A DNA stretch of 64,000 nucleotides from Candidatus Saccharimonadota bacterium (GTDB lineage: Bacteria; Patescibacteriota; Saccharimonadia; Saccharimonadales; Saccharimonadaceae). This document shows, in pieces, positions 1 to 64,000 of the stretch. Numbering within the stretch: position 1 is the stretch's first letter; each line of letters starts with the position of its first letter. The DNA is taken from assembly GCA_037138815.1 (NCBI GenBank), contig JBAXHQ010000001.1, positions 35,407-99,406 of the forward strand. The letters are read 5' to 3'. The notes beneath the pieces were generated by a model that did no database searches, had not been told where the DNA came from, and saw only the letters and a list, made by a program, of their open reading frames with translations. The translations under genes and the position numbers were made by a program.

Positions 1-40
1 TATAATCGGACACATAGGTGAAGAAAAAGGAGTTCAGCCC

Positions 41-775
41 ATGACATCTAATGTCGATATCAAAGCCCTGTTTGAAGCAGGCGTACATTTTGGTCACAAG
101 ACCAGCCATTGGAACCCTAAAATGGCACAATATATTCACAGTAAACGCCAGGAAAGCCATATTATTGATTTGGCAAAAACTGTCGAAGGCCTAAACGTAG
201 CATTGCCATTCTTGACCAGTGTAGTTGCTAGTGGCAAACAAGTTCTATTTGTTGGCACTAAAAAGCACACCAAAGACATCATTCGTGAAGCTGCCCAGGC
301 AGTCAATCAGCCATACGTTACTGAACGTTGGTTGGGTGGCACTTTGACTAATGTCACTACTGTTACTAAACAGATTAAAAAATTAAAAGACCTAGAAAAA
401 CGCATGGTATCAGGTGATCTAGAAAAACGCTATTCTAAACTAGAAGTTCAACGTTTCCAGGAAGAAATTGATGATCTAAATAATAAATACCTAGGTATCA
501 AAGACCTAAACGGTAAACCAGGTGCTGTATTTATCATTGATGTTATTGGTGATATGAATGCTATCAAAGAGGCTAAAACCCTTAACGTTCCAGTTGTTGC
601 GGTTGTTGATACTAACGCTGATCCAACTTTGGTTGATTATGTCATTCCTGGTAACGATGATGCTATCAAGGGTGTCCAATTACTACTAGATTACGTAAAG
701 ACTGCCATTATCAATGGCGCAGCAGGTGCTAGTAAAGTAACTGATAATATTAAGGCTGATACAAAGGAGAAATAA
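41..775 (+). CDS. rpsB: 30S ribosomal protein S2
   Basis: 244-aa ORF with the S2 signature GVHFGHKTSHWNPKM...HIIDL. It is followed by tsf, as in the conserved rpsB-tsf pair. Confidence 0.95.
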   Translation: MTSNVDIKALFEAGVHFGHKTSHWNPKMAQYIHSKRQESHIIDLAKTVEGLNVALPFLTSVVASGKQVLFVGTKKHTKDIIREAAQAVNQPYVTERWLGGTLTNVTTVTKQIKKLKDLEKRMVSGDLEKRYSKLEVQRFQEEIDDLNNKYLGIKDLNGKPGAVFIIDVIGDMNAIKEAKTLNVPVVAVVDTNADPTLVDYVIPGNDDAIKGVQLLLDYVKTAIINGAAGASKVTDNIKADTKEK

Positions 776-779
776 AGCG

Positions 780-1376
780 ATGGGCGTATCAATTGACGAT
801 ATTAGAAAACTCAAAGAATTGACCGGTATTGGTCTGACTGATGCCAAGGCTGCATTAGTTGGTGCTGATGGTGATTTCGATAAGGCGCTAGAAGTATTAC
901 GCAAAAAAGGCGTTACCAAGGCCGAGAAAAAAGGCGACCGCGAAGCCCGCGAAGGTCTAGTTGATGGTTATATCCACGGCGGTCGTATCGGTGTTGTCGT
1001 AGAGGTCAACTGTGAAACTGATTTTGTGGCTCGAACTGATGGTTTTAAATCATTCGTTCACGAAATTGCTTTACAAATTGCTTCTATGTCACCTCAATAT
1101 ATTAACGAATCCGAAATTCCAGCCGAAGAAATGGCTCGTGTTCGTGCCGAGGCCGAGGAACGTGCTAAAAACGAAGGCAAACCAGCTGCTATGCTAGAAA
1201 AAATCGTTGATGGTCAGGTTAAAAAACACTTTGCTGAAAAAGTTTTGATGAGCCAAGAATACATCAAAAACGACAAGCAAACTGTCGAAGATTTCGTCAA
1301 AGAGAATATCTCGAAAACTGGTGAAAATCTAATAATTCGCCAATTCAAACGTATCGAGCTCGGCGTTAACGAATAG
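780..1376 (+). CDS. tsf: Elongation factor Ts (short form)
   Basis: 198-aa ORF with the N-terminal EF-Ts UBA-like motif IRKLKELTGIGLTDAKAAL...ALEVLRKKG. It starts 4 nt after rpsB. Confidence 0.93.
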   Translation: MGVSIDDIRKLKELTGIGLTDAKAALVGADGDFDKALEVLRKKGVTKAEKKGDREAREGLVDGYIHGGRIGVVVEVNCETDFVARTDGFKSFVHEIALQIASMSPQYINESEIPAEEMARVRAEAEERAKNEGKPAAMLEKIVDGQVKKHFAEKVLMSQEYIKNDKQTVEDFVKENISKTGENLIIRQFKRIELGVNE

Positions 1377-1395
1377 AACCTAAGTTCTGACACTT

Positions 1396-1430
1396 AAATA
1401 ACCATGTAGAGATTACATGGTTATTTTGTT
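1396..1430 (+). terminator. Intrinsic terminator after tsf
   Basis: 13-bp stem AAATAACCATGTA / TACATGGTTATTT with a 5-nt loop, followed by a T-run. Confidence 0.6.
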
Positions 1431-1444
1431 ACAATAAGATTACT

Positions 1445-1999
1445 ATGTTTGATACGAAACCTTATGAACAGAAATTTGACCAAGTTATTGCCCGTTTTGA
1501 AGAAGAGTTAAAAAAAGTTCGCACTGGTCGTGCGCATCCCGGTCAACTAGATAGTGTCAGGGTTGAAGTTTACGGAAGCTTAATGCCGCTCAACCAGGTC
1601 GCTAATGTGACTGCGCCAGAGGCACAGATGCTACTAATAACACCATTTGATCCCAGCAATATTCAGCCAATTAGCGCTGCAATTCGAGCTGATCAGAGTT
1701 TGGGTTTTAATCCGAGTGATGATGGTCGTGTCGTCCGTGTACCTGTTCCAGCACTTACCGAGGAACGCCGTAAGCTACTAGTTAAACAGGGTAGTGAAAA
1801 AGTTGAAGAAACCAAGATCGCACTTCGAAATATTCGTCAGGATGCACTAAAGGATGCTAAACGCAAAAAAGAATCCAAGGAATTATCCGAGGATGACGTA
1901 AAGCGTGTCGAAAAGATTATTGATGTAATTATGACAACTATAAACACTAAGGTTGATGAAATATTCCGAGCTAAAGAGAAAGAAATACTTACAATCTAA
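1445..1999 (+). CDS. frr: Ribosome recycling factor
   Basis: 184 aa with RTGRAHPGQLD...VYGS..PLNQVA, typical of RRF. Confidence 0.95.
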   Translation: MFDTKPYEQKFDQVIARFEEELKKVRTGRAHPGQLDSVRVEVYGSLMPLNQVANVTAPEAQMLLITPFDPSNIQPISAAIRADQSLGFNPSDDGRVVRVPVPALTEERRKLLVKQGSEKVEETKIALRNIRQDALKDAKRKKESKELSEDDVKRVEKIIDVIMTTINTKVDEIFRAKEKEILTI

Positions 2000-2691
2000 T
2001 GACCGATCTGACTGTTCCAAAGCATATAGGGTATATTGTCGATGGTAATCGTCGCTGGGCTAAAAAACATGGCTTGCCGGCATACGAAGGGCATTTGGCT
2101 GGTTATAATGTCCTAAAGGATATTGTTATTGATACGATCAATGCTGGCGTAGAATATGTGTCGGTATATATCTTTAGCACCGAAAATTGGAAACGCAGCG
2201 AAGAAGAAGTCAGCAAATTAATGGGTTTAGTGTTGAAATTATTAACTTCGGATCTACCGATACTAGACGATAATAATATTAAATTACTGGTTTTAGGTTC
2301 GCGCGACAGATTAAGCGACCGTATCATAAAAGCCATCGACGAAGCCGAATTGCGAACTGTAGGTAATACCGCAGGTACATTAGCGCTATGTTTTAATTAT
2401 GGTGGTCAATTAGAAATTGTTGATGCGGTCAAGAAAATTATAGAATCTGGTGTACCCGCTGATGCAGTTACGGCCGATTTAGTTAGTCAAAATCTATATG
2501 CCCCCGAAGTACCACCACTCGATTTAGTTGTTCGTACTAGTGGTGAACAGCGATTATCTAATTTTATGCTATGGCGGGTGGCTTATAGCGAGATAATGTT
2601 TATTGAAAAAACATGGCCTGATATAACCAAGGATGAAATTGCTAATATAATCTCAGATTTTAGCAAGCGTTCCAGGCGTTTTGGGGGCTAG
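1999..2691 (+). CDS. uppS: Undecaprenyl-diphosphate synthase (isoprenyl transferase)
   Basis: 230 aa with HIGYIVDGNRRWA and the C-terminal RLSNFMLWR motif. TAATG overlap with frr. Confidence 0.93.
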   Translation: MTDLTVPKHIGYIVDGNRRWAKKHGLPAYEGHLAGYNVLKDIVIDTINAGVEYVSVYIFSTENWKRSEEEVSKLMGLVLKLLTSDLPILDDNNIKLLVLGSRDRLSDRIIKAIDEAELRTVGNTAGTLALCFNYGGQLEIVDAVKKIIESGVPADAVTADLVSQNLYAPEVPPLDLVVRTSGEQRLSNFMLWRVAYSEIMFIEKTWPDITKDEIANIISDFSKRSRRFGG

Positions 2692-3831
2692 ATGGCGTTA
2701 ATAGTTGAAATAATCATAGGCTTACTCATACTAATGTTATTAGTTGTGGCTCATGAATTTGGTCATGCGATTATTGCTAGGCGTAATGGGGTAGTGGTCG
2801 AAGAATTTGGCGTAGGCTTCCCCCCATCTTTCTGGTCTAAAAAACTTAAAAATGGCATTCTACTGACATTAAATTGGTTGCCACTTGGCGGTTTTGTCAA
2901 AATGCGCGGTGAATACGATGCGGCTAGCAAAAAAGGGGATTATGGCGCCGCTACTTTTTTAGGTAAAACCAAGATTTTATTAGCTGGTGTGGTAGTTAAC
3001 TGGTTGGTGGCAATCGTACTATTAACTGGTTTGGCCGTGGTCGGATTACCAAAAGTAATACCCAACCAGGTAACCATCCCTAGCGATACAACGGTTATTA
3101 CAAAACCAGTTGAAATTTCTGTCATTATGAAAAACTATCCCGCGGACAAAGCTGGGTTAAAAACAGGTGACAAAGTCGTTAGGTTGGCTGGTCAATTAAC
3201 TCCGACAATTAGCCGTCTAACTGAACTTACGAAAAAATACAAAGGTCAAAACGTAATGATAGTATATGACCGTAACGGCACTGAATATAGCCAACAGGTT
3301 GACCTGCGAAATAGTAATGACGGCAATTACTTGGGTGTTGGCCTAAACCAAAGTGAATTAATCAAAGCCACTTGGTCGGCACCAATAGTTGGGGTTGCTT
3401 CTACTGTGCAGTTCACATGGCTGACGATCCAGGGGATTGGTGATTTGTTCTCGAATTTAGTTAGTGGTCTGGTTATGCAATTTAGCTCCAATACTAGTGT
3501 TCGTCAGCAAGCTTCGTCGGATTTGACGTCAGCTAGCAACAGCGTTTCTGGCCCCATTGGCATATTAGGTATGATTTTTCCGGCTGCCGTCAAAGCTGGC
3601 CCAACTCAGTTAGTGTTTTTGACGGCCATAGTCTCGATTTCATTAGCTGTTATGAATATTCTACCAATTCCGGCGCTTGACGGTGGTAGGTGGTTCGTAA
3701 TGACATTTTACAAAATATCAAAAAAGAAATTAACCAAGGAACGAGAAGAAAAAATCCAAACGATAGGATTTTCGATTCTAATGGGCTTGGTGCTATTGGT
3801 GACATTTGCTGATGTTTCGAAATTATTCTAA
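2692..3831 (+). CDS. rseP: M50 site-2 protease with PDZ domain (RseP family)
   Basis: HEFGHAIIARR zinc motif near the N-terminus, a central PDZ-like region, the LPIPALDGG motif and several TM helices. It sits in the usual position after uppS. Confidence 0.85.
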   Translation: MALIVEIIIGLLILMLLVVAHEFGHAIIARRNGVVVEEFGVGFPPSFWSKKLKNGILLTLNWLPLGGFVKMRGEYDAASKKGDYGAATFLGKTKILLAGVVVNWLVAIVLLTGLAVVGLPKVIPNQVTIPSDTTVITKPVEISVIMKNYPADKAGLKTGDKVVRLAGQLTPTISRLTELTKKYKGQNVMIVYDRNGTEYSQQVDLRNSNDGNYLGVGLNQSELIKATWSAPIVGVASTVQFTWLTIQGIGDLFSNLVSGLVMQFSSNTSVRQQASSDLTSASNSVSGPIGILGMIFPAAVKAGPTQLVFLTAIVSISLAVMNILPIPALDGGRWFVMTFYKISKKKLTKEREEKIQTIGFSILMGLVLLVTFADVSKLF

Positions 3832-4558
3832 TTCAGAAGATTCAAATATCACCAAATCTAGGTGGTGGGTTTTATTAGCTTTGCCAGCCTGGATTATTAC
3901 TGGGTTTTTTTTATCGGAATTAATAGTTAGCGGATTGGTGAATTATACGCCGTTATCATCATTAAACCCGACGTTGCTGAGCGCGATGTGTGATGGGTTA
4001 ATTTATACAATCACGTTAGTTTTTATTATAGGGTTGCCGTGGTTTATTAAAAAATCAAAAACCAGCCTAACTGATATTGGGCTAACTAGGTTGCCGTCTT
4101 GGACTGATATATTAATCACTCCAGCGGGTTTGATAGTGTATTTGATAATTTCGTCGGGGTTGATGATATTGGCTGTTCATTTGTTGCCGAATTTTAATAT
4201 CAATCAGGCCCAGGATACCGGATTTCAGCAGTTAAGTGCGCGTTATGAATATATTTTGGCGTTTATAACCCTAGTAATTATTGCACCTATCGCAGAAGAG
4301 GTTTTATTCCGTGGATATTTATATGGTAAGTTGAAAAAATATTTTCCAGTTTGGGTGGCGATATTAGCAACTAGTTTGCTGTTCGGGGCTCTACATGGTG
4401 CTTGGAATTTGGCAATTGATACTTTTGCTCTTAGTTTGGTGCTATGTATAATGCGCGAATCAACTGGAAACATCTGGGCATCGATATTATTGCATATGAC
4501 AAAAAACGGCATCGCGTTCTATTTCCTCTTTATTAATTCGCTATTACTGATACACTAG
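3806..4558 (+). CDS. CPBP (CAAX) family intramembrane metalloprotease
   Basis: Polytopic membrane protein with EEVLFRGYLY, FGALH and a late H motif. The start is uncertain because it overlaps rseP by 26 nt. Confidence 0.72.
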   Translation: MLMFRNYSNSEDSNITKSRWWVLLALPAWIITGFFLSELIVSGLVNYTPLSSLNPTLLSAMCDGLIYTITLVFIIGLPWFIKKSKTSLTDIGLTRLPSWTDILITPAGLIVYLIISSGLMILAVHLLPNFNINQAQDTGFQQLSARYEYILAFITLVIIAPIAEEVLFRGYLYGKLKKYFPVWVAILATSLLFGALHGAWNLAIDTFALSLVLCIMRESTGNIWASILLHMTKNGIAFYFLFINSLLLIH

Positions 4559-4566
4559 TATGTACT

Positions 4567-5811
4567 ATGCGTGTATCTAATCTATTTACCAAAACTAGCA
4601 AAAACGCACCAGCCGACGAAGTTGCCAAGAATGCGCAGCTATTGAGTCGCGCCGGTTTTATATATAAGGAAATGGCTGGTGTCTACACATATTTGCCGCT
4701 CGGCAAGATTGTAATTGATAAAATCATTCAAATCGTTCGTGAAGAAATGAATGCCGTCGGTGGTGTAGAAATGAGCCTAACTGCATTACAGTCCAAAGAC
4801 ACCTGGGAAGCATCGGGTCGTTGGAGTGATGAAGTTATGGACGTTTGGTTTAAAACGAAATTAGCTAGTGGTAGCGAGGTTGGCCTAGCGCCGACTCACG
4901 AAGAACCATTAACTAAGCTAATGAAAGATTTTATTCACAGCTACAAGGATTTGCCAGCTTATCCGTACCAATTTCAAATAAAATTCCGCAATGAGTTACG
5001 AAGTAAGAGCGGGTTAATGCGTGGGCGTGAATTTTGGATGAAGGATTTGTATAGTTTTAGCCGTGATCGTAACGAGCATGATGTCTTTTATGAAAAGATT
5101 AGTAAGGCTTATGAAAAAGTATATAATCGTTTCGGAATAGGTGATATAACCTATAAAACGTTCGCTAGTGGTGGTAGTTTTTCGAAATATAGCCATGAAT
5201 TCCAAACGATTAGTGATGTCGGCGAAGACACAATATACGTCCACGAAGGCAAGCGAATCGCTATCAACGAAGAAGTTTATAATGACGAAGTGCTAGCAGA
5301 TCTAGGTATTAAAAAAGAGGAACTTGTCGAGAAAAAAGCCGTTGAAGTTGGTAATATATTCACGCTTGGTAATAAATTCTCGGATGCCTTTGATCTAAAA
5401 TATACCGACGAAGATGGCACGTCAAAGCCTGTGTTTATGGGTAGCTACGGTATTGGGCCGAGTCGAATTATGGGTTTGATTGCCGAGTTGTTCTCGGATG
5501 AAAAAGGGCTTGTTTGGCCAGAAAATATAGCACCATATAGGGTTTACTTAGTACAAATCGGTGGTGAATCGTCCATGGAATGCGCTGATGAATTATACGA
5601 AGAGTTAAAAAAACGAAATATTGAGGTGCTTTATGATGATCGTGATGTCCGTCCAGGACAGAAATTCGCTGATAGTGAGCTGATGGGTATACCGTATCGT
5701 GTTACTGTGAGTGATCGTATGATGGCTGATGAGGTTTATGAGTTCGTAGTGCGAAGTGACGGGCAAAAAAGCCTGTTGACACATGATCAACTGCTTGATA
5801 AACTGAGCTAA
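4567..5811 (+). CDS. proS: Prolyl-tRNA synthetase, minimal form without INS editing domain
   Basis: The N-terminus MRVSNLF..PADEV..AQLLSRAGFIYKEMAGVYTYLPLG matches the bacterial ProRS start. Class II motifs are present, but the protein is only 414 aa. Confidence 0.88.
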   Translation: MRVSNLFTKTSKNAPADEVAKNAQLLSRAGFIYKEMAGVYTYLPLGKIVIDKIIQIVREEMNAVGGVEMSLTALQSKDTWEASGRWSDEVMDVWFKTKLASGSEVGLAPTHEEPLTKLMKDFIHSYKDLPAYPYQFQIKFRNELRSKSGLMRGREFWMKDLYSFSRDRNEHDVFYEKISKAYEKVYNRFGIGDITYKTFASGGSFSKYSHEFQTISDVGEDTIYVHEGKRIAINEEVYNDEVLADLGIKKEELVEKKAVEVGNIFTLGNKFSDAFDLKYTDEDGTSKPVFMGSYGIGPSRIMGLIAELFSDEKGLVWPENIAPYRVYLVQIGGESSMECADELYEELKKRNIEVLYDDRDVRPGQKFADSELMGIPYRVTVSDRMMADEVYEFVVRSDGQKSLLTHDQLLDKLS

Positions 5812-5898
5812 TTGTAGAAAAATGTACAAGATTTACGCTATATGTAGCGTACGTAATGATATAATAAGCACTATAGATGCAAGGGAATTGAAACACGT

Positions 5899-6354
5899 AT
5901 GAAAAAAAAGTTCAAAATCACCCTAAACGGTAAAAAAGAGCTAGAAAAAGAGCTAAATGAACTGATAGGTCGTCGCGGTCACATAGCTGATAAAATTGCC
6001 GAGGCTCGAGATTTCGGTGATCTTAGCGAAAATGCTGAATATGATGTTGCGCGCGAAGAACAGGGTCTAATCGAGACTCGTATTGCTGGAATCGAAGATA
6101 TCATAACTAATGCCGATATCATAAAAAGCACTGATTCTTCGAAAGTAACTTTAGGTAGCGAAGTTGAATTAAAAGTTGGTAAAAAACACGTTACTTATGC
6201 TATCGTTGGCCCTGTCGAGGCAGATCCGTTAGAGGGTAAAATCAGCAATGAATCGCCAATCGGCGTAGCCCTGATGGGTAAAAAGAGTGGTGACAAAATT
6301 GACATTACAACCATCAAGGGTAGCGTTACTTACGAAATTTTAAAAATTTCATAA
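5899..6354 (+). CDS. greA: Transcription elongation factor GreA
   Basis: 151 aa with the FGDLSENAEYDVAREEQ coiled-coil tip motif. Confidence 0.92.
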   Translation: MKKKFKITLNGKKELEKELNELIGRRGHIADKIAEARDFGDLSENAEYDVAREEQGLIETRIAGIEDIITNADIIKSTDSSKVTLGSEVELKVGKKHVTYAIVGPVEADPLEGKISNESPIGVALMGKKSGDKIDITTIKGSVTYEILKIS

Positions 6355-6421
6355 AATTTTTAAACATTAAATACTACAGCCCATCTTTGTAGAGGTGGGT
6401 TATGTTATAATTTAGGATATT

Positions 6422-7933
6422 ATGGCAACACTAAAAGATTTTCGCGATGAGCGACTGCGCAAACTTAAGGCTTTACGAGATTTAGGTATTAATCCTTATC
6501 CAGCGGAGTCTAATCGGTCACATAACCTAGCTGATATTACCGATCAATTCGATAGTCTGAATGGCCAGACCGTCAAGGTCGTCGGGCGAATTATTAGTAT
6601 TCGTAAATTTGGCAAATTAGCCTTTGTGGTTATTAGGGATTTTAGTGGCAAGATTCAATTAGTGCTTTATGCTGATGTTGTATTGCCGCTGGATGCTAGC
6701 AATAACCGAATTGGTATTGCAGAGCTACCGCTACTGGACACAGGCGATTTCATTGAGGCGACTGGTAAAGTAGTAAAAAGCAAAACTAACGAAACTTCAG
6801 TCGAAGTAACTGATTTGCGAATACTAACAAAATCACTTCGGCCGATGCCTAGTGTGATTGACGGATTTACTAACAAAGAAGAGCGTTTGCGTCGCCGTTA
6901 TATTGATATGAATATAAATCAAAGCGTGCGTGATCGATTTGTTAGACGCAGTAAATTCTGGCAGGCAACACGCGATTTTCTTAATCAGCATGGATTTATC
7001 GAAATTAACATACCGGTTCTAGAACATACTACTGGTGGGGCGGATGCCAACCCATTCGTGACACATATGGACTCACTGGATCAGGATTTTTATTTGCGTA
7101 TTAGCCACGAATTACCATTAAAGCGTTTGCTGGGCGCTGGTTACGAAAAAGTCTATGACGTTGGTCCACGTTTTAGAAACGAAAATTACAGCGATGAACA
7201 TCTACCGGAGCATATTGCGATGGAGTGGTACCAAGCGTATGCCAACTGGCAAGACGGTATGAGATTCATGGAAGAAATGTATAAATACGTCCTAGAGCAG
7301 ACATTTGGAACGCTGAAATTTCATATTAATGATCAGGATATTGATATGGGTGGTGATTGGGAAGTTTGGGATTATGCGACAGTTATCAAAGATCGCTATA
7401 ATATTGATGTTTACGATAGTTCACTCGACGACGTTAAAAAAGCATTGATTGATAATAAACTCGAAGTCCAACAGACCGAAAACCGTGCTCGTGGTATTGA
7501 TAAACTTTGGAAGAATATTCGCAAAGATGTCGCTGGGCCTGTTTGGCTAATTAATACGCCGAAATTTATTAGCCCTCTCGCTAAAAGCAACCCTAATGAT
7601 GATCGAACGGTGCAGCGTTTTCAACCAGTTATCGCTGGGAGCGAGTTAGGTAATGGGTTCTCGGAATTGAATGACCCAGTTGATCAGTTGAATCGCTTTG
7701 TTGAGCAGCAAAAAATGCGCGAAGCAGGCGATGACGAGGCTATGATGCTGGATATTGATTTTGTCGAGATGCTAGAATACGGTATGCCACCAGCCTGTGG
7801 CTGGGGTTACAGTGAGCGTGTTTTCTGGATATTCGAAGGCGTAACTGCTCGTGAAGGTGTACCTTTCCCACAACTTCGCGCCGAAATCGATAGCACGACA
7901 CGCGAAATATATTCTGATATCAAAATAGGCTAA
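6422..7933 (+). CDS. lysS: Lysyl-tRNA synthetase, class II
   Basis: 503 aa with an OB-fold N-domain, YLRISHELPLKRLL and GPRFRNE motifs. Confidence 0.93.
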   Translation: MATLKDFRDERLRKLKALRDLGINPYPAESNRSHNLADITDQFDSLNGQTVKVVGRIISIRKFGKLAFVVIRDFSGKIQLVLYADVVLPLDASNNRIGIAELPLLDTGDFIEATGKVVKSKTNETSVEVTDLRILTKSLRPMPSVIDGFTNKEERLRRRYIDMNINQSVRDRFVRRSKFWQATRDFLNQHGFIEINIPVLEHTTGGADANPFVTHMDSLDQDFYLRISHELPLKRLLGAGYEKVYDVGPRFRNENYSDEHLPEHIAMEWYQAYANWQDGMRFMEEMYKYVLEQTFGTLKFHINDQDIDMGGDWEVWDYATVIKDRYNIDVYDSSLDDVKKALIDNKLEVQQTENRARGIDKLWKNIRKDVAGPVWLINTPKFISPLAKSNPNDDRTVQRFQPVIAGSELGNGFSELNDPVDQLNRFVEQQKMREAGDDEAMMLDIDFVEMLEYGMPPACGWGYSERVFWIFEGVTAREGVPFPQLRAEIDSTTREIYSDIKIG

Positions 7934-7991
7934 GTGCTTAATTGCCTAATTGCCTAACGGGCGAGTAATCCGTTTATGGTATCATTAATAG

Positions 7992-8672
7992 ATGATTGAA
8001 GTTAAACGAATTACTAAAACGTATGGTAAAAAAGACAGTGCTTTTGTGGCGCTGAGCGATGTTAGCTTCGTAATTCCCGATGGTGCTAGTGTGGCGATAT
8101 TGGGTAAATCCGGCAGCGGTAAATCAACACTTATGCATGCTATGAGCGGGCTTGATCGTCCGGAAACTGGCGAAATAATTATTGATGGTAAAAATATCTT
8201 AGCCTTGAAACAAAAAGATATTGATAAGTTTCGTTCAACTACTATGAGCTTTATTTTTCAGAGCTTTTTTGTTCAAGCCAATGAAAGTTGCTATGACAAT
8301 GTTAGTTTGCCGCTCGAGATTGCTGGTGTAGCACCGTCTAGGCGTAGATCGAAAATCGAAGCGGCCTTGATGGCGGTAGAATTAATCGACAAGAAAAAAT
8401 CACGAGCGCGCGAACTCTCTGGTGGTCAAAAGCAGCGTTTAGCGGTGGCTCGAGCGATCGTAAATAACCCCAAAATTTTGTTTGCTGATGAGCCGACTGG
8501 TAATTTAGATAGCGTAACGGGTGGGGTAGTTGAGGATTTGCTATTTAGCTATAACAAGAAAAATAATGTCACATTAATCGTCGTAACGCACGATGCTGAT
8601 TTAGCTAATAGGTGCGACATCCAAATTCACATCAAGGATGGAAAGATCGAATCTATAAAGGGGGATAAATAA
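7992..8672 (+). CDS. ABC transporter ATP-binding protein (MacB/LolD-like)
   Basis: Walker A GKSGSGKST, signature LSGGQKQR and Walker [12 protein letters not shown]. Confidence 0.85.
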   Translation: MIEVKRITKTYGKKDSAFVALSDVSFVIPDGASVAILGKSGSGKSTLMHAMSGLDRPETGEIIIDGKNILALKQKDIDKFRSTTMSFIFQSFFVQANESCYDNVSLPLEIAGVAPSRRRSKIEAALMAVELIDKKKSRARELSGGQKQRLAVARAIVNNPKILFADEPTGNLDSVTGGVVEDLLFSYNKKNNVTLIVVTHDADLANRCDIQIHIKDGKIESIKGDK

Positions 8673-9944
8673 ATGAGGATTCGAGATGTGGCTCTGCGTG
8701 CGGCACGCAGCCTAAAACAAGCCAAAGCACGCACGTTATTGACTAGTTTAGCGATTGGCGTAGGTGCATTCACGATAACATTATCTTTGGCAGCTGGTGT
8801 AGGCGGCCGAGCTTATACCGATCAAATCGTCAGTGCTAATACCGACGTAAAAGAACTTAGTGTAACCAAAGCGCCTCTGAAACAGCAGCAAGGCCCTTTG
8901 AAATATTCCGAAACCAGTTCAGCTGTTTCGACTGCGCTGTTTTCGACAGAACCGTTGTCACAAAGTGATATTGATGCCATTCAAAAAGTTAAAGATGTCG
9001 TTTCGGTTTCACCTAATTACAATCCGCAGATAAAATATATTACTCGGACTGGGCATGATAAATACATAGCTTCGATTAGTACATTTAGCCCGAGTGTTAC
9101 GTTGACTTATGCTGCGGGGTCTACGAGTGGTGATCTGGCTGATGATGAAATCATCTTGACCGAGGATTATGTTTCGGCGCTTGGGTTTAAAAATAATCAG
9201 GATGTGATCGGTAAAACTGTTGATATCGTGATTGATAAATTATCGGCTGCTACGCCAGAAAATAAAACAGTTACTTTTAGGGTCAAGGCTGTTAGTAGTA
9301 AATCTGGCCTAGCTTTTCGTGCTCAGAGTTCGTTGTTGATATCAAATTCCTCAGCCAAAACTTTATATGATTATATTAACAAAGGCACTCGCAGTTACGG
9401 TTTATTTATATTGGCTGCAGTTCAAGTAACTAGTGCTGACAAAGCTCAATCGGTCAAAGATAAATTAATTGGGTTGGGCTACAAAGCAGAGACAGCGGCC
9501 GATGTCCTGGGAGCGATTAACACTTTCATCAACGTCTTGCAAGGGATTCTGTTAGGGTTTGGAATGTTGGCGATAATAACTTCGGTATTTGGGATAATTA
9601 ACACGCAATACATTAGTGTGCTAGAGCGAACACAGCAAATCGGTTTAATGAAAGCCCTGGGTATGAGACGTCGAGATGTCGGTAGATTATTTAAACTAGA
9701 AGCAGCCTGGATTGGCTTTTTGGGCGGTGCGATCGGTAGTGGGCTAGCTATAATCGGCGGTACTGTGGCCAACCCAATTATCAGTAAAGCTCTAGATATT
9801 GGTGATATCAGGCTGATTATATTTACTCCAATGAACATAGCTATCGTTATTATTGGGTTAGTATTAGTGTCTGTGTTATCTGGTATTTTACCGGCTCGCA
9901 AAGCCGCTAAACTTGATCCGATCGAAGCACTACGAACTGAATAG
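8673..9944 (+). CDS. ABC transporter permease, FtsX/MacB-type
   Basis: N-terminal TM helix, large extracytoplasmic domain and a C-terminal 3-TM FtsX-like module ending in ARKAAKLDPIEALR. Its start abuts the ATPase stop. Confidence 0.8.
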   Translation: MRIRDVALRAARSLKQAKARTLLTSLAIGVGAFTITLSLAAGVGGRAYTDQIVSANTDVKELSVTKAPLKQQQGPLKYSETSSAVSTALFSTEPLSQSDIDAIQKVKDVVSVSPNYNPQIKYITRTGHDKYIASISTFSPSVTLTYAAGSTSGDLADDEIILTEDYVSALGFKNNQDVIGKTVDIVIDKLSAATPENKTVTFRVKAVSSKSGLAFRAQSSLLISNSSAKTLYDYINKGTRSYGLFILAAVQVTSADKAQSVKDKLIGLGYKAETAADVLGAINTFINVLQGILLGFGMLAIITSVFGIINTQYISVLERTQQIGLMKALGMRRRDVGRLFKLEAAWIGFLGGAIGSGLAIIGGTVANPIISKALDIGDIRLIIFTPMNIAIVIIGLVLVSVLSGILPARKAAKLDPIEALRTE

Positions 9945-9992
9945 AGTTAGACATTTTTTGAAACTGATCAGTTAATCTGATATGATGGGTAT

Positions 9993-11291
9993 ATGTTAGA
10001 TATACGTTTTATTCGCGAGCACGCAGAGGAAGTACAAAAAAATGCTATTAACAAGGGCTGTGATATTGATATCAGTTCGCTGTTAGAGCTAGATTCTAAG
10101 CGCCGCGATCTACAATCAAAAGTAGAAGAGTTGCGAACAAAACGTAACGAGAATGTATCACAAGCAAAGGGCAGCCGTCCGACTGATCAAATGATCGCCG
10201 AGGGTAAGGTTATTAAGGATCAAATTGCTGAAGTTGAGGCTCAGTTTAAGGATATTGATGTTAATTATACAACTGCACTAAAAAAAGTACCAAATATGGC
10301 GATGGCTGATGTGCCGATTGGTGCTAGCGAAGACGAGAACGTCGTCGTAAAAAAGGTTGGTGATTTACCGAAATTTGATTTTACCCCACGAAACCATTCC
10401 GAAATCGCTACCGAGCGTGGCTGGTTAGACAAGGAACGTGCCGCCAAGGTTACTGGCAGTCGGTTTGCTTATATAAAAGGCGATATGGTCAAATTACAGA
10501 TGGCGATTGTTCAATTCGTGATTAACACGCTTAGTGACGATACCGAGATTGCTAAAATCGCTAAAGGTGCAGGTCTAGATGTTTCGACTAAAGCGTTTAT
10601 TCCGATTTTGCCACCTTTGATGATTAGAACTGAAATGTATGATGCTATGGATCGTTTAGAGCCAAGCGAAGATCGATACAAGCTAGAGGGTGATGATTTA
10701 TGGTTGCAGGGCAGTGCCGAGCATGTGCTGGGTAGTATGCACGCCGATGAAGCTTTTGACGAAGCACAGCTGCCAATCCGCTATTTGGGATATGCTACCA
10801 GTTTCAGGCGTGAAGCTGGTACTTATGGTAAAGACATGGAAGGCATTTTACGAATGCACCAATTTGATAAATTGGAAATGGAGAGTTTCACGACTGCTGA
10901 CGATAGCTTGAATGAACATTTATTGTTTGTTGCGATTCAGGAATATTTATTACAGCAATTAAAATTGCCTTATCAGGTTATCCAAAAATGTACGTTTGAT
11001 ATTGGCAAGCCAAACGCTAGGGGTATCGATATGGAAACTTGGCTACCAGGGCAGGATAAGTATCGTGAAACACACACGGCTGATTATATGACCGACTATC
11101 AGTCTCGTCGTTTAAATACCCGCGTAAAGCGTGAATCTGGTAATTTAGAGCTAGTCCATACTAATGATGCTACGGCTTTTGCGCTTGGACGTATCATGAT
11201 TGCGATTATTGAAAATAATCAAACTGTCGATGGCAAGGTAAATATACCAGTTGTACTGCAACCATACTTGGCTGGTAAAACGGTTTTATAA
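9993..11291 (+). CDS. serS: Seryl-tRNA synthetase
   Basis: 432 aa with an N-terminal coiled-coil arm (MLDIRFIRE...) and a class II core. Confidence 0.93.
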   Translation: MLDIRFIREHAEEVQKNAINKGCDIDISSLLELDSKRRDLQSKVEELRTKRNENVSQAKGSRPTDQMIAEGKVIKDQIAEVEAQFKDIDVNYTTALKKVPNMAMADVPIGASEDENVVVKKVGDLPKFDFTPRNHSEIATERGWLDKERAAKVTGSRFAYIKGDMVKLQMAIVQFVINTLSDDTEIAKIAKGAGLDVSTKAFIPILPPLMIRTEMYDAMDRLEPSEDRYKLEGDDLWLQGSAEHVLGSMHADEAFDEAQLPIRYLGYATSFRREAGTYGKDMEGILRMHQFDKLEMESFTTADDSLNEHLLFVAIQEYLLQQLKLPYQVIQKCTFDIGKPNARGIDMETWLPGQDKYRETHTADYMTDYQSRRLNTRVKRESGNLELVHTNDATAFALGRIMIAIIENNQTVDGKVNIPVVLQPYLAGKTVL

Positions 11292-11336
11292 TAATCTGTT
11301 AATTGTCGAATAGGGGCCTTGTAAAAGAGGCTCCTA

Positions 11337-11365
11337 TTGACATTATTATCTATGTATGGTATCAT
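11337..11365 (+). promoter_or_regulatory. Sigma70-type promoter (TTGACA-17-TGnTATCAT)
   Basis: TTGACA at 11337-11342, a 17-nt spacer and an extended -10 TGgTATCAT ending at 11365. It lies upstream of an orphan ORF with a ~140-nt leader. Confidence 0.5.
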
Positions 11366-11481
11366 ATAGCTATTCAGATCAGAGATTGATAATATCATCT
11401 GGTTAGCACTTTGATATAACGAGAGATATTATTAGTCACTGACTGTACGCTCGAGAGTGTCCGAGAGGATAATTCCAACTC

Positions 11482-11907
11482 TTGAGTAAGAGAGGATGTG
11501 CGAATCTAATGGGTAATATCAAGTTTATAAGACCATCTACCACTAGCAATAGACAAGACCTTGCAATTCAGTGGGCTGTACAGAATATTAAATATCATAT
11601 TCAAAATGTGATGAAGTATAATGGTGATCTTAAAATTTCTTTTGGTGACTGGATGGAACGTGAATTTGACGAATCGTCAGACTCACCATTCATCGGTCTA
11701 TCGTTGGCATCTATATTTTTGGTTGCTCCGATAGATGGTGCGACACTAGAAATGATTAATCCTAAAGGCCTTAAAAAGACCGAGGACGGTTATTTTGTAT
11801 CTTGCGCTTTGAGGACTCCGGTACCATCTAATAACTTTATGTATTTGTATGTGAATATTGATCCCGATTTGGAATCCCATCTATGCTACACCTTAGTAAA
11901 AGACTAA
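11482..11907 (+). CDS. Hypothetical protein (orphan)
   Basis: The ORF opens at a TTG. A more likely start is ATG 11509, downstream of AGAGAGGA. It has its own promoter and terminator, and I recognised no family. Confidence 0.5.
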   Translation: MSKRGCANLMGNIKFIRPSTTSNRQDLAIQWAVQNIKYHIQNVMKYNGDLKISFGDWMEREFDESSDSPFIGLSLASIFLVAPIDGATLEMINPKGLKKTEDGYFVSCALRTPVPSNNFMYLYVNIDPDLESHLCYTLVKD

Positions 11908-11967
11908 TATATCTACCTACCATAGCTCTATGGGATTTAAATTGAGCTGCGAGATTTATCTCACACT

Positions 11968-11995
11968 GGACCCTGCATCAACGGGTCCTTTTTTA
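11968..11995 (+). terminator. Intrinsic terminator
   Basis: GGACCC-(9 nt)-GGGTCC followed by TTTTTT. Confidence 0.65.
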
Positions 11996-12073
11996 TTTGC
12001 AGATAAAATCCTAGTCGCCATCCATTACTGATATAATAGAACTAACCGACTAATAAGTGAATAGGAGGGCAAT

Positions 12074-12445
12074 ATGACTACATCAGTAAAAATTACCGGT
12101 ATTAATTACGAGATTGACGAAGCAACACGAAAATATGTTACAAAAAAAGTTGGGCGCTTAAACCGTTATTTAACTAGCCATGCGCGCAAAAGTGCATTTG
12201 TTGAAGTTAAATTAGAGCAGGTTAATCACGATCACGGCAATAAGTATGAAGTCGAGATCATTATGAAAATACCCGGCGAGATCATTAACGCTAGCGATTC
12301 AACCAGTAATATGTTGGCGGCTTTTGATATAGTACAAACTAAAATAATCTCGCAATTACGTTCGTATAAACAAACTAAAATTAAACACATTGCCAACCGT
12401 GGCATTATGGGTCGTTTTAAACGCAGCTTCAAACGTGAATTATAG
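12074..12445 (+). CDS. hpf: Ribosome hibernation/associated factor, short form (HPF/RaiA family)
   Basis: 123 aa. ITGINYEIDEATRKYVTKKVGRL and YEVEIIMKIPGEII..S match the sigma54-modulation/RaiA fold pattern. Confidence 0.85.
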   Translation: MTTSVKITGINYEIDEATRKYVTKKVGRLNRYLTSHARKSAFVEVKLEQVNHDHGNKYEVEIIMKIPGEIINASDSTSNMLAAFDIVQTKIISQLRSYKQTKIKHIANRGIMGRFKRSFKREL

Positions 12446-12543
12446 TGATTGTTTCTTGTCTAATTACTATCTTGGCATTATAATGAGTCGCAGTATTTTA
12501 TTTAGAACTTTATTGTGGGGGATAGGAGCAACGGTTTTTAGTT

Positions 12544-15165
12544 ATGGCGAGTACTAGTAAGGTTCTGACCAAGATTTTCGGTGATCCGCAGGTACGTTTA
12601 TTAAAAGGTCTTCAAAAAAAGGTCGCATCCATCAATGCGCTTTCGGATAAGTATAAAAAGTTATCTAAACCAGAGCTTAGAAAACAGACCGATATTTTGA
12701 AACAAAAATTGCGCAAAAAAGGCACAACTATTGATGATATTATGCCGGATGCTTTTGCGCTGGTTCGTGAAGCTAGCGATCGAGTGCTAGGTATGCGACA
12801 TTTCGATGTCCAATTAATTGGTGGTATGGCCCTACATGAGGGAAATGTGGCCGAGATGAAAACCGGTGAAGGTAAAACCTTAGTTGCGACTCTACCTGTC
12901 TATTTAAACGCACTCGAAGGCAAAGGCGTACATGTCGTGACGGTCAACGATTATTTGGCGCAACGCGATGCTAGCTGGATGGGTGGGGTATATCATTTTC
13001 TAGGTATGTCGACTGGCGTTATTATTAACGAAGCCTCATTTTTATATGACCCAGAATTTGATAACGAGAATCATGATGATGCTCGTATGAAACATCTGCG
13101 ACCAGTTACGCGCAAAGAAGCGTATGCGGCGGATATCACTTATGGCACTAATAACGAATTCGGATTTGATTATTTACGCGATAACATGGTTAATGAGGTT
13201 GACCTACTACGCCAACGCGAACTTAATTTTGCGATTGTGGATGAGGTCGATAGTATTTTGATCGATGAAGCTAGAACGCCGTTAATTATCAGCGCGCCAG
13301 CTGCCGAAAATCCTGACAGTTATTATCAATTTGCGAAAATTGCTGCCAAATTAGCACCCGAAGATTACATCATGGATGAAAAACATCGTACCGTTTCGCT
13401 CAGCGATGAGGGTACCGAGAGAATTCAGAAAATGCTTGGCATCAAGAATCTATACAGTCCAGATTATGTGCGTTCGGTGTATCACATGGATCAGGCGCTT
13501 AGGGCGCAGACATTATTTAAACGTGACAAAGACTATGTCGTAACCAAGGACGGCGAAGTTATTATTGTTGATGAATTTACGGGACGTTTGATGCAAGGTC
13601 GTCGCTATAACGAAGGTTTACATCAGGCTATCGAAGCCAAAGAGGGCGTGCCGGTGCTGCAGGAAAGTATGACCCTGGCGACTATTTCTTTCCAGAATTA
13701 TTTCCGTTTATATAAAAAGCTGTCTGGTATGACTGGTACGGCGTTTACTGAGGCCGAAGAATTCCAACAAATCTATAGTCTGGATGTTATACAGATCCCA
13801 TCAAATCGTCCACTAATTAGAACTGACAAACCAGATCTAATTTTTAAAACCGAAAAAGCGAAATTAAAGGCTGTGGCTGATGCGATTTCCGAGTATCACA
13901 CCAAAGGTCGTCCAGTGCTGGTTGGTTCGGCTTCGATTTCCAAGAATGAATTAATTGCTTCATGGTTGGATAGTGCGGGTGTTCCTTATGAAATACTCAA
14001 CGCTAAAAATAACGAGCGCGAAGCTGCGATTATCGAAAAGGCTGGTGAAAAAGGTGCGATTACATTAGCTACTAATATTGCTGGTCGTGGTACTGATATT
14101 AAACTAGGCGATGGGGTCAAGGAATTGGGCGGATTAGTCGTGATTGGTTCCGAGCGCCATGAATCGCGCCGCATCGATAACCAGCTACGTGGTCGTGGTG
14201 GTCGCCAGGGTGATCCAGGTGAGACACAATTCTATGTATCGACCGAAGATGACTTGATGCGTATATTCCAAGGTGAGCGTATTGCTAGCCTAATGGACCG
14301 TTTGGGTGTTCCTGATGATATGCCAATTCAAAACAAGGCGGTTTCAAAAACATTGGAATCAGCCCAGAAACGAGTTGAAGGTTTTAATTTCGATACGCGC
14401 AAAAATGTTGTTCAATATGACAACGTAATTAATCGTCATCGTCGAGTTGTATACACTGTTCGTCGCAAGATATTAGAAGGCGGCGATATCAAACCCGAGA
14501 TCAAAGCTTTGATAGAATCTAAACTACGTGAACTCACGGATGTGCCTGCTAAAAATAACAAGAACTTTGTCGAAGAATTCGAAACAATGTTTCCAATGTC
14601 GACCGACAAAATTAAATTAATTGGTTTAGAAAAAAACGACAAAGCCCGATTCGAGCTAGCCTGTAAAGAAGTTGATATCCTATACAAAGCCAAAGAAGCG
14701 GAACTAGAGGCTGAAATTGTCCGTAAAATTGAGCGCGAGGTTTATCTGCAGGTGTTAGATACTTTATGGATGCAGCACCTCGAGAATATGCAACATTTGC
14801 GCGAAGGTATACATTGGCGTAGCGTAGGGCAGCGTGATCCTTTGGTGGAATACCGCAGTGAATCACAAAAATTATTCGATAGTTTACAAGCAACCCTACG
14901 TGACGAAGTCTTGCGTGCAGTTATGCATGTTCATAAAACTGACGTTATTGCTAAAACTAATGAAGAATATGAGACTGAGTTAACGCGTTTGGCAGAAAGT
15001 GCTGTCGAAAAAGGTGTTAATGAAGTAACCGACGGTGAGGAAAATCGTGATAATGATTTTCGTATCAAGAAAGCACCTACGCTAAACAGCGCTGGTCATA
15101 AAAAGAATAACGTTCGCAGGAAAAAGAAATCAGAACGTCAGAATCGCAAAAAAAATCGAAAATAA
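12544..15165 (+). CDS. secA: Preprotein translocase ATPase SecA
   Basis: 873 aa with MKTGEGKTLVA, DEVDSILIDEARTPLIIS and TNIAGRGTDIKLG. The C-terminus is a Lys/Arg-rich tail with no Cys-rich zinc motif. Confidence 0.96.
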   Translation: MASTSKVLTKIFGDPQVRLLKGLQKKVASINALSDKYKKLSKPELRKQTDILKQKLRKKGTTIDDIMPDAFALVREASDRVLGMRHFDVQLIGGMALHEGNVAEMKTGEGKTLVATLPVYLNALEGKGVHVVTVNDYLAQRDASWMGGVYHFLGMSTGVIINEASFLYDPEFDNENHDDARMKHLRPVTRKEAYAADITYGTNNEFGFDYLRDNMVNEVDLLRQRELNFAIVDEVDSILIDEARTPLIISAPAAENPDSYYQFAKIAAKLAPEDYIMDEKHRTVSLSDEGTERIQKMLGIKNLYSPDYVRSVYHMDQALRAQTLFKRDKDYVVTKDGEVIIVDEFTGRLMQGRRYNEGLHQAIEAKEGVPVLQESMTLATISFQNYFRLYKKLSGMTGTAFTEAEEFQQIYSLDVIQIPSNRPLIRTDKPDLIFKTEKAKLKAVADAISEYHTKGRPVLVGSASISKNELIASWLDSAGVPYEILNAKNNEREAAIIEKAGEKGAITLATNIAGRGTDIKLGDGVKELGGLVVIGSERHESRRIDNQLRGRGGRQGDPGETQFYVSTEDDLMRIFQGERIASLMDRLGVPDDMPIQNKAVSKTLESAQKRVEGFNFDTRKNVVQYDNVINRHRRVVYTVRRKILEGGDIKPEIKALIESKLRELTDVPAKNNKNFVEEFETMFPMSTDKIKLIGLEKNDKARFELACKEVDILYKAKEAELEAEIVRKIEREVYLQVLDTLWMQHLENMQHLREGIHWRSVGQRDPLVEYRSESQKLFDSLQATLRDEVLRAVMHVHKTDVIAKTNEEYETELTRLAESAVEKGVNEVTDGEENRDNDFRIKKAPTLNSAGHKKNNVRRKKKSERQNRKKNRK

Positions 15166-15189
15166 CGGGGTGGCAGGAAGTGTCGGTAT

Positions 15190-16476
15190 ATGAAGCATAG
15201 TGTTGAAGAAATACGATTAAAAAATGGAGCTCGCGGGCTGTTGATTGACGTACCGGATGCGACAACGATGAGTATGCAGTTTCATTTTAGGGCTGGCAAT
15301 CGCTATGCGAAATCCAAGGATATCGAGCAGGTTGCTCATATTATGGAGCATATGGCTTTTGGAGCTAACGCACGTTTTAAAAGTGAGTCTGAATTCGAAT
15401 TTGAGTTCACTAAAAACGGTGCGTATCGTAACGCCTATACTAGCGATTTATCGATGGTCTACGAAGCCGACTGTGCTGATTTCGAATGGGATCGCATTCT
15501 GGATTTGCAAAAACTGGCTATTTGTCAGCCTAAATTTAATGAATCCGAACTTGATGCCGAAAAAGGTAATGTTCGTAGCGAACTAACTAATTATCTGAAT
15601 GATCATCAACGTATTTTATGGCCGAGAGTTCAACAATTGTTAGGAGAGGACGTACTAACTTATCGTCAGTCATTGCCAACTATTAGTGCCGTAACGTTGG
15701 CTGATGTTCGTGAACATCATCGTCGTACCCATACGACCAAGAACCTGCGATTTGTAATTGCCGGCAAACTAAAAGGCCGTAAGGGCGAGATAAAACAACA
15801 ACTCGAAGATTTTAAATTAGCACCAGGTGAGCGTTTCGAAGTTCCAAAGGATGAATTAGTCAAAGCCAACCCAACTATAATTCGTCGCAAGGATGCTACT
15901 AACCTGACTTTTGGTTTGTTTATGGTAATACCAAAAGAATTAAGTGACGAAGAGCTAGATGCTATGCATTATCTGAATCATTTATTAACTGGTACTATGC
16001 ACTCACGTATTTTTGGTGCAGCCCGACAAAAAGGGCTAGCGTATAATATTAATGCCTATGCTGATGCTGGTTTTTATGATAGTAGTTGGGATATAACTGG
16101 TCAAGTTAACCACGAATCGGCAAGTGAATTGTTTGATATTATTACTCGCGAACTTGGTAATGTACTGGACGGTAAAATAAGCGAGGAAGAGGTAAAAGCC
16201 GCTAAATCATTCGCTCTAGGTCGCTATCAAATGGGGGCGCAAACAGTCTCGCAGATTAGTGGTTTTTATACGGGTCGGTATTTTGCCGACGGCTTCATCA
16301 AAGATTATGATCGCGTGCCTGATATGATTAAGAACGTAAATCTAGATCGTATGGTTACTACGGCTCGCAGTTTTATTAATGAGGATAAATGGGTTCTAGC
16401 CGCTGTCAGTAGTGGCGATCGCCAGGAACTGGTTGATTTGAACAATAAAGTGGCAACATTATTCGAACCACGTTAG
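15190..16476 (+). CDS. M16 (insulinase/pitrilysin) family peptidase
   Basis: Inverted zinc motif HIMEHMAF (HxxEH) and a two-domain M16 length of 428 aa. Confidence 0.8.
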   Translation: MKHSVEEIRLKNGARGLLIDVPDATTMSMQFHFRAGNRYAKSKDIEQVAHIMEHMAFGANARFKSESEFEFEFTKNGAYRNAYTSDLSMVYEADCADFEWDRILDLQKLAICQPKFNESELDAEKGNVRSELTNYLNDHQRILWPRVQQLLGEDVLTYRQSLPTISAVTLADVREHHRRTHTTKNLRFVIAGKLKGRKGEIKQQLEDFKLAPGERFEVPKDELVKANPTIIRRKDATNLTFGLFMVIPKELSDEELDAMHYLNHLLTGTMHSRIFGAARQKGLAYNINAYADAGFYDSSWDITGQVNHESASELFDIITRELGNVLDGKISEEEVKAAKSFALGRYQMGAQTVSQISGFYTGRYFADGFIKDYDRVPDMIKNVNLDRMVTTARSFINEDKWVLAAVSSGDRQELVDLNNKVATLFEPR

Positions 16477-16486
16477 AATAGGTAAT

Positions 16487-17782
16487 ATGAAAATCGCTAT
16501 TGCAGGATATGGGCTAGAGGGCGAATCTAATTATCGCTATTGGGCTGCCGATAAAAATAATCAATTAACGATTGTCGACCAAAAACAACCAGAGCGCGAT
16601 ATCCCATCTGGATCAGCTATTACTATTGGCGATGATGTTTTTAAAAAATTACAGGATTTTGATTTAGTAATCAGAACTGCTGGTCTAGCACCACGAAAAA
16701 TAAAAACCAACGGCAAAATCTGGTCGGCTGCTAATGAATTTTTCGCTAATTGTCCAGCCCAAATTATCGGCGTTACTGGCAGTAAGGGTAAGGGCACGAC
16801 CGCTAGCTTAATAACCAGTATATTAAAACAGGCAGGTAAAAAAGTTTGGTTAGTTGGTAATATCGGATTGCCGCCATTAGATGTCATAGCTGATATCAAA
16901 CCTGATGATATTGTAGTTTATGAACTATCTAGTTTTCAATTATGGGATTTGGAAAAATCACCTCATATTGCCGTTATTCTATTTATTGAGCAAGAACATC
17001 TAGACGTTCATATCGATATGGCGGAATATGTCGCTGCCAAGGCTAATATAACTAAATATCAAACCCCTAACGATATCCTGATCTATAATCAATCGAATCT
17101 ATATGCGCAGAATATTGCCAAACAATCCAGGGCAACCCTGGTCGGTTATCCAGATGCTACCAAGGCTCATGTTTCGGATGGTTATTTCTGTTATGGTGAT
17201 AACCGTATCTGTTCGGTCAATGTATTGCATTTAATTGGTCAACATAATCTAGATAATGCCTGTGCAGCTATTGATGCGATTTGGCCGTTTATTAATGATA
17301 CTTCTGTAATTCAGGAGGGTTTATATGCGTTTACTGGCTTGCCTCATCGCTTGCAGTTCGTGAGTGAAATTGACGGTGTTAAATATTATGATGACAGTAT
17401 TGCAACCACTCCTAGCTCGGCTATTGCGGCGCTAAGGGCACTTAGTGGCCCCAAGGTTATTATCTTGGGCGGTTCATCGAAGGGTTCGGATTTCTCTGAT
17501 TTGGCTTTGGAATTAACTAAACATGATGTTAGGGCGATTTTGATCGGTGACGAGGCGGGCAAAATAGCCCAAGCTTGTCAGGCGGTTGGTTTCTCTGATT
17601 ATGAAATAATCGATAATCCGACTATGAATATAGTGGTTAATCGGGCGAGCTCTTTGGCGCAATCTGGCGGCACGGTCCTACTCAGCCCAGCCAGCGCCAG
17701 TTTTGGTTTATTCAAAAATTATGTTGATAGAGGCAACCAGTTCCAAGCCGCCGTAAAGGCGCTTGGACCTAATTCAAAATAA
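16487..17782 (+). CDS. murD: UDP-N-acetylmuramoylalanine--D-glutamate ligase
   Basis: Rossmann-like N-terminus, P-loop GVTGSKGKGTT, GLPHRLQFV...YYDDSIATTP and LLSPASASFGLFKNYVDRGNQF, which match MurD-specific motifs. Confidence 0.85.
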   Translation: MKIAIAGYGLEGESNYRYWAADKNNQLTIVDQKQPERDIPSGSAITIGDDVFKKLQDFDLVIRTAGLAPRKIKTNGKIWSAANEFFANCPAQIIGVTGSKGKGTTASLITSILKQAGKKVWLVGNIGLPPLDVIADIKPDDIVVYELSSFQLWDLEKSPHIAVILFIEQEHLDVHIDMAEYVAAKANITKYQTPNDILIYNQSNLYAQNIAKQSRATLVGYPDATKAHVSDGYFCYGDNRICSVNVLHLIGQHNLDNACAAIDAIWPFINDTSVIQEGLYAFTGLPHRLQFVSEIDGVKYYDDSIATTPSSAIAALRALSGPKVIILGGSSKGSDFSDLALELTKHDVRAILIGDEAGKIAQACQAVGFSDYEIIDNPTMNIVVNRASSLAQSGGTVLLSPASASFGLFKNYVDRGNQFQAAVKALGPNSK

Positions 17783-17785
17783 TTT

Positions 17786-18868
17786 ATGCAACCTATTACT
17801 AAGCGCCTTTCTGGCATACTAGCACAGATTGACACGGCTTTTTCTAGGTTGAATATTACCGAAAAACAAGAAAACGTGGCTATTTTAGAGCAACAGCTAG
17901 CCCAACCTGACGTTTGGAATAATCCGACCGAAGCTCAATCAAAACACACGCAGCTGTCGGCGTTATCTGGCATTGTTGATCCATGGGTCACTTTGCGAGC
18001 GCAAGTGGCTGATATGATTGAATTTATAAAATTAGGCGACGAAAGTTTACTGCCTGAATTCGAGAAAGAAGTGAGTGCTCTAGAAGATGATTTCTCGAGG
18101 ATGCGTAAGGACCTATTGTTTCGTGGTAAATACGATGATCATAATGCTATTATACGGTTAAGTGCAGGGGTAGGTGGAACTGATGCTCAGGATTGGACGG
18201 AAATATTAGAACGTATGTATTTGCGCTGGGCTGATAAATCTAGTATGCAAACTAGTATCATTGAACGATCTGTGGCCGAAGAGGCGGGGATTAAATCGAG
18301 TGTAATTGAGGTTTCTGGACCATATGCTTATGGAAAATTACGTAGCGAGCATGGCGTTCATAGGTTAGTGAGGCTAAGTCCATTTAATAGTGACAATTTA
18401 CGTCAAACTAGTTTTGCGTTAGTCGAAGTTTTACCGCAAATTGATACGCCAGATGAAGTTCAGATCGACCCCGGTGATATAAAAGTTGATGTATATCGTG
18501 CTGGTGGACATGGCGGTCAATCAGTTAATACGACCGACAGTGCGGTGCGAATTACGCACATACCGACTGGAATTGTTGTGGCGATCCAAAACGAACGTTC
18601 GCAATTACAAAATCGTGAAATGGCTATGAAAATATTACGCTCAAAGTTAATACAATTACAGCTAGAACAGCGGGCTGCTAGTATTACTGATTTACAAGCG
18701 GGCGAGTCGGCTAATTGGGGATCGCAAATTAGAAATTATGTTATGCAACCATATACTATGGTCAAAGATGCCCGAACTAAATACGAAGATCGCGATGTTC
18801 AGTCTGTTCTAGATGGCAAGATTGATGGTTTTATCGAAGCTTTTTTAGAACAAGATCAGATCGCGTAA
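17786..18868 (+). CDS. prfB: Peptide chain release factor 2 (no programmed frameshift)
   Basis: SPF tripeptide (LSPFNS) and GGQ (GGHGGQSVNTTDSAVR). A single uninterrupted 360-aa frame. Confidence 0.92.
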   Translation: MQPITKRLSGILAQIDTAFSRLNITEKQENVAILEQQLAQPDVWNNPTEAQSKHTQLSALSGIVDPWVTLRAQVADMIEFIKLGDESLLPEFEKEVSALEDDFSRMRKDLLFRGKYDDHNAIIRLSAGVGGTDAQDWTEILERMYLRWADKSSMQTSIIERSVAEEAGIKSSVIEVSGPYAYGKLRSEHGVHRLVRLSPFNSDNLRQTSFALVEVLPQIDTPDEVQIDPGDIKVDVYRAGGHGGQSVNTTDSAVRITHIPTGIVVAIQNERSQLQNREMAMKILRSKLIQLQLEQRAASITDLQAGESANWGSQIRNYVMQPYTMVKDARTKYEDRDVQSVLDGKIDGFIEAFLEQDQIA

Positions 18869-18915
18869 CAGTTTGAAATATTTACATTATCTCTAGGCTT
18901 TGTTACGATTGCCAC

Positions 18916-19290
18916 ATGCGTAAAAACATAAACGGTTATAGCCTGCTTGAACTAATAGTAGTGATTTGTATTATTGGTATCATTTCTACTATTGCTGTCA
19001 TAAGCTACAGTGGCTGGAAACAATCTACGACTTTTACTCAGCTGAGTAATGATTTAAACGGCATATCAACCGCTATGGAAAGCGCACGCACGTTTAGTAA
19101 TAGTTATCCATTAACGATTCCTTCGACATTTACGCCTAGTAATGGCGTTACTCTTAGCGGTGGTGGTAGGGCGGACGGTAAGAGTTTTTGTATCCAAGCC
19201 GTCAGCGCTAATTACCCGACATTAATTTATTCGATTGATAGTTCAGATAGCAATATGCAGGTTAAATCTGGGGCATGCCCAGTAAATTAA
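18916..19290 (+). CDS. Type IV pilin-like protein (prepilin N-terminal methylation domain)
   Basis: A short basic leader followed by G/YSLLELIVVICIIGIISTIAV, the class III signal peptide pattern. 124 aa. Confidence 0.72.
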   Translation: MRKNINGYSLLELIVVICIIGIISTIAVISYSGWKQSTTFTQLSNDLNGISTAMESARTFSNSYPLTIPSTFTPSNGVTLSGGGRADGKSFCIQAVSANYPTLIYSIDSSDSNMQVKSGACPVN

Positions 19291-19342
19291 AATTGTTTAA
19301 TGATCTTAAAACTTGAAATACTTATGCTATAATTGATCAGGA

Positions 19343-20026
19343 ATGATATTACTTGATCGAGTCACTAAATCCTACGGTAAGGATGCGAAACCGGCAATTG
19401 ACCGCGTTAGTTTATTCATAGAACCACGCGAATTTGTTATTTTGGTTGGTACTAGTGGTGCTGGTAAATCGACATTATTTAAATTATTAACCCGCGAAGA
19501 AAAACCAACCAGCGGCAAGATTGTAGTTGGTGGAATTGACTACGACACACTAAAGGATAATAATATCCCTCTCCTTAGGCGTAAAATTGGAGTTGTTTTT
19601 CAGGATTTCAAATTATTACCGCAACGCACGGTATTCGAAAATATTGCTTTTGCACTCGAGATTGCGGGTATGACACGCCGCGAAATACGCAGTACTGTGC
19701 CTAAAGTTATCGAGTTGGTTGGTTTAACCGGCAAAGAAAAACAATTTCCTCACCAATTATCGGGTGGTGAGCGCCAACGTGTGGCTATCGCTAGGGCGGT
19801 GGTTCGCCAACCTAAAATCCTAATCGCCGATGAACCTACCGGAAATCTAGATCCTAAACATAGTTGGGATATTATTAGGTTACTCGAAAAGATCAATAAA
19901 TATGGCACGACAGTTCTGTTGACTACACATAATGCTGAAATAGTCGATAAATTAAAACGTCGCGTGATTACACTTGACCATGGCACTATTACTGGTGACC
20001 AAGCAATCGGGAGTTACAGACAATGA
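19343..20026 (+). CDS. ftsE: Cell division ATP-binding protein FtsE
   Basis: ABC ATPase motifs [17 protein letters not shown] and [14 protein letters not shown]-coupled to an FtsX-type permease. Confidence 0.88.
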
Positions 20027-21006
20027 GCGCCAAGAAAAAAGTTGACTCCAAAGTAGTTTCCAACCAAAAACATTTTCGTCGTCGACTATTGACGTTCGCT
20101 CGCGTAATAAAATATGGTTTGGATAGTTTTCTTAGAAATTCATGGTTGTCGGTGGCGGCAACTGCGGTGATGACGATTACATTACTAATTATATTTACAA
20201 CTTTTGTGGCGCAGAATATTTTGACCGATACTGTCGGTGATTTGCGTAACAAAGTCGATATGTCGATATATCTAAAAACTGATACAACCGACAAAGTAGG
20301 CAATGATTTAATAGTTGAACTCAAAAAATTATCGTCGGTTCGTTCTGTGACTTATATAAATGCAGCTAAGGCTCGTGAACAAGTTGCTCAGGCTAACAGT
20401 GGTGATTCTAGCGTTATTGCCGCTATTAATGAGGCAACTAATAAAACTCCAGCTACTATCAGAGTAGTAGTCAGTGATATAAATAATACTACTCAGTTAG
20501 AACACTTCGTTAGTACCGACACACTACTAAAACAAAATATTAGCCCCGATTATAAACCATCATTTGCTGGCGAGCGACGTAATACTATTCAATCAATTGG
20601 CCGAGCGGTTAATTTCGCGCAAAAGGTTGGTATAGCTGCGGGTCTGGTGTTTGTTATAATATCGGCGCTTATAATATTCAATACTATCAGAATGGCGATA
20701 TTTAATCGTAAAGAAGAAATCCAAATGATGAAATTGATCGGCGCTAACCAGTCATTTATCCGTGGACCGTTTTTAATCGAGGCTGTCATATATGGTTTTA
20801 TTGCGGCATTAATAGCAACCAGTGTTGGTTTATTCGGATTATATAAATCATCCGCGACTCTGGCTAGTTACCAAATATCAGTACAACCAACTATTAATTT
20901 AATGACACACGATATAGCTATTGTAGTAGTTAGTATGATTGCGATCGGCGCGTTGATCGGCGTAGTCTCATCAGTGCTAGCAACTCGTAGGTATCTAAAG
21001 CTGTAG
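20023..21006 (+). CDS. ftsX: Cell division permease FtsX
   Basis: The N-terminal segment ..FLRNSWLSVAATAVMTITLLI, an extracellular domain and a C-terminal 3-TM FtsX module. Confidence 0.82.
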   Translation: MSAKKKVDSKVVSNQKHFRRRLLTFARVIKYGLDSFLRNSWLSVAATAVMTITLLIIFTTFVAQNILTDTVGDLRNKVDMSIYLKTDTTDKVGNDLIVELKKLSSVRSVTYINAAKAREQVAQANSGDSSVIAAINEATNKTPATIRVVVSDINNTTQLEHFVSTDTLLKQNISPDYKPSFAGERRNTIQSIGRAVNFAQKVGIAAGLVFVIISALIIFNTIRMAIFNRKEEIQMMKLIGANQSFIRGPFLIEAVIYGFIAALIATSVGLFGLYKSSATLASYQISVQPTINLMTHDIAIVVVSMIAIGALIGVVSSVLATRRYLKL

Positions 21007-21056
21007 CTGTCGTATGGGTTTAATGTTTATTATGATTATGGTAATATCAGCATAGT

Positions 21057-22247
21057 ATGAAACTGCGTAGCACCAAACCAGCTTCAACCTCTATAGCCAC
21101 TAAATCGGTGTTGGTTTTCATTAGTTTATTAATGGCGGTTATTACGCCGATACAAATGGTTCAAATAGCTCATGCTGATCAGTATGACGACCAAATCAGT
21201 ACGCTTCAGCAGAATATCGATGCTTATAATGCCGCCGCAGCGCAATTGTCTGCCCAGGCTAAGACATTGCAGGCAGCTATTGCAGAATTACAAAACCAAT
21301 CGGCTATTATTCAGGCTCAAATTAATATTAGTCAGGTTAAGTATGACCAGTTAGTAGCTAAAATTACTGACACTGAAAAACAAATCAAAAATAACCGGGA
21401 TGCGCTAGGCACGGTTATCGCTAATATGTATGTTGATGATCGGATTACCCCAATTGAAATGTTGGCTAGCAGTAAAAATATTAGCGATTATTTGGATAAA
21501 CAGGAATATAGCGCATCCGTTCGTGATCAGCTAGCCTCGACTATTAGCACGATCAAGAATCTAAAGTCACAACTCGACAAGCAAAAGGCTGACGTCGAAT
21601 CAGTTCTCGAAAAGCAAAAAGCTCAAAAAGCTGGTTTAGTAGCCAACCAAGAACAGCAGCAGAGTCTACTAGATCAAACCAAAGGGCAAGAGGCTGCTTA
21701 CCAGCAACTAGTCAGTAATAGTAGGCAAGAACTAACTAATATCGCCGCCAGACAGCGGGCTTATTATCAGAGTTTATTAAATAGTGGTGGTGGCAATTCT
21801 GGTGTTGTCGGTAGTTTTCAATACTCTAACTGGAGTGGTAATTCACCATGTGGTTCTGATGGATATCCTTATTGCGGCGAGCAAGACAGTTATTCTGATC
21901 CGTGGGCACTATATAATCGGGAATGTGTGAGCTATGCCGCCTGGGCTTTGTCTAGCCGATTTGGCAAGTATGTCGGTAGTTTTAATGGCTCTGGTAATGC
22001 TTACGAGTGGCCTGACAGTGCCGTTAGGTATAGTGGCGCATATAGAGTTTATAACCCGCAACCAGGTGATGCTGTCGTATTACCTATGATGGGTGATTTT
22101 TCACCGATTGGCCACTTAATGATAGTTGAGTCTGTCAGTAATGGCTGGGTACATGTCAGTCAATATAACTTCTATGGCACTGGAGAATACAGCACTATGG
22201 ATATTAAAACCTCCGGTGTTATATTCCTACGGTTCCAATCTAGATAA
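21057..22247 (+). CDS. Secreted coiled-coil + CHAP-domain peptidoglycan hydrolase (PcsB-like architecture)
   Basis: Signal/TM segment, ~200 aa of Q/A/L-rich heptad-like sequence, then a C-terminal CHAP domain with Cys (NRECVSYAAWAL) and His (GHLMIVESV). It lies directly after ftsEX. Confidence 0.7.
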   Translation: MKLRSTKPASTSIATKSVLVFISLLMAVITPIQMVQIAHADQYDDQISTLQQNIDAYNAAAAQLSAQAKTLQAAIAELQNQSAIIQAQINISQVKYDQLVAKITDTEKQIKNNRDALGTVIANMYVDDRITPIEMLASSKNISDYLDKQEYSASVRDQLASTISTIKNLKSQLDKQKADVESVLEKQKAQKAGLVANQEQQQSLLDQTKGQEAAYQQLVSNSRQELTNIAARQRAYYQSLLNSGGGNSGVVGSFQYSNWSGNSPCGSDGYPYCGEQDSYSDPWALYNRECVSYAAWALSSRFGKYVGSFNGSGNAYEWPDSAVRYSGAYRVYNPQPGDAVVLPMMGDFSPIGHLMIVESVSNGWVHVSQYNFYGTGEYSTMDIKTSGVIFLRFQSR

Positions 22248-22341
22248 TCTTTATAAAAAGCACAAGATTTATGGCGTAACTTAAGGTTAGTGCGCTATAA
22301 TTGTACGATAATAGAAAAAATCGTTTCGGAGTAGGGGAAAA

Positions 22342-23571
22342 ATGACAGAGGGAACAACCAAAGTTACTGAACATGCGGTCAAACATCGACGAGCAAAAAA
22401 ACCTCTGGTATCTAGTTTTTCGTTTATCATTATCGCAGTCACGGCGGCACTGGGTTATGTTGCTGGTATGTACCATTATCAGATAGAAGCAGCTATTGGC
22501 CCAGTTTTTGGGTACAAGGCGCATTCGGGCAGTATAGATTTTAGCTCCCTGCAACAAACCTATAATTCATTGGCGGCTAACTATGATGGCAAACTGGATG
22601 TGTCGAAACTAATTCAAGGGGCTAATAATGGCCTAGTAGCAGCTGCAGGCGATGTCTATACCGTTTATATGAATCCAACTGAATCGATTAGCTTTAATAA
22701 TAGCTTGTCTGGTAATATTGGCGGCGGTATAGGTGCCGAGATTGGTCTTAAAAATAATAAAATAACTGTTCTGAAAGTGTTAGATAATAACCCAGCAAAA
22801 ACAGCCGGTTTGGCGGCTAATGACGTAGTGTTAGATATTAATGACCAATCAACTAGTGGTTGGACTGTCGACAAAGCCGTCAGCTCTATTCGTGGCGACA
22901 AAGGCACGACGGTTAAACTAACCATACAAAGAGGTAGTGAAGTCAAAGATTACACAATAACCAGAGCGATAATAAACAATCCTAGCGTTACTAGTAGTGT
23001 AGCTGATGGCGTTGGTACGATGACAATTACTAGATTTGACACTGAAACTGGCAATTTAGCTAGAATTGCTGCTCAGGACTTTAAAAAGCAATCCGTCAAA
23101 GCGGTTATATTAGATCTACGTAATAATGGCGGTGGTTATGTTGATGCTGCCAAGGACGTGGCTGGATTGTGGCTAAATAACCAAGTTGTAGTTACTGAGA
23201 GAGTTGACGGTAAAATAAAAGATACATTAACAACTGGCAATGATGCGATTCTATCCGGAATACCGACAGCCGTGTTAGTTAATGGCAATAGTGCTAGCGC
23301 TAGCGAAATTGTCGCAGGAGCTTTGCAAGATCATAGCGCAGCTAAACTAGTTGGTGAAAAGACTTTTGGCAAGGGGAGTGTTCAACAGTTGTTGTCGCTG
23401 ACTGGCGGGGCTCAATTAAAAGTGACGATTGCTCGTTGGTATACACCAAATGGCAAAAATATTAATAAACAGGGCATAAGCCCGGATGTTGCTGCTGGTT
23501 TAACTCAAACTGACTTTGATAATGGCGTTGACCCCCAATTCGATGCAGCTAAGAAGCTGCTAGGATTATAG
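22342..23571 (+). CDS. ctpA: S41 carboxy-terminal processing peptidase
   Basis: TM anchor, PDZ region, LDLRNNGGGY, NGNSASASEI and GEKTFGKG motifs. Confidence 0.83.
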   Translation: MTEGTTKVTEHAVKHRRAKKPLVSSFSFIIIAVTAALGYVAGMYHYQIEAAIGPVFGYKAHSGSIDFSSLQQTYNSLAANYDGKLDVSKLIQGANNGLVAAAGDVYTVYMNPTESISFNNSLSGNIGGGIGAEIGLKNNKITVLKVLDNNPAKTAGLAANDVVLDINDQSTSGWTVDKAVSSIRGDKGTTVKLTIQRGSEVKDYTITRAIINNPSVTSSVADGVGTMTITRFDTETGNLARIAAQDFKKQSVKAVILDLRNNGGGYVDAAKDVAGLWLNNQVVVTERVDGKIKDTLTTGNDAILSGIPTAVLVNGNSASASEIVAGALQDHSAAKLVGEKTFGKGSVQQLLSLTGGAQLKVTIARWYTPNGKNINKQGISPDVAAGLTQTDFDNGVDPQFDAAKKLLGL

Positions 23572-23613
23572 CGCTTGTGTTATTGTGCTGTAATGTAGTA
23601 GTATAGGATTAAT

Positions 23614-24012
23614 ATGGATACTAAAAAGAAAATTTTACTTGTAGAAGATGACGCCGCACTATCTGGGGTTTATAAATCTCGCCTGGAAATGGAAGGCTTC
23701 GAGATACGTGAAGTTGATAATGGCGAGCAGGCTTTGTCGGCAGCCCTGGATTTCAAACCAGACTTGATATTGCTAGATGCTATGATGCCAAAAATTAGTG
23801 GTTTTGATGTTTTGGATATTCTGCGTAATACTACGGAAACAGCTAATGTTCGCATTATCATGTTAACTGCTCTCAGTCAGCCTAAGGACAAAGAACGCGC
23901 TGAATCATTAGGTGTTGACGATTATCTAGTTAAATCACAGGTTGTAATCGGTGATGTTGTTGAGCGTGTTAAATACCACCTAGGTATGCTTGATACCCCG
24001 CAAGAAAATTAG
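23614..24012 (+). CDS. Single-domain response regulator (receiver only)
   Basis: 132 aa with ILLVEDD...LILLDAMMPKISGFD...LTA...YLVK. There is no output domain. Confidence 0.85.
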   Translation: MDTKKKILLVEDDAALSGVYKSRLEMEGFEIREVDNGEQALSAALDFKPDLILLDAMMPKISGFDVLDILRNTTETANVRIIMLTALSQPKDKERAESLGVDDYLVKSQVVIGDVVERVKYHLGMLDTPQEN

Positions 24013-24030
24013 GACAGTTTAGTAACATAA

Positions 24031-24062
24031 AATAATAGCGCCGGATTCGGCGCTATTATTTT
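24031..24062. terminator. Bidirectional intrinsic terminator
   Basis: 13-bp stem AATAATAGCGCCG / CGGCGCTATTATT with a GATT loop. It is flanked by A/T runs and sits between convergent genes. Confidence 0.7.
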
Positions 24063-24079
24063 ATATTCAACTGTTTTTA

Positions 24080-24352
24080 TTATTGAACTACTACTTGAGT
24101 GCGAGGTGTAGTTTTGCCAGTAAAGCGGCTCTTGCGAACTTTACTAAAGCTAACGATACCGTCAATAGCAGCATGAATAGTAAAATCACGGCTGATAAAC
24201 GTACCGGGACCTGAAATTTTAGTTGAGCCGGTTTGGCGTACTAAAACTTCGCCAGTGCGAACTTTTTGACCACCAAATCGTTTAACACCAAGTCTTTGAC
24301 CGGCGTTATTGCGATTATTCTTTGATGTTCCGCCTGCTTTAACGTGTGACAT
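24080..24352 (-). CDS. rpmA: 50S ribosomal protein L27
   Basis: MSHVKAGGTSKNNRNNAGQRLGVK matches the L27 N-terminus. 90 aa. Confidence 0.93.
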   Translation of the reverse strand: MSHVKAGGTSKNNRNNAGQRLGVKRFGGQKVRTGEVLVRQTGSTKISGPGTFISRDFTIHAAIDGIVSFSKVRKSRFTGKTTPRTQVVVQ

Positions 24353-24421
24353 GGAAAACTCCTTGAACTTTTATAACAAAATCTAATCGATTGTAACAAA
24401 AACAGAGGATAACGTCAAGAG

Positions 24422-25624
24422 TTACATCCTAGTTAGTACTAGTAATTCACGAGCAACGATTTGGTCGGCACGATAATACAATAGATCGTTTTGTGATATG
24501 TTAGTAAATTCGTGTGGTTTATAGCCCAAGCGAGCAATTGTCGCTATTAGTGGTAGGTGGGTGAATTGCCCGGTTTTGTCGCGCCAGGCTGGGACGGCGA
24601 TACATAGCGGAGTACCCGGTATAATCTGGCTGCCCAAGTTTCTTAGAAATTCAGTGATAATATGATTACAGTTATCTCGAACTTCGACTAATTTAGCGGG
24701 GGATGGCGGGGCGCTAAATGGTTGTCCTAGGTATGATTCGCTAACTACTGCATCAATTGGCTGACGCCATTTTGCGTTCAAAGCATCACCTTCGTGTAAA
24801 TACCAGTCAAATTGAGCATGGTATTTATCGGCAAGCCAATTTAGATTGTCGCGGCTATATCGTATCATTTTTTCCGATAGGTCAGTGCCATAGGCTGAAT
24901 ATCCCATCAGTAAAGCTTCTTGCAATATAACACCTGTGCCACAAAATGGGTCCAGAATTACCAAAGGCTGTTCGCTTGAACATGGAGTTTCGTTGGGTAT
25001 TTTGCTATATCCGCCGACTGCTAGATTTAGCATGATTTGAGCTAACTTTGGTGGTAGCATACCCACGAAAGCATCGCGCTTTGGTCGTTCTTGGTCGCGG
25101 TTGGCGTAGGCGGTAATATTTTGCGAACCTGTGCTCTCAGCTATGATAGTTTTACCGTTATTTGCTACGGCGACTATTATTTCGACTTTATTTTGGCTAA
25201 GGCCTAGTTTGTTGTGGTGACTAGTGGCACTACTGAGGGCTGGCTCGGTATTAGGTATTAGACGTAAACTAACGCCAGTCTTTTTTAATTTTTGTTTTAA
25301 TATAATTCCTGTTTTTTGAACTTCACGGGCATTAATGTTGGGGCCGTAGGCACTGATTCCTAGGGTGATCTTTCCGTCAAAGGTCGACCATTGGTCTGTG
25401 TAATGTTTAACTATTTTCTGGCTAATCTGAAACCAATTGTTACCTGGTAATTCAGCTATGATCTTGCCAGCTTTAGGAACTCCGCCGAATTTCTGGACAT
25501 CAAAAAAATCACAGTCAACTATGGCGAATTGAGATGAAATCACAGTCACATTGTTGCCGCCGAACACCATTTCTAGTTCAGCAATACCGATTGCTGGCTG
25601 TCTGCCTAACATTGTTATATACAT
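24422..25624 (-). CDS. Putative SAM-dependent RNA/DNA methyltransferase (Trm11/RlmL-like)
   Basis: Motif I LDPFCGTGVILQEA and a downstream D..VSESYLGQPF in the position of the (D/N)PPY-type motif. An N-terminal ~180-aa extra domain may be THUMP-like. Confidence 0.5.
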   Translation of the reverse strand: MYITMLGRQPAIGIAELEMVFGGNNVTVISSQFAIVDCDFFDVQKFGGVPKAGKIIAELPGNNWFQISQKIVKHYTDQWSTFDGKITLGISAYGPNINAREVQKTGIILKQKLKKTGVSLRLIPNTEPALSSATSHHNKLGLSQNKVEIIVAVANNGKTIIAESTGSQNITAYANRDQERPKRDAFVGMLPPKLAQIMLNLAVGGYSKIPNETPCSSEQPLVILDPFCGTGVILQEALLMGYSAYGTDLSEKMIRYSRDNLNWLADKYHAQFDWYLHEGDALNAKWRQPIDAVVSESYLGQPFSAPPSPAKLVEVRDNCNHIITEFLRNLGSQIIPGTPLCIAVPAWRDKTGQFTHLPLIATIARLGYKPHEFTNISQNDLLYYRADQIVARELLVLTRM

Positions 25625-25676
25625 AACTCTATTATACGTGGTAGCGGCGTTTTTAGGTGCTATAATTATGTGAGTT

Positions 25677-26708
25677 ATGAAATTTCGTACTTGGTTAAAT
25701 GTTATAACGGTTTTCTTGCTGGCTCTGGTAGTCTTTTTTGGTTGGAAAGAGATTGTAAGGGCATGGGGAGTAATGGGTGATGCTAACCTGTTTATTTTGG
25801 CTATTATGGTGCCTATCCAGATTTTTAGTTATTATGCTGTTGGCGAAATAATTTTTTCATACTTGCGATCACGGGGAAATTTAAAGGATACATCGCGCTG
25901 GCAAATGGCTCGTATGGCGTTGGAACTTAATTTCGTAAATCATATACTACCTAGCGGTGGTGCGGCTGGTTTTTCATACTTAGGCTGGGTTTTGAGCCGT
26001 CACGGAGTTAGTGCTGGTAGGGCAACTATGGCTCAGATAGTTCGCTTTTCATTATCATTTGTTAGTTTTGTAGTGATGTTGGTGCTAGCGGTCCTATTCT
26101 TGTTCTTTGACCAAAAAATCAATAAGTTTATAGTTATAATTAGCGCGGTGTTGGTCGTAGCGGTGATTATTGGGATTATTTTGATGATCTATATTATCGG
26201 CAATCGTGGTCGACTGACCAAGTTTGCAGGTTGGCTAACTAATACGGTTAATAGAGTTGTTTTTAAATTCACACGAGGCAAAAAGCGACAGGTTATGAAA
26301 TTAGAAGTTATAGAAAACTTCTTTGGTGAACTTCATCAAGATTACCTCGAAATACGTCGTGAGAAAAAAATATTAATCAAGCCACTACTATGGGCTATAT
26401 TGGTTCATGTTTTGGATGTTGGTTTAGTTCTGATTGCGTTCTTGGCATTGGGCTCTTGGGTTAATCCAGCGACGTTGTTTATAGCATTTGGGCTATCATC
26501 AATTGTTAGTGTTTTCTCTGGTACTTTAGGCGGAACTGGTGTTTATGAGGCTGTCATGGTGGCGTTCTTGGCTTCGGCTGGAATAGCGCCAGACGTAGCT
26601 ATTGCTGGTACGTTATTGGCGCGCGCATTACTGCTAGTAGGCACTATCTTATTTGGTTTTGTATTTTATCAACTAACATTGAATAAATATGGAAAAGCTA
26701 AAAACTAA
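25677..26708 (+). CDS. Polytopic membrane protein, flippase-like / LPG-synthase-TM (UPF0104) type
   Basis: About 8 predicted TM helices, with a basic loop after TM5. The layout resembles the UPF0104 family; I call this from memory only. Confidence 0.45.
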   Translation: MKFRTWLNVITVFLLALVVFFGWKEIVRAWGVMGDANLFILAIMVPIQIFSYYAVGEIIFSYLRSRGNLKDTSRWQMARMALELNFVNHILPSGGAAGFSYLGWVLSRHGVSAGRATMAQIVRFSLSFVSFVVMLVLAVLFLFFDQKINKFIVIISAVLVVAVIIGIILMIYIIGNRGRLTKFAGWLTNTVNRVVFKFTRGKKRQVMKLEVIENFFGELHQDYLEIRREKKILIKPLLWAILVHVLDVGLVLIAFLALGSWVNPATLFIAFGLSSIVSVFSGTLGGTGVYEAVMVAFLASAGIAPDVAIAGTLLARALLLVGTILFGFVFYQLTLNKYGKAKN

Positions 26709-27795
26709 CCCTGTTTTTAGTGTTAGTGATTTTATAGCGGTTGTTAATCAAACGCTGGAATATGCTTATCAAAGTGTCGAAATCGAAGGCGAGGTTGCTA
26801 GCTTTAAGGTAAACCATGATAAATTCGTTTTCTTTGACATCAAGGATGGTAATAGTAGTAGTATTGGCTGTTTTATGACGGTTTGGCAATTACGTGTGCC
26901 TATACAGGATGGTATGAAGGTGGTCGTTTCGGCTATTCCAAAACTAACTCAGTGGGGTAAGTTTAGTTTAACAGTTAAATCGGTTCGACCGAGTGGCGAG
27001 GGTGCTTTGAAAAAGAGCTTTGAGCTCTTGAAATCTAAACTAGATAGCGAAGGCTTATTCGCATTTGATCGTAAAAGGCAGTTGCCAACCATACCGAAAC
27101 ATATTGCGGTTATTAGTAGCACTCAGGCGGCTGGTTATGCGGATTTTATAAAAATCCTGAATGATCGGTGGGGTGGAGTATTGATTGATGTTGCGAATGT
27201 GCAGGTTCAGGGAACTAATGCACCAGATCAGATAATTAGGGCTATAAATTATTTCAATCAACAAGAAAACTTGCCAGAAGTGATTGTAATTATCCGTGGT
27301 GGTGGTAGCGCCGATGATTTGGCGGTTTTCAATGACGAACCACTAGTAAGAGCAATTGCTAGCAGTCGTGTACCAACGCTCACGGGTATTGGTCATGAAA
27401 CCGACGAAAGTCTAGCTGATTTAGTGGCAGACGTCAGGGCTGTGACCCCTAGTAATGCTGCCCAAATTTTGGTCCCAGACAAAGCCGAGATAATTCGTGC
27501 AGCGTATTCCCGCGTTAATTCGCTTTTACCACGAATATCGCAACTAATTAATCAACAGAAACAATCAATCGATAATCTGCTGATTAAAATGTTGGATTCA
27601 ATAAATATAGCCGTTAATGACCAGGCACAGAAATTAGCTAACCTTAGGGGTGTATTAATGCAATTAGATCCTAACGTAGTGTTAGCGAGAGGCTACGCCT
27701 TAGTTAGGGGTACTGTAATTGCTGGATCGGTTATTGAGGTAGAAACAAATAAAGTTATAATTAATGCAGAGGTAAAAAATGTCGTCAATAAATAA
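26689..27795 (+). CDS. xseA: Exodeoxyribonuclease VII large subunit
   Basis: N-terminal OB fold (VEIEGEVASFK), IAVISSTQAAGYADF and IIRGGGSADDL..FNDE..V..IGHETD. Confidence 0.9.
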   Translation: MEKLKTNPVFSVSDFIAVVNQTLEYAYQSVEIEGEVASFKVNHDKFVFFDIKDGNSSSIGCFMTVWQLRVPIQDGMKVVVSAIPKLTQWGKFSLTVKSVRPSGEGALKKSFELLKSKLDSEGLFAFDRKRQLPTIPKHIAVISSTQAAGYADFIKILNDRWGGVLIDVANVQVQGTNAPDQIIRAINYFNQQENLPEVIVIIRGGGSADDLAVFNDEPLVRAIASSRVPTLTGIGHETDESLADLVADVRAVTPSNAAQILVPDKAEIIRAAYSRVNSLLPRISQLINQQKQSIDNLLIKMLDSINIAVNDQAQKLANLRGVLMQLDPNVVLARGYALVRGTVIAGSVIEVETNKVIINAEVKNVVNK

Positions 27796-27985
27796 ATCTA
27801 TAAGTGATAAAACAATTGAATTAACTAAAATGGTTGAATGGTTCGATAGTGATGATTTCACACTTGAGGCGGCGCTTGATAAATTTAAACAAGCCGAGAA
27901 ATTAGCTGCTGATATTGAAAAAGACCTATTATCACTCAAGAATGAAATCCAAATAGTTAAACAGAAATTTGATAACGAAGGTTAA
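27779..27985 (+). CDS. xseB: Exodeoxyribonuclease VII small subunit
   Basis: 68-aa helical protein with LEAALDKFKQAEKLAADIEKDL. It overlaps xseA. Confidence 0.85.
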   Translation: MSSINKSISDKTIELTKMVEWFDSDDFTLEAALDKFKQAEKLAADIEKDLLSLKNEIQIVKQKFDNEG

Positions 27986-28034
27986 AAACAGTTCTGCCAT
28001 TTACAGTCAGATCAAGCACAAGTATAATAACGTT

Positions 28035-28694
28035 ATGAAACAGATGAAAAAATCGCACGAAGACGGCTTTAGTAATAGTTGGATGGTGGCTACAATTAGT
28101 CTGATTGTGGCGGTGGCTATTCTGGCTGGGTTAGCGGTTTGGTCATTCGTAAACTATAACGATCAGAAAAACAATGTTGATATTAAAGTCAGCAGTGCGG
28201 TCGCCTCGGCCAAGAAAACTCAGGCTGATTCTGATGAGACTAAATTTGCACAGCGCGAAAAAGAACCAAATCGTCAATTTGTTGGCCCTGATGACTATGG
28301 ACGAGTAACTTTCGATTATCCAAAGACCTGGAGTGTGTATATCAATAAGGATGCCAGTGATGGCGACACTTACGAAGCATATCTAAACCCAATAACCGTG
28401 CCGCCAGTTAGTTCTACGCAACAATTCGCACTTCGTGTAACGATCGAACAAAGAGATTACGATACGGCAATTACTAGTTATGATTCCCTGGTTAAAAAAG
28501 GTGAATTAAAATCTAGTAGCGTGACAGTAGGTGGAGTAGTCGGTACTCGTTTGGATGGTAAATTTAGTGATGATATTCGTGGATCTGCGGTTATATTCAA
28601 GATTCGTGACAAAACTTTGACGATTCGGACTGATGCTGACACATTCAAAGCAGATTTCGATACTATAATTACTACAATCAAGTTCAACCAATAA
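28035..28694 (+). CDS. Hypothetical membrane-anchored protein
   Basis: The ORF opens at 27969, but ATG 28035 (MKQMKK...) is the likely start. One N-terminal TM helix; I recognised no family. Confidence 0.5.
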   Translation: MKQMKKSHEDGFSNSWMVATISLIVAVAILAGLAVWSFVNYNDQKNNVDIKVSSAVASAKKTQADSDETKFAQREKEPNRQFVGPDDYGRVTFDYPKTWSVYINKDASDGDTYEAYLNPITVPPVSSTQQFALRVTIEQRDYDTAITSYDSLVKKGELKSSSVTVGGVVGTRLDGKFSDDIRGSAVIFKIRDKTLTIRTDADTFKADFDTIITTIKFNQ

Positions 28695-28733
28695 TCGAAA
28701 TACACCTGTTTAGCGTGCTACAATTAATGTTAT

Positions 28734-29474
28734 ATGAGTGCAACGCGAGGGGAGCACGAGAAATTTTTGGTTGGGCCACTAAATGATGGTCTACCTTCGC
28801 TAGTTACTGCCGCTCATGAATTGAAATCACCGCTAGCGTTAATGCGACAACTGGCATTAATGCTCGAAGATGGCGGTTTGTCTGATGATGAGCAAAAAAG
28901 GATGCTTCGACAGATTAGCCTGACTAGTGAGCGAGCTCTGCGCTTAACTAACGACCTAACTCGTTCTATTAGGCTTTCTGAGGCGCTATTCACGTTAGAA
29001 CCAATCAACCCTCAGCAACTTTGCGAAGATATCATACACGAACTAGAGCCACTGTTTGCAGCGCATGGTCGTAATGTTCGGGTGGCATCACGAAAACACC
29101 CGTTATTGCTGGTGGCTAATCGTGATTTATTACGACGAATCATTATGAATTTTAGTGATAACGCTCTGAACTATACAGATATTAACACGACCATAGAAAT
29201 TAAAGTTGGATCGATTAATTCAGGCAAAACCATTCGTTTAGGTGTGCGAGATTACGGTCCAGCTATGCCTATTAATGCTTTGAAATTATTACGTGGCAAA
29301 TTAGCATATGCACCAACTACTATTCATGCTCGGCCGAACAGTAGCGGTTTGGGGCTATATATTGCTGGTCAATTTGCCGATGCTATGAACGGTAAAATTG
29401 GCGTGATTAGACATCGTGATGGTGCGACATTTTATGTTGATCTGCAAGCATCTTGGCAATTAAGTTTATTATGA
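28734..29474 (+). CDS. Sensorless cytoplasmic histidine kinase (HisKA + HATPase only)
   Basis: The H-box AAHELKSPLA begins ~25 aa from the N-terminus. N-box NFSDNALNY and G-box SGLGLYIAG are present. There is no TM or sensor domain. Confidence 0.8.
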   Translation: MSATRGEHEKFLVGPLNDGLPSLVTAAHELKSPLALMRQLALMLEDGGLSDDEQKRMLRQISLTSERALRLTNDLTRSIRLSEALFTLEPINPQQLCEDIIHELEPLFAAHGRNVRVASRKHPLLLVANRDLLRRIIMNFSDNALNYTDINTTIEIKVGSINSGKTIRLGVRDYGPAMPINALKLLRGKLAYAPTTIHARPNSSGLGLYIAGQFADAMNGKIGVIRHRDGATFYVDLQASWQLSLL

Positions 29475-29842
29475 AAAAGACACCGATTCTAATAGTTGAT
29501 GACGATGAATGGCTTGCTGAACAATATAAACGTTCGTTAAATAGCCAGGGCTATGACGTCACTATCGCTTCCCACGCTATTGCCGCTATACAATTAGTCG
29601 ATGATATTCATCCGTCTGCGATTATATTAGATGTTTTATTAACTGGTAGCACGGCGTTCGCTCTACTACATGAACTGCAGTCATATAGTGATACCGGCGA
29701 TATACCAGTAATAATCTGCACGAATTTAGCTGGTGATTTATCGATCGAAGATCTAAAACCTTATGGCGTTAGGCGGATATTAGATAAAACGAAAATGCTG
29801 CCATCTGATTTATTAGTGGCTCTGCGGAGTGTATTACTATGA
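29471..29842 (+). CDS. Single-domain response regulator (receiver only)
   Basis: MKKTPILIVDDDEW...IILDVLL...; ATGA overlap with the kinase stop. The ORF track opens earlier, at 29453. Confidence 0.75.
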   Translation: MKKTPILIVDDDEWLAEQYKRSLNSQGYDVTIASHAIAAIQLVDDIHPSAIILDVLLTGSTAFALLHELQSYSDTGDIPVIICTNLAGDLSIEDLKPYGVRRILDKTKMLPSDLLVALRSVLL

Positions 29843-30513
29843 AAACTCGTCGGACACAGGCTATTGTCCTGCGCCGGACTAACTATGGCGAGGCCGATCG
29901 AATATTGCAACTATTAACGCCGGACGGCAAGATGAGCGTAATGGCTAGGGGTGCACGCCGTGAAAAAAGTAGACTAGCTGGTGGGATTGAATTGTTTGCA
30001 ATTTGCGAAATAGTGGTCGCTGAAGGCAAGGGTGAAATTGGTATATTAACCTCGTCCAGATTGATTCAATTTTATAGTCATATTATGCAAGATTACGATC
30101 GCATGCAATTCGCTTATCTAGCGATAAAACTAGTATCGACGGCAAGTGAAATGGTGGACGGGGCAGAGTGGTATGATTTATTGGCCGAAACTTTGGCTGG
30201 TATTGATAGAGTTTCTATACGCTTAGAACTAATCCAGGCTTGGTTTTATTTACGTTATGCGGCATTGATGGGCTACGAACTTAGTTTATGGCATGATATT
30301 GCGGGCGATGATTTATTGCCAGGAAATACTTATCGATATGATGTGGCAGAGCGCGGGTTGAGAGCTATCGATGGAGGTGAACTGACTTCAGAGCATATAA
30401 AATTACTTCGTTTAATTGCGACTAGACCGATAAAAATATTATCTCAGATTGGTGGAATTGATAGTATTATAGCGGATTGTTTATTTGTAGCGCGTGAACA
30501 TGCCGCGATATAA
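29839..30513 (+). CDS. recO: DNA repair protein RecO
   Basis: AIVLRRTNYGEADRIL.LLT...G....ARGARR.KSRL is the typical RecO OB N-terminus. ATGA overlap with the upstream receiver gene. Confidence 0.85.
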   Translation: MKTRRTQAIVLRRTNYGEADRILQLLTPDGKMSVMARGARREKSRLAGGIELFAICEIVVAEGKGEIGILTSSRLIQFYSHIMQDYDRMQFAYLAIKLVSTASEMVDGAEWYDLLAETLAGIDRVSIRLELIQAWFYLRYAALMGYELSLWHDIAGDDLLPGNTYRYDVAERGLRAIDGGELTSEHIKLLRLIATRPIKILSQIGGIDSIIADCLFVAREHAAI

Positions 30514-30544
30514 TTGCAAATTACTGGTATAATAGTTAGTAATT

Positions 30545-31903
30545 ATGAACGACAAAAACAAGAATAATAAAATGGAAGCTATCGTGAGCCTAGCTAAACG
30601 CCGAGGTTTTATTTATCAGGGTAGTGAAATTTATGGTGGTTTGGCTGGCACATGGGATTACGGCCCACTCGGAGTAGCCCTTAAACGAAATATTAGTAAT
30701 CTTTGGTGGAAAATGTTTGTCGAAGATCGCGAAGACATGTATGGTCTGGATTCGGCGATACTTATGAATCAAAGAGTATGGCAGGCTAGTGGTCATACTG
30801 GTGCTGGTTTTGCTGATCCGCTAGTTGAAGATATGGAAAACCACAAACGGTATCGTGCCGATCATTTACTCGAGGATAATGGGATCGATAATCCCGAAGC
30901 TATGACTTATGAACAAATGGATACTATTATTGCCGAGAAGTCTATCAAGAGTCCCGACGGTAACACTCTTAGCAAAGTTCGTGTCTTTAATATGATGTTT
31001 GAAACGAATGTTGGTCCAATCCATGATGAAAAATCTATTGCTTATTTACGCCCAGAGAATGCTCAGGCTATGTTTGTTAATTACAAGAACATACTAGATA
31101 GTTTTTATCCAGATCTGCCTTTTGGTATTGCTCAGATTGGACGTGCTTTTCGAAACGAGATTTCGCCACGGGAATTTATTTTCCGTGTCCGCGAATTTGA
31201 TTTGATGGAATTTGAGTATTTTATTAAACCCGACGAATGGGAGGAAAAATTTGAGTATTGGCGCGTAAAGTTTCATGAATGGATCAAGGCAATTGGTCTC
31301 GATGATAATAAGTTGCATGAACTAGAAGTACCAGCCGAAGATCGAGCACACTATAGCAAGCGTACGATTGATTTTGAATATGAATTTGAATTCGGCGCCA
31401 AAGAAATTGGGGCGGTTGCATATCGTACTGATTTTGATTTGTCTAATCATATGAAACACAGTGGTGTTAATATGGAATATACTATCAAGGGTACTAACCA
31501 AAAACTCATTCCACATGTCATCGAACCTACTTTTGGGCTAGATCGAAACATACTAGCTGTTTTAGCTGAGGGCTATACCGAGGACGAAGTCAATGGCGAA
31601 AAACGCATATATTTGAAATTACCTGAACATTTGGCGCCAGTTAAATATGCCGTATCACCACTACTTAAAAACAAACCAGAACTTGTGGCCAAAGCCCGTG
31701 AAGTTTATAGTCTATTAAAACAAAAACATGGGGCAGTTATGTGGGATGATAATGGTAATATTGGTAAACGCTATCGTCGTCAGGACGAGATCGGCACACC
31801 ATATTGCGTAGTGATTGATTTCGATACACTTGAAAATAATACCGTTACGATTCGCGACCGCGACACTACCGAACAAAAACGAGTTTCGATTAGCGAGTTA
31901 TAA
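30545..31903 (+). CDS. glyQS: Glycyl-tRNA synthetase (alpha2 type)
   Basis: LAKRRGFIYQGSEIYGGLAGTWDYGPLG is the characteristic GlyQS start. 452 aa. Confidence 0.92.
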   Translation: MNDKNKNNKMEAIVSLAKRRGFIYQGSEIYGGLAGTWDYGPLGVALKRNISNLWWKMFVEDREDMYGLDSAILMNQRVWQASGHTGAGFADPLVEDMENHKRYRADHLLEDNGIDNPEAMTYEQMDTIIAEKSIKSPDGNTLSKVRVFNMMFETNVGPIHDEKSIAYLRPENAQAMFVNYKNILDSFYPDLPFGIAQIGRAFRNEISPREFIFRVREFDLMEFEYFIKPDEWEEKFEYWRVKFHEWIKAIGLDDNKLHELEVPAEDRAHYSKRTIDFEYEFEFGAKEIGAVAYRTDFDLSNHMKHSGVNMEYTIKGTNQKLIPHVIEPTFGLDRNILAVLAEGYTEDEVNGEKRIYLKLPEHLAPVKYAVSPLLKNKPELVAKAREVYSLLKQKHGAVMWDDNGNIGKRYRRQDEIGTPYCVVIDFDTLENNTVTIRDRDTTEQKRVSISEL

Positions 31904-31907
31904 GTTT

Positions 31908-32501
31908 ATGAATTTTAACACAATACTTGTTATAGCAAGTAGTATATTATCTGTGGTTTGTTTCTTGCCTTATTTTATTGATATGGTCAAGGGCAAGACG
32001 AAACCTAGAGTAGTATCGTGGTTTATTTGGAGTGTTTTAGCGGCCATAGCTTGCATAGCTGCACTAATAGATGGGCATTATCCGACAGCTATATTTTTGC
32101 TACTATCTTCGTTGGCGCCAATGGCAGTTGTTGTTTTTGGATGGAGATTAGGGGGCGACAGGAGTATTGAGTGGCTTGATATAATCTGTTTACTAGGGGC
32201 ATTGATCGGAGTAGTTTTACTAGTGATCTTCAATTCGCCGGCATTCGCTGTAATTATTACAATAATAATTGATCTGATCGGTGGAGTACCAACATTAGTT
32301 CATGCCTGGAGGAGGCCTAACGAAGAGACTTGGCTGGAATTTGCCCTAGCCGGAGTAGCAGCACTTTGTATGTTGCTGGTTGTTAACAGCTGGGAAGTTA
32401 CAGCTTTTGTTTATCCATTATATTTATTGCTAATAAATCTAGGGGTAATGTCAATAATTCTATTTCGAAAAAAACGCAAATCATCAAAAAAGAAACGCTA
32501 G
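31908..32501 (+). CDS. Polytopic membrane protein, unknown function
   Basis: The ATG lies 5 nt after the glyQS stop; the ORF track start at 31815 overlaps glyQS and is unlikely. About 6 TM helices and a Lys-rich C-terminal tail. Confidence 0.55.
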   Translation: MNFNTILVIASSILSVVCFLPYFIDMVKGKTKPRVVSWFIWSVLAAIACIAALIDGHYPTAIFLLLSSLAPMAVVVFGWRLGGDRSIEWLDIICLLGALIGVVLLVIFNSPAFAVIITIIIDLIGGVPTLVHAWRRPNEETWLEFALAGVAALCMLLVVNSWEVTAFVYPLYLLLINLGVMSIILFRKKRKSSKKKR

Positions 32502-32514
32502 ATTTAGCGTTTCT
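32491..32514. terminator. Hairpin terminator between convergent genes
   Basis: AGAAACGCTA-GATT-TAGCGTTTCT. The T-run is on the - strand side. Confidence 0.5.
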
Positions 32515-32533
32515 CTCTGGTTTGCGATAGTAA

Positions 32534-32599
32534 CTATTTCTTAACTACTTTTTTCGGTTTTTTAGCTTCTTTTTTGCCTTTGTCAGCACCTTTTGCCAT
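32534..32599 (-). CDS. Candidate 21-aa lysine-rich mini-protein
   Basis: MAKGADKGKKEAKKPKKVVKK. The ATG is preceded by GAGAAAGGATG at SD distance and followed by the terminator at 32491-32514. It is not on the ORF track because it is too short. Confidence 0.3.
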   Translation of the reverse strand: MAKGADKGKKEAKKPKKVVKK

Positions 32600-32729
32600 A
32601 AAACATCCTTTCTCGGATCTTTAAAAGACCCTTATGGTTATATTATGCACTTTCGATTTCTAATATCAATAGGCTTGTGGTAATAATAACTTTATCCTGT
32701 CGGTAGGGATAGATTGTGTAGTATCATAG

Positions 32730-33167
32730 ATGATAATGATTACTTACTATACTGACGGTAGTTGCAGCCCTAATCCTGGCCCTGGCGGGTTTGTAGCTAT
32801 AAGGAACGAAGAACTGGCGATTGTAGGGCACGAAGGACTATCTACTAATATTCGTATGGAAGGGCGAGCTATAATAGCCGCCTTAAAAGACGCCAACGAT
32901 GATGAGTGTCAAATATTTAGCGATAGCGAGTTTTGGGTCAACGTTATAACCAAATGGGGTTCTAGTTGGGAGGCTAATGGCTGGACTAAAAAAAGCGGCG
33001 AAATCAAGAATCTCGATCTAGTCAAGGAAGTCTGTTGGCTACATAAACAGGCGAATGTTAAAATTATCTGGGTGCGTGGACATGTAGGTAATATCAATAA
33101 CGAATTAGCCGATCATTGGGCTAACAAGGCCCGAGAAGAACGTCTAAACGGCAAGTTCTTGATATAA
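32730..33167 (+). CDS. rnhA: Ribonuclease HI
   Basis: The DEDD set is present in canonical context: YTDGS, NIRMEGRA, FSDSEF and GHVGN..NELADHWAN. Confidence 0.88.
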   Translation: MIMITYYTDGSCSPNPGPGGFVAIRNEELAIVGHEGLSTNIRMEGRAIIAALKDANDDECQIFSDSEFWVNVITKWGSSWEANGWTKKSGEIKNLDLVKEVCWLHKQANVKIIWVRGHVGNINNELADHWANKAREERLNGKFLI

Positions 33168-33216
33168 CGCCGATTTTTAAAAGTCATAAAATTTAAATCC
33201 GAAAAGAGAATGTAAA

Positions 33217-34194
33217 ATGGAAAAATCGCACGAGCCAACTGATATTTTTTTATGGGCAAACAATATCGATGGAGTAAAAAAAGAGTTAGATGTTGAATTC
33301 TTTTTATTTAATAAACATTACACGCCATATTCTACGAGTTTTGATAACGAGTTAAATTCACAGATAAAACCATTATTTTTATACGATCTAATTAATTTTG
33401 TGACCATGGGAGCTGGTACTGGGCTGGCGGTGCGAGATTTTGAATTATCCGAAGGTGAAGATAATGTATTACTACGAACTGACGTGGAAAAGGTAGGCAG
33501 ACTCGAAACACTACTACATCTAATCGAACACCAACGAAATGATATTGTTGAATTCAGTGAACAGGAACATGAGTTTAAGCGCATAAAGGGTATTTTGGCT
33601 CGTTTTACTCATCGCGATTCTCCGAATAAACCATTCTATGCTTTCAAATTGATATCACAGGGGCAGGTGCTAAAAGGTTCGACTGCTTGGGAGTTTCGTA
33701 ATGGTAAATTCGGTGCGTTTCAGGCGGAGATTGGTCTAAAAGTGCCATCCGACAACCAAGTTTTGGTTGTTGATGGTGATATTTTTGTGTTTAATCAGGC
33801 TAAGTTTGAACGAATATTTAATTATGACTATAAAAAGCAGGCATTAGCTGACCAAAAAGTAGCTGAAATCGAAAAGCAATTCCGACTAAGTTTTCCGGAT
33901 GGTATGGATTTGCAATCATTAGTTCGTGAACGTAAAAAGACAGTTAATAAACTCCAAAAAGTCGAGATCGGAGCAGTTACCCAGGAGCAAGTGGTTGAAT
34001 ATGCCGACGGTATGCAATTAGAATTAATGACCGATGACACTGGCGCTATAATTATCATGGATGGTAATGACCTAGATACGTTCGTAAATCTGATTAACGA
34101 GGATTACATAACTAGTGAAATTACTGGTCGTCGCTACGAAGTCAAGACTAAGAAACTCCTAGATGATCCAGAGGGTGAACCACCAAGGGGCTAG
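33217..34194 (+). CDS. Hypothetical protein, possibly DUF4868 / KwaB-like
   Basis: The 325-aa ORF is clearly coding. Its size and segments such as VLVVDGDIFVFNQAKFERIFNY and FVNLINEDYITSEITGRRY resemble my recollection of DUF4868 (Kiwa KwaB). This is not verifiable here. Confidence 0.4.
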   Translation: MEKSHEPTDIFLWANNIDGVKKELDVEFFLFNKHYTPYSTSFDNELNSQIKPLFLYDLINFVTMGAGTGLAVRDFELSEGEDNVLLRTDVEKVGRLETLLHLIEHQRNDIVEFSEQEHEFKRIKGILARFTHRDSPNKPFYAFKLISQGQVLKGSTAWEFRNGKFGAFQAEIGLKVPSDNQVLVVDGDIFVFNQAKFERIFNYDYKKQALADQKVAEIEKQFRLSFPDGMDLQSLVRERKKTVNKLQKVEIGAVTQEQVVEYADGMQLELMTDDTGAIIIMDGNDLDTFVNLINEDYITSEITGRRYEVKTKKLLDDPEGEPPRG

Positions 34195-34218
34195 TTGGGC
34201 TGTTTTAGGTAGATTATT

Positions 34219-34719
34219 ATGACGAGTTTAATATCTTCAAAACTTAATATAAAACCAAATCCTACGGATGATGAGGAATATTTGGATTGTGTCTGTGATT
34301 TAACGAGTCACGAGATTATATGGTCGATGGAAAATTTCAGGCAGCATGCTGGGACGAGTTGTTTGGACCATAGTTTCAATGTTTCGTATATGAGTTATTC
34401 TATTTGCAAGCGTTTTAATTTGGATTTTTCTTCGGCTGCTAGGGGTGGTTTGTTACATGATTTGTTTTTATACGATTGGCACAAGGTTAGATCGTATGGT
34501 AGGCATGGGTTTACGCATCCTAGAACGGCACTGCGTAATGCTAACAAATATTTTGATCTAAACAAACTAGAAAAAGAAATTATTAAAAAACACATGTGGC
34601 CACTAACGATAGTGCCTGGTTTTCATATGGAGGTTTTTGTAGTAGTTTTTGCTGACAAATATTGTACCTTTATGGAGATATTTAGGTTTTGTAAACAGCG
34701 TATAGTCGAATATTTTTAG
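34219..34719 (+). CDS. HD-domain phosphohydrolase
   Basis: H...(25 aa)...LLHDLFLYDWH...H...KKHMWP is the HD superfamily metal-ligand pattern. 166 aa. Confidence 0.7.
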   Translation: MTSLISSKLNIKPNPTDDEEYLDCVCDLTSHEIIWSMENFRQHAGTSCLDHSFNVSYMSYSICKRFNLDFSSAARGGLLHDLFLYDWHKVRSYGRHGFTHPRTALRNANKYFDLNKLEKEIIKKHMWPLTIVPGFHMEVFVVVFADKYCTFMEIFRFCKQRIVEYF

Positions 34720-34745
34720 CACAAAATAAGGTATAATTATAATTA

Positions 34746-36278
34746 ATGAAACAGGGGATGGCGCTCGAGGTTATGCTTTCGGGAGAAAGCGTGTTGCTAA
34801 CTGGTCCAGCTGGAGCCGGCAAGACTTTTGTGTTGAACCAATTTATCAGAATGGCCAAGAGCGAAGGCAAGCATATATCAGTAACGGCTACGACTGGTCT
34901 GGCTGCCACCCACTTAGGTGGTACTACTATCCATTCATGGAGCGGAATTGGTGTCTCTGATCAGTTATATTCTGGTTTTGTTGATAATATAGCCAAAGGT
35001 CGCAGGGAAATTATCGAAAAGACCGACGTATTGATTATCGACGAGATCAGTATGTTGCACGATTATCGTTTAGATATGGTCGACGAAGTCTGCCGTGCAG
35101 TGCGTGGCAAGGACGAACCATTCGGCGGCATCCAGTTAATAATGAGTGGTGATTTCTTCCAATTACCACCAATCAATCGTGGTGATTCACGGGCTGGTGG
35201 TTTTGTGGTTAATAGTAATGTTTGGCAAGAACTCGACCCAGCCATTTGTTACCTCGAGGAACAACATCGTCAGGATGATGAGGAATTATTAGATATCCTA
35301 AATGCACTTAGGGCTGGCGAACTACGCCGTAATCATGCCGAAAAACTATTAGCACGAGTCGATGTTGCACCTAGTGGCGATGAGCCATTAACCGAACTCC
35401 ACACTGTTAATATTGATGTCGATCATCTCAATAATGAACGACTAGAAACACTGGAAGGTGATGAGATTTTCTATACCCAGACGACAACTGGCAGCAAGAA
35501 TTATGTTGAGTCCCTGCAGCGATCCGTACTGGCTCCGGCTACTCTGAGATTAAAAAAGAACGCATTTGTTATGGCCGTCAAAAACAGCATGGATCGCAAA
35601 TACGCCAATGGTAGTCTAGGTGTAGTGATTGATTTTGAACCAGGTACGGAATACCCAGTTGTCGAATTCAAGAGCGGCAAGGTCGTAACTATGTCACCTG
35701 ATACTTGGGAATTACGTGATGGTGATAAAAAACGCGCTAGTATAACTCAGATACCGCTCAGATTAGCATGGGCTATAACGGTTCATAAATCTCAGGGCAT
35801 GACACTAGATTCGGCACGAATTGACCTAAGAAAAGCCTTTGTTGAAGGTATGGGCTATGTAGCGCTCAGCCGAGTAAAAAATTTGCACAGTTTGTATTTA
35901 TCTGGCATAAACCAGATGGCGCTGCGGGTTAGCGAGGATGCCCAAATTATTGATATAAATTTGCGTGATAAAGCCGCTAGGGACTTAAAACGCTTTGCGC
36001 ATTTGGATGGCAATATTGAAAAACGTAAAACCGAGCTATTAAAAAAACCAGTCAAAAAAGCTAGTGGTTGGGCTGACAAGATTGCTAAAATGCGCGAATC
36101 CTATCCTAACGCCTATAAACCATGGGATGCTCAGCAGGATGCCATATTAAAGGAGAAATTTCAAAACGGAGTGCCCGTCAAAGAATTGAGCAAATTACTT
36201 GGTCGTCATGAGGGTTCGGTTGTTATGCGCCTACAAAAACATTTCGGCGAAGATATTGTTATAATAGATAACAAATGA
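34746..36278 (+). CDS. PIF1/RecD-like SF1 helicase with C-terminal helical/HTH-like tail
   Basis: Walker A TGPAGAGKT, Walker B LIIDEISM, SGDFFQLPPI, QHRQ, TVHKSQG and YVALSRV motifs, plus a ~100-aa basic C-terminal extension. Confidence 0.8.
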   Translation: MKQGMALEVMLSGESVLLTGPAGAGKTFVLNQFIRMAKSEGKHISVTATTGLAATHLGGTTIHSWSGIGVSDQLYSGFVDNIAKGRREIIEKTDVLIIDEISMLHDYRLDMVDEVCRAVRGKDEPFGGIQLIMSGDFFQLPPINRGDSRAGGFVVNSNVWQELDPAICYLEEQHRQDDEELLDILNALRAGELRRNHAEKLLARVDVAPSGDEPLTELHTVNIDVDHLNNERLETLEGDEIFYTQTTTGSKNYVESLQRSVLAPATLRLKKNAFVMAVKNSMDRKYANGSLGVVIDFEPGTEYPVVEFKSGKVVTMSPDTWELRDGDKKRASITQIPLRLAWAITVHKSQGMTLDSARIDLRKAFVEGMGYVALSRVKNLHSLYLSGINQMALRVSEDAQIIDINLRDKAARDLKRFAHLDGNIEKRKTELLKKPVKKASGWADKIAKMRESYPNAYKPWDAQQDAILKEKFQNGVPVKELSKLLGRHEGSVVMRLQKHFGEDIVIIDNK

Positions 36279-37300
36279 ACGAGCCTTTCGCCAAAAACGA
36301 TATCAAAATTGCTGTGGTAGGTGGTGGTACTGGTAGTTTTACATTACTCTCGGCTCTGAAAAAGCACACTAAACAGCTGGCTGCTATCGTTAATATGTCT
36401 GATGATGGTGGTAGTACTGGGGTATTACGCGACGAACTGGGCGTATTACCACCGGGTGATGTACGCCAATGTCTAGTAGCCCTTAGTGATTCTCCAAAGG
36501 TTAGGGACTTATTCAATTATCGCTTCGAAGAGGGAACTTTCGGTGGGCATTCGTTTGGTAATATTCTAATCACAGCTCTAGAAAAGGTGACGGGTGATTT
36601 TAGTGAAGCGATTCAAACTGCCTCGGAGATTTTACGTGTCAGTGGGACGGTAATCCCAGCTACGCTTGATAATGTTAGGTTAAAGATGGAATGGCCTGGC
36701 GCAAGTATCATACTGCAGGGCGAACGAGTAATTGTGGCTGATTATTTCAAACACGATCCGCGCCGAGCTGTATTATCTCTTACCCCATCGGCAGCAGCTA
36801 ACCCTATGGCGCTAAAGGCGATCGAGCAAGCTGACGTAGTTGTAATTGCTCCTGGTGATATGTATTCTTCACTTGGGCCGCTACTGGTAATCGATGGCAT
36901 TGCTGAGGCTCTTAGAAAAACCGATGCTATCTGTGTCTATGTTTCGAATCTGGTAACAAAATATGGTCAAACTGTGGATTTTACGGTTAGTGACCATGCT
37001 GGTGAGATCGAGCGTTTCGTTGGTGAGTCTTTTTTGGATTACGTTTTTTATAACGAGCAAATTCCGACCAAGGAATTAGCCCGTAGATATAAAAAGGAAG
37101 ATGCTTATTTAGTAAAAGTTGATAGATCAGCGTTAAGAAAAGCATCATACATTGCTATTCCTGGTAATTTCCTAGGTAAAATGGCTGGTCGTAGTAAATC
37201 AGACATTCTAATGGCAAAACGCCCATTAATACGTCATGATGCCGATGCAGTGGCAAAAGTTTTATTAGATTTGTATGATCAAACTAATAAACGTCACTAA
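36275..37300 (+). CDS. yvcK: YvcK/CofD-family protein (gluconeogenesis/cell-shape factor)
   Basis: VVGGGTGSFTLLSAL...IVNMSDDGGSTGVLRDELGVLPPGDVRQCLVALS. ATGA overlap with the helicase. Confidence 0.85.
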   Translation: MNEPFAKNDIKIAVVGGGTGSFTLLSALKKHTKQLAAIVNMSDDGGSTGVLRDELGVLPPGDVRQCLVALSDSPKVRDLFNYRFEEGTFGGHSFGNILITALEKVTGDFSEAIQTASEILRVSGTVIPATLDNVRLKMEWPGASIILQGERVIVADYFKHDPRRAVLSLTPSAAANPMALKAIEQADVVVIAPGDMYSSLGPLLVIDGIAEALRKTDAICVYVSNLVTKYGQTVDFTVSDHAGEIERFVGESFLDYVFYNEQIPTKELARRYKKEDAYLVKVDRSALRKASYIAIPGNFLGKMAGRSKSDILMAKRPLIRHDADAVAKVLLDLYDQTNKRH

Positions 37301-37389
37301 AATCATAATAAATACACGTAAATAGCTATTGTAGTAAATAGGACAACAATTATCATTAGGTTTGGCATTGTATCCGTTAATTCATGAAC

Positions 37390-37411
37390 TTATCCACAAA
37401 ACTGTGAATAA
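37390..37411. promoter_or_regulatory. Inverted pair of DnaA-box-like 9-mers
   Basis: TTATCCACA (perfect consensus) -aaac- TGTGAATAA (the reverse complement TTATTCACA fits TTATNCACA). Together they form a 10-4-10 near-palindrome upstream of the mraZ promoter. Confidence 0.4.
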
Positions 37412-37443
37412 GTGCCGACTAGACTATTAAAAACTATAAAAAA

Positions 37444-37500
37444 TGGGGGTTGATGTGGGTAATGGTGGGTAGTATAGTTAACTCAGTGGAAAAAAGTGGG
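37444..37500 (+). promoter_or_regulatory. mraZ promoter with phased GTGGG (MraZ-box-like) repeats
   Basis: TGGGG/GTGGG/GTGGG at 37444, 37455 and 37465, then GTGGA/GTGGG at 37486 and 37496, all on a ~10-bp phase. TTGATG-17-TATAGT (37450-37478) carries two of the boxes in its spacer. Confidence 0.6.
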
Positions 37501-37574
37501 TAACACCACCAAAACAAACAAACACCACTAATATCAAAAATAACCTAAGCGGAGCCGCAAATAGAAAGAACAAT

Positions 37575-37946
37575 ATGGCAAGCGTAGATTATTTCGAACG
37601 AAAGCTTGATGACAAGCGACGGTTGACAATACCAACCGAACTTCGGAATGAATTTGCTAGCGGTGTTGTGCTAACTCGCGGTTTCAACCAGTACTTACAT
37701 CTGTACCCGAAACAAATTTGGGACAGGGAAGTCGAACCGGCACTAAATGGCAGTATTCTCGATGAGAAAATAGCCGATATGAACGTACGGTTTAGACGTG
37801 GCAAGACTGAGGCTGAACTTGACCAAAAACAAGGTCGAGTTACAATCGAGCAGCACCTGCTAGATTATGCCGGAATTGATCACGAACTGGTCGCTGTCAG
37901 AGCTGGCGCATACTGGCGTATTATGCCTCCGACTGCTGACGTTTAG
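37575..37946 (+). CDS. mraZ: Transcriptional regulator MraZ
   Basis: Two SpoVT/AbrB-like halves with LDDKRRLTIP and LDQKQGRVTI. It is the first gene of the dcw cluster. Confidence 0.88.
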   Translation: MASVDYFERKLDDKRRLTIPTELRNEFASGVVLTRGFNQYLHLYPKQIWDREVEPALNGSILDEKIADMNVRFRRGKTEAELDQKQGRVTIEQHLLDYAGIDHELVAVRAGAYWRIMPPTADV

Positions 37947-38271
37947 GCTTCCGAATTTTCGTAGCTCTTTAAAAATTCATACGTAAAAACAAGAAAAACT
38001 CTCGAGATCAACTATCTGGTAGTTAGGCAGTGGGCTACGGGACCACATTAAAAAACTCGCGCACCTTCTTCAAAAAAACACACCTCCCAAAAAAACTCCA
38101 CCTCACACATAAGTCTCTCAACCGAATAATTACAGTTTGTGATTTGCTTTTGGCAACCACTTTGACAATTATTCGGACACTTATAAATAAAACAAACACA
38201 CAACAAAAACAAACAGCCATAGCTACCAGTTAGGTGATCTCGAACAGCCGTTCATGTTATCATGATAGGCA

Positions 38272-39168
38272 ATGAGTAAAGAACATCCACCACACAATCC
38301 ATTACATGTTCCAGTCTTGTTAGAATCGACAGTTAGGCTGCTAGATCCAAAGTTGGGCGAGAGATATCTCGATCTGACTGCCGGGTATGGTGGCCACGCT
38401 GAGAGAATTCTATCTATAACTGGTAATTATGCCGAGTCTATCTTAGTTGACCGTGACGATTACGCCATCGAGCGTTTAGCGCCATTATCAGCAAAAGGGG
38501 CAAAGCTAATGCACACCGATTTTGTGACAGCTGCAAAACAGCTAGCAAAAGAGGGGCAGAAATTTGACATGGTACTGATTGATTTGGGGGTGTCATCACC
38601 ACAACTCGATCAGAGTGAGCGAGGGTTTTCTTTTACAAATAGTGGTCCGCTAGATATGCGTATGGATCGACGTCAGGAAAAGAGCGCTAAAACGCTGGTT
38701 AATACTGCTTCGACCGAAGAATTAACGCATATCATTAACCAATACGGTGAAGAGCCGATTGGGCTATCGAGAACGATTGCAAAAACAATCGTCGCCAGTA
38801 GACCACTGTCTGAAACGAGCGAACTCGCCGATCTGATAAAACATGTATATCGTGGTAAATGGAAAAAAATCCATCCAGCCACTCGCACCTTTCAAGCACT
38901 CCGGATTGCAGTCAACGATGAGCTACGGCAAATCGAAGACTTGTTACCAAATTTGCCTCGCCTGCTAAAAGCGGGCGGGCGAGTTGGTATCATTAGCTTT
39001 CACAGCCTCGAAGACCGTATCGTCAAACGCTATCTAAAAGAGCAGTTTGATTCCGGCTACGAAGCTGAACTGTCGCCATTGTCCAAAAAGCTAATTGTCG
39101 GGAGTATCGATGATGTTCACAACCCGCGTGCACGCAGCAGTAAGCTACGTGTCGCAGTGAAAAAATAA
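38272..39168 (+). CDS. rsmH: 16S rRNA (cytosine1402-N4)-methyltransferase
   Basis: HVPVLL.E......YLDLTAGYGGHA, DLGVSS.QLD and FHSLEDRIVK motifs. Confidence 0.92.
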   Translation: MSKEHPPHNPLHVPVLLESTVRLLDPKLGERYLDLTAGYGGHAERILSITGNYAESILVDRDDYAIERLAPLSAKGAKLMHTDFVTAAKQLAKEGQKFDMVLIDLGVSSPQLDQSERGFSFTNSGPLDMRMDRRQEKSAKTLVNTASTEELTHIINQYGEEPIGLSRTIAKTIVASRPLSETSELADLIKHVYRGKWKKIHPATRTFQALRIAVNDELRQIEDLLPNLPRLLKAGGRVGIISFHSLEDRIVKRYLKEQFDSGYEAELSPLSKKLIVGSIDDVHNPRARSSKLRVAVKK

Positions 39169-39338
39169 AACAAACAAAAACGGGAAAGGGCAAAACACCA
39201 TGCCAGTCCACATATCAGTACAGTACGCAGACATCGCTCAAGTAGTGACTGTTCGCGTAAAGTAAAAATTTTTATAACTCCGCCCATATTCTGTGGGCGG
39301 AGTACCAAAATAAACATAAACAGAAAAAATCCACCATA

Positions 39339-39686
39339 ATGTCTTATCAACGTACCCAAACTTTTAATAGTCGACGTCAACAAAATTGGTCTCGTAACCA
39401 AAACACTGTTGCTTTTACTTCAACTGTCAAACTTGGCCCTGTAACTCATACGGTTATAATTGCCCTTATGATTACCGTACTTGGCTTGATATATTTGACA
39501 CAGGCTACGCGTGCAACGAGTTATGATTATGCGACTCAAAAAGTCGACAGCCAAATTGCGGAATTAAACTCTCAAAAAAGTGATTTAGAGGTTGAAAACG
39601 CGCGATTAACTGCGCTCGAGACAGTCAAAAACAGCAATGTTGCCTCGACGATGACAACACCAGCTTCGACTCAATACGCTCAATAG
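39339..39686 (+). CDS. ftsL: FtsL-like cell division protein
   Basis: 115 aa with one TM helix followed by a short coiled coil (IAELNSQKSDLEVENARL). It lies between rsmH and ftsI. Confidence 0.5.
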   Translation: MSYQRTQTFNSRRQQNWSRNQNTVAFTSTVKLGPVTHTVIIALMITVLGLIYLTQATRATSYDYATQKVDSQIAELNSQKSDLEVENARLTALETVKNSNVASTMTTPASTQYAQ

Positions 39687-39694
39687 CAAATTAT

Positions 39695-41431
39695 ATGAAC
39701 TTAGAATTACAAAAAGGCAGTCGTTCCAAAATCTTAGCGGCCATATTACTCGGTATTATGGCTGTCTTTGTTGTTAGATTATTCTATTTACAGATAATCC
39801 AACATGGTTATTATGTTGGCAAGGCTAACCAGGAACAGATAAAGCGGTTAACTATTCCGGCTAAACGCGGTGTTATATATGCCTTGAACGATCAAACACC
39901 AGTGCCCATCGTTATGAACCAGACAGTATATACGGTGTTTGCGGATCCTCAGACGACGAATGATGATAATAAAATTATTGATGTAATCCGACAAGTCGCT
40001 GGTGGAAATGCCAGGTCTAATCTGAAAGCCTTGCTTAGTAACAAAGATAGCCGCTATCAAATTCTAGCAACCAGGATAACACGGGTTCAGGCTGATAAAA
40101 TAAAGAGTAATAATCTCAAGGGTATTGGTTTCCAAGAACAATCTCAACGAGTATACCCCGAAGGATCGTTAGCAGCCCAAACCTTGGGTTTTGTTGATTT
40201 TAGCGGAGCTGGTCGTTATGGTATCGAGAGCGAGTTAAATAGTCGATTAATTGGTACGGATGGTTTATTGCAATCAGTAACTGATGTTAGTGATGTGCCG
40301 CTGACGATTGGTAATAACAATATAAATAAACCAGCTGTCGATGGCGATAATATTGTCCTTAGTATCGACAGTAATGTACAATCACGTGTCGAACAAGCTT
40401 TGGCGGATGGTTTAAAACGTACAGGTGCAACCAGGGGTAGTGCAATTGTCATTAATCCTAGTAATGGTAGGGTAATGGCGATGGCTAATTTGCCGACTTA
40501 TGATCCATCTAAATTTAATGAAGTTCAGGATGCAGCCGCTTTTAATAACGGGGTTGTTTCGGCGCCATATGAACCAGGTTCGGATATGAAGACGCTCACG
40601 ATGGCAACAGGTATCGATAAAGGGGTGGTCACGCCTGATGCTACCTATGTTAATACTGACCATATCCAAGTTGACGATAGAACAATATCAAACGCGGCAT
40701 TAGGCCATACTGGGACTATAAGTTTTCAATATGCCCTTAACTGGTCACTTAACACGGGGTTTGTGACGGTTGCTGAACGTTTGGGTGATGGGCAAAGTAT
40801 AAATCTAAAGGCGCGACAAACAATGTATGATTATTTTTATAACCGATTTAAATTAGGGCAATTAACAGGTATAGAAGTAGCTGGCGAGGCTGAAGGTACA
40901 ATTATACCGCCGGAATCTGCCGATGGTAACGCCGTTAGGTACTCTAATATGGCATTCGGCCAGGGTTTGGATGTAACTATGATACAAGTCGCATCGGCAT
41001 TTTGTTCACTAGTAAATGGTGGAAAATATTATAAACCAACAGTCTTAGCTGGTGTTGTGGATAAAAATGGTAAGTATATTGAAAACAAGATAACCACGCC
41101 ATCTAACCCGATTGCAAAATCAACAGCTGATCAAATGCGGGTCATGACCCATGTAGCTAGAGGCATGTTTATTGGTGTCGACCCAGCTGGATATTATATT
41201 GGTGGTAAAACTGGTACTTCGCAGGTTATTAAAAACGGGACTTATACTAGCGACGAAACAGTTGCTACATATTTAGGTTATGGTGGTAGTGAAGATTTAA
41301 CCAGGTATGTCATAATGGTACAGGTATCGGGCGACCACAAAGCGCTTGCTGGTAATACCGATGCTTTGCCGATATTTACAGATATATCGAACTGGATGCT
41401 TAATTATTTAGAAATACAACCGAAGGGGTAA
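39695..41431 (+). CDS. ftsI: Penicillin-binding protein, class B transpeptidase (FtsI)
   Basis: N-terminal TM helix, a dimerisation domain, and the SDMK (SxxK), SNA (SxN) and KTGT motifs. Confidence 0.88.
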   Translation: MNLELQKGSRSKILAAILLGIMAVFVVRLFYLQIIQHGYYVGKANQEQIKRLTIPAKRGVIYALNDQTPVPIVMNQTVYTVFADPQTTNDDNKIIDVIRQVAGGNARSNLKALLSNKDSRYQILATRITRVQADKIKSNNLKGIGFQEQSQRVYPEGSLAAQTLGFVDFSGAGRYGIESELNSRLIGTDGLLQSVTDVSDVPLTIGNNNINKPAVDGDNIVLSIDSNVQSRVEQALADGLKRTGATRGSAIVINPSNGRVMAMANLPTYDPSKFNEVQDAAAFNNGVVSAPYEPGSDMKTLTMATGIDKGVVTPDATYVNTDHIQVDDRTISNAALGHTGTISFQYALNWSLNTGFVTVAERLGDGQSINLKARQTMYDYFYNRFKLGQLTGIEVAGEAEGTIIPPESADGNAVRYSNMAFGQGLDVTMIQVASAFCSLVNGGKYYKPTVLAGVVDKNGKYIENKITTPSNPIAKSTADQMRVMTHVARGMFIGVDPAGYYIGGKTGTSQVIKNGTYTSDETVATYLGYGGSEDLTRYVIMVQVSGDHKALAGNTDALPIFTDISNWMLNYLEIQPKG

Positions 41432-41434
41432 GAT

Positions 41435-42469
41435 ATGGAACAGACGATCAGCAATTTAACTCATGAATTAACCGGTAATTTCACATTAAGTATGGGTGCT
41501 TTTTTGATAGCGATGCTATTGACCCCAGTATTTACATTTATGGCCTATAGGTATAAATTTTGGAAAAAACAACGAACAACTAGTACTACTGGCGAAAAAC
41601 TAGAGGTGTTTAATAAATTGCACGCTGATAAATTCAAGCGCAATATTCCAACGATGGCGGGTATTATATTTGTGATTGCCATTACAGTTATAACTTTCGC
41701 TTTCAATCTAAACAGGGGCCAAACATGGCTACCGTTAGCCGCGCTTATTTGCGGTGGGTTTGTGGGTATATTGGATGATATTATTAATGTTCGCGGTAAC
41801 GGTGATGGTGTTGCCGGGCTACGTTCTGGTATAAAGTTTGTTATGATCACGGCTATTGGGTTAGTTTTGGGCTGGTTCTTTTTTGCTAAGCTTGGTGCTA
41901 CGGCGATTCACATACCATTCTTTGGTGATTGGATATTAGGGATGGCAATTATTCCGCTATTTGCCTTTGCAGTGGTCGCTACTAGCAACGCGGTTAATAT
42001 AAGTGACGGTTTGGATGGTTTGGCTGGTGGTTTACTGGCTATTAGTTTTGGTGCATTCGGTATTATTGCACTGTTTCAGGCCCAAATTATGCTGTCTGGG
42101 TTTTGTTTCACGGTAGTCGGCGCGTTACTTAGTTATTTATGGTTTAATGTTTATCCAGCGCGCTTTTTTATGGGTGATGTAGGCAGCTTTGCTCTGGGAA
42201 CTTCACTAGGTGTAGTGGCGATGCTAACAAATACATTATTCCTATTACCGATAATTGGGATAGTCTTTGTGGTCGAAGCTGGTTCTAGTCTGATACAAAT
42301 TCTAAGTAAGCGCATATTTCATAAGCGCATATTCATTTCAGCTCCATTTCATCAACACCTCGAGGCATCTGGTTGGCCAGAGACAAAGGTAACTATGCGT
42401 TTTTGGATAATCGCCATTGTGGCAGCTTTTATGGGTATATTGTTAGCCTTGGCCGGGGGTAGTATTTAA
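41435..42469 (+). CDS. mraY: Phospho-N-acetylmuramoyl-pentapeptide transferase
   Basis: GILDDIINVRG, NAVNISDGLDGLA and MGDVGS motifs in a 10-TM protein. Confidence 0.93.
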   Translation: MEQTISNLTHELTGNFTLSMGAFLIAMLLTPVFTFMAYRYKFWKKQRTTSTTGEKLEVFNKLHADKFKRNIPTMAGIIFVIAITVITFAFNLNRGQTWLPLAALICGGFVGILDDIINVRGNGDGVAGLRSGIKFVMITAIGLVLGWFFFAKLGATAIHIPFFGDWILGMAIIPLFAFAVVATSNAVNISDGLDGLAGGLLAISFGAFGIIALFQAQIMLSGFCFTVVGALLSYLWFNVYPARFFMGDVGSFALGTSLGVVAMLTNTLFLLPIIGIVFVVEAGSSLIQILSKRIFHKRIFISAPFHQHLEASGWPETKVTMRFWIIAIVAAFMGILLALAGGSI

Positions 42470-42470
42470 A

Positions 42471-43784
42471 GTGTCTGCAACTAGCAATAAAGGGTACGTA
42501 GCGACTATATCCGAGCAAGCTCAGTTTGCTGATATGACATCGGTTCGTCGTCATCGTCCTGATTATCTAGTTGTTTTGTTTATGGGGCTATTGATGCTCT
42601 TAGGACTGGTTGTGATGTATGCTATAGGGCCTCAACGAGCTAATGTGCTCAATAATGCCTATGGCAGCAGCTATAGCGATACTTATTTTTTTGTTAAGCA
42701 GTCGATTAGTTTATTACTGGCTTTGTTGACGTTTATTATTATGGCTTTTGTGCCTTATACCTCAATCACTAAGCACGCAGGTAGGATATTATGGGTTGCG
42801 CTAGGGGCCTGTGCGTTATTGGCTGTTTCTGGCTGGTTACATCTAGGGATTGCTCAGCAATCTTTGGGTGCGACACGGTGGTTTAATCTAGGGGCTTTCG
42901 GAAGCCTGCAGCCAGCCGAGATGTTAAAGTTCGCTATTCTGGTATTTACGGCTGGTTTCTTAGGTGGTAAAGCCAGACAAGGTAAATTAAATGATATCCA
43001 CGAAACGTTAATACCACTGGCAGTAATTACTGCTATTGCCATGCTATTTATCGTCGTAATTCAAAAAGATCTAGGTACAGGAGCATCGCTCGTTGGTATT
43101 ATCATATCGATGTTATTTGTGGGCGGTATTAATAAACGAAACGGTGGTCTTATTTTAGCTGCAATTGCAGTTGTCGGAGCAGTATTAATAATTAGTGCGC
43201 CACATCGTGTCGACCGTATTATGACGTATCTCAAAGGTGACAACACCTCGACTAGCGATGATAGTAGCTATCAGATAGAACACGCTAAATTAGCAATTGG
43301 TAGTGGTGGACTGTTCGGAGTTGGTATAGGCAATAGTGTCCAAGCAACTGGTTATCTGCCAGAGGCAATCAATGATTCGGTATTTGCGATCATGGGTGAG
43401 ACTTTTGGGTTTGTGGGGCTTATGACTATATTGGCATTGTTCGTGGCGTTAATGATACGTCTGCTTAAAATTATGGATCATTTAGTCGATATTAGATTGA
43501 AATTATTAACAGCGGGCGTGTTTGGTTGGTTTGGCTCTCATGTTATTCTAAATGTAGCATCAATGGTTGGTATTTTTCCGCTAACTGGTATTACTTTACC
43601 GTTACTCAGTTTTGGTGGAACTAGTATGCTATTTATCACTGCTGCCCTCGGAATAATATTTCAGTTGTCGCGCTATACCGTTCATTCGTCAAAATTAAAG
43701 GAGGTAAGCTATGAAAATCTTAGTAGTAGGCGGGGGATCGGGCGGTCACGTCACTCCGGTCGTAGCGGTTTTACGCGAAATTAA
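42471..43784 (+). CDS. ftsW: SEDS family peptidoglycan polymerase FtsW
   Basis: GTG start, a polytopic SEDS pattern (..QPAE..K......LP...TDSVFA..GE..G) and dcw context. The tail overlaps murG by 74 nt. Confidence 0.85.
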   Translation: MSATSNKGYVATISEQAQFADMTSVRRHRPDYLVVLFMGLLMLLGLVVMYAIGPQRANVLNNAYGSSYSDTYFFVKQSISLLLALLTFIIMAFVPYTSITKHAGRILWVALGACALLAVSGWLHLGIAQQSLGATRWFNLGAFGSLQPAEMLKFAILVFTAGFLGGKARQGKLNDIHETLIPLAVITAIAMLFIVVIQKDLGTGASLVGIIISMLFVGGINKRNGGLILAAIAVVGAVLIISAPHRVDRIMTYLKGDNTSTSDDSSYQIEHAKLAIGSGGLFGVGIGNSVQATGYLPEAINDSVFAIMGETFGFVGLMTILALFVALMIRLLKIMDHLVDIRLKLLTAGVFGWFGSHVILNVASMVGIFPLTGITLPLLSFGGTSMLFITAALGIIFQLSRYTVHSSKLKEVSYENLSSRRGIGRSRHSGRSGFTRN

Positions 43785-44862
43785 AAAAGCTAACCCAAGG
43801 TCTAATATACGATTTTGGTGTGATTATAAATTTGCCGAACAAGCTCGTGAAATAATGGGGCATTTCGACAAGAGTATCCCTGTTCAGGTTATAGTTGCTG
43901 GTAAACTTCGTCGTTATCATCATCTGTCGGTTATGCGCCAGTTATTGTGGCCATCCCTGGTGCTGCATAATATTTTTGATAGTTTTCTGGTTGGTGTTGG
44001 CTTCTTGCAGAGCTTAGCAAAACTAATTGTCTGGCGACCGAATGTCGTATTTACTAAGGGTGGCTATGTTTGCTTGCCAGTTGGCATTGCGGCACGGATT
44101 TTACGTATTTCGTTAGTAATTCATGATTCTGATGCTCACCCAGGTTTAACTAATATAATTCTAAGCAAATGGGCAACTAAAATCGCCACCGGTGCGCCTC
44201 TGGAGTATTATCCATATCCAGCTAGCAAGTCTAAATATGTCGGTATCCCAATATCAGCTGATTTCCATGAATTTACTAATGATGAACGCCTAGCTGCCAG
44301 AAAGCAGTGGGGAATCAGTCAGGATTATCCATTGATCGTTGTAACCGGTGGTGGGCTAGGGGCTCAGCGCATAAATGATACTATAGCCCTAGAACTCGAT
44401 GATTTATTGAAATTAGGCTCGCTAGTGCTGATATCTGGGACAGGGCGATATGACGAACTGAGGTCCATAACTCCACCAAATAACGACAGATTCCAGCTCC
44501 ACTCATTTATATCCAAAGATATGGCCACGTTATTAGGGGCTGCTGATGTAGTAGTAGCCAGGGCTGGTGCGACAACTATTTTGGAATTAGCAGCTTTAGC
44601 TAGACCAACTATCTTAGTACCTAACGCTAAATTAACTGGGGGACATCAACTAAAGAATGCAGCGGTTTATCAAAAGGCCGAAGCGGCTGTTGTAATAAAT
44701 GAGGAAGAAATGATAGTTAATCCCAAAATATTACTATCGGCGATTAAGGATGTGCTATCTAACCCCGATAGATCTAATAAAATGGCACAATCGTTTGCAA
44801 AATTTACTCGCCCAGATGCTGCGCGCGATGTTGCTGATATGATAATTTCTAGCGCTAAATAG
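43711..44862 (+). CDS. murG: UDP-GlcNAc:lipid I GlcNAc transferase
   Basis: MKILVVGGGSGGHVTP and the C-terminal ARAGATTILELA motif. A strong AAGGAGG lies upstream. Confidence 0.9.
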   Translation: MKILVVGGGSGGHVTPVVAVLREIKKANPRSNIRFWCDYKFAEQAREIMGHFDKSIPVQVIVAGKLRRYHHLSVMRQLLWPSLVLHNIFDSFLVGVGFLQSLAKLIVWRPNVVFTKGGYVCLPVGIAARILRISLVIHDSDAHPGLTNIILSKWATKIATGAPLEYYPYPASKSKYVGIPISADFHEFTNDERLAARKQWGISQDYPLIVVTGGGLGAQRINDTIALELDDLLKLGSLVLISGTGRYDELRSITPPNNDRFQLHSFISKDMATLLGAADVVVARAGATTILELAALARPTILVPNAKLTGGHQLKNAAVYQKAEAAVVINEEEMIVNPKILLSAIKDVLSNPDRSNKMAQSFAKFTRPDAARDVADMIISSAK

Positions 44863-44883
44863 ACTATAATAAACATTAGTGAT

Positions 44884-45825
44884 ATGAGTCTGTTTAATTT
44901 TAATAAAAAACAACCTGATATTCCCAAACGTAGGTTGTCTGGGGATGTGTCGCGTGTACCGGCTGTTGCCACGTCGGGTGTTTTTAGGCGTAATCGTACA
45001 CTCACTGGGACTACCTCTAACCGTCTAGATAGTGTTAGTGCCAAATCTGATTTAGAATCAACCAGAACTCGCGTTCATCATTTAACTATTCAACGTCGCA
45101 AGATCGGTAGTATTTTCTCGATAATATTACTGGCTAGCATTCTCATTTGGACTTTGGTTAATAATTTTACTGCTACAGCCGTAGTGAGTGTGTCCGATAC
45201 TAATATATCTAGACATATCAACGCTTTGACTTATGAAAAAGCCATCCAAGATTATCTAGACGGTAATCCTATCAGTCGGTTGTCCTTTCTGGTTGATCAA
45301 TCATCGCTTACTGCTTATGTGTCAAATAAACTGCCAGAGGTTAAAAATATAGTTACTAGGGGCTCTGCGGGTGTTGGTTCGACTAATTTCGTTATTACTA
45401 TGCGTACACCAGTGGCCGGTTGGAAAATAAACGACAAACAATACTATGTTGATTCAGAAGGTATACCGTTCGAACAAAATTACTTTTCTGCGCCGTCTGT
45501 TCAGATAGTAGACGATAGTGGTATATCACTTCAAACGGGTACGACAGCGATTGCTAGTAAGCGATTTCTTAGCTTTGTAGGTCGGGTTGTATCCTTATCA
45601 AGAGCTAGCGGCTACACTGTCGTCCAGGCAATTTTGCCATCTGGTACAACTCGTGAATTAGAAGTAAAACTAAAAGAGAGCAGCTCTCTGGTAAAATTAT
45701 CAATTGATCGGCCAGCAGGGGAGCAAGTAGAGGATATGGCTAGGGCAATACGATATTTTACTAGCCATAGCCAATCGCCGCAGTATATAGATATACGTGT
45801 CAGCGGCAAGGCTTTTTATCGTTAA
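44884..45825 (+). CDS. ftsQ: FtsQ/DivIB-like cell division protein
   Basis: A cytoplasmic basic N-terminus, a single TM helix, then a POTRA-like extracytoplasmic domain. It lies after murG. Confidence 0.55.
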   Translation: MSLFNFNKKQPDIPKRRLSGDVSRVPAVATSGVFRRNRTLTGTTSNRLDSVSAKSDLESTRTRVHHLTIQRRKIGSIFSIILLASILIWTLVNNFTATAVVSVSDTNISRHINALTYEKAIQDYLDGNPISRLSFLVDQSSLTAYVSNKLPEVKNIVTRGSAGVGSTNFVITMRTPVAGWKINDKQYYVDSEGIPFEQNYFSAPSVQIVDDSGISLQTGTTAIASKRFLSFVGRVVSLSRASGYTVVQAILPSGTTRELEVKLKESSSLVKLSIDRPAGEQVEDMARAIRYFTSHSQSPQYIDIRVSGKAFYR

Positions 45826-45855
45826 CTCCACGATAGAATAGGGCTACACCCCGCT

Positions 45856-45873
45856 ACGTTTATAGTGTTCTAT
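45856..45873 (+). repeat. 18-bp direct repeat copy 1 (TGTTCTA-TATT-TGTTCTA)
   Basis: It is identical to 46507-46524. Internally it is a 7-4-7 direct repeat. Confidence 0.85.
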
Positions 45874-46412
45874 ATTTGTTCTAGTTTTTATTATTTACGC
45901 AATTATTTAAAAAAGTATATTTTAATACAAAAATACAAAAAAGCAAATATGCGGAGTAGAGTGAGGATAGTGTAGTGCTTCTTTTAAAATAAAATGTTTC
46001 TGTGGAAAACTCTAATAATGGCGGATCGTTAGTGTAATATAAACAATAGTGCGACACTTGATAGTACGCTTACGTCATTAGATAGTGTGATTAGTATAAT
46101 ATCAATCATAGAAACACTGGTGTGATGATAAATACACATAGTGCAATATGCCCATCCCCCTATTATAAGGGAATGGCACTACTTATGGGTCATCTGAAAA
46201 GGTATTACTAGTCATCTACCTAACATATACCTAGTGTCGTAAAAGATATATTGTGCGACGTTAAGTCTATGTATGAAACATGATTAACAATAAGTCTGCT
46301 TTTTGTTGATTTGTCGCCCAATCGTTCTGCTGCTGTCCTGTCTATGTATTGCTACTGCCGACGTTCATATTGCAATTGTTTCTATATAAATTTCCTTGTT
46401 ATTTTTTTGATT

Positions 46413-46439
46413 TATAAATATTATAAATATTATAAAATG
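46413..46439. repeat. AT-only tandem 9-mers
   Basis: TATAAATAT TATAAATAT TATAAAATG. Confidence 0.8.
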
Positions 46440-46506
46440 TTGATATTTGGGCCGACCCATAGTATTTCCTGTAAATCTCAAATCGTGATTTTGATAACAT
46501 AATTAA

Positions 46507-46524
46507 TGTTCTATATTTGTTCTA
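46507..46524 (+). repeat. 18-bp direct repeat copy 2 (TGTTCTA-TATT-TGTTCTA)
   Basis: It is identical to 45856-45873 and lies inside a dif-like 28-mer (46492-46519). Confidence 0.85.
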
Positions 46525-46533
46525 ACTACATTA

Positions 46534-46566
46534 CAAAAAAATAGGACACATGGCGTACATGTGCCC
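46534..46566 (-). terminator. Intrinsic terminator of the - strand operon
   Basis: The - strand reads GGGCACATG-TACGC-CATGTGTCC followed by TATTTTTTTT. It lies 30 nt after the stop of 46596-47342. Confidence 0.72.
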
Positions 46567-46595
46567 TTAGGGGCGTTATCTCTATACTACATCAC

Positions 46596-47342
46596 TTATA
46601 GATCACCTATTACTTTTGCTAGTGTTTCATGCAATGTTATTCCTCCGGCTGGTATTGGGAATTTTACAAAGCCATGACGACCATCGTAGATTCCTACTAT
46701 ATTACCATCATTGTTGATAACAAAAGTAGCAAAACCAGTATCACCACCTCTGAACCAATCTTCGTTGTGTAGAATTACTAGGTCTGTTTTTTCATCAGAT
46801 AGATCCCATATAATGACCGATTCCATGCACTTATTTTTCTGATTAAAAAAATAATCGACATCTTTTATAGTTCCACATCCCCTGACATTTTGGACTGTTA
46901 TATCCCAGTTCTTGATATTTCTATCAACATCTCGTCTAAGGTTCATTGGCACTAACCTTTCGGTTTCGTCTGATTTGAGAACTACTAATTCTTCAACAAC
47001 GGCTTCTCGTATTGCTGTATCGCGTAAGCTATTGCCTTCGCTAAATTTAGCAACACCGCCTGGCATTTTTAGCCAATTGTAACGTTCATCAAAGAGAGTG
47101 ACGTATCCATTCTTTGTTTTTAACAATAATACACCGCCGCCTCTCCATAGTCCTGTTGGTGCCGTTCTTTCGAATACCGAGTTATCTTTGAGTACATAAT
47201 CCTTTATCCAAAAAATATCTTCACTACCTATTGGCTGATAATATACGGGGATCTGTTCACCTTTGGACCGATCTGCAACACTATTGAGGTAATCACGAAA
47301 TTCCAATGGAATATCGTTTAATGTGGTCTCTAAAAATTTCAT
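46596..47342 (-). CDS. Hypothetical protein with Nudix-like segment
   Basis: 248 aa. ...VLLLKT.NGYVTLFDERYNWLKMPGGVAKFSEGNSLRDTAIREAVVEELVV resembles a Nudix box, but the spacing is off by 2+1 residues. Confidence 0.4.
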   Translation of the reverse strand: MKFLETTLNDIPLEFRDYLNSVADRSKGEQIPVYYQPIGSEDIFWIKDYVLKDNSVFERTAPTGLWRGGGVLLLKTKNGYVTLFDERYNWLKMPGGVAKFSEGNSLRDTAIREAVVEELVVLKSDETERLVPMNLRRDVDRNIKNWDITVQNVRGCGTIKDVDYFFNQKNKCMESVIIWDLSDEKTDLVILHNEDWFRGGDTGFATFVINNDGNIVGIYDGRHGFVKFPIPAGGITLHETLAKVIGDL

Positions 47343-47442
47343 AGAGACGCCTCCTTGAAAAGTACTCTTAGCAAAATACTAAGGCTGTGAAATAATACTA
47401 CATTTAAGCATAAATGTCAATAGCGGCAAGTGATTCACTGTA

Positions 47443-50139
47443 CTAATGTTTAATTTGTAATTCGCCGTCTGATGATGTGGATTCTGGTGTAGATGTGCTG
47501 ATTTTTTTCTTGCGGGTACGGTTTCGTTTACGTTTAGGCCTTACATCTAAACTATCGGGCTGTTCAGTGGTATTTATAGGGTCAATAGGGGCTGTCTGCT
47601 GCACTACTGGGGTTGGAGCGGTATTGTTAGTGCTACCGACTGGTTGGATGCCTGTAGGCCATTTCATAGGCTTTGGCTGCTGTTGTTGTGGTGCAGTTGG
47701 ACGGTTATTGCTACTTTGTTGAGGGTTGGGACTACTCAATAGTCCGATATTTGCAGCTATCTCTCGTTCGACTTCGTCGCGACTGCGGCTATAATTACGA
47801 CGAGTGTTTTCGATTATGCGACCAGCGTTATCAGTCTGAGGTGTTGGCAAGGTTAATGTAGTGGCGTTAAAGGCCGGGGCTTTCTCGCCCTTTATCACCA
47901 TATTGATAATAAAATTACGATTATGCATCTGTAACAGATCATTCGGCTCGAATTGAGGCTCGAACTGCTTGGCGAGTATAGGGGCATCGTCAGCTGACAC
48001 GCGGAATGAGATCATAGTACCGACGTTACCGAATACCGCATCGCGCACATTTTCGCTCATCTGACTGATGTATTGATTAGCGACGGTTAGGTTAAGGCCG
48101 TATTTACGAGCCTCGGACAGAATAGTGGCGAATGAATCGGTTGCAAAGTTTTGAAACTCATCGACATACAGATAGAAAGGACGTCGATCCTCTACTCGTT
48201 CGATGTCGCTACGACTCATCGAAGCTAATTGGATTTTAGTTACTAGGAATGCGCCTAGGATTGCGGCATTGTCCTCACCTATTAGACCTTTTGATAGGTT
48301 GACGATTAATATCTTGCCTTCGTCCATTATTTTGCGGATATTAAAGGTCGATTTAGGCTGTCCGATGATATTTCGGATGATTGGGTTAGCGGTAAAGGCT
48401 CCGACTTTGTTCAGAACCGGCGAGACGGCTTCGGCAACAAACTTATCGTTCCAGCTGACGAACTCGATTCTCCAAAAGTTCAAGACAACTGTATCTTTGC
48501 AATATTCGAGCGTTTCTTTGCGAAAATTCTTGTCAGTTAGCATTCTAGCGATATCGAGCATAGTGGTTTCCGGGCGGTCCAATAATGCCAAAATCGTGTA
48601 ACGCAGGATATATTCCAAACGTGGTCCCCATGATTCACCGAACATACGTTTTAAAACACCGATAACTTCCGAACTGATGTTTGGTTTCATGTGTCGGTTT
48701 TGATCAGTAACTTCGAGTGGGTTAAACCCGATCGGGAAAGCCGTATCGGCTGGGTTAAAATAAACAACATCATTCAGACGACTACCTGGTATGAAACGCA
48801 TATTGTCGATTGCAAAATCTCCGTGCGGGTCAATTATGGCATAACCGTGACCATGGAATATATCACTAAGGGCCAACAGGGCTAATGTACCACTTTTACC
48901 TGCGCCAGTCTGACCAATAATATAAACGTGCCTAGAACGATCAGAACGAAGCATTCCGAACTGTTGATTGACTCCTCGGAAATTAGTCATACCAAATGCG
49001 CTGATATTTTCATCAATTGCTGGATTACCAGTGATTATTGGCAATTTAGATGGTGGTTCAGCAGTTTTACTACTAGCCCAGACGACGTTAGGGGTCTCGA
49101 CGTTAGTGTGCGGCAAGTGAAAAACACTAGCTAGCTCTTCGATATTTAATATAAAACCTTCGTCGCTGAAATCTCGCGCATGGTAGCGGGCTAGGTCCTC
49201 TTTTTTGAAACTAGCGTTAGATATCTTGAAACCATTTAGATTAGTGCTATTGAATTGTTTAAAAGTACCAACGATGGCCTGCATGCGTAAATGGGCGTTG
49301 GTTGTGCTATCACCCAGGTAAACTAGGCGTATTTTAACTTTGTAACCCAGTTTAGTAGCTTTTTTTTCGGCTTCGGAAACTCGGGTTCTATCACGTTCAG
49401 ATAATTCCTTCGGAGCATTACTGCCTTTATTAGCCTCTGGTGGGCGCCAAAGTGCTCCTAAAAATTCAGCTACCCAAGCAATGCCTGGGGTTGATTTGCC
49501 CTTTTTGATACCTTTGGCCCACTGTTCGGAATCTTTGTGCCAGTTATCTTCGATTGGGCGCGCTAGGATCTGTATCCAAACTTCTTCGCTGGTAAATTCT
49601 AATTTAGCCAAGGCTCCGGTAATACCAGCCAGTGGGTCGACTTCGAAATTCTGAAAAGTTTTTATCGGCAGCATTTCGTTAGCTGTCAGTGTTATTTCAG
49701 AGGAATAAGCCACGCTATGGTCGTCTTCGTGTACAGTGTAATCTTCGTCTGCTTTGCGGATCTGGACACTAGGATATTGGGAATAGATCTGTCCCTCGAC
49801 GAAACTTCTGAGTGCTCTAGGTACCCAAGCATAAAAACGGATTTGCCCATTAATCGAGGCTATCTCGAAACCGAGGTGTTCTTGAAAGCCATTGTTTATC
49901 TTTAGCTCATTCTTGTCGCGCAGAATACCATGTAAACTAGCAAAAAGCTGTTCGGCCGCTAATTCACTCTTGTCGTTGGCTTTTGGGATCTCGAGAATTA
50001 ACAAGTCGCTCTCTATATCTACGGGGTGACTCGCGGCTCGTTTATGGTTGCGCCAGGTTAGGTATACTAAAATCAACACAATTGGTATCCATACATACCA
50101 CTGTAATAATAAATCTATAATTGTTGATAGTAGGCCCAT
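47443..50139 (-). CDS. Membrane-anchored VirD4/TraG/TrwB-like (FtsK-HerA superfamily) ATPase
   Basis: N-terminal TM helix, Walker A IIGQTGAGKSG and Walker B FYLYVDEFQNF. The C-terminal ~120 aa are a P/Q/T-rich, then K/R-rich tail. 898 aa. Confidence 0.72.
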   Translation of the reverse strand: MGLLSTIIDLLLQWYVWIPIVLILVYLTWRNHKRAASHPVDIESDLLILEIPKANDKSELAAEQLFASLHGILRDKNELKINNGFQEHLGFEIASINGQIRFYAWVPRALRSFVEGQIYSQYPSVQIRKADEDYTVHEDDHSVAYSSEITLTANEMLPIKTFQNFEVDPLAGITGALAKLEFTSEEVWIQILARPIEDNWHKDSEQWAKGIKKGKSTPGIAWVAEFLGALWRPPEANKGSNAPKELSERDRTRVSEAEKKATKLGYKVKIRLVYLGDSTTNAHLRMQAIVGTFKQFNSTNLNGFKISNASFKKEDLARYHARDFSDEGFILNIEELASVFHLPHTNVETPNVVWASSKTAEPPSKLPIITGNPAIDENISAFGMTNFRGVNQQFGMLRSDRSRHVYIIGQTGAGKSGTLALLALSDIFHGHGYAIIDPHGDFAIDNMRFIPGSRLNDVVYFNPADTAFPIGFNPLEVTDQNRHMKPNISSEVIGVLKRMFGESWGPRLEYILRYTILALLDRPETTMLDIARMLTDKNFRKETLEYCKDTVVLNFWRIEFVSWNDKFVAEAVSPVLNKVGAFTANPIIRNIIGQPKSTFNIRKIMDEGKILIVNLSKGLIGEDNAAILGAFLVTKIQLASMSRSDIERVEDRRPFYLYVDEFQNFATDSFATILSEARKYGLNLTVANQYISQMSENVRDAVFGNVGTMISFRVSADDAPILAKQFEPQFEPNDLLQMHNRNFIINMVIKGEKAPAFNATTLTLPTPQTDNAGRIIENTRRNYSRSRDEVEREIAANIGLLSSPNPQQSSNNRPTAPQQQQPKPMKWPTGIQPVGSTNNTAPTPVVQQTAPIDPINTTEQPDSLDVRPKRKRNRTRKKKISTSTPESTSSDGELQIKH

Positions 50140-50183
50140 GTTACCCTTTTATTGTCTCACCAGAGATGCGCCTTGGCAATGTA

Positions 50184-51239
50184 TTAGTTTGTTTTTGAAT
50201 CAAATGCGTAGGTTGCTTTGGCGACACGTTTGAATTGAGATTTGTTTTGTAGGTTCAATAAAATAGTTGTTTCTTTGACTTGGCGACTCTTGAGGACACG
50301 TTTGACGATCTCGTCGCGATGAAGCGGAATTGGCGATTCTTTTAACACACTAGCAATAATATCCGATACTGTTCCTCGGCTAAAACCCCAACTGCTAAGA
50401 GCATAAATACCACGACCGATCAATACAAAGCGTGAATCTTTGATAAGTTCGTTATGAATTGCCTGAGTTGTGACGTTTTTACGTTTGAAACTACTGCCTT
50501 TGATTGATTTGGCAATTTCGGAAAAATGCATAGGTTTGCCGTTCTCATTAAGGATTACATAGATTTTGTCGCGAATATTTTTTGGATTGACGGTTGGCCA
50601 TTTTACTAGGCCCCAATTATCATTCAAATGAGCGAGTAGTTTTGAAACACTAGCTAGCGCGCGAACATGATTTGGGTGCTCGTATGATAACTGGTTATGT
50701 AATTCCTCGATAGTCAGTGGTTCACCATGTTTTTTAATGGTTGAGACGATTATGTCGACTTCTTGGCGAACTTTCTTTTCATCACCGTATTCACGGATGC
50801 CAACACTATTAAAATAGTTATCATTCTGTTCAATAACAGTTAACCCTGGGGCTAAATTGGCAATAAAAGATATGCGAGCTCTATCTAATTGGCTACTAGT
50901 TTCCCCTAGTAGGCGATTAGCTAAATCTTGGACACGAGCAATGCGCCCCATTTCCGATAGTTCGCGAATAATGGTTTTTTCTAGGCTATTGATTATTTCT
51001 ACTTTGCCGTTTTCGGTTGCGGCCTTGAGTTTTGTTAGAATAGCCTTTTCTAGTTGTCGCACGCGTTCGCGAGTTATACCTAATAATTCACCAATCTGTT
51101 CCAATGTTTCGCGGCGGTCGTATAAACCAAAGCGGCGTGTGATAATTTCACGTTCACGCTCTTGATCAATAATGCTTAATATGTCATTTATACCAGCCTG
51201 GAGGTTGATGGTTTGTTCGGTTTCGGTCATGTGATTCAT
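50184..51239 (-). CDS. Sigma70 region-4-like HTH plus HARE-HTH-like domain protein
   Basis: The N-terminus REREIITRRFGL...TLEQIGELLGITRERVRQLEKAILTKLK is sigma region 4-like. The C-terminal MHFSEIAKSI...IHNELIKDSRFVLIGRGIYAL resembles the RNAP delta/HARE-HTH domain. Confidence 0.55.
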   Translation of the reverse strand: MNHMTETEQTINLQAGINDILSIIDQEREREIITRRFGLYDRRETLEQIGELLGITRERVRQLEKAILTKLKAATENGKVEIINSLEKTIIRELSEMGRIARVQDLANRLLGETSSQLDRARISFIANLAPGLTVIEQNDNYFNSVGIREYGDEKKVRQEVDIIVSTIKKHGEPLTIEELHNQLSYEHPNHVRALASVSKLLAHLNDNWGLVKWPTVNPKNIRDKIYVILNENGKPMHFSEIAKSIKGSSFKRKNVTTQAIHNELIKDSRFVLIGRGIYALSSWGFSRGTVSDIIASVLKESPIPLHRDEIVKRVLKSRQVKETTILLNLQNKSQFKRVAKATYAFDSKTN

Positions 51240-51389
51240 AGCTCCAATCTTGTTCTATCCAATTTTCAAATAGTTTTTATAGATCTATGTTGAATTATAA
51301 AATATTATCTTTATAATGTCAAGCAATTTATTTACTTACCTCATTATAGCATGAAATAGACATGTTATGTAAATAATGATGTGGGACGT

Positions 51390-53765
51390 TTATGCCTTCT
51401 TGCGTTTGGTTTTGACTGTCCTAGTTTTCTTAACAGTCTTGCGAGTTTTACTTGTGCTCGGTCGTTTTTTTCCAGCTGGAGCGGATGCAACCATCTGTTT
51501 AGCTTGCTCGTGAGTGATACTGGCTGGTTCGGTGTCCTTTGGTATTTTGACATTTTTTGCCCCATCAGTAATATAGGGTCCGAAACGTCCCTTTAATATT
51601 TTGATGCCATCACCGAAATCAGCTATATTTTTCTCGATTTCGGCTTTTAGTTTGGAATTATATAGTTCCAAGGCTTCATCGAGTGTAATAGTGTGTGGAT
51701 CGAATGGTTTAATGCTGACGAATAATTTATCTATCTGGATATAAGGTCCAAAACGCCCAATATTAGCCTTGATAGTTACTCCATCAGGAGTTTGTCCTAC
51801 TGTGCGTGGTAATTTGAACGCATGCAAGGCTTGGTCTAGTGTTACGGTCTCAATTTTACATCCAGCTGGCATTGGAGCGAACTGTAATTTGTCCTCTTTG
51901 TCGTCGCCATTTCCTAGTTGCAGCATTGGCCCAAAACGTCCAAAACGCGCTAGAATTGGCTTGCCACTGGCGGGATCTATACCGATTTCGCGGGCCTTTG
52001 TGACCGTACTGCGGTCAATTCCGCCTGAATTTTCAATTAGTTTATGAAATGGAATATAAAAACCATCCAACATAGTATTGCGGGCCAAGGCGCCAGTTGC
52101 TATCTTGTCGAAGCTAGTTTCAACCTTGGCCGTAAAACCATAATCCACGATCTGTTCAAAATGGTTGGATAGGAAATCACTAACTACTTCACCAGCTGGA
52201 GTTGGTACTAATTTGCCACGATCCGAGCCAGTTTTTTCCTGAATAACTTTGCGTTTTACTAAATTACTACTTAAATTTAGGGTTATGATGTCGCGTGAAG
52301 CGCCTTCATTTTCACCTTTTTCGGCGTAACCACGAACTTGGACGGTGTTAATTATAGTGGCGTAGGTTGACGGACGTCCAATACCTAACTCCTCTAATTT
52401 TTTAACTAAACTACCTTCGCTGTATCTGGCTGGAGGTCTAGCGAATACCTGTTTAGCATCAGCCGATTTAAGGGCTAGAATATCATTGACTGCAACTGAT
52501 GGTAATATCTCGGCATCCTTTTTACTGCCACCGTAGACTTTTAGGAAACCGTCGAATAGGATAACTTCACCTTTGGCTTCAAAATATGGATTTTTTAGGT
52601 CGCCTTTTGATGTACTTTCCTTTGTAATTTTTATAGTAATAACTGTCTTTTCTAATTTAGCTGGTGACATTTGACTAGCTAGTGTTCGACGGCGGATCAG
52701 ATCATATAATTTCTGGTCATATTCATTACTACTGCCACGTTCGCGTGACATATCAGTTGGGCGGATAGCTTCGTGGGCTTCCTGGGCGTTGGCACTCTTG
52801 GTTTTGAATTTTCGCACCTGGCTGTATTGTTCGCCAAAAGCGCTCTTAATGTAATCTGTTGCCATGGCGATTGCCTGACCACTTAGATTGACCGAGTCAG
52901 TACGCATATAGGTTATCTTGCCCTCTTGGTATAGTTTTTGGGCACTAGACATCGTCGCTCTGGCACTAAAGCCTAATCGGCTGTTGGCATCCTGCTGCAG
53001 AGTGCTGGTCGTGAATGGCGCGGCTGGATTGCGAGTTGCTGGGCTGGTTGTTACGTCGGATACGATAAACGTCGAATTAATTAAACCCTCTAGGAAAGTT
53101 TGTGCCTCAGCCTCAGTATTGAATCTATTAGGTAATTCGGCTTTAATTATCTCGCCATTATATGTAAATTCAGCAACTATTTTAAAAGAAAATGATCCAT
53201 TAAAGGCCTCGATCTCGCGTTCGCGCTCTACTAGCAACCTGACTGCTGGTGATTGAACACGGCCAGCTGATTTGCCACCAGGGACTTTACGCCAAACGAC
53301 TGGTGATAATTCAAAACCAACCAATCGGTCTAGGATTTGACGAGCCTGCTGAGCCTGGACTAAATCCATATCAATAGTTCGTGGGTGTTTAATTGCTTCT
53401 TCGATGGCGTTTTTGGTAATTTCGTGAAAAACAATACGTTTGGTAGTTTTTAGATCTAGTTTTAGAACTTCGGCTAAGTGCCAGGCAATAGCCTCCCCTT
53501 CGCGGTCTTCATCGGTTGCTAGCCAGACAGTGTCAGCGGTAGCGACAGCTTTTTTTAGACCGCTGATGATTTTTCGTTTTTCGCTGTCGACTTCATAGGT
53601 TGTTTTGTAGTTATTTTTAGTATCAATAGGTGGAATATTATCTTTGGATTTTTTGATGATGTTGCGGATATGACCAACACTGGACAACACCGTAAAATCA
53701 CCACCGAGGTATTTTTCGATGGTTTTGGCTTTGGCTGGAGATTCGACGATAACTAAGTTCTTCAT
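51390..53765 (-). CDS. topA: DNA topoisomerase I
   Basis: Toprim start MKNLVIVESPAKAKTIEKYLG; the ORF track start at 53816 is upstream of this Met. It has the catalytic-Tyr region ITYMRTDS and C-terminal GRFGPY-type repeats without Cys4 zinc fingers. It ends in a Lys-rich tail. Confidence 0.95.
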   Translation of the reverse strand: MKNLVIVESPAKAKTIEKYLGGDFTVLSSVGHIRNIIKKSKDNIPPIDTKNNYKTTYEVDSEKRKIISGLKKAVATADTVWLATDEDREGEAIAWHLAEVLKLDLKTTKRIVFHEITKNAIEEAIKHPRTIDMDLVQAQQARQILDRLVGFELSPVVWRKVPGGKSAGRVQSPAVRLLVEREREIEAFNGSFSFKIVAEFTYNGEIIKAELPNRFNTEAEAQTFLEGLINSTFIVSDVTTSPATRNPAAPFTTSTLQQDANSRLGFSARATMSSAQKLYQEGKITYMRTDSVNLSGQAIAMATDYIKSAFGEQYSQVRKFKTKSANAQEAHEAIRPTDMSRERGSSNEYDQKLYDLIRRRTLASQMSPAKLEKTVITIKITKESTSKGDLKNPYFEAKGEVILFDGFLKVYGGSKKDAEILPSVAVNDILALKSADAKQVFARPPARYSEGSLVKKLEELGIGRPSTYATIINTVQVRGYAEKGENEGASRDIITLNLSSNLVKRKVIQEKTGSDRGKLVPTPAGEVVSDFLSNHFEQIVDYGFTAKVETSFDKIATGALARNTMLDGFYIPFHKLIENSGGIDRSTVTKAREIGIDPASGKPILARFGRFGPMLQLGNGDDKEDKLQFAPMPAGCKIETVTLDQALHAFKLPRTVGQTPDGVTIKANIGRFGPYIQIDKLFVSIKPFDPHTITLDEALELYNSKLKAEIEKNIADFGDGIKILKGRFGPYITDGAKNVKIPKDTEPASITHEQAKQMVASAPAGKKRPSTSKTRKTVKKTRTVKTKRKKA

Positions 53766-53842
53766 AAAAGTAATACTTGTGCTTGTTGGCTGAGTACAAT
53801 GCCTTATACTACGCAATTTGTTTTATTTTGTAAACTGATTTT

Positions 53843-54700
53843 TTACTTGATAGTCCATTGGTTGCCGCCTAGCGCACGGATTGTACCGGATATTTCTAAC
53901 ATAGTTATAGCCTGCATAAATTCGCTTGTTTCGACTTTTGATAATTTGTATAACTCATCACCATCACGGATGCCCGATTGCATTAACTCGATAATTTTTG
54001 ATTCTGTCGGATTATCACCCAGAGGTAACATAATCTGAGGTTTAAGCAGATCTGGGGCAATAATTTCCAAAACATCTTCAGCACACGTGATTGGGTGCGC
54101 ACCTTGTTTTATTAGATTATTACATCCAGCCGACAGAGGGCTGGTGATGTTGCCGGGTACAACGAAAACCTCACGACCCTGCTCGAGGGCGTGCATGACG
54201 GTTGATAATACGCCACTTCTAGTAGCTGCTTCGGTTACTATGATCGCATCAGATAGACCGCTAATTATACGATTACGTTCTATAAATCTAAAGATACGGG
54301 CTTCGGTCCCTGGTAAGTATTCGCTAACAATAGCGCCGTCATTATTTAGAATATCACTAGCTAAACCTCTATTCGTAGCGGGATAGATAGTGTCAACCCC
54401 GTTGGCTAAAACGGCCAGAGTTATACCACCAGCATCTAGTGCGCCGCGGTGAGCTATGGCATCAACACCCAGCGCTAATCCGCTAACTATAATTACTCCA
54501 TAACGCGCCAAATCGTAGGCTAATTTATATGTGACCTCTCTGCCGTAGTTAGTGGGTTTGCGTGAGCCAACTATTGCTACAGTACAGCGCCTAGTTTCAG
54601 GTAATTTGCCAATAAAATACAATTTTTTTGGACTTTTAGCAATAGTTCCTATGATCTGTAAGTAATTATTGTTAACTGGTGTTATTGCATTGATTTTCAT
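53843..54700 (-). CDS. dprA: DNA processing protein DprA
   Basis: VAIVGSRKPTNYG and SGLALGVDAIAHRGAL mark the Rossmann-like DprA core, with a C-terminal winged-helix-like tail. It lies directly upstream of topA. Confidence 0.88.
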   Translation of the reverse strand: MKINAITPVNNNYLQIIGTIAKSPKKLYFIGKLPETRRCTVAIVGSRKPTNYGREVTYKLAYDLARYGVIIVSGLALGVDAIAHRGALDAGGITLAVLANGVDTIYPATNRGLASDILNNDGAIVSEYLPGTEARIFRFIERNRIISGLSDAIIVTEAATRSGVLSTVMHALEQGREVFVVPGNITSPLSAGCNNLIKQGAHPITCAEDVLEIIAPDLLKPQIMLPLGDNPTESKIIELMQSGIRDGDELYKLSKVETSEFMQAITMLEISGTIRALGGNQWTIK

Positions 54701-54720
54701 ATAGATTATGTCAATAAGTG

Positions 54721-54749
54721 TTGACTTTAAGTCAAATACGTGCTAATAT
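54721..54749 (+). promoter_or_regulatory. Sigma70-type promoter (TTGACT-17-TAATAT) inside a palindromic -35
   Basis: The -35 is part of the palindrome TTGACTTTAAGTCAA, which also presents TTGACT on the - strand towards dprA. Confidence 0.55.
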
Positions 54750-54754
54750 CAGTC

Positions 54755-55007
54755 TCGATTGGTTACATTGCGAGATTAACCAAACGCACCTTATACCCCC
54801 TATTCTAACTTATGTTAGATTACATGCAATGTGTTTTAAGGTAGAATACCCTCCTTTCTTAAGACTATATAGCATTGCATGTATACTAACCCCTTTAACC
54901 GGCGAACATCTGCGATTCAATCGAGATCTGTTACGTTTACCCCTCGGGTGGGTTAAAGGGTAAAATACACCCACAGCGATGCCCACCCTTGCTGTGGGTG
55001 TTTTTTT
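54755..55007 (+). ncRNA. Candidate ~250-nt structured RNA, unclassified (ORF-less cassette)
   Basis: It has its own promoter and an intrinsic terminator (11-bp stem plus T7). Several 8-11-bp helices are readable by eye, and there is no SD-preceded ORF. Confidence 0.45.
54967..55007 (+). terminator. Intrinsic terminator
   Basis: ACACCCACAGC-(13 nt)-GCTGTGGGTGT followed by TTTTTT. Confidence 0.8.
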
Positions 55008-55020
55008 GCCCGCTCTATTA

Positions 55021-55078
55021 TTGACAAATTACGAATATGATGTTACTTTATATTCATTGTATATCCTATACAATGAAT
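55021..55078 (+). promoter_or_regulatory. Promoter (TTGACA-17-TACTTT) plus perfect 12-3-12 palindrome
   Basis: ATTGACAAAT is shared with the next cassette. The palindrome ATTCATTGTATA-TCC-TATACAATGAAT spans 55052-55078, within the transcribed leader. Confidence 0.5.
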
Positions 55079-55104
55079 CTTGAAATTAGAAAAGAGGTAA
55101 TACT

Positions 55105-55371
55105 ATGTGGGCTGTTGTCTCTATTGTAGCTATCCTGTACGTGGTTAGCTTTATCCTTTTTATTCGTTATTTAAGAAATAAGTCTAAAAAGAAATTCAAG
55201 GCATCAAAACTAGACCTGGCTCTTTTGGCGATATCGTTTATCGTGATTATTGGGCTATCGTATTTGGCTGGCATAATACCTACACCGCTAATTACTGGCC
55301 TAGGGGTCTTTATGACTGTGTATTGGTTTTTTATATTCATTTTCGTTTTATTAACGGTTTTGGATAACTAA
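55105..55371 (+). CDS. Small membrane protein (88 aa, about 3 TM)
   Basis: AAGAGG lies 7 nt upstream of the ATG. The protein has hydrophobic helices and a basic loop, RNKSKKKFKAS. Confidence 0.6.
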   Translation: MWAVVSIVAILYVVSFILFIRYLRNKSKKKFKASKLDLALLAISFIVIIGLSYLAGIIPTPLITGLGVFMTVYWFFIFIFVLLTVLDN

Positions 55372-55403
55372 AATTCCAATCTAGTTACCTTTTTTTCTAG
55401 GAT

Positions 55404-55465
55404 ATAAATGTCGAGTTTTACTCCATTTATTTTTTCACTAAACACCCTTTCTAGGGTGTTTTTTC
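55404..55465 (+). terminator. Two consecutive hairpins after the small ORF
   Basis: ATAAATG-(13 nt)-CATTTAT plus T5, then ACACCCT-TTCT-AGGGTGT plus T5. Confidence 0.6.
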
Positions 55466-55499
55466 TTGGTTTATGATGAGTTTAGTAAATAGCTTATCA

Positions 55500-55550
55500 T
55501 TGACAAATATTGACTAAGATGGTACAATCAGATTAGTTGCATTTATGCAA
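55500..55550 (+). promoter_or_regulatory. Promoter (TTGACA-17-TACAAT) plus palindrome TTGCAT-TT-ATGCAA
   Basis: It is paralogous to 55021-55078. The leader ...ATGCAATGAATATTTTACATAGGAAGAGGTG aligns with the previous cassette leader. Confidence 0.55.
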
Positions 55551-55581
55551 TGAATATTTTACATAGGAAGAGGTGTCTAAG

Positions 55582-55926
55582 ATGGGATTTGATATCATAA
55601 ATATCATCGTTCTATCAGCATTAGCTCTGGTATTCTTTATTTTTTATTCCTTGAAACTTTCCGAGAGAAAGTTTGGTGCCAGTTTTTTCTACTTAGGTAT
55701 GGTGGTCGTGTTATTCACTCAAGCCGCCAGGGTTGTTTTTACGAGAGTCGTAATAATAACCGCAACTACGCCTAACATAAAAAGCCTTGCGCCACTGGAT
55801 ACGATCTTTGGATGGTTAATGGCGTTAGGAGTTGTCCTGATTGTCATAGGCGGTCTAAAATCATTTCGTAGAAAGACTACCAAGCCAGCTCATATTGCGT
55901 CTATTAATAAACGCGACGTAAGCTAA
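55582..55926 (+). CDS. Small membrane protein (114 aa, about 3 TM)
   Basis: GGAAGAGG lies 8 nt upstream of ATG 55582; the ORF track opens at GTG 55573. The loop SERKFGAS resembles KKKFKAS of the neighbouring small protein. Confidence 0.6.
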   Translation: MGFDIINIIVLSALALVFFIFYSLKLSERKFGASFFYLGMVVVLFTQAARVVFTRVVIITATTPNIKSLAPLDTIFGWLMALGVVLIVIGGLKSFRRKTTKPAHIASINKRDVS

Positions 55927-55984
55927 TATCCTCCCCCTTTTAAGACATAAATATCGAGCTTTGCTCTGTTTATGACTTAAACCA

Positions 55985-56016
55985 AAGCGCTTCTTTTTTC
56001 AAGGAAGCGCTTTTTC
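55985..56016. terminator. Bidirectional hairpin terminator
   Basis: AAGCGCTTC-(10 nt)-GAAGCGCTT with T-runs on both sides, between the convergent small ORF and pth. Confidence 0.6.
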
Positions 56017-56022
56017 ATTTTT

Positions 56023-56589
56023 TCATAACAATTTATGGCTGGTTGGTTCTAGGCCGTCACGATAGAATTTGTTTATTAATTCTATAGTCTGCGGAATTAC
56101 TGACTCTTTTAATGTATCTAGTTCGTTAGCTTTGAATTTAGACAATACGAACGAGGCATCATTTATCCGACTATGGGATTCGTTTAGTATGCCTATCCTA
56201 ACGCGGGTATAATTCGGTTCGATGTGTGAATTTATAGATTTTATGCCATTATTGCCAGCATCGCTGCCTTGATTACGAACGCGAATCGTACCGAATGGTA
56301 GTGCCAGGTCATCGTGAATAACTAACAGATCACTAGATTGATTTATTTTGTAGAAATCGACGAGTTTTCGGATCGAAATTCCGGTTTCATTATAATAAGT
56401 GGCTGGCTTTACTAATAATACTTTTTCATCGCCGATGACGATTTCGGCGATTATGGCGTGGAATTTAGGTTTAGTAGCCCATTTAGCTTTTAATTGTTCG
56501 GCCATAGTATTCAATACTAAAAACCCGACATTATGACGTGATAGCGCATAATCTGGTTCGGGATTACCCTGGGCAAAGATGATTTTCAT
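56023..56589 (-). CDS. pth: Peptidyl-tRNA hydrolase
   Basis: MKIIFAQGNPEPDYALSRHNVGF matches the Pth N-terminus. 188 aa. Confidence 0.92.
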   Translation of the reverse strand: MKIIFAQGNPEPDYALSRHNVGFLVLNTMAEQLKAKWATKPKFHAIIAEIVIGDEKVLLVKPATYYNETGISIRKLVDFYKINQSSDLLVIHDDLALPFGTIRVRNQGSDAGNNGIKSINSHIEPNYTRVRIGILNESHSRINDASFVLSKFKANELDTLKESVIPQTIELINKFYRDGLEPTSHKLL

Positions 56590-57971
56590 TATTCCTCTTT
56601 TGATTTTTTAGCTAGCTTGGTTTGTTCGAGCTGCTCTTTTTCGCGGTTGGCTTTGATCTGTTTTTCGTCACGGAAACTAAATTTTATCGGGGTCCCCGTA
56701 TAATTATAGGTTTCGCGAAGTTGACGTTCTAAATAGCGTTTGTAACTCCAGTGTAGGAATTTGAGGTTAGACCCGTGAATAACAAACCATGGTGGTGTGG
56801 TATCGGTCTGGACTATGTAACGAAGTTTAGGGTGAGTGTTTTTTAGACCAGCTGGTGGGTGGGCCTGAACGCTCTTTTGGAGCATGTCGTTTAAGATTCT
56901 GGTTCTGGTTTTTTGTTCTCGCCTGGCTTCGATATCTAGGGCTAGATCGAATAGTTTAGTAACATTCTGACCAGTTACGCTACTAGTAAAAATCAGTGGT
57001 GCCCAAGGCGTGAAATCAAAAGTTCGTGAAATAGTTGGGGCTAATTCGTCGCGGGTATAGGCATCTTTGCCTTCGACACTATCCCATTTAGTAACAACGA
57101 TTGCCATGCCTTTGCCGGCTTCGTCGATAATACCAGCAATTCGTTGGTCTAATTGAGTATTCAGTTCATTAGCATCCATTAGTAAGAAACAGATGTCTGA
57201 CTCTTCTATGGCTTGTAGGGTGCGCAATACGCTGAACTTCTCGATACCAACCTCTTGTTTACCGGGTTTTCGCATGCCAGCAGTGTCGAGTAATTCAATG
57301 TCACGGGCACCATAGCGAACAGATACGCGGTTAACGTCGCGGGTTGTACCGGCGATATTGGCGACAATCGCCTGTTGTTTACCAGCTAGCGTGTTAAATA
57401 GATAGCTTTTACCAACATTTGGTCGTCCAATTAGGGCGATTCGCAAAATGTCATCTGGGATATATTCACTTTTGGCAGGGATTAGACCAACAATAGCATC
57501 CAAAGTATCGGTAATACCATAATTATGTTCGGCACTGGTACGGATGATTTCTTTGATACCCAGGCGCTTAAATTCGTCATCTGGCAGGCTGTCTTTTAGA
57601 TCGGCTTTGTTGGTTAGTAATATAACTGGTTTTTTACTTCGCAGAGCTTTTTTAGCGACGAATTTATCTTGGTCGCTGGAATATTGGCTGCTATCGACGA
57701 CTACTAGGATAATATCGGCGGCTTCGGCTGCCTCTGTTATTTGTTCTTGGATTGAGGCCTCAAAGTCATCAGATGGATCCTTTAGACCAGCGGTGTCTAC
57801 TAACCAAAAACTATGTTTTTTATACTCGACACGCCCTAGGACGTTATCACGGGTTGTTCCAGCCTCGCGGGCGACAATCGCCTGCTGCGAGCGTACCATA
57901 CGGTTAAAAAGCGAACTTTTGCCGACGTTCGCTTGACCAATAATTGCAACTGTAGGAAGTTTTGAAGCCAT
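56589..57971 (-). CDS. der: Ribosome-associated GTPase Der (EngA)
   Basis: Two tandem G domains (GQANVGKSSLFN, GRPNVGKSYLFN) plus a KH-like C-terminal domain. 1-nt overlap with pth. Confidence 0.95.
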   Translation of the reverse strand: MASKLPTVAIIGQANVGKSSLFNRMVRSQQAIVAREAGTTRDNVLGRVEYKKHSFWLVDTAGLKDPSDDFEASIQEQITEAAEAADIILVVVDSSQYSSDQDKFVAKKALRSKKPVILLTNKADLKDSLPDDEFKRLGIKEIIRTSAEHNYGITDTLDAIVGLIPAKSEYIPDDILRIALIGRPNVGKSYLFNTLAGKQQAIVANIAGTTRDVNRVSVRYGARDIELLDTAGMRKPGKQEVGIEKFSVLRTLQAIEESDICFLLMDANELNTQLDQRIAGIIDEAGKGMAIVVTKWDSVEGKDAYTRDELAPTISRTFDFTPWAPLIFTSSVTGQNVTKLFDLALDIEARREQKTRTRILNDMLQKSVQAHPPAGLKNTHPKLRYIVQTDTTPPWFVIHGSNLKFLHWSYKRYLERQLRETYNYTGTPIKFSFRDEKQIKANREKEQLEQTKLAKKSKEE

Positions 57972-58030
57972 AAACTAACGGTTATTATAACAGAGATAGG
58001 CCTAGCTTGCGAACATAACCATTATTAAAT

Positions 58031-58091
58031 GTTTTTTAGAATTAAAATAGCCGACAGGGCGCATCGATTACGATGCATCAACCTGTCGGCT
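58031..58091 (-). terminator. Compound hairpin downstream of orphan gene
   Basis: A 10-bp outer stem AGCCGACAGG/CCTGTCGGCT encloses the inner hairpin GCATCG-ATTA-CGATGC. On the - strand it is followed by ATTTTAATT...AAAAAA. Confidence 0.45.
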
Positions 58092-58118
58092 TTGGGGCTT
58101 TGGAACTAATAAAATAAT

Positions 58119-58583
58119 TTAACGATGACTACCAGAGAATATGTGGGATGGTGTTAATTTTCCCTTATTTCTCTTGTACGGAGCATATTCCCTACCGCTA
58201 CCATCAAAATGGAGCGACTTGGGAGGGTAACTTTCGAGGTAACTGCTGAATTGTGGATCGTCAGTTACGACGATCACTAGGTCAGCTAGACCCTCGTATT
58301 TATTTATCATCGCTGAGAGCGTGGCGATATCTTCGTATTCCGGTAATACACCCTCAAAAACGTTGAAATCACTACCTACTAGGTTGCATGCCACGATCGT
58401 ACCTCCATCCCGTGATGCAACACTTTTTGTGCTGAGAACGGCAATCTTTTGTTTAGTCAACGGTAAACGAATATCGTCGACCAGGCCCTTTGTCAGTTCG
58501 TGGACGGAATTTGACCCCTTTCGATTAAGATGACCATCATTACTAGAGTCACACTTTTCGATGATAATTGATCTGATAATCAT
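58119..58583 (-). CDS. Hypothetical protein (orphan)
   Basis: 154-aa ORF flanked by long non-coding regions. I recognised no family, and the SD is weak. Confidence 0.45.
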   Translation of the reverse strand: MIIRSIIIEKCDSSNDGHLNRKGSNSVHELTKGLVDDIRLPLTKQKIAVLSTKSVASRDGGTIVACNLVGSDFNVFEGVLPEYEDIATLSAMINKYEGLADLVIVVTDDPQFSSYLESYPPKSLHFDGSGREYAPYKRNKGKLTPSHIFSGSHR

Positions 58584-58624
58584 TAAAACAACACTTCACT
58601 TTCCCTCTCTTATTTATATTGTTT

Positions 58625-58678
58625 TTCGCAATATACTTCGTTAGATTAAATTATTAATCCGAGGGAGTATATTGCGAA
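58625..58678. promoter_or_regulatory. Perfect 13-bp inverted repeat in leader of orphan gene
   Basis: TTCGCAATATACT-(28 nt)-AGTATATTGCGAA. Confidence 0.5.
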
Positions 58679-58865
58679 ACATAATACATAATCAAGGCGT
58701 GTTTTTGGTATTTTATTAGTTCTTAAGTTACTTTTCATTGATTAGTCACAAGGGTTAATAAATGAAATTAAGGATATCATAGTACGAAATTTGTTATAGC
58801 GCAAGCATAACCACTATGGCTAAAAACAACAATCAATAAGGTATATTTTATTAGTAATATACCGT

Positions 58866-59561
58866 CTATAGTATACTGACAATTTCAAATTTACCCGGCT
58901 GTATATCACCCAGTGAATAATTACCGAAGTTTGTTCTATGCAATTTTATGACAGTATATCCCAGTGATCCGAAAGTGCGACGGATCTGTCGATTACGCCC
59001 TTCATGCATGGTTATAATCCAGCTCTTACGATCAGTTTCATTCATGCGCTCAAGCTGTAATTTACTTGGACCATCCTCTAATTTTATGCCATAATCGCTG
59101 ATCATCTGTTGGTGTAATGGGGCTAATTCCCTATCCAAACGAGCATTATAGATCTTGGTTTTAAAAAATTTAGGATGTGTCATCTGGTATGCAAAATCAC
59201 CATCATTAGTTAGTAGGATCAATCCACTGCTATCCCTGTCTAGACGACCAACTGGCTTTAGATGATGATATGATTCAGGTAATAATTCGTAGATAGTTGG
59301 GTTATCACCCTGTTGTTTGCGTGAACAAACATAACCAACTGGCTTGTTTAAGGCTAAATATTGGTATTTTGTAGTATTACTGACCTCTTGGTCATTAACA
59401 ATAATAATGTCGCCTTCGCTGAAACGAGCTCCGAGTTTTACTAACTCGTTATTGACTTTGACCTTTTGTTGATCAATTAGATCGTCAGCTTCACGACGAG
59501 AAATGCCTAAATTTAAGGCTAGATATTTGTTTAACCGTATCGAATCCGATTTTAATTCCAT
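58866..59561 (-). CDS. rRNA pseudouridine synthase, RsuA/RluB family
   Basis: N-terminal S4 domain (IRLNKYLALNLGISRREADDLI) and the catalytic motif GRLDRDSSGLILLTNDG. Confidence 0.85.
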   Translation of the reverse strand: MELKSDSIRLNKYLALNLGISRREADDLIDQQKVKVNNELVKLGARFSEGDIIIVNDQEVSNTTKYQYLALNKPVGYVCSRKQQGDNPTIYELLPESYHHLKPVGRLDRDSSGLILLTNDGDFAYQMTHPKFFKTKIYNARLDRELAPLHQQMISDYGIKLEDGPSKLQLERMNETDRKSWIITMHEGRNRQIRRTFGSLGYTVIKLHRTNFGNYSLGDIQPGKFEIVSIL

Positions 59562-59591
59562 CTGCTCAGTATAACAGATTATAACGCTAGA

Positions 59592-60410
59592 TTAGAACTG
59601 AGGCGGAGTTGGTGGCTGAGGGATATTAGGCATTTCGCCTAATTCCTGGTCGATGAGGGTAGCAATATCTGGTTTTGAAGTGTCTGACTGAAGAGGATTG
59701 ATAACACGATCTCCCAGAGATGCTGGAGCTGGTGACGAAAATGGCGCCGTTGGGCGTGGCATCTGTGATGGTTCTACTTTTGGAGCAAAATCCACCGGTG
59801 CTAATTGTGGCATCGCTGGTTGTACTGGCTGAGGTGGCAAGGTTGTGGTTGGAACTGGCGCAACAGTGCTAGTATTTTGGAATACTACTGGTTCTGCTGG
59901 TTGTTGCATTGGTCGAGGTGGAGGTGTAGGAATATTCATAGTTCGTGGCATGGCTGGTGCGGCTTGAGGAGCCTCGGTAGGTATAGGCGCGCTAAAAGTC
60001 GTATCTGTAGCAGCCGGAGCTGTTGGAGCGGCTAATTCTGGCTTGTCAGCTAATACCTCGTGGACGGTTCTAACGACATCTTCGATACCGACTTGGGATT
60101 TAACTAGATAACGATTAGCGCCAAGCGATTCACCACGGCCACGTTGGTCTTCGCTGCTAAGGGCGGTCATCATGATAACTTTTATATCCTTAGTTTCTGG
60201 GGTGGTACGCAATATATCTAACATGTCGAAGCCACTAATTTTTGGCATCATTACATCGCTAAGTATTAGATCAGGCCTTTCCTTAACTGCCATTGCTAAT
60301 GCTTCTTCGCCGTCACCGGCTGATGTTATTTCGTAGCCCTCTGCTGATAGCCGTACGCCGTAGATTTCGCGTAGACTCTTGTCATCTTCAACTAACATAA
60401 TTTTTGTCAT
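59592..60410 (-). CDS. Response regulator receiver domain with ~150-aa proline-rich C-terminal tail
   Basis: MTKIMLVEDD...LILSDVMMPKISGFD...YLVK, then a P/A/T/Q-rich low-complexity tail. ATG 60410 is preferred over 60422 because GGGGG lies upstream of it. Confidence 0.8.
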   Translation of the reverse strand: MTKIMLVEDDKSLREIYGVRLSAEGYEITSAGDGEEALAMAVKERPDLILSDVMMPKISGFDMLDILRTTPETKDIKVIMMTALSSEDQRGRGESLGANRYLVKSQVGIEDVVRTVHEVLADKPELAAPTAPAATDTTFSAPIPTEAPQAAPAMPRTMNIPTPPPRPMQQPAEPVVFQNTSTVAPVPTTTLPPQPVQPAMPQLAPVDFAPKVEPSQMPRPTAPFSSPAPASLGDRVINPLQSDTSKPDIATLIDQELGEMPNIPQPPTPPQF

Positions 60411-60496
60411 ATATACCCCCATTGTAACTAAGTGTAATCAAAAATGCCATACTTCTAATGTTTATTGTTGATTATTCCTGCCGTTATGTTATTTCA

Positions 60497-62218
60497 TCAA
60501 CTATTTTCTTGGGAGGCGGCATGTTGTTGTGCCAGAGCATGTTGCTTGGCGGCATAGGCTGCGATTTGTTCTCGTGTTAGGGTTTGGCTGCGGGGTACGG
60601 AACTTACCTGCTGAATTACATTCATAGACTGTTCTTTGACGGTTGCTGTGGCGATAGGTACTTTTACTTGGTTGGCTTCTTGTTGGGTTTTTATAGCCTC
60701 TTCCTCGGCCAATTGGCTGGCTTCTTGGCTGCTTATTCTGGGTAGTTCAATGAAAAACGTACTACCTTTGGTATAAACACTCTCAGCCCAGATGCGGCCA
60801 CCTATGGTCTCGGCTAGTCGTCTAGATAGGTATAATCCTAGCCCCGTACCACCGATTTCGCGCGTATCTTTGTTATCGACTCTATAAAATTTTTGGAACA
60901 AATGAGGCATATCCTCGGCAGGAATACCGACACCACTATCTTTGACACTAATAATTACATGTTCATCATCACTATCAACATCGATTGTTATGTCGCCAAA
61001 CAAAGTATATTTAATGGCGTTTTCAACTAGATTATTGACTATTTCTCGGACATGATCGTTATCTAGGTTTATATAATAGGCTGGTGCTAAGAACTTTTCG
61101 GTCGCGTTTTCGGGCATTGGTTTATAAATTAGTTTTAGACCTTTGTCGTTGGCTTTTTGTTTTAAACCTTGGACTACGTCATGTACGAAAGTGATTATAT
61201 TTACTACCTTGGGGTTATTGGATAGCCGTCCGTCCTCTGACTTAGACACGTCCAATAGATCCTGGAATAGTCGGCCTAAGTGTTCAGCCGAAGCGTGGGC
61301 CTTCATGATAAAATCGCGAGCTCGACTGTCGATTTGTGCGGTCTGCGGGTTCAGGGCTAGGCCTATATAACCCTCGATTGAAGCAACTGGTGTGCGCATC
61401 TCGTGGCTGGCTGTGCTGATAAATTCGGCTTGTTCACGTTCTTCGGCTTTTTCTTTGGTTATATCGTGAAAGACGATAATAGCGCCTGAGCCACTCTCGC
61501 CGATAGGCGAAACAACTAGTGACACCATAAGTTTTTTACCACTGTTGGTGGTTGCGACCAGATTATTGGTGCGTGTTTGTTGATTGTTATTCAGAGCTTG
61601 CTGGATTGGGTCGCTATTAACATCTAATTCTTCATCTTTTTGGTTAGTTAGCTTTAATACGGATTTGTAATTTAGTGATAAAGCATCTTTTTCGCTCCAG
61701 CCTATAATAGTTTGAGCGGCAGGATTAATTAAACGAATTACTCCGCGGTTATCGATGGCGACTACACCATCACCGATGGCATTAATGACAACTTCGGATT
61801 TATTAGCAACTTCGCTTAATTCACTGGATTTACCATGAATTGTCTTGTCGTCGCTAGCTTCGATTTTGTCTGGGTTACCGCGCCAGATTACAAAACCAAC
61901 TATTAGTGGTAAAACGCTACTTAGCGTTATCGTAATTATTTCAGGGCTAGTTAATCCGCCATTAGTTAGCTGATAGATTATTAATGCACATGGCGTTAAA
62001 ATTGCCGGTATCATACCGAATAGCCCAAAAACACTCGAGAATAAACCTATCAATGACCATAACCCGATAAAGATAGACGATACGCCGCCTGTTGTGATTG
62101 TTAGCGTTGCTATTGTGGCTGCTAGTAATAAATAGACAGCCAACGAAGCGATAAATGTGTTTTTCTTTGGTAATAAAAAGTACGATATTAGACAGACTAT
62201 AGCTGTTATCCCAGCCAA
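60497..62218 (-). CDS. Membrane sensor histidine kinase (TM + PAS + HisKA + HATPase)
   Basis: N-terminal TM helices, a PAS-like region (GDGVVAIDNRGVIRLINPAA), the H-box ASHEMRTPV, the N-box NLVENAIKY and the G-box GTGLGLYLS. The annotated TTG start probably truncates an in-frame hydrophobic extension that runs up to 62386. Confidence 0.85.
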   Translation of the reverse strand: MAGITAIVCLISYFLLPKKNTFIASLAVYLLLAATIATLTITTGGVSSIFIGLWSLIGLFSSVFGLFGMIPAILTPCALIIYQLTNGGLTSPEIITITLSSVLPLIVGFVIWRGNPDKIEASDDKTIHGKSSELSEVANKSEVVINAIGDGVVAIDNRGVIRLINPAAQTIIGWSEKDALSLNYKSVLKLTNQKDEELDVNSDPIQQALNNNQQTRTNNLVATTNSGKKLMVSLVVSPIGESGSGAIIVFHDITKEKAEEREQAEFISTASHEMRTPVASIEGYIGLALNPQTAQIDSRARDFIMKAHASAEHLGRLFQDLLDVSKSEDGRLSNNPKVVNIITFVHDVVQGLKQKANDKGLKLIYKPMPENATEKFLAPAYYINLDNDHVREIVNNLVENAIKYTLFGDITIDVDSDDEHVIISVKDSGVGIPAEDMPHLFQKFYRVDNKDTREIGGTGLGLYLSRRLAETIGGRIWAESVYTKGSTFFIELPRISSQEASQLAEEEAIKTQQEANQVKVPIATATVKEQSMNVIQQVSSVPRSQTLTREQIAAYAAKQHALAQQHAASQENS

Positions 62219-62456
62219 TATAACAGTTGGTAGGTTAATAAGTATTAATTTATTAATATCCGAGGTTATCAGTAGGTTCCAGACGTAAATTACGACTATA
62301 AAAATAGATATCAGAAAAGCAATCTCGCAAATACGGCGATGCCAAAAAATAGTTATCGTGACTGGTTTAATATTGCCCCCTATTATCTATAGTAGCCTAG
62401 TGGGTATTATGACGATTATGGTTGGTTTTTACAAGTGTGCCCTGTCGAAACGACAC

Positions 62457-62882
62457 TTAATGGTTGGGCGTATTTAATTTGTAAAGTTTTTCGGACAAGT
62501 CGTATAATTTTTGAGTGCCGTTTTCGAGTTGGTAATAATGTCGTATATAAAAAAGTTCAGTGACTAATAATATAGCTGCAATAATCAAAATTAAAATATT
62601 CAAAAGTGTGTAGCTGTATGCTACTAGAAACAAACTCGCTACTGACAACAATAATAGACAAGCGAAGAAAAGAGTCACTATCAGATGGATTAGCCGTTCA
62701 TGCTGGAAATCACGTACAACTTGGCAATGATATCTATATAGTTTGTTAATGCGTTTCTGTACTGATTCACTATCCTGATTAGTTCCGGTGGTTTTTAATT
62801 CGTTCTCGAACTTTTCAATTTCGGCTCTTACAAATTTATCATGAGCTAATAATTTTTTATCCATGAGGTTATTATATACCAC
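62457..62882 (-). CDS. Hypothetical membrane protein (2 TM)
   Basis: 141 aa with an N-terminal helical soluble part followed by two hydrophobic helices. I recognised no family. Confidence 0.5.
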   Translation of the reverse strand: MVYNNLMDKKLLAHDKFVRAEIEKFENELKTTGTNQDSESVQKRINKLYRYHCQVVRDFQHERLIHLIVTLFFACLLLLSVASLFLVAYSYTLLNILILIIAAILLVTELFYIRHYYQLENGTQKLYDLSEKLYKLNTPNH

Positions 62883-62922
62883 TAGCGCAATACATAGTTA
62901 ATCTGTTATAAAGCGAAAATGA

Positions 62923-63585
62923 TTACAGCTGAGCTACTATTTTAGCTGAATCCATGTTTATCACCTCGGCGGTTTTTGGTCTGTTTTTTTGAAATTCCTC
63001 GGCTTTTACGAAGCGATCCTTTATATAAGCTAATTGGTTTTCTTCGTATTTATTAAAATCAAGACTGCCGATAGTATAGTCACCAGTATTTTCTCCTCGA
63101 TCTGCACCACCTTTTAGCTTGTTAAGGGTGGTTTTTAATAGCTTGCCATCATCTGGAGCCTCTAATAGATTGAAAACGGATGAAATATCAACGTTACCTG
63201 ATAATATATCGTCATCTGAGCGTATATCACCGCTAATCCTTGATAAATAGACAGTTCCCTCTTTGCATAGAATAATGATGCTGGTCGGGATAGCTTCGCT
63301 AATATCCTCTTTTAGGATTGAATAAGTCCTATTTTTTGAATCGACATCTCGGAGGAAAGCATTTGGATATTTTTTGGACAGTAAATTCATTACCTCCAAA
63401 TTCTGCCTTTGAGTTTCAGTTAATTCAGTTTTAACCTCTAATTCCGGAGTAGTATTATCGACTACTAGTTCAAGGTGCCTCTCGGTTGGGTCGGGTGCTG
63501 GAGGTAACTCGTTCGATAAATTTGGGTTAATACTAGATTCTGGGTTTGGCTGTGGCTGTTGAAATTCGTGAGGTTGATTTTCCAT
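62923..63585 (-). CDS. Hypothetical protein
   Basis: 220 aa with a P/Q/N-rich N-terminus. I recognised no family. Confidence 0.5.
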   Translation of the reverse strand: MENQPHEFQQPQPNPESSINPNLSNELPPAPDPTERHLELVVDNTTPELEVKTELTETQRQNLEVMNLLSKKYPNAFLRDVDSKNRTYSILKEDISEAIPTSIIILCKEGTVYLSRISGDIRSDDDILSGNVDISSVFNLLEAPDDGKLLKTTLNKLKGGADRGENTGDYTIGSLDFNKYEENQLAYIKDRFVKAEEFQKNRPKTAEVINMDSAKIVAQL

Positions 63586-63666
63586 TTTTTATCCTTTTTT
63601 GTTTTGGATTATGTATTGATTTTAGTTTAGTCGTAAGTATGAAGGAATGTCAAATGTTGATTATAA

Positions 63667-63704
63667 TACCAAAATAAAATACCCATCACTAGGATGAGTA
63701 TTTT
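63667..63704 (-). terminator. Intrinsic terminator after tRNA-Glu
   Basis: The - strand reads AAATACTCATC-CTAGT-GATGGGTATTT (one mismatch) followed by TATTTTGG. Confidence 0.55.
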
Positions 63705-63708
63705 ATTC

Positions 63709-63783
63709 TGGTGATCGTACCGGGAATTGAACCCGGATTGCCAGGATGAGAACCTGGTGTCCTAACCTTTAGACGATACGACC
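63709..63783 (-). tRNA. tRNA-Glu (anticodon CUC), CCA encoded
   Basis: Hand-folded cloverleaf: acceptor GGTCGTA/TACGATC, D-arm GTCT-AAAGGTTA-GGAC, anticodon arm CCAGG-TTCTCAT-CCTGG, variable CAAT, T-arm CCGGG-TTCAATT-CCCGG, discriminator A, then CCA. Confidence 0.9.
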
Positions 63784-63926
63784 ATAGGTATATTGTACTT
63801 TGTTTGGGGTTTAATTCCTTGTAGGGAATTGGTCACCTGTCATTTTCTTTGAAAATGCAGTCGACCCCGCCTCAGTCGGTGACGTTCGTCATCCGGCTTC
63901 CGGCCTTGCGACCCGCCGACGTGGCG
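63784..63926 (-). ncRNA. GC-rich, helix-dense spacer RNA between the two tRNA-Glu units (unclassified)
   Basis: It is clearly more GC-rich than neighbouring intergenic DNA. At least five hairpins and one enclosing helix are readable by eye (see findings). Confidence 0.35.
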
Positions 63927-63985
63927 GGTCTCACCCGGATTGCCAGGATGAGAACCTGGTGTCCTAACCTTTAGACGATGAGACC
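63927..63985 (-). pseudogene. tRNA-Glu(CUC)-like unit lacking T-loop and 3' T-stem
   Basis: A 47-nt perfect match to the intact tRNA (63933-63979 = 63731-63777). It has its own fully paired acceptor stem GGTCTCA/TGAGACC, exactly 12 nt of the T-arm are missing, and there is no CCA. Confidence 0.6.
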
Positions 63986-64000
63986 ATTACCTCGCGAATT

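Follow-up and report, generated by a model that had tools for sequence, protein, structure and literature searches.

What is encoded between the late competence gene dprA and a small open reading frame (ORF) on a contig of the Saccharibacteria? In the window, that is, the whole 64,000-nt stretch of DNA that was analysed, this interval holds a plus-strand unit (54721-55007, +) made up of a promoter, an RNA body of approximately 250 nt and a terminator. The initial annotation had described it as an orphan structured RNA of this size, bounded by a promoter and a terminator of its own and oriented divergently to dprA, a reading that comparative evidence with significant covariation now supports. 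The segment 54756-55005 (+) is, as a predicted transcript, a stand-alone single-copy gene for a highly structured non-coding RNA of approximately 250 nt. Among the points on which, according to that annotation, the idea would fail were an absence from relatives, a conserved coding frame, or a known Rfam family. Each of these was examined: the element is conserved in relatives, it shares no coding frame among them and it belongs to no known Rfam family.

Promoter and Divergent dprA

The features on the 5′ side of the unit are as follows:

53843-54700 (−): dprA (Pfam DNA_processg_A, E = 2e-71), the conserved divergent neighbour
54721-54749 (+): near-consensus promoter, with -35 TTGACT (54721-54726), a 17-nt spacer and a TG-extended -10 TGcTAATAT (54741-54749)
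54721-54735 (strand-neutral): inverted repeat TTGAC-N5-GTCAA, overlapping the -35 and the spacer

Transcription is predicted to start at approximately 54756 ± 2. A promoter scan is by itself not significant (6 sites vs 3.8 expected). The pattern TTGACw-17-TGnTAnnAT is found at the matching place in all relatives listed, to which no pattern filter was applied, and also in 95 full-length copies. The sigma70 promoter TTGACT-17-TAATAT proposed at the outset is present in the window and conserved in all relatives examined.

The inverted repeat occurs in 36 of 73 distinct promoters against approximately 0.1% (~0.001) expected from spacer composition, and is missing from some lineages. It may be an operator, or an element common to the back-to-back promoters of the RNA and dprA. 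The palindrome noted initially is borne out by its recurrence, but its suggested use as a -35 for dprA fits poorly: its arm lies 19 nt from the TG-extended -10 of that gene (TGACATAAT), a poor spacing. The -35 of the RNA is 20 nt from the dprA start codon and the two promoters physically overlap. At that distance, and as dprA has its own -10, RNA polymerase cannot occupy both promoters at once. This overlap, together with the palindrome, suggests a transcriptional coupling of the RNA with the competence gene. Saccharibacteria are naturally competent.

Distribution among Saccharibacteria

Homologues were searched for with single-sequence nhmmer, a profile HMM and a covariance model of the 3′ domain. 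A DprA-anchored scan of species-representative genomes assigns the window to a Candidatus Saccharimonas genome, and the best locus in it has a DprA of 94% identity. The nhmmer and profile searches located the element on the upstream side of dprA, in divergent orientation, in 35/35 Saccharibacteria dprA loci, with E-values down to 1e-87 and carriers whose DprA identity falls to approximately 45-50%. The same searches found it in none of 45 dprA loci from outside the Saccharibacteria.

When metagenome contigs were searched with a pattern that did not rely on dprA, 120 loci were obtained, of which the majority carry the element; approximately 90 metagenome contigs with the element were found without dprA anchoring. 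The 95 full-length copies that were extracted measure 239-454 nt, and 67 representatives lie below 90% identity. In the independently sampled set, dprA is the divergent neighbour in 52 of 60 testable copies; pth is nearby in four of the eight that lack a divergent dprA. The element is single-copy in the window, where the 3′-domain covariance model (R1) scores it at 121.5 bits. This model also recovers Saccharibacteria copies with architectures outside the seed alignment, and gives nothing above 12 bits in the 45 non-Saccharibacteria loci. A pattern scan of viral contigs yielded chance terminator-like matches and no true copy, and a phage or mobile origin was rejected on that result. As far as these sequences indicate, the predicted RNA family spans the very small, parasitic Saccharibacteria (TM7, CPR) and is usually back-to-back with dprA.

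A Stand-Alone Non-Coding Gene

Two ORFs of the window could suggest that the element encodes a small protein: an 81-aa GTG ORF (54718-54963) and a 58-aa ORF on the minus strand. The initial annotation had discounted the former and the comparison agrees, as it is open only in the window and in a 94%-identical relative (L001) and is broken elsewhere. Among relatives, the longest open frames switch both frame and strand, indels are not multiples of three, and no reading frame is conserved. The window ORFs of the element have no Pfam match and no ribosome-binding site, and substitutions track base pairing. A protein-coding gene was rejected because its reading frame is not conserved in relatives, and the chance that the element encodes a small protein is negligible.

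A leader of the 88-aa membrane ORF was likewise rejected, since relatives do not share a downstream gene and often lack one. What lies 3′ of the terminator differs between them: small membrane ORFs that are unrelated, a tRNA, or no gene at all ahead of a convergent pth. In L013, 19 nt separate the terminator from the 3′ end of this pth, with a comparable arrangement in L004, L005 and L009; no same-strand gene lies downstream in any of these four. The consistent 5′-UTR position before a conserved gene class, by which riboswitches and T-boxes are recognized, is not seen.

Secondary Structure and Covariation

The plus strand folds with a minimum free energy of -86.9 kcal/mol (z = -7.7; 0/200 dinucleotide shuffles as low), and the minus strand more weakly (z = -3.9). 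G-U pairs fit the plus strand only: one P4 pair is U-G in 16/49, and the terminator loop is closed by a G-U that is invariant. On these conserved pairs the RNA is assigned to the plus strand. The parts of the fold are as follows:

54759-54783 (+): P1, 5′-terminal hairpin UUGGUUA.AUU-GCGA-GAU.UAACCAA, with a GNRA tetraloop in the window; alifold pairs
54784-54805 (+): J1/2, unpaired C-rich block AACGCACCUUAUACCCCCUAUU; invariant columns
54806-54819 (+): P2, plausible hairpin CUAAC-UUAU-GUUAG
54821-54883 (+): P3, long hairpin with lower stem 54821-54832/54872-54883 and upper stem ~54833-54841/54857-54865
54884-54890 (+): J3/4, invariant linker UACUAAY, the alternative partner of GUUAG
54891-54960 (+): 3′ domain, a three-way junction of P4 (54891-54900/54951-54960), P5 (54901-54937) and P6 (54938-54950)
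54967-55007 (+): intrinsic terminator, with a 12-bp G+C-rich stem (54967-54978/54990-55001) and a U tract (55001-55007, T7)

Covariation strongly backs P1, P3, P4, P5 and the terminator stem, with 0/500 shuffles reaching the observed values. The check on orthologous regions that had been proposed for this locus gave covariation exceeding both shuffled and slid controls.

A hairpin of at least 6 bp occupies the P1 position in 64/67 representatives with very different stem sequences, and its loop is of the GNRA type in 17 of the 67. The 5′ end had been drawn differently in the initial annotation, as a hairpin TCTCG/CGAGA whose loop forms a pseudoknot. That hairpin is not conserved, and TCTCG either coincides with the predicted transcription start or precedes it; the supposed pseudoknot strands, TTGGTTA/TAACCAA, are themselves helix P1. 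The mutually exclusive fold GTCTCGATTG/CAATCGAGAT, also suggested there, is confined to the window lineage: the 5′ leader varies, and UCGAGA is conserved as part of P5. The J1/2 block that follows is invariant over approximately 19 nt in the window subtype, and distant subtypes keep only a CGCACCU/ACCUCC-like sequence.

The pairing of P2 admits an alternative. Its 3′ strand, GUUAG (54815-54819), can instead pair with the downstream ACUAAC (54885-54890), extending P3. Alifold favours the downstream partner, whereas insertions in the P2 loop that form hairpin extensions (L010, L011, L017, L024, L035 and L218) favour P2. Covariation is silent on the choice between P2 and the downstream CUAAC because all three strands are invariant, which leaves the hairpin CTAAC-TTAT-GTTAG, as first read, plausible.

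The 11-bp helix 54821-54831/54873-54883, picked out from the start, is real and belongs to P3, whose lower stem has compensatory changes at 10/11 pairs. In P3, 96.3% of cells are paired; shuffles give 86.7% (0/500 as high) and slid controls 17-46%. The apical loop carries the invariant UACCCUCC (54847-54854), and the apex accepts insertions of up to approximately 170 nt (L015).

The 10-bp helix 54891-54900/54951-54960, which had also been recognized by eye, is P4 of the 3′ domain; it covaries, with compensatory changes at 7/10 pairs and a paired A/T insertion in L192. P6 and the base of P5 covary as well. Paired cells in the domain amount to 88.6% against 78.7% in shuffles and 34-57% in slid controls, and double-change cells number 153 against 48.5 ± 8.2 in shuffles (0/500). 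The domain contains the invariant GGGUGGGUUAAAGGG. P5 occurs in two subtypes, the window type AUCUGCGA...UCGAGAU and a second type GACCYCC...GAGGUGGGUC. Extra helices have been inserted by lineages at the P2 loop, at the P3 apex and inside the junction.

The strong intrinsic terminator with its T7 tract, proposed initially, is present and conserved. Its stem covaries at 5/7 tested pairs and its loop is invariant. The loop is the 11-nt AUGCCCACCCU (54979-54989), closed by the invariant G-U pair, and its core GCCCACCC (54981-54988) is universal: all copies in the dprA-anchored sample, chosen without regard to GCCCACCC, have it. The consensus fold has no helix closing the 5′ and 3′ ends, and no long-range pseudoknot or closing helix is backed by covariation.

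Invariant C-Rich Motifs

In the consensus fold, invariant positions cluster in the unpaired C-rich segments ACCUUAUACCCCC, UACCCUCC and GCCCACCCUU. The invariant blocks are GCACCUUAUACCCCCUAUU in J1/2, AUACUAAY-CCCUUUAACC, GGGUGGGUUAAAGGGUAAAA and the terminator loop GA(U/A)GCCCACCCUU. Down to the most divergent subtypes, the RNA has a CCUCC-type loop in P3, helix P4, the base of P5 and the GCCCACCC loop, and J1/2 drifts by lineage. A (U/A/C)ACCC motif recurs five times: in J1/2, the P3 loop, the 5′ strands of P4 and P6, and the terminator loop. The apical decamer CCUCCUUUCU had been called identical to the anti-Shine–Dalgarno 3′ tail of 16S rRNA, an identity that does not hold over its full length. 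Its CCUCC, within (UA)CCCUCC, is conserved, but the rest of the decamer varies and relatives have CCUCCAUCC or CCUCCACUU. Window genes led by a Shine–Dalgarno sequence use AGGAG, GGAGG or AAGGGG, and many genes in the window appear leaderless.

The CCCACCC of the terminator loop is complementary to an invariant GGGUGGG. A single hint that the two pair comes from L035, in which the loop and its GGGUGGG partner are each one base longer (GGGGUGGG and CCCACCCC). Pairing of the terminator loop with GGUGGG is without covariation because both sides are invariant. We infer that the CCCACCC/GGGUGGG pairing and the terminator stem are sterically incompatible.

Comparison with Known RNA Families

The absence of a match to known RNA families, noted initially for SRP, 6S, RNase P, tmRNA and riboswitch consensus sequences, is confirmed by Rfam scans of the window and of homologues. 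Of 4227 Rfam families, none matched the window locus at E ≤ 10 or seven divergent homologues at E ≤ 5. With Rfam 15 at gathering thresholds, the window gave only tRNAs, approximately 9 kb away. The sole weak match of the locus (54600-55150) was that of the terminator hairpin to RF02278, at 22.6 bits against a gathering score of 50. ARAGORN reported a tRNA-Glu in the window and no tmRNA. A known RNA family was rejected on the gathering scan of the window and the permissive scans of the locus and seven homologues.

A full-text literature search found no description of the RNA. The TM7x transcriptome paper states that small RNAs have not been validated, the Weinberg 2017 survey has only the lysM-TM7 motif for the phylum Saccharibacteria, and a human-microbiome RNA survey does not mention the phylum. 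The PGAP annotation of a complete Nanosynbacter genome contains only 2 ncRNAs. The latter count could mean that some standard RNAs escape detection in this phylum, and a divergent housekeeping RNA (RNase P, SRP, 6S or tmRNA) missed by Rfam models in CPR would agree with the strong promoter and class-wide conservation. The RNA, however, has termini without a closing helix. It lacks the RNase P P4 motif GGAAAGUCC/ACAGAA, the GGAA-capped helix 8 of SRP, the 6S rod with its central bubble, and the tRNA-like end and tag ORF of tmRNA (ARAGORN), and no such Rfam family matched the window locus even at E ≤ 10. The housekeeping reading is largely refuted and retains very little credibility. The likeness to 6S RNA is that of a stand-alone housekeeping-type regulatory RNA with a strong promoter, its abundance being only predicted here; the rod-like fold, central bubble and paired termini of 6S are absent, and RF00013 does not match.

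The RNA belongs among the orphan stand-alone structured non-coding RNAs of bacteria as a previously undescribed family, with raiA/ModT (RF03072; Bacillota and Actinomycetota) as the nearest analogue. Both are single-copy, with action in trans and transcription of their own (each predicted in the present case) and an intricate structure of approximately 200 nt, many invariant nucleotides, conservation across a phylum or class, variable peripheral domains and often an intrinsic terminator. A late competence gene adjoins both: raiA lies beside comFC in 74% of cases (PMC10861870), and the present RNA beside dprA in 52/60. Being a stand-alone single-copy gene beside a competence gene, as opposed to a cis-regulator, is a feature shared with raiA/ModT by analogy only. 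The molecular mechanism of raiA/ModT is not known (PMC11706538). The RF03072 model comprises six to eight conserved helices, two pseudoknots and about 51 invariant nucleotides, and it matched neither the locus (54600-55150, E ≤ 10) nor seven divergent loci (E ≤ 5). In contrast to raiA/ModT, the present RNA occurs in another phylum and has no covariation-backed pseudoknots, and the invariant terminator loop and C-rich motifs are found only here. By this comparison raiA/ModT is the closest analogue, not a homologue.

RsaE/RoxS, RNAIII of S. aureus and the csRNAs of S. pneumoniae pair their C-rich loops with G-rich ribosome-binding sites, and the csRNAs also act on competence. The RNA described here resembles them in its conserved C-rich/CCUCC motifs, which occupy unpaired linkers and the loops of hairpins, that of the terminator among them. 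RsaE/RoxS and the csRNAs (not RNAIII) are 90-150 nt in length and consist of simple hairpins conserved at the level of genus or order, whereas the present RNA measures 240-450 nt, is multi-domain with a junction domain and is conserved class-wide. There was no Rfam match to RsaE/RoxS at the locus or in seven homologues, and so no homology in sequence or structure was found there.

Proposed Function and Alternatives

It is predicted that the RNA acts in trans as a regulatory RNA. The rigid covarying helices would serve as a scaffold that displays three to four invariant, C-rich, anti-Shine–Dalgarno-like motifs in single-stranded form. These would pair with G-rich sequences, most plausibly the ribosome-binding sites of particular mRNAs. 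Inside the RNA, the invariant GGUGGG may be a competitor for the terminator loop, and expression of the RNA could be coupled to that of dprA through RNA polymerase competition or a shared operator. With all steps taken jointly, this mechanism is plausible and falls somewhat short of probable. Its core, an RNA acting in trans whose C-rich loops are offered to G-rich partners, is the leading, though tentative, reading, by analogy with the small RNAs above. The drift of J1/2 between lineages, beside the retained CCUCC and GCCCACCC loops, is what would be expected of seed regions that co-evolve with their targets. In approximately 1.17 Mb of locus and window sequence, a small sample partly biased by the search pattern, complements of the three C-rich motifs were not enriched before start codons and no recurrent target gene was found. 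An apparent excess of GGGTGGGC was an artefact of the metagenome search pattern.

Several features sit uneasily with base pairing to mRNAs. Class-wide conservation of nearly the whole molecule is atypical for simple base-pairing small RNAs, and the multi-helix junction and GNRA loops resemble ribonucleoprotein (RNP) or tertiary-structured RNAs such as raiA/ModT. Leaderless genes limit the scope of Shine–Dalgarno targeting, and the pairing of the terminator loop with GGUGGG is without covariation. The RNA may instead be an RNP component or scaffold, or a global regulator that sequesters a protein, as in raiA/ModT, 6S, CsrB and OLE. The (U/A)ACCC repeats and the terminator loop would then be protein sites, for example for a C-rich-binding KH-type protein, and not seeds. 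The five recurrences of (U/A/C)ACCC agree with such a role, as does class-wide conservation over most of the molecule in genomes of approximately 1 Mb, and the search for mRNA targets in the small, partly biased 1.17-Mb sample gave none. Breadth of conservation, the complex junction and the GNRA loops would favour an RNP or protein-binding role nearly as well as base pairing, and for raiA/ModT, the closest analogue, simple pairing has been argued against on like grounds. However, no partner protein can be identified, dprA and pth are the only conserved neighbours, and the divergence of J1/2 between lineages exceeds what a fixed protein site would lead one to expect. This role is possible, if doubtful. 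A related and similarly doubtful reading by analogy is that the RNA represents a Saccharibacteria-specific class with a complex fold and not an ordinary small RNA: RNP- or ribozyme-like, with a part either in the uptake and recombination of DNA or in translation in ultra-small epibiotic cells, and a functional counterpart of raiA/ModT of independent origin next to another competence gene.

Less likely than a base-pairing or RNP role are three further readings: a sensor, a catalytic RNA and a housekeeping RNA in disguise. As a sensor, the RNA would sequester GGGUGGG in an aptamer-like P4/P5/P6 domain when folded; once freed, GGGUGGG would pair with the CCCACCC of the terminator loop, and transcription would run on, into the variable ORFs that lie beyond or in antisense to pth. 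The junction lies immediately upstream of the terminator as in riboswitches and T-boxes, which also share a GGGUGG-type complement and an alternative trio of the CUAAC/GUUAG/CUAAC kind. The exact complementarity of the two invariant segments, the lengthening of both by one base in L035 and the two invariant alternative partners of GUUAG are in keeping with such a switch. Unlike a riboswitch or T-box, the RNA is not a leader and has its own 5′ domain, and the complementarity is to the loop of the terminator and not to its stem. No conserved gene lies downstream, and often there is none at all on the same strand, the conserved 5′ domain of approximately 140 nt would be left without explanation, no Rfam riboswitch or T-box model matches, and the alternative helix does not covary. 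In subtype 2, the motif next to the junction reads GGUG[C/U/A]G, and GGUGGG is present only inside P5. A sensor is unlikely on this evidence. Catalysis, whether by a new ribozyme class or another sophisticated tertiary fold with a biochemical function, is decidedly more improbable. The many invariant unpaired nucleotides framed by covarying helices, the GNRA tetraloops, the tight three-way junction and the variable-length insertions at helix tips would suit it. Against it stand a modest size (the smallest members have 240 nt), the absence of any hit to a known ribozyme, and no long-range pseudoknot or closing helix backed by covariation.

Significance

Saccharibacteria genomes are approximately 0.7-1 Mb in size and approximately 94% coding and, by the account of the TM7x transcriptome paper, have no validated small RNAs. 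Against this background, the retention of a single-copy structured RNA with a near-consensus promoter in every sampled lineage implies strong selection. Among CPR phyla, it would be the first RNA of a lineage-specific regulatory or structural kind to be described, and the family fills a gap in the Rfam and PGAP annotation of CPR genomes. Its fixed position relative to the dprA promoter echoes the raiA-comFC linkage of Gram-positives, and associations between large structured RNAs and the competence machinery may be a recurring theme. Methods to transform and mutagenise Saccharibacteria exist (PMC10187176), which puts a deletion of the gene and direct mutation of its loops within reach.

Expansions of the RNA scaffold

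The homologous copies in relatives indicate, at the level of sequence, that the scaffold of the structured RNA accommodates large peripheral expansions, which are likewise tolerated in RNase P and raiA. In one relative, an insertion of approximately 170 nt is located exactly at the tip of the long P3 hairpin (L015:3640-3805, minus strand), and additional helices amounting to 60-90 nt are inserted within the P4 junction at L166, L169, L224 and similar loci. In one copy (L192:550-855, plus strand), P4 has gained an A on its 5′ strand and a T on its 3′ strand. This is a compensatory base-pair insertion, which makes P4 one pair longer.

Promoter and terminator

The -35 of the RNA gene is overlapped by the following element:

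54721-54735 and homologous positions in relatives: TTGAC-N5-GTCAA inverted repeat

This repeat is kept in about half of the distinct RNA-gene promoters, far more than expected by chance, and may be an operator common to the back-to-back RNA and dprA promoters. At the other end of the gene, the terminator hairpin (54962-55024, read on the minus strand) is followed by UAUUUUAC. Because of this, it may also function as a weak bidirectional terminator, stopping transcription from the side of the convergent pth gene.

Flanking genes

The interval between the terminator and pth, in the window and at the equivalent positions of L001-L020, harbors small hydrophobic ORFs of 88-160 aa that are fast-evolving and mutually unrelated. 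They vary between genomes and are absent in some; those of the window are:

55105-55371, plus strand: small hydrophobic ORF
55573-55926, plus strand: small hydrophobic ORF

Pfam returned no match for these ORFs. On the dprA side, DprA is a short form of 285 aa in which the Pfam DNA_processg_A match starts at residue 2. The TopA ORF has three Toprim_C_rpt repeats (Pfam) in its C-terminal part:

51390-53816, minus strand: TopA, 808 aa, TTG start

Translation starts

In many genes of the window, a TATAAT-like -10 box, which is frequently TG-extended, precedes the ATG by only about 5-12 nt, and these same genes are without a Shine–Dalgarno sequence. Examples are:

ORF starts 1445, 6422, 19343, 25677, 28734, 30545, 34746, 36275, 44884: start-proximal -10
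Starts 57971, 59561, 54700 (dprA), minus strand: start-proximal -10

As the -10 boxes lie so close to the ATG and the Shine–Dalgarno sequence is absent, this Saccharimonas genome appears to make common use of leaderless mRNAs. AGGAG/GGAGG is used by other genes of the window.

tRNA-Glu

Two tRNA-Glu-related sequences are present:

63709-63783, minus strand: intact tRNA-Glu(CTC)
63926-63985, minus strand: truncated tRNA-Glu-like second copy, Rfam tRNA 33.9 bits

ARAGORN made no call for the truncated copy. It matches the adjacent intact gene almost completely in the acceptor, D and anticodon arms, and its T arm is deleted; a duplicate that has decayed, or a scar left by integration, could account for it.

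Follow-up and report, generated by a model that had tools for sequence, protein, structure and literature searches.

A conserved structured RNA gene and, probably unrelated to it, two paralogous membrane-protein cassettes between dprA and pth in Saccharibacteria

Among the questions raised by the region between dprA and pth in this Saccharibacteria genome, an especially intriguing one relates to the origin of three small units that lie in a row on the + strand, while the flanking genes topA, dprA, pth and der are all on the - strand. The original prediction, made on the window (the whole stretch of 64,000 nucleotides analysed here), regarded them as three tandem paralogous cassettes, the first of them consisting of a leader and a 3′ element whose ORF is missing. 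All the sequence strings that it quoted are present where it placed them, including the promoter-like sites (TTGACT-17-TAATAT at 54721-54749, TTGACA-17-TACAAT at 55500-55528, and ATTGACAAAT at both 55020 and 55499), and three terminator-like hairpins are found where 1.3 would be expected. The family relationship itself, however, holds for only two of the three units, and positions 54757-56022 probably contain two unrelated kinds of genes, namely a stand-alone structured non-coding RNA (ncRNA) and a pair of membrane-protein cassettes:

54757-55007, + strand: structured ncRNA gene (unit 1), its probable ends being placed from the promoter and the T-tract
55013-56022, + strand: two cassettes (units 2 and 3), in the slot between the ncRNA gene and pth

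Units 2 and 3 have homologous leaders, with a local alignment score of 36 against 16.8 +/- 2.6 for shuffled sequences, and homologous 3′ elements, which score 32 against 16.4 +/- 2.7; in both cases none of 500 shuffles reached the observed value. Unit 1 does not belong to this family, since its similarity to either of the two leaders is at the level of chance (p = 0.39 and 0.27). The 3′ element that had been proposed as common to all three units is thus genuine for units 2 and 3, whereas unit 1 matches unit 3 weakly (p = 0.09) and resembles unit 2 in the terminator alone. Moreover, a profile of unit 1 finds no match in 55013-56022.

Unit 1 comprises the following parts:

54721-54749, + strand: sigma-70-type promoter, with -35 box TTGACT (54721-54726), a 17-nt spacer ending in TGC and -10 box TAATAT (54744-54749); 9 of 12 consensus matches, TG present
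54759-54765 / 54777-54783, + strand: hairpin P1, with a GCGA loop
54786-54809, + strand: conserved single strand GCACCUUAUACCCCCUAUUCUAAC
54814-54832 / 54872-54890, + strand: long helix P2/P3
54821-54831 / 54873-54883, + strand: helix P3, TACATGCAATG / CATTGCATGTA, which is the pairing originally proposed for unit 1 (columns 148-159 / 226-237 of alignment A1)
54848-54854, + strand: apical hairpin loop ACCCUCC
54891-54900 / 54951-54960, + strand: invariant helix P4, CCCUUUAACC / GGUUAAAGGG, enclosing two hairpins
54967-55007, + strand: intrinsic terminator, with stem 54967-54977 / 54991-55001, the 13-nt loop GAUGCCCACCCUU (54978-54990) and then a T-tract

The RNA is of a short form in this window (~250 nt) and ranges from 250 to 450 nt across the group. 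Its -35 box sits within a palindrome, TTGACTTTAAGTCAA (54721-54735), which occurs a single time in the 64-kb window, and 39 aligned species show little or no variation in its two half-sites and in the -10 box. The minimum-free-energy fold is far more stable than expected on the + strand (z = -7.5, against -3.9 on the - strand), and the invariant G-U pairs identify the + strand as the one that carries the RNA. The structure is maintained by covariation: 97.6% of the pairings in a model of 54 pairs are kept, with compensatory changes in 23 of the 54, a result reached by 0 of 500 shuffles, whereas sliding the partners by 1-3 columns leaves 32-46% of the positions paired. In the helix around P3 (17 pairs), 98.6% of the cells are paired and both-sided changes occur in 10 pairs. 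The terminator stem covaries as well (4 pairs with both-sided change), and its loop, GAWGCCCACCCUU, is kept in all sequences, its third base alone varying between U and A. This loop is complementary to a conserved GGGUGGG at 54946-54952, both sides being invariant, and a pseudoknot between the two is a possible candidate; a GGGUGCG variant, present in three sequences, comes without a compensating change in the terminator loop. In public annotation, gene callers have put an 81-aa hypothetical protein over this RNA.

The distribution of the RNA also sets it apart from the cassettes. It is present in 194 of 206 Saccharibacteria sequences, between a divergent dprA and a convergent pth. A combination of blastn and nhmmer found it in 75 of 85 loci taken from genome contigs or located through exact-protein look-up, and nhmmer found it in 118 of 120 metagenome loci, which had been retrieved with a 3′-domain pattern. 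The convergent pth follows downstream in 154 of 155 loci and the divergent dprA precedes it in 145 of 154, with a gap of 17-18 nt in 113 of them. Nucleotide identity among the RNAs is 69-98% where the Pth proteins are 52-80% identical. Between the RNA and pth there is nothing in 39 of 154 loci, whereas 63 carry small membrane-protein ORFs and 52 carry other genes. The idea of a cassette that had lost its ORF is refuted by these figures and by the profile and alignment tests above: unit 1 is an independent gene, much older than the cassettes, and was apparently already present in the ancestor of the Saccharibacteria examined. Neither is it the leader of a downstream gene, because in those 39 loci there is nothing between it and pth.

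To our knowledge, almost no regulatory RNAs have been characterised in Saccharibacteria and the other CPR bacteria, all of which have tiny genomes. The ncRNA described here matches no described family and was not annotated previously. At E <= 10 with permissive filters, none of the 4227 models of Rfam 15 (6S, SRP, RNase P, tmRNA, OLE, raiA and RsaE included) matched unit 1; at the gathering score nothing was obtained for the RNA in the window or in 12 loci, and its long form gave noise at the level of terminators (trpB at 23.5 bits, with a threshold of 59). The literature, searched by topic and by the invariant sequences of the RNA, returned nothing relevant, and none of the papers searched gives these sequences as an RNA; lysM-TM7 was the sole motif found to be specific to the phylum (formerly TM7). 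According to a 2022 transcriptome preprint, TM7x has no validated small RNAs. A complete Nanosynbacter genome carries only 2 annotated non-coding RNAs (PMC8830319), and therefore one universal RNA may evade the standard models in Saccharibacteria. The ncRNA could then be an extremely derived 6S, SRP, RNase P or tmRNA, as its near-universal presence in the group, its size of 250-450 nt and its strong conserved promoter would allow, but we regard this as very improbable given that Rfam yields not even a weak match to any of the four. ARAGORN, run on the window and on 10 loci, detects no tmRNA, and the RNA has neither tRNA-like ends nor a tag reading frame. It also lacks the 5′-3′ closing stem and the central bubble of a 6S RNA, its consensus being made up of independent helices in succession (P1, P2/P3, the P4 domain and the terminator), and neither an SRP domain IV motif nor an RNase P P4 motif was seen by eye in its invariant segments.

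The RNA has conserved unpaired regions that are rich in C: the single strand ACCCCCUA, the terminator loop GCCCACCC and a hairpin loop, (C)UACCCUCC(A), similar to the anti-Shine-Dalgarno sequence of 16S rRNA. In Firmicutes, small RNAs with C-rich loops pair them with G-rich ribosome-binding sites, and by analogy we infer, tentatively, that the ncRNA may act in trans, its loops either pairing with G-rich ribosome-binding sites or titrating a factor that binds them. In the window, the loops pair with the ribosome-binding sites of many genes, and those of the cassettes are not special among them, ranking only 5th-21st of 60. A cis-acting leader (a riboswitch or an attenuator), whose terminator would gate read-through into the membrane-protein genes, would explain why the RNA has the orientation of the cassettes and ends in a terminator, and the complementarity between the invariant terminator loop and the upstream invariant GGGUGGG would let an alternative structure form. 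Such a leader is nevertheless most unlikely: 39 of the 154 loci have no co-oriented gene behind the terminator, which there directly adjoins the stop codon of the convergent pth, every cassette has its own conserved promoter directly after the T-tract, and conservation resides in the terminator loop, while the stem, with which an antiterminator would have to compete, is free to covary.

The slot downstream of the ncRNA gene is filled in this genome by two cassettes. The parts of cassette A (unit 2) are:

55021-55049, + strand: promoter as read from the sequence, TTGACA (55021-55026), a 17-nt spacer ending in TGT and TACTTT (55044-55049)
55052-55078, + strand: 5′-terminal hairpin, ATTCATTGTATA-TCC-TATACAATGAAT, a perfect 12-bp inverted repeat
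55105-55371, + strand: ORF of 88 aa with three predicted membrane helices
55385-55467, + strand: 3′ module made of a pyrimidine tract, a hairpin and a terminator
55385-55397, + strand: pyrimidine tract TTACCTTTTTTTC
55404-55430, + strand: 3′ hairpin, ATAAATG-TC-GAG-TTTTA-CTC-CATTTAT
55440-55461, + strand: terminator, followed by a T-tract

Those of cassette B (unit 3) are:

55500-55528, + strand: promoter, TTGACA-17-TACAAT, with 11 of 12 consensus matches and TG present
55537-55550, + strand: 5′-terminal hairpin, TTGCAT-TT-ATGCAA, homologous to the leader of cassette A
55582-55926, + strand: ORF starting at the ATG at 55582 (114 aa) or, alternatively, at the GTG at 55573 (117 aa), its product with a basic tail and three predicted membrane helices
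55930-56013, + strand: 3′ module, composed of CCTCCCCCTTTTAAGA (55930-55945), a hairpin and a terminator
55946-55974, + strand: 3′ hairpin, CATAAAT-ATC-GAG-CTTTG-CTC-TG-TTTATG
55984-56013, + strand: terminator, back to back with the pth stop codon at 56023

Both units are thus cassettes, as originally proposed, each encoding a small membrane protein with about three helices, and the promoter that each of them possesses suggests that they are transcribed independently. For the ncRNA and the cassettes alike, transcription and the transcript ends are predicted from the consensus of their promoters and terminators and from its conservation. The promoter of cassette A aligns with that of unit 3 and with the cassette promoters of loci L001, L081, L100, L104, L129 and L140, and the same architecture recurs in L140 (three cassettes), L010 (four), L100, L104, L129, L081 and L001, where each would be read in the same order: an extended -10 promoter, a 5′ stem-loop, a strong Shine-Dalgarno sequence, an ORF for a three-helix membrane protein, a 3′ stem-loop and a terminator. 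An equivalent 5′ hairpin of the UUGCAU/AUGCAA type is found in every cassette examined, and the stem ATTGTA(T)/(A)TACAAT of the hairpin in cassette A is preserved in its orthologues; this terminal stem-loop may serve to stabilise the mRNA. The strands of these 5′ stems look like those of helix P3 in the ncRNA. The ATAAAT(G)..(C)ATTTAT hairpin downstream of the ORF, which had also been noticed at the outset, is real and conserved, with 90% of cells paired and compensatory changes in 5 of 10 pairs among 7 distinct copies. A profile of the cassette leader (nhmmer) matches slot cassettes and nothing else in the 64-kb window, and a covariance model of the 3′ hairpin recovered only its seed copies over 0.93 Mb, the motif being confined to one sublineage.

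The proteins encoded in the slot are far more variable. Slots with one to four co-oriented small ORFs, each with at least 2 predicted membrane helices, occur in 63 of 154 loci (41%), and BLAST clustering leaves most of their products as singletons. The two proteins of the window share weak similarity (24% identity, E = 0.023), and neither has a match in Pfam (at the gathering score), PHROGs, PADLOC or NCBIfam. For the 88-aa protein, only two clusters of close homologues exist among 5.8 billion, and its gene is under ordinary purifying selection, with dN/dS values of 0.06-0.23 in four orthologues. The 114-aa protein has no relative either in the 5.8 billion clusters or among 1.84 billion representatives, weak relatives being found only in the metagenome cassettes of L100 and L140. 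AlphaFold2 predicts, with low confidence, three long helices for the former (pLDDT 63.5) and three long helices plus a short C-terminal one for the latter (pLDDT 67.9). Locus L001 carries an 88-aa gene ~93% identical to that of the window, followed by a second slot gene that encodes an unrelated-looking 123-aa protein with different flanks. Turnover is far more rapid in the slot ORFs than in the non-coding sequence around them. In the likely explanation, the gap that the cassettes occupy is a permissive one, bounded by two convergent genes that are both highly conserved; there they multiply through tandem duplication and are swapped as whole units among close relatives, probably via homologous recombination through the conserved flanks. 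The proteins diverge past recognition, and the non-coding flanks remain alignable.

A further claim was that in every unit the leader is complementary to a segment just after the stop codon, so that all three would be regulatory modules whose pairing, maintained by covariation, circularises the mRNA or occludes the ribosome-binding site. As a family feature this is not supported, the complementarities being unlike things in the three units. In unit 1, the 11-bp pairing is a covarying internal helix of an unrelated ncRNA. In unit 3, the 7-bp match (ATTTATG at 55541-55547, CATAAAT at 55946-55952) is at chance level, being equalled in 28% of dinucleotide shuffles, and the duplex energy is worse than the shuffle mean (p = 0.73), with a rank of 22-25 among 60 genes of the window. 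Unit 2 offers more: its 9-bp match (TATATCCTA at 55060-55068, TAGGATATA at 55398-55406) is marginal, as 5.6% of dinucleotide shuffles equal it, but the ribosome-binding site UAGAAAAGAGGUAA is complementary to the 3′-UTR tract UUACCUUUUUUUCUA. With the entire leader paired to the 3′ UTR, the duplex reaches -21.6 kcal/mol (p ~0.015 against shuffles), and that of the site alone with its own 3′ UTR, -14.9 kcal/mol, ranks 3rd of 60 window genes. Read from the sequences, a 15-bp version of the pairing between site and 3′ UTR exists in the orthologue L081, and a 9-bp version, CCACUUUUU with AAAAGGUGG, in cassette 1 of L140. Between the window and L081, the 9-bp match of unit 2 itself shows a CC to TT change paired with GG to AA, yet other close orthologues retain only 6 and then ~5 bp of it, the 5′ partner of the match lies buried within the 5′ hairpin, and in L100 and L140 the complementarity between loop and 3′ flank is absent. 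Among 33 cassette genes, moreover, the ribosome-binding site pairs no better with its own 3′ UTR (-15.3 kcal/mol) than with those of other genes (-14.0 kcal/mol); this control is blind to a motif common to all members, and the comparison across all 60 window genes was added. A regulatory pairing common to all units is thus unlikely, and occlusion of the ribosome-binding site by the 3′-UTR pyrimidine tract is possible for unit 2 only.

Neither the toxin-like reading nor the recombination-cassette reading, both raised originally, found any support. In the former, the hydrophobic proteins would be membrane toxins of a type I system, and the role of antitoxin, blocking their ribosome-binding sites, would fall to the adjacent conserved RNA or to an antisense RNA that escaped notice. 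Small hydrophobic proteins, strong promoters, highly structured mRNA ends, the anti-Shine-Dalgarno-like loop of the ncRNA and its adjacency to small membrane-protein ORFs in 63 of 154 loci all fit such a system. Type I toxins, however, are shorter than about 60 aa and have one membrane helix, whereas the proteins of the slot have 88-150 aa (88 and 114 in the window) and three helices, and the selection on the 88-aa gene is of the ordinary purifying kind. The RNA shows no extended complementarity to the mRNAs and gives the cassette sites no privileged rank (5th-21st of 60), of 154 loci, 39 have the RNA but no cassette and 52 have other genes beside it, no antisense partner was found, the matches to antisense promoters being weak, and PADLOC, Pfam and NCBIfam return no toxin family; we accordingly assign this explanation very little probability. 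A holin is not indicated either: PHROGs gave no match for 10 slot proteins and Pfam none at threshold, the best being a sub-threshold Phage_holin_2 in one relative (22.3 bits, cut-off 32), and no lysin gene is present at the locus. As for recombination, hairpins acting as integron attC-like sites, with the units moved as mobile cassettes by a recombinase encoded elsewhere, would account for whole-cassette replacement between close relatives, for the imperfect palindrome with a conserved bulge after each ORF and for tandem arrays of 1-4 cassettes. Integron cassettes do not carry a promoter each, as these do, no R″/R′ core sites were seen by eye in the cassettes of the window, the conserved flanks topA-dprA and pth-der contain no integrase or other recombinase gene, and the 3′ hairpin is limited to one sublineage (seed copies only in 0.93 Mb). 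No dedicated system is needed for the swaps, which recombination through the conserved flanks can explain, and attC-like mobility seems extremely unlikely to us.

The adjacency of the ORFs to the RNA in 41% of the loci could nonetheless reflect a functional link and not merely a permissive site. In its boldest form, the ncRNA and the hypervariable cassettes would make up one system specific to Saccharibacteria, in which the RNA co-regulates diversifying envelope proteins or is tethered by them, the proteins serve the epibiotic lifestyle and the slot is a dedicated site of exchange, a proposal that we hold to be rather unlikely. In such a system, the RNA would bring an anti-Shine-Dalgarno-like loop and a helix that shares UUGCAU/AUGCAA with the 5′ hairpins of the cassettes. 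Considered as two separate kinds of genes, the RNA and the cassettes are each of interest. The ncRNA, near-universal, with fixed synteny, invariant loops and strong covariation, is a good candidate for a core function, which can be tested now that Saccharibacteria are open to genetic manipulation, and its recognition corrects the public annotation of the protein overlying it. The slot is a natural site of gene turnover, where the replacement of small membrane proteins outpaces that of their regulatory flanks, and bears on the variation of the epibiont envelope.

Several known systems resemble parts of this locus. The cassettes recall those of integrons in their tandem, exchangeable ORF units with an imperfect palindrome after each, but they have a promoter per unit, no attC cores or integrase were seen, and the arrays lie between two housekeeping genes. 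The slot proteins share with type I toxins and holins a short length, hydrophobicity, a basic C-terminal tail and an extreme sequence diversity, although they exceed type I toxins in size and lack both an antisense RNA and a nearby endolysin. The pyrimidine tract in the 3′ UTR of unit 2, with its predicted complementarity to its own Shine-Dalgarno region, is reminiscent of the interaction between the 5′ and 3′ UTRs of icaR in Staphylococcus aureus, while unit 3 lacks such complementarity and there is no family-wide signal. OLE RNA with OapA offers another case of a large, conserved, structured ncRNA next to a gene of the same orientation whose product is a small multi-helix membrane protein. 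OapA is the conserved partner co-transcribed with OLE, whereas the hypervariable slot genes possess promoters of their own and do not occur in 59% of loci, and OLE has no sequence or Rfam relation to the ncRNA. The RsaE/RoxS-type small RNAs of Firmicutes are of ~100 nt, whereas this ncRNA is of 250-450 nt with a multi-helix core, has no Rfam match and keeps a fixed synteny across the group; like them, it is a stand-alone gene with its own promoter, an intrinsic terminator and unpaired C-rich loop motifs able to pair with G-rich Shine-Dalgarno regions.

The three units, all on the + strand, lie between dprA and pth, with topA beyond the former and der beyond the latter. The closest species representative, a metagenome-assembled genome of Candidatus Saccharimonas, has a Pth protein with no more than 80% identity to that of the window, and the 80 best relatives of the window's protein are all Saccharibacteria (TM7), bar a few differently labelled bins. 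A consensus scan found six terminator-like sites, where 1.3 were expected. The features of the interval are the following:

53843-54700, - strand: dprA, flanking gene
54721-54749: promoter-like site of unit 1 (consensus scan)
~54757-55007, + strand: unit 1, a non-coding RNA gene
55105-55371, + strand: 88-aa ORF of unit 2 (cassette A)
55500-55528: promoter-like site of unit 3 (consensus scan)
55582-55926, + strand: 114-aa ORF of unit 3 (cassette B)
near 55002, 55461 and 56013: ends of terminator-like hairpins (consensus scan)
56023-56589, - strand: pth, flanking gene

Elsewhere in the window, a second weak tRNA match (Rfam, 33.9 bits for a threshold of 29) lies at 63926-63985 (-), adjoining the tRNA-Glu at 63709-63783; ARAGORN makes no call there.

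Unit 1 is an independent, conserved and structured RNA gene. The original prediction had regarded it as a third paralogous cassette, a reading that fails because it cannot be aligned to the leader of either other unit (p = 0.27-0.39, local alignment against shuffles); its resemblance to the 3' region of unit 2 is confined to the terminator. By blastn, unit 1 is matched in more than 60 of 80 pth loci with 69-98% nucleotide identity over ~290 nt, in loci where Pth protein identity is merely 52-80%, and the same set holds unit 2 in one locus and unit 3 in none. In a profile search, 75 of 85 loci taken from genome contigs or obtained by exact-protein look-up contained the RNA, most of the ten negatives being contigs that end too soon; so did, among the matches listed, 118 of 120 metagenome loci, which had been retrieved through a pattern from the RNA's own 3' domain.

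The region 54750-55010 folds with z = -7.5 on the + strand versus -3.9 on the - strand, and the invariance of several G-U pairs fixes the + strand. The consensus structure derived from an alignment of 39 short-form sequences (A1) has 63 pairs, and 23 of these show compensatory changes. After removal of the pairs within promoter DNA, 54 remain, for which 97.6% of the cells form a standard pair, compared with 32-46% when the partners are slid by 1-3 columns; 23 pairs changed on both sides, a figure reached by none of 500 shuffles, against 2-8 for the slid partners. The 11 bp previously taken for a leader/3' pairing of unit 1 are columns 148-159 with 226-237 of A1, which fall inside a 17-pair helix of this RNA where 10 pairs change on both sides.

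The promoter of the RNA has its -35 box within an invariant palindrome, TTGAC-N5-GTCAA. At its 5' end the predicted transcript forms a hairpin (P1) closed by a GNRA loop; it also contains a conserved single strand, GCACCUUAUACCCCCUAUUCUAAC, and a long helix (P2/P3), whose capping hairpin has UACCCUCC in its loop in every case. An invariant 10-bp helix, CCCUUUAACC paired with GGUUAAAGGG, encloses a variable domain, and the terminator combines a freely covarying stem with a 13-nt loop, GAUGCCCACCCUU, that varies at its third base alone (U or A). In more distant Saccharibacteria the RNA takes a long form, 340-450 nt in length (L073:7077-7455, - strand; likewise L057, L058, L071, L034, L043, L074 and L077, all comparison loci from this group), in which the invariant helix holds an additional branched domain that has conserved motifs of its own, GACUAUnCAGUAGUGA and CAGGCGCGCACCA; this domain was either lost by the clade of the window or never present in it.

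Within 54700-54735, the -35 box is one half of the invariant palindrome TTGACTTTAAGTCAA. Read on the - strand, the second half is TTGACT; it lies 19 nt upstream of CATAAT and just ahead of the dprA start codon (54700). In 113 of 145 loci, 17-18 nt separate dprA from the RNA promoter. This layout suggests that dprA and the RNA share a bidirectional promoter, with a dprA mRNA that would be leaderless or nearly so.

Neither the short nor the long form matches any Rfam 15 family, even at E <= 10, and ARAGORN found no tmRNA. A 6S-like identity was rejected because the fold has no end-to-end closing helix, and signatures of SRP domain IV or RNase P P4 were not seen by eye in the invariant segments. 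The RNA is not a leader either, since its terminator directly meets the stop codon of the convergent pth in 39 of 154 complete loci. The papers searched contain no mention of the invariant sequences as an RNA; a 2022 preprint presents TM7x as having no validated small RNAs, and lysM-TM7 is the sole motif mentioned for the phylum among the large motif surveys checked. It is very improbable that the RNA is a highly derived version of a universal RNA, a reading favoured by the complete Nanosynbacter genome reported with just two annotated non-coding RNAs (PMC8830319).

An 81-aa ORF with a GTG start overlaps the RNA gene (54718-54963, +; also L081:2614-2859) and is called protein-coding in a public JGI metagenome record. 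It looks like a mis-annotation, since the indels of the RNA alignment are not multiples of three. The analysis is most valuable for bringing out an undescribed RNA family and for correcting this "hypothetical protein".

Units 2 and 3 are two paralogous membrane-protein cassettes, as had been proposed, and every string quoted in the original prediction occurs where it had been placed. Their promoters and leaders have in common 31 nt at 77% identity followed by 26 nt at 73%, and their 3' element, ATAAATnTCGAGyTTTrCTC, occurs just twice in the whole 64 kb; for both homologies, none of 500 shuffles matches the observed score. Each cassette has this order:

1. ATTGACAAA promoter with an extended -10 box
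2. stem-loop starting within a few nt of the inferred transcript start
3. A-rich stretch, then a strong Shine-Dalgarno site
4. ORF, then a pyrimidine tract
5. hairpin with an outer stem, a UY bulge, a GAR/YUC inner stem and a UUUR loop (conserved core)
6. terminator

The same design occurs three times in tandem in a metagenome locus (L140), twice in L001 and L081, once each in L100, L104 and L129 and, more loosely, four times in L010. A leader profile matches such cassettes only, with no other match in the window. In seven distinct copies of the 3' hairpin, pairing reaches 90%, and five of the ten pairs show compensatory changes; its exact motif belongs to a narrow lineage, because a covariance model finds no more than those seven copies in 0.93 Mb. 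The terminator of cassette A, CACCCTTTCTAGGGTGTTTTTT (55443-55464), and the 3' half of the RNA terminator, CACCCTTGCTGTGGGTGTTTTT (54984-55005), have 73% identity; a duplication of the terminator may have accompanied the origin of the cassettes. An ACACCC..GGGTGT pair is common to cassette terminators of L001 and L140 (cassette 1), and L081-L085 have ACACCCC..GGGGTGT.

The 88-aa gene is real, given a dN/dS of 0.06-0.23 among four orthologues. Both proteins are predicted, with low confidence, as three long helices, and neither has a Pfam family at threshold or any match in PHROGs, PADLOC or NCBIfam. They share 24% identity (E = 0.023). No relative of the 114-aa protein exists among 1.84 billion representative proteins, and its BLAST links are two cassette proteins only, in L100 and L140. 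In L082 (677-916) and L084 (2100-2339) a 79-aa ORF is annotated on the - strand, and in the nearly identical DNA of L081, L083 and L085 a 123-aa membrane protein is called on the + strand, this latter ORF probably being the real gene.

The covarying 5'/3' pairing attributed to all the units was evaluated as follows.

Leader/3'-UTR pairing in units 2 and 3
Share of shuffles whose perfect match is at least as long: unit 2 (9 bp), 5.6%; unit 3 (7 bp), 28%
Best leader/3'-UTR duplex: unit 2, -21.6 kcal/mol (p ~0.015); unit 3, -13.8 kcal/mol, worse than the shuffle mean
Rank of own ribosome-binding site/3'-UTR duplex in 60 window genes: unit 2, 3rd (-14.9 kcal/mol); unit 3, 22nd-25th

The match of unit 3 is at chance level. 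For the 9-bp pair of unit 2, one orthologue does show a CC-to-TT change matched by GG-to-AA, but the pair shrinks to 6 and ~5 bp in the remaining ones. The best duplex of this unit is a different one, between the ribosome-binding site UAGAAAAGAGGUAA and the tract UUACCUUUUUUUCUA (the 3'-UTR tract being given as TTACCTTTTTTTC); this complementarity is kept in the orthologues, which are close relatives, however, and by reading it reaches 15 bp with two G-U pairs in L081. In a set of 33 cassette genes, pairing with the own 3' UTR gave no better duplexes than pairing with the 3' UTRs of other genes. We conclude that no covarying 5'/3' interaction is common to the units; for unit 2 alone, the 3' UTR might occlude the ribosome-binding site. 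Overall, the initial observation is confirmed in part and its interpretation partly supported: the paralogy of units 2 and 3 stands, and the inclusion of unit 1 and the common pairing do not.

The gap between the RNA terminator and pth, here called the slot, is variable among the 154 loci:

Empty (<150 nt): 39 loci
Co-oriented ORFs, one to four per locus, each 75-190 aa long and predicted to have two or more membrane helices: 63 loci (one ORF, 49; two, 12; three, 1; four, 1)
Other genes: 52 loci

Most of the small slot proteins cannot be aligned to one another. L001 carries an 88-aa gene ~93% identical to that of the window, followed by a gene for a 123-aa protein that is ~23% identical to the 114-aa protein and differs from it in both promoter region and 3' hairpin. 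As judged from such comparisons, slot turnover proceeds by whole cassettes, which would duplicate within the slot and be replaced through homologous recombination at the RNA gene and pth, both of them highly conserved. The conserved flanks contain no recombinase gene. Many long-form lineages have a soluble slot ORF of ~143-191 aa on the pth strand (L089, L107, L123, L127, L148, L188, L194 and others), and others have a co-oriented protein of ~250 aa with 6-7 membrane helices (L017, L018, L022, L064, L075, L124, L139).

A functional link between the RNA and the cassettes could account for the recurrence of small membrane-protein genes in the slot (41% of loci) and for the resemblance of the cassette 5'-hairpin stems (UUGCAU/AUGCAA) to the strands of helix P3. 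However, the three C-rich segments of the RNA pair about equally well with many ribosome-binding sites of the window, those of the cassettes ranking merely 5th-21st of 60, and we consider such a link unlikely. Because of this lack of preference, and because most loci have the RNA without cassettes, the adjacency is ascribed to insertion at a permissive site between convergent genes. The P3 strands in question are UUACAUGCAAUG and CAUUGCAUGUA (54821-54831 and 54873-54883), and the cassette hairpins have UUGCAU/AUGCAA-like or UUACAU/AUGUAA-like stems (55537-55550 and 55052-55078 in the window; L010, L100, L140); this likeness could reflect chance, a common protein-binding site or common descent.

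The following roles can be proposed. The cassette proteins would be rapidly diversifying envelope components, whose transcripts the 5'-terminal hairpins might shield from 5'-end-dependent decay, the 3' hairpins serving as putative stability or protein-binding elements. The RNA would act in trans via its invariant C-rich loops, either by base-pairing to G-rich ribosome-binding sites or by sequestering a factor; its UACCCUCC loop is similar to the anti-Shine-Dalgarno sequence of 16S rRNA.

Follow-up and report, generated by a model that had tools for sequence, protein, structure and literature searches.

A 64,000-nt stretch of DNA from a Candidatus Saccharimonadota bacterium (the window) carries, at 63784-63985 on the minus strand, a truncated and dead copy of a tRNA-Glu gene, which is interrupted by a structured insertion, element E, and lies upstream of the functional tRNA-Glu gene. 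Comparison with homologous copies establishes E as a conserved, covarying, orientation-specific family targeted to loops. The reading favored here, with a probability of roughly 0.6, is that the upstream unit is a dead, E-interrupted tRNA-Glu copy and that the structured element E is mobile or recombining but not autonomous.

Organization of the Interrupted tRNA-Glu Locus

Read on the minus strand, the old tRNA-Glu copy (63934-63985; Rfam tRNA match of 33.9 bits with the T arm skipped) comprises tRNA positions 1-53. These include the acceptor 5' strand GGTCTCA, the D arm, the anticodon arm with CUC, the variable loop, and the T-stem 5' strand CCGGG. Element E follows as a GC-rich, three-hairpin insertion of 103 nt in the T loop (63831-63933), delimited by covariance model, minimum free energy (MFE) fold, and homologues; its hairpins lie at 63933-63907 (H1), 63904-63869 (H2), and 63866-63831 (H3). 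The remainder of the T loop and of the T-stem 3' strand, AATTCCC (63824-63830, tRNA positions 57-63), comes next and matches ...TTCAATTCCCGG of the intact gene. The final C of E may itself be C56 of the tRNA, and a RANYCC... continuation is likewise found 3' of E in other T-loop copies. In tRNA order, therefore, the sequence is normal from position 1 to G53, has the 103-nt E in place of T54-T55, and then continues as (C)AATTCCC. The initial annotation had described the T loop and 3' T stem as exactly absent and had suggested, among other explanations, a pseudogene formed by microhomology deletion next to a foreign remnant. Because the T loop resumes directly after E, at 63830-63824, there was no such deletion; about 103 nt were inserted. 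The pseudogene suggestion was nevertheless near the truth, except that the supposed 12-nt deletion is a 103-nt insertion replacing 2-3 T-loop nucleotides.

Downstream of the T-arm remainder, a repeat search identified TACAAGGAATTAAACCC (63807-63823) as the intact T arm copied in reverse complement; it pairs over 17 nt with positions 63718-63734 of the intact tRNA (14/17, 82% complementary). Similar inverted copies stand beside E at other loci. The AATTCC-CTACAA-GGAATT hairpin formerly counted among the spacer helices dissolves into these two pieces, the T-loop relic and the inverted T-arm copy. An AT-rich spacer (63784-63806) follows, and its -10-like TACAAT box (63797-63792) precedes the intact tRNA by 8 nt. 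From its sequence this box is probably the promoter of the intact gene, and TATAAT-, TACAAT-, or TAACAAT-like boxes are found 5' of the intact tRNA at other loci of the window type. The functional tRNA-Glu(CUC) gene at 63709-63783 has an encoded CCA and the acceptor stem GGTCGTA/TACGATC, and is recognized both by ARAGORN and by Rfam (62 bits), as first annotated. Downstream of it, an intrinsic-terminator-like hairpin and T run (63668-63712) consist of an inverted repeat with 20-nt arms (90% complementary) followed by TTTTATTTT.

ARAGORN finds a single tRNA in the whole window, the intact tRNA-Glu(CUC). With Rfam, 63926-63985 on the minus strand also matches tRNA, though weakly (33.9 bits) and with 13 T-arm positions passed over by the model. 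The two tRNA-Glu copies form a direct repeat of 55 nt with 2 mismatches and a spacing of 202 nt; the identical 47-nt block noticed at the outset lies within it. Both mismatches are in the acceptor 5' strand (positions 5-6), which reads GGTCTCA in the upstream copy and GGTCGTA in the intact gene. The sequence facts of the initial annotation were thus correct. The spacer is indeed GC-rich (0.61) and strongly structured, the 202-nt stretch folding with z = -5.3. A contig from the same strain (L001) reaches 10 kb past the window end and supplies the upstream context: a response-regulator gene ends 42 nt upstream of the truncated unit, with a promoter-like TAGACA-17-TACAGT between the two (L001 9557-9585). 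The old tRNA-Glu copy stands at the normal distance from this conserved promoter.

The Apparent Acceptor Stem of the Truncated Copy

In the window, GGUCUCA of the truncated copy can pair at 7 of 7 positions with the UGAGACC that follows CCGGG. This had been taken as a compensated acceptor stem, and one explanation offered was that the 59-nt unit functions as a tRNA-like RNA lacking the T arm, its 7-bp acceptor stem maintained by selection, and that it is joined to a ribozyme or other structured RNA. Its Rfam tRNA score, slightly above the gathering threshold (33.9 versus 29), speaks in its favor, but the homologues of E make this explanation next to impossible. Among the long-form copies listed, E begins with TGAGAAC in 45 of 77 and with TGAGACC in 6 of 77, and the TGAGACC allele occurs in the context of Met, Leu, Gln, Val, and Glu tRNAs. 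Pairing between the start of E and the acceptor 5' strand was compared in 26 copies retaining the 5' end of the fragment: it reaches 7/7 in the window, 4-6/7 in the other tRNA-Glu cases, and 0-3/7 in other tRNAs, so that a 7/7 match occurs in none of the other 25 comparable copies. The intermediate values in the tRNA-Glu cases arise because the conserved TGAGA resembles the tRNA-Glu 3' strand TGAGATC. At three further loci (L024, L070, and L012) the tRNA also stops at CCGGG and is followed by TGA, a covarying 8-bp hairpin, and GCAAGGCCGGA, and there the corresponding TGAxxxx is not complementary to the acceptor 5' strand.

On this comparative evidence TGAGACC belongs to E, as its conserved 5' end (UGAR and hairpin 1, in which it is engaged), and is not an acceptor 3' strand, and the perfect stem in the window would be a coincidence between an ancestral GGTCTCA and a common allele of E. 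Most Saccharibacteria loci have the acceptor stem GGTCTCA/TGAGATC, while the GGTCGTA variant is found in the window, L052, and L068. The upstream fragment is therefore better read as retaining the typical Saccharibacteria acceptor strand, and the GGTCGTA/TACGATC stem of the functional gene as derived and internally compensated.

Relatives at the orthologous locus lack the unit. In L052, the nearest relative at species level, the surroundings are those of the window (response-regulator gene, promoter, GGTCGTA-type tRNA, terminator, and downstream gene), but between promoter and tRNA there is only an 8-nt relic, GGCCTCAT-TAC. Four others (L006, L018, L065, and L067) carry an intact tRNA immediately behind the same promoter. 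The unit is thus not a conserved feature of this locus. With no acceptor covariation, no CCA after the truncated 59-nt unit in the window sequence, and relatives without it, a functional tRNA, including a T-arm-less one, was rejected.

Structure of Element E

An alignment of 47 copies of E, with the window copy first, was folded with RNAalifold. The consensus consists of three consecutive hairpins. H1 includes the pairs U1-A28 and G2-C27. H2 is made up of GCC/GGC, AGCCGG/CCGACU with a conserved C-A mismatch, and UGACG/CGUCA, and H3 is long, irregular, and closed by GUCG/UGAC. Standard pairs occupy 97.9% of cells, compared with 83.2% in shuffled alignments and 29-51% for slid partners. Double-sided changes occur at 26 of 35 pairs (14.8 expected) and covarying cells number 210 (43 expected); none of 500 shuffles matched any of these observed values. 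Compensatory changes thus exceed both the shuffled and the slid controls, and E is a conserved structured RNA element. A G-U pair at columns 80:110 is present in 40 of the 47 copies, which places the structure on the tRNA-sense strand, either as RNA or as sense single-stranded DNA. The junction strands GCAAGGCCGGA and GAGGCGGG are invariant in all 47.

The window copy folded alone (103 nt) adopts the consensus as its MFE structure (-49 kcal/mol, z = -4.6). A covariance model built from the 47 copies (R1) matches it with 111 bits (E = 2e-19), its sole match in the 64-kb window, and when applied to the 67 loci from the genome scan described below R1 gives 12 matches, all 12 on the tRNA strand. 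Several helices first picked out by eye are supported by covariation in the 47 homologues, namely GACCCGCC/GGCGGGTC, GACG-AA-CGTC, and the long TCGACTG...CAGGTGA hairpin. The proposed CCGG-AAG-CCGG hairpin gives way to GCC/GGC and AGCCGG/CCGACU, which covariation favors, and the enclosing GGGGT...ACCCC helix is absent from the conserved fold. With a closing helix supplied by its flanks, the 100-nt, three-hairpin E may be modeled as a cloverleaf-like four-way junction.

The Element E Family and Its Insertion Sites

Homologues were collected in two scans. A 31-nt tRNA core used as query against one genome per species returned 67 loci, nearly all labeled Saccharibacteria and mostly plain tRNA-Glu genes. 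A metagenome scan with GCAAGGCCGGANNCNGGATGA returned at least 119 loci, and about half of the matches listed are true copies of E. Together the genome and metagenome loci contain at least 155 E 5' modules and at least 77 distinct full long-form copies with computed boundaries, the latter from other Saccharibacteria genomes and metagenomes. E is about 88-105 nt long, starts with UGAR, ends with GUGAC, and always has the orientation of the host tRNA. It stands directly after GG on the 5' shoulder of a hairpin loop, mostly at G53|T54 of T loops, with other sites in D, anticodon, and variable loops. Among the 155 modules listed, G is found at position -1 in 130 and at -2 in 104. A few copies (L101, L144, and L117) occupy the apical loop of hairpins that are not tRNAs. 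At least 12 tRNA identities are found beside or around E (Glu, Leu, Ser, Gln, Gly, Ile, Lys, Met, Pro, Arg, Val, and His), and an intact tRNA on the same strand is near about 55 of the 77 copies listed.

The junctions of E lack 1-3 loop nucleotides and show no target duplication, and the ends UGAG... and ...GUGAC form no terminal inverted repeats. Up to three insertions occur in one tRNA-Glu-like gene (L019), and three loci (L012, L047, and L070) contain tandem arrays of tRNA 5' fragments with an element after each. In L012, L016, and L153, E is inserted in a D loop with both flanks continuing. Shorter forms of about 88 nt exist, as do nested forms in which a second H1-H2 module follows GGCGGG, and at L055 the element is reduced to its last hairpin, H3. 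Copies on the same contig are no more alike than copies on different contigs (identity 0.77 versus 0.78, from 7 pairs only), and so give no sign of recent bursts. 

Searches against Rfam 15, at the gathering threshold or with E <= 10, returned tRNA as the only known family on 63600-64000 and no family for E there or at six other E loci. Viral contigs and phage and plasmid collections yielded no match beyond the tRNA part, and full-text literature searches, including searches with literal motif sequences, found no published description of the family. If the E family is real, as the covariation and the at least 155 copies indicate, it would be an uncatalogued structured element that specifically colonizes the tRNA genes of a highly reduced bacterial lineage.

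Recurrent Arrangements of tRNA Fragments Around E

Two layouts recur. Type A, with 22 close cases including the window, has an intact same-sense tRNA 22-72 nt after E. It begins with the promoter and a tRNA 5' fragment; after E come 6-12 nt of target continuation, a copy of the intact target that is inverted and extends across the insertion site, a -10-like box, and the intact tRNA. In type B (about 33 cases), E lies 64-101 nt downstream of the intact tRNA, and the order is intact tRNA, terminator, an inverted and diverged copy of the tRNA 3' part, a direct T-stem 5' strand, E, the tRNA 3' part, and another terminator. The inverted copy of type B starts with TGG directly after the T run of the terminator, and is most simply explained if the terminator palindrome was extended by a fold-back template switch. 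The tRNA 3' part runs through CCA and is often identical to the intact gene at 20 of 20 positions. L065 has, at the T loop, an entire type-B block that L006 lacks, so that close relatives differ by gain or loss of the complete block. Extra pieces of tRNA-Glu within 500 nt of the intact gene are present at 20 of 60 species-level loci, and in some appendages resembling type B the T loop is occupied by inserts unrelated to E.

The uniform architecture of E, a few target nucleotides, an inverted copy, and an intact gene hints at a coupled mechanism, and the constant association of E with short inverted copies of the intact target is the best lead to it. Under the favored reading, E would enter loop sites of stable-RNA genes in one orientation. 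Such an insertion would destroy the tRNA, and E should for that reason survive only where a partial gene copy is redundant. Such partial copies may have arisen by local duplication, by fold-back template switching, or by integration of other mobile DNA. The neighboring intact tRNA gene would supply the function, and an RNA consisting of the 5' fragment and E is predicted to be transcribed from the old tRNA promoter. A 1-Mb genome with single-copy tRNA genes would in this way tolerate a gene-killing insertion by means of an intact copy alongside. Weighing against the favored reading are the uniform architecture itself, the lack of any transposase, reverse transcriptase, or endonuclease that recurs within 3 kb of E, the lack of terminal inverted repeats and of a target duplication, and the similarity test between and within contigs.

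E Compared with Introns and Ribozymes

E could instead be an intervening sequence, similar to an intron or to the intervening sequences of rRNA, that a protein enzyme cuts out of the transcript or that excises itself; the window copy would then have decayed from a formerly working interrupted gene. Its sense orientation in tRNA loops, resembling that of archaeal non-canonical introns, would suit such a role, as would the three insertions at L019, the D-loop insertions with both flanks, and the conserved ends UGAG...GUGAC, which are candidate processing sites. What makes this improbable is the outcome of in silico removal. Deletions from the start of E to every plausible end, with 0-2 T added, were screened with ARAGORN (12,186 constructs, 155 sites), and E-sized deletions gave back no tRNA across the junction at any of these sites, with the exception of a single doubtful call in L070; the only other junction-spanning tRNAs came from deletions reaching the downstream intact copy. 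Since its deletion restores no tRNA, E is not a working intron, the doubtful call aside. The 1-3 loop nucleotides missing at the junction and the regular absence of the downstream or upstream half of the gene also argue against removal at the RNA level.

Archaeal tRNA genes with bulge-helix-bulge (BHB) introns, split tRNA genes, and multi-intron tRNA genes are the closest parallel in position: short sense inserts, sometimes several, occur in D, anticodon, variable, and T loops, and the pieces of split genes adjoin GC-rich helices. E loci may be regarded as a bacterial counterpart to these fragmented and interrupted genes. They differ in their bacterial host, in that removal of E rebuilds no tRNA and the other half of the gene is usually missing, and in having a 100-nt, three-hairpin body in place of the BHB motif, with no splicing endonuclease evident. 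Bacterial group I introns are likewise structured RNAs in tRNA genes, and the last exon nucleotide can be read as U. E is, however, half their minimal size, has no P3-P9 core, gives no Rfam Intron_gpI match at E <= 10, and lies mostly in the T loop and not in the anticodon loop, with exons that are not contiguous; it is too small for group II as well. 

Rfam 15 contains no match to E among group I introns or the self-cleaving hammerhead, twister, HDV-like, pistol, and hatchet ribozymes, HDV-like folds being hard to detect in this way; nor did any other ribozyme or intron family match up to E = 10. Hammerhead, k-turn (C/D-box-like), and HDV-like topologies and ends of the group II/III type (GUGAG...AC with a bulged A) were rejected by eye, on a misfit of core nucleotides or topology or on exons that do not join.

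E Compared with Integrative and Other Mobile Elements

Fragments of tRNA genes beside an intact copy are also what integrases leave behind, and E could be part of the attachment site of small integrative elements. A block, composed either of E, relic, promoter, and the 5' part of the tRNA or of the tRNA 3' part, terminator, inverted copy, and E, would recombine into the gene by a site-specific or Campbell-type event. An intact gene would thereby be regenerated and the old half displaced, and E would mark the junction. It is consistent with this that whole blocks, and not E alone, are the unit of gain and loss (L065 versus L006, the window versus L052) and that the self-consistent acceptor stem of the intact window gene differs from that of the displaced fragment. 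The position of E coincides with the edge of the T loop, reportedly a classical integrase crossover region in the sublocation classes of Williams (2002). Genes for a large serine recombinase (Resolvase + Zn_ribbon_recom) abut the intact tRNA in L023, L044, and L124, where they converge on its 3' end and overlap it. Such recombinases are found, however, at only 4 of about 99 loci, the blocks are only about 200 bp and contain no recombinase, and no integrase lies within 10 kb in L001 and the window. The junctions do not retain the crossover dinucleotide expected of serine integrases, a finding on which integration of E as a mini-circle by such an enzyme was also rejected. The tRNA sequence on both sides of E makes it an insertion inside the core and not an arm of a site, and covariation of RNA type, including G-U pairs, along the whole element would be unexpected for protein-binding arms. 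An attachment-site role is improbable.

The resemblance to the attL/attR fragments of integrases is nonetheless extensive, with partial direct copies beside an intact gene, arrays of fragments, and some cases abutting serine recombinase genes. What sets E loci apart is a conserved structured insertion placed exactly in the loop, upstream 5' fragments that are as common as downstream 3' fragments, and intervening DNA of only about 80-150 nt with fold-back inverted copies.

Among transposon-related sequences, the palindrome-associated elements (PATEs) of the IS200/IS605 family offer several parallels, since they too have no inverted terminal repeats or target duplication, hairpins at both ends, a fixed orientation to a short motif, and structure on one strand only. 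The end hairpins of E are dissimilar, however (H1 and H3), and abut its termini, 2-3 target nucleotides are lost, and the internal H2 is conserved. Neither TnpA nor TnpB nor any other transposase was found among open reading frames (ORFs) within 3 kb at about 99 loci. Clustering of these ORFs revealed no recurrent transposase, reverse transcriptase, or endonuclease partner; apart from the serine recombinase, the clusters consisted of ORFs reading through E itself and of synteny genes (histidine kinase and response regulator). A MITE was rejected, as E has no terminal inverted repeats and its junctions lose 2-3 nt without duplication.

Small dispersed repeats form the broadest class for comparison, including Rickettsia palindromic elements, pneumococcal BOX, REP/MITE-like repeats, and the GC clusters of yeast mitochondria. 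As with these, E is about 100 nt long, multi-copy, GC-rich relative to its host, hairpin-forming, non-coding, and variably present among relatives, and its H1-H2 modules can be duplicated or nested in the manner of the boxB units of BOX. Rickettsia palindromic elements also land inside functional genes. Unlike these repeats, E has no terminal inverted repeats or target duplication, is strictly orientation-specific, is nearly confined to the loops of tRNA genes and fragments after GG, and shows RNA-type covariation over its whole length together with conserved junction strands.

A Possible Function for the RNA

Conservation of structure over the whole length of E suggests selection on the RNA, or on the sense single strand. 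Three hairpins conserved in dead fragments are more than a purely DNA-level parasite would need, and a functional RNA fits this at least as well. The proposal of the initial annotation that the spacer is a structured non-coding RNA linked to the tRNA is still alive: the core of the spacer is conserved and covarying, has no Rfam family, and is tied to tRNA genes. In its fullest form, E would be a small structured RNA that has been domesticated and matures by piggy-backing on tRNA genes. It would be transcribed from the tRNA promoter or by read-through, its ends would be set by RNase P and RNase Z cleavage of the adjoining intact tRNA, and the tRNA fragments would serve only as closing helix and expression context. 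Beyond the three covarying hairpins and the invariant strands, this accords with the position of E in sense to a nearby intact tRNA, about 20-100 nt away, with flanks that can always pair (T, D, or anticodon stem, another hairpin, or an inverted "splint" copy), and with the conserved strong promoter in front of the truncated unit.

Such domestication is rather unlikely all the same, and less likely than a mobile or recombining element. Its copies are numerous, their tRNA contexts are diverse, and close relatives differ in having it or not (L052 and the window, L006 and L065). Nested and truncated copies, such as H3 alone at L055, are typical of the behavior of selfish repeats, and the ORFs within 3 kb at the about 99 loci examined include no partner protein. 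A broader, tentative, and less likely than not proposal covers both readings, namely that the Candidate Phyla Radiation has in E an unrecognized class of mobile element acting at the level of RNA or single strands, or else a functional RNA linked to tRNA. In this proposal E would home to the GG shoulder of tRNA loops, possibly guided by adjacent antisense "splint" copies, and would depend on a putative ribozyme activity or on an enzyme acting in trans. With its invariant junction and three covarying helices, E is a candidate for a new ribozyme or protein-binding RNA. The family also has consequences for assembly and annotation, as many Saccharibacteria contigs break exactly at tRNA-Glu, and tRNA scanners report spurious truncated tRNAs.

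Insertion Sites in tRNA Fragments and Intergenic Hairpins

Downstream of tRNA-Glu several loci share the layout of type B, in which a terminator is followed by an inverted copy of the T arm and then by a direct T arm with the tRNA 3' end, but with an insert other than E, the GC-rich element of three hairpins (H1-H3). These loci (L015, L054, L057/L022, L064, L066, L035/L048, and L072) bear inserts of 50-110 nt, different from E and unrelated, placed in the T loop after approximately position 58-60. In redundant tRNA 3' fragments, the T loop apparently serves as a landing site for insertions in general. Copies of E are also found outside tRNA genes, in the apical loops of intergenic hairpins at L101 (~716), L144 (~2462), and L117 (reverse complement, ~1367), with flanks such as ...GGGTGGCGTCCGGCGGG|E|..ACCCAC. 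No RNA gene was recognized by Rfam at these three hairpins.

A minimal insertion is present 3' of tRNA-Glu in L055, where the last hairpin alone (TGTCGCGGGACATGACC) lies between ...ACGGA and GATTCCC, representing either the primordial form of E or a product of its decay. The first 12 nt of E (window 63933-63922) comprise the 5' strand of H1 and the start of its loop, and their consensus, UGAGAACUGCCA, shows weak similarity to the acceptor 3' strand, discriminator, and CCA of tRNA-Glu (UGAGAUCACCA). A folded-back tRNA-Glu 3' end may have been the source of E.

Serine Recombinases Beside tRNA Genes

Genes for large serine recombinases, with Resolvase and Zn-ribbon domains, lie beside tRNAs in L023 (205-1767, plus strand), L044 (233-733, plus strand), L124 (5320-6375, minus strand), and L191 (3579-5246, minus strand). 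In L023, L044, and L124 the reading frame extends into the antisense of the intact tRNA 3' end, and in the first two the protein ends in ...VISPGIEPGLPG. This overlap is suggestive of integrative elements whose attachment sites are these tRNA genes.

The tRNA-Glu Gene and Its Surroundings

The functional tRNA-Glu(CUC) of the window (63709-63783, minus strand) shares with L052, the closest species-level relative, and L068 a derived acceptor stem, GGTCGTA/TACGATC, the stem in most Saccharibacteria being GGTCTCA/TGAGATC. This doubly compensated change is located in the working gene, and the older acceptor 5' strand is kept by the upstream relic in the window. Another conserved structured element, distinct from E, abuts tRNA-Glu on its 5' side in L012 (~330-460, minus strand), L070 (6380-6498), L016, L068, and L071, in the order CATATG hairpin ... 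AAATTTCTCGGAA-[hairpin]-CTTCACTCGAAATTT. At some loci the insertion of this second element falls after tRNA position 8 and leaves an 8-nt relic, GGTCYCAT, which the element follows in L024, L053, and L063; such a relic is likewise present in L052 (GGCCTCAT).

Many MAG contigs start or stop within or directly beside tRNA-Glu (L008, L012, L013, L016, L019, L024, L031, L032, L039, L056, and others), consistent with assembly breaks at the repeated tRNA fragments and copies of E. Downstream of the window tRNA, two genes on the minus strand encode proteins of 220 aa (62923-63585) and 141 aa (62457-62882), neither with a Pfam match. The 220-aa protein is kept together with the locus in L052.
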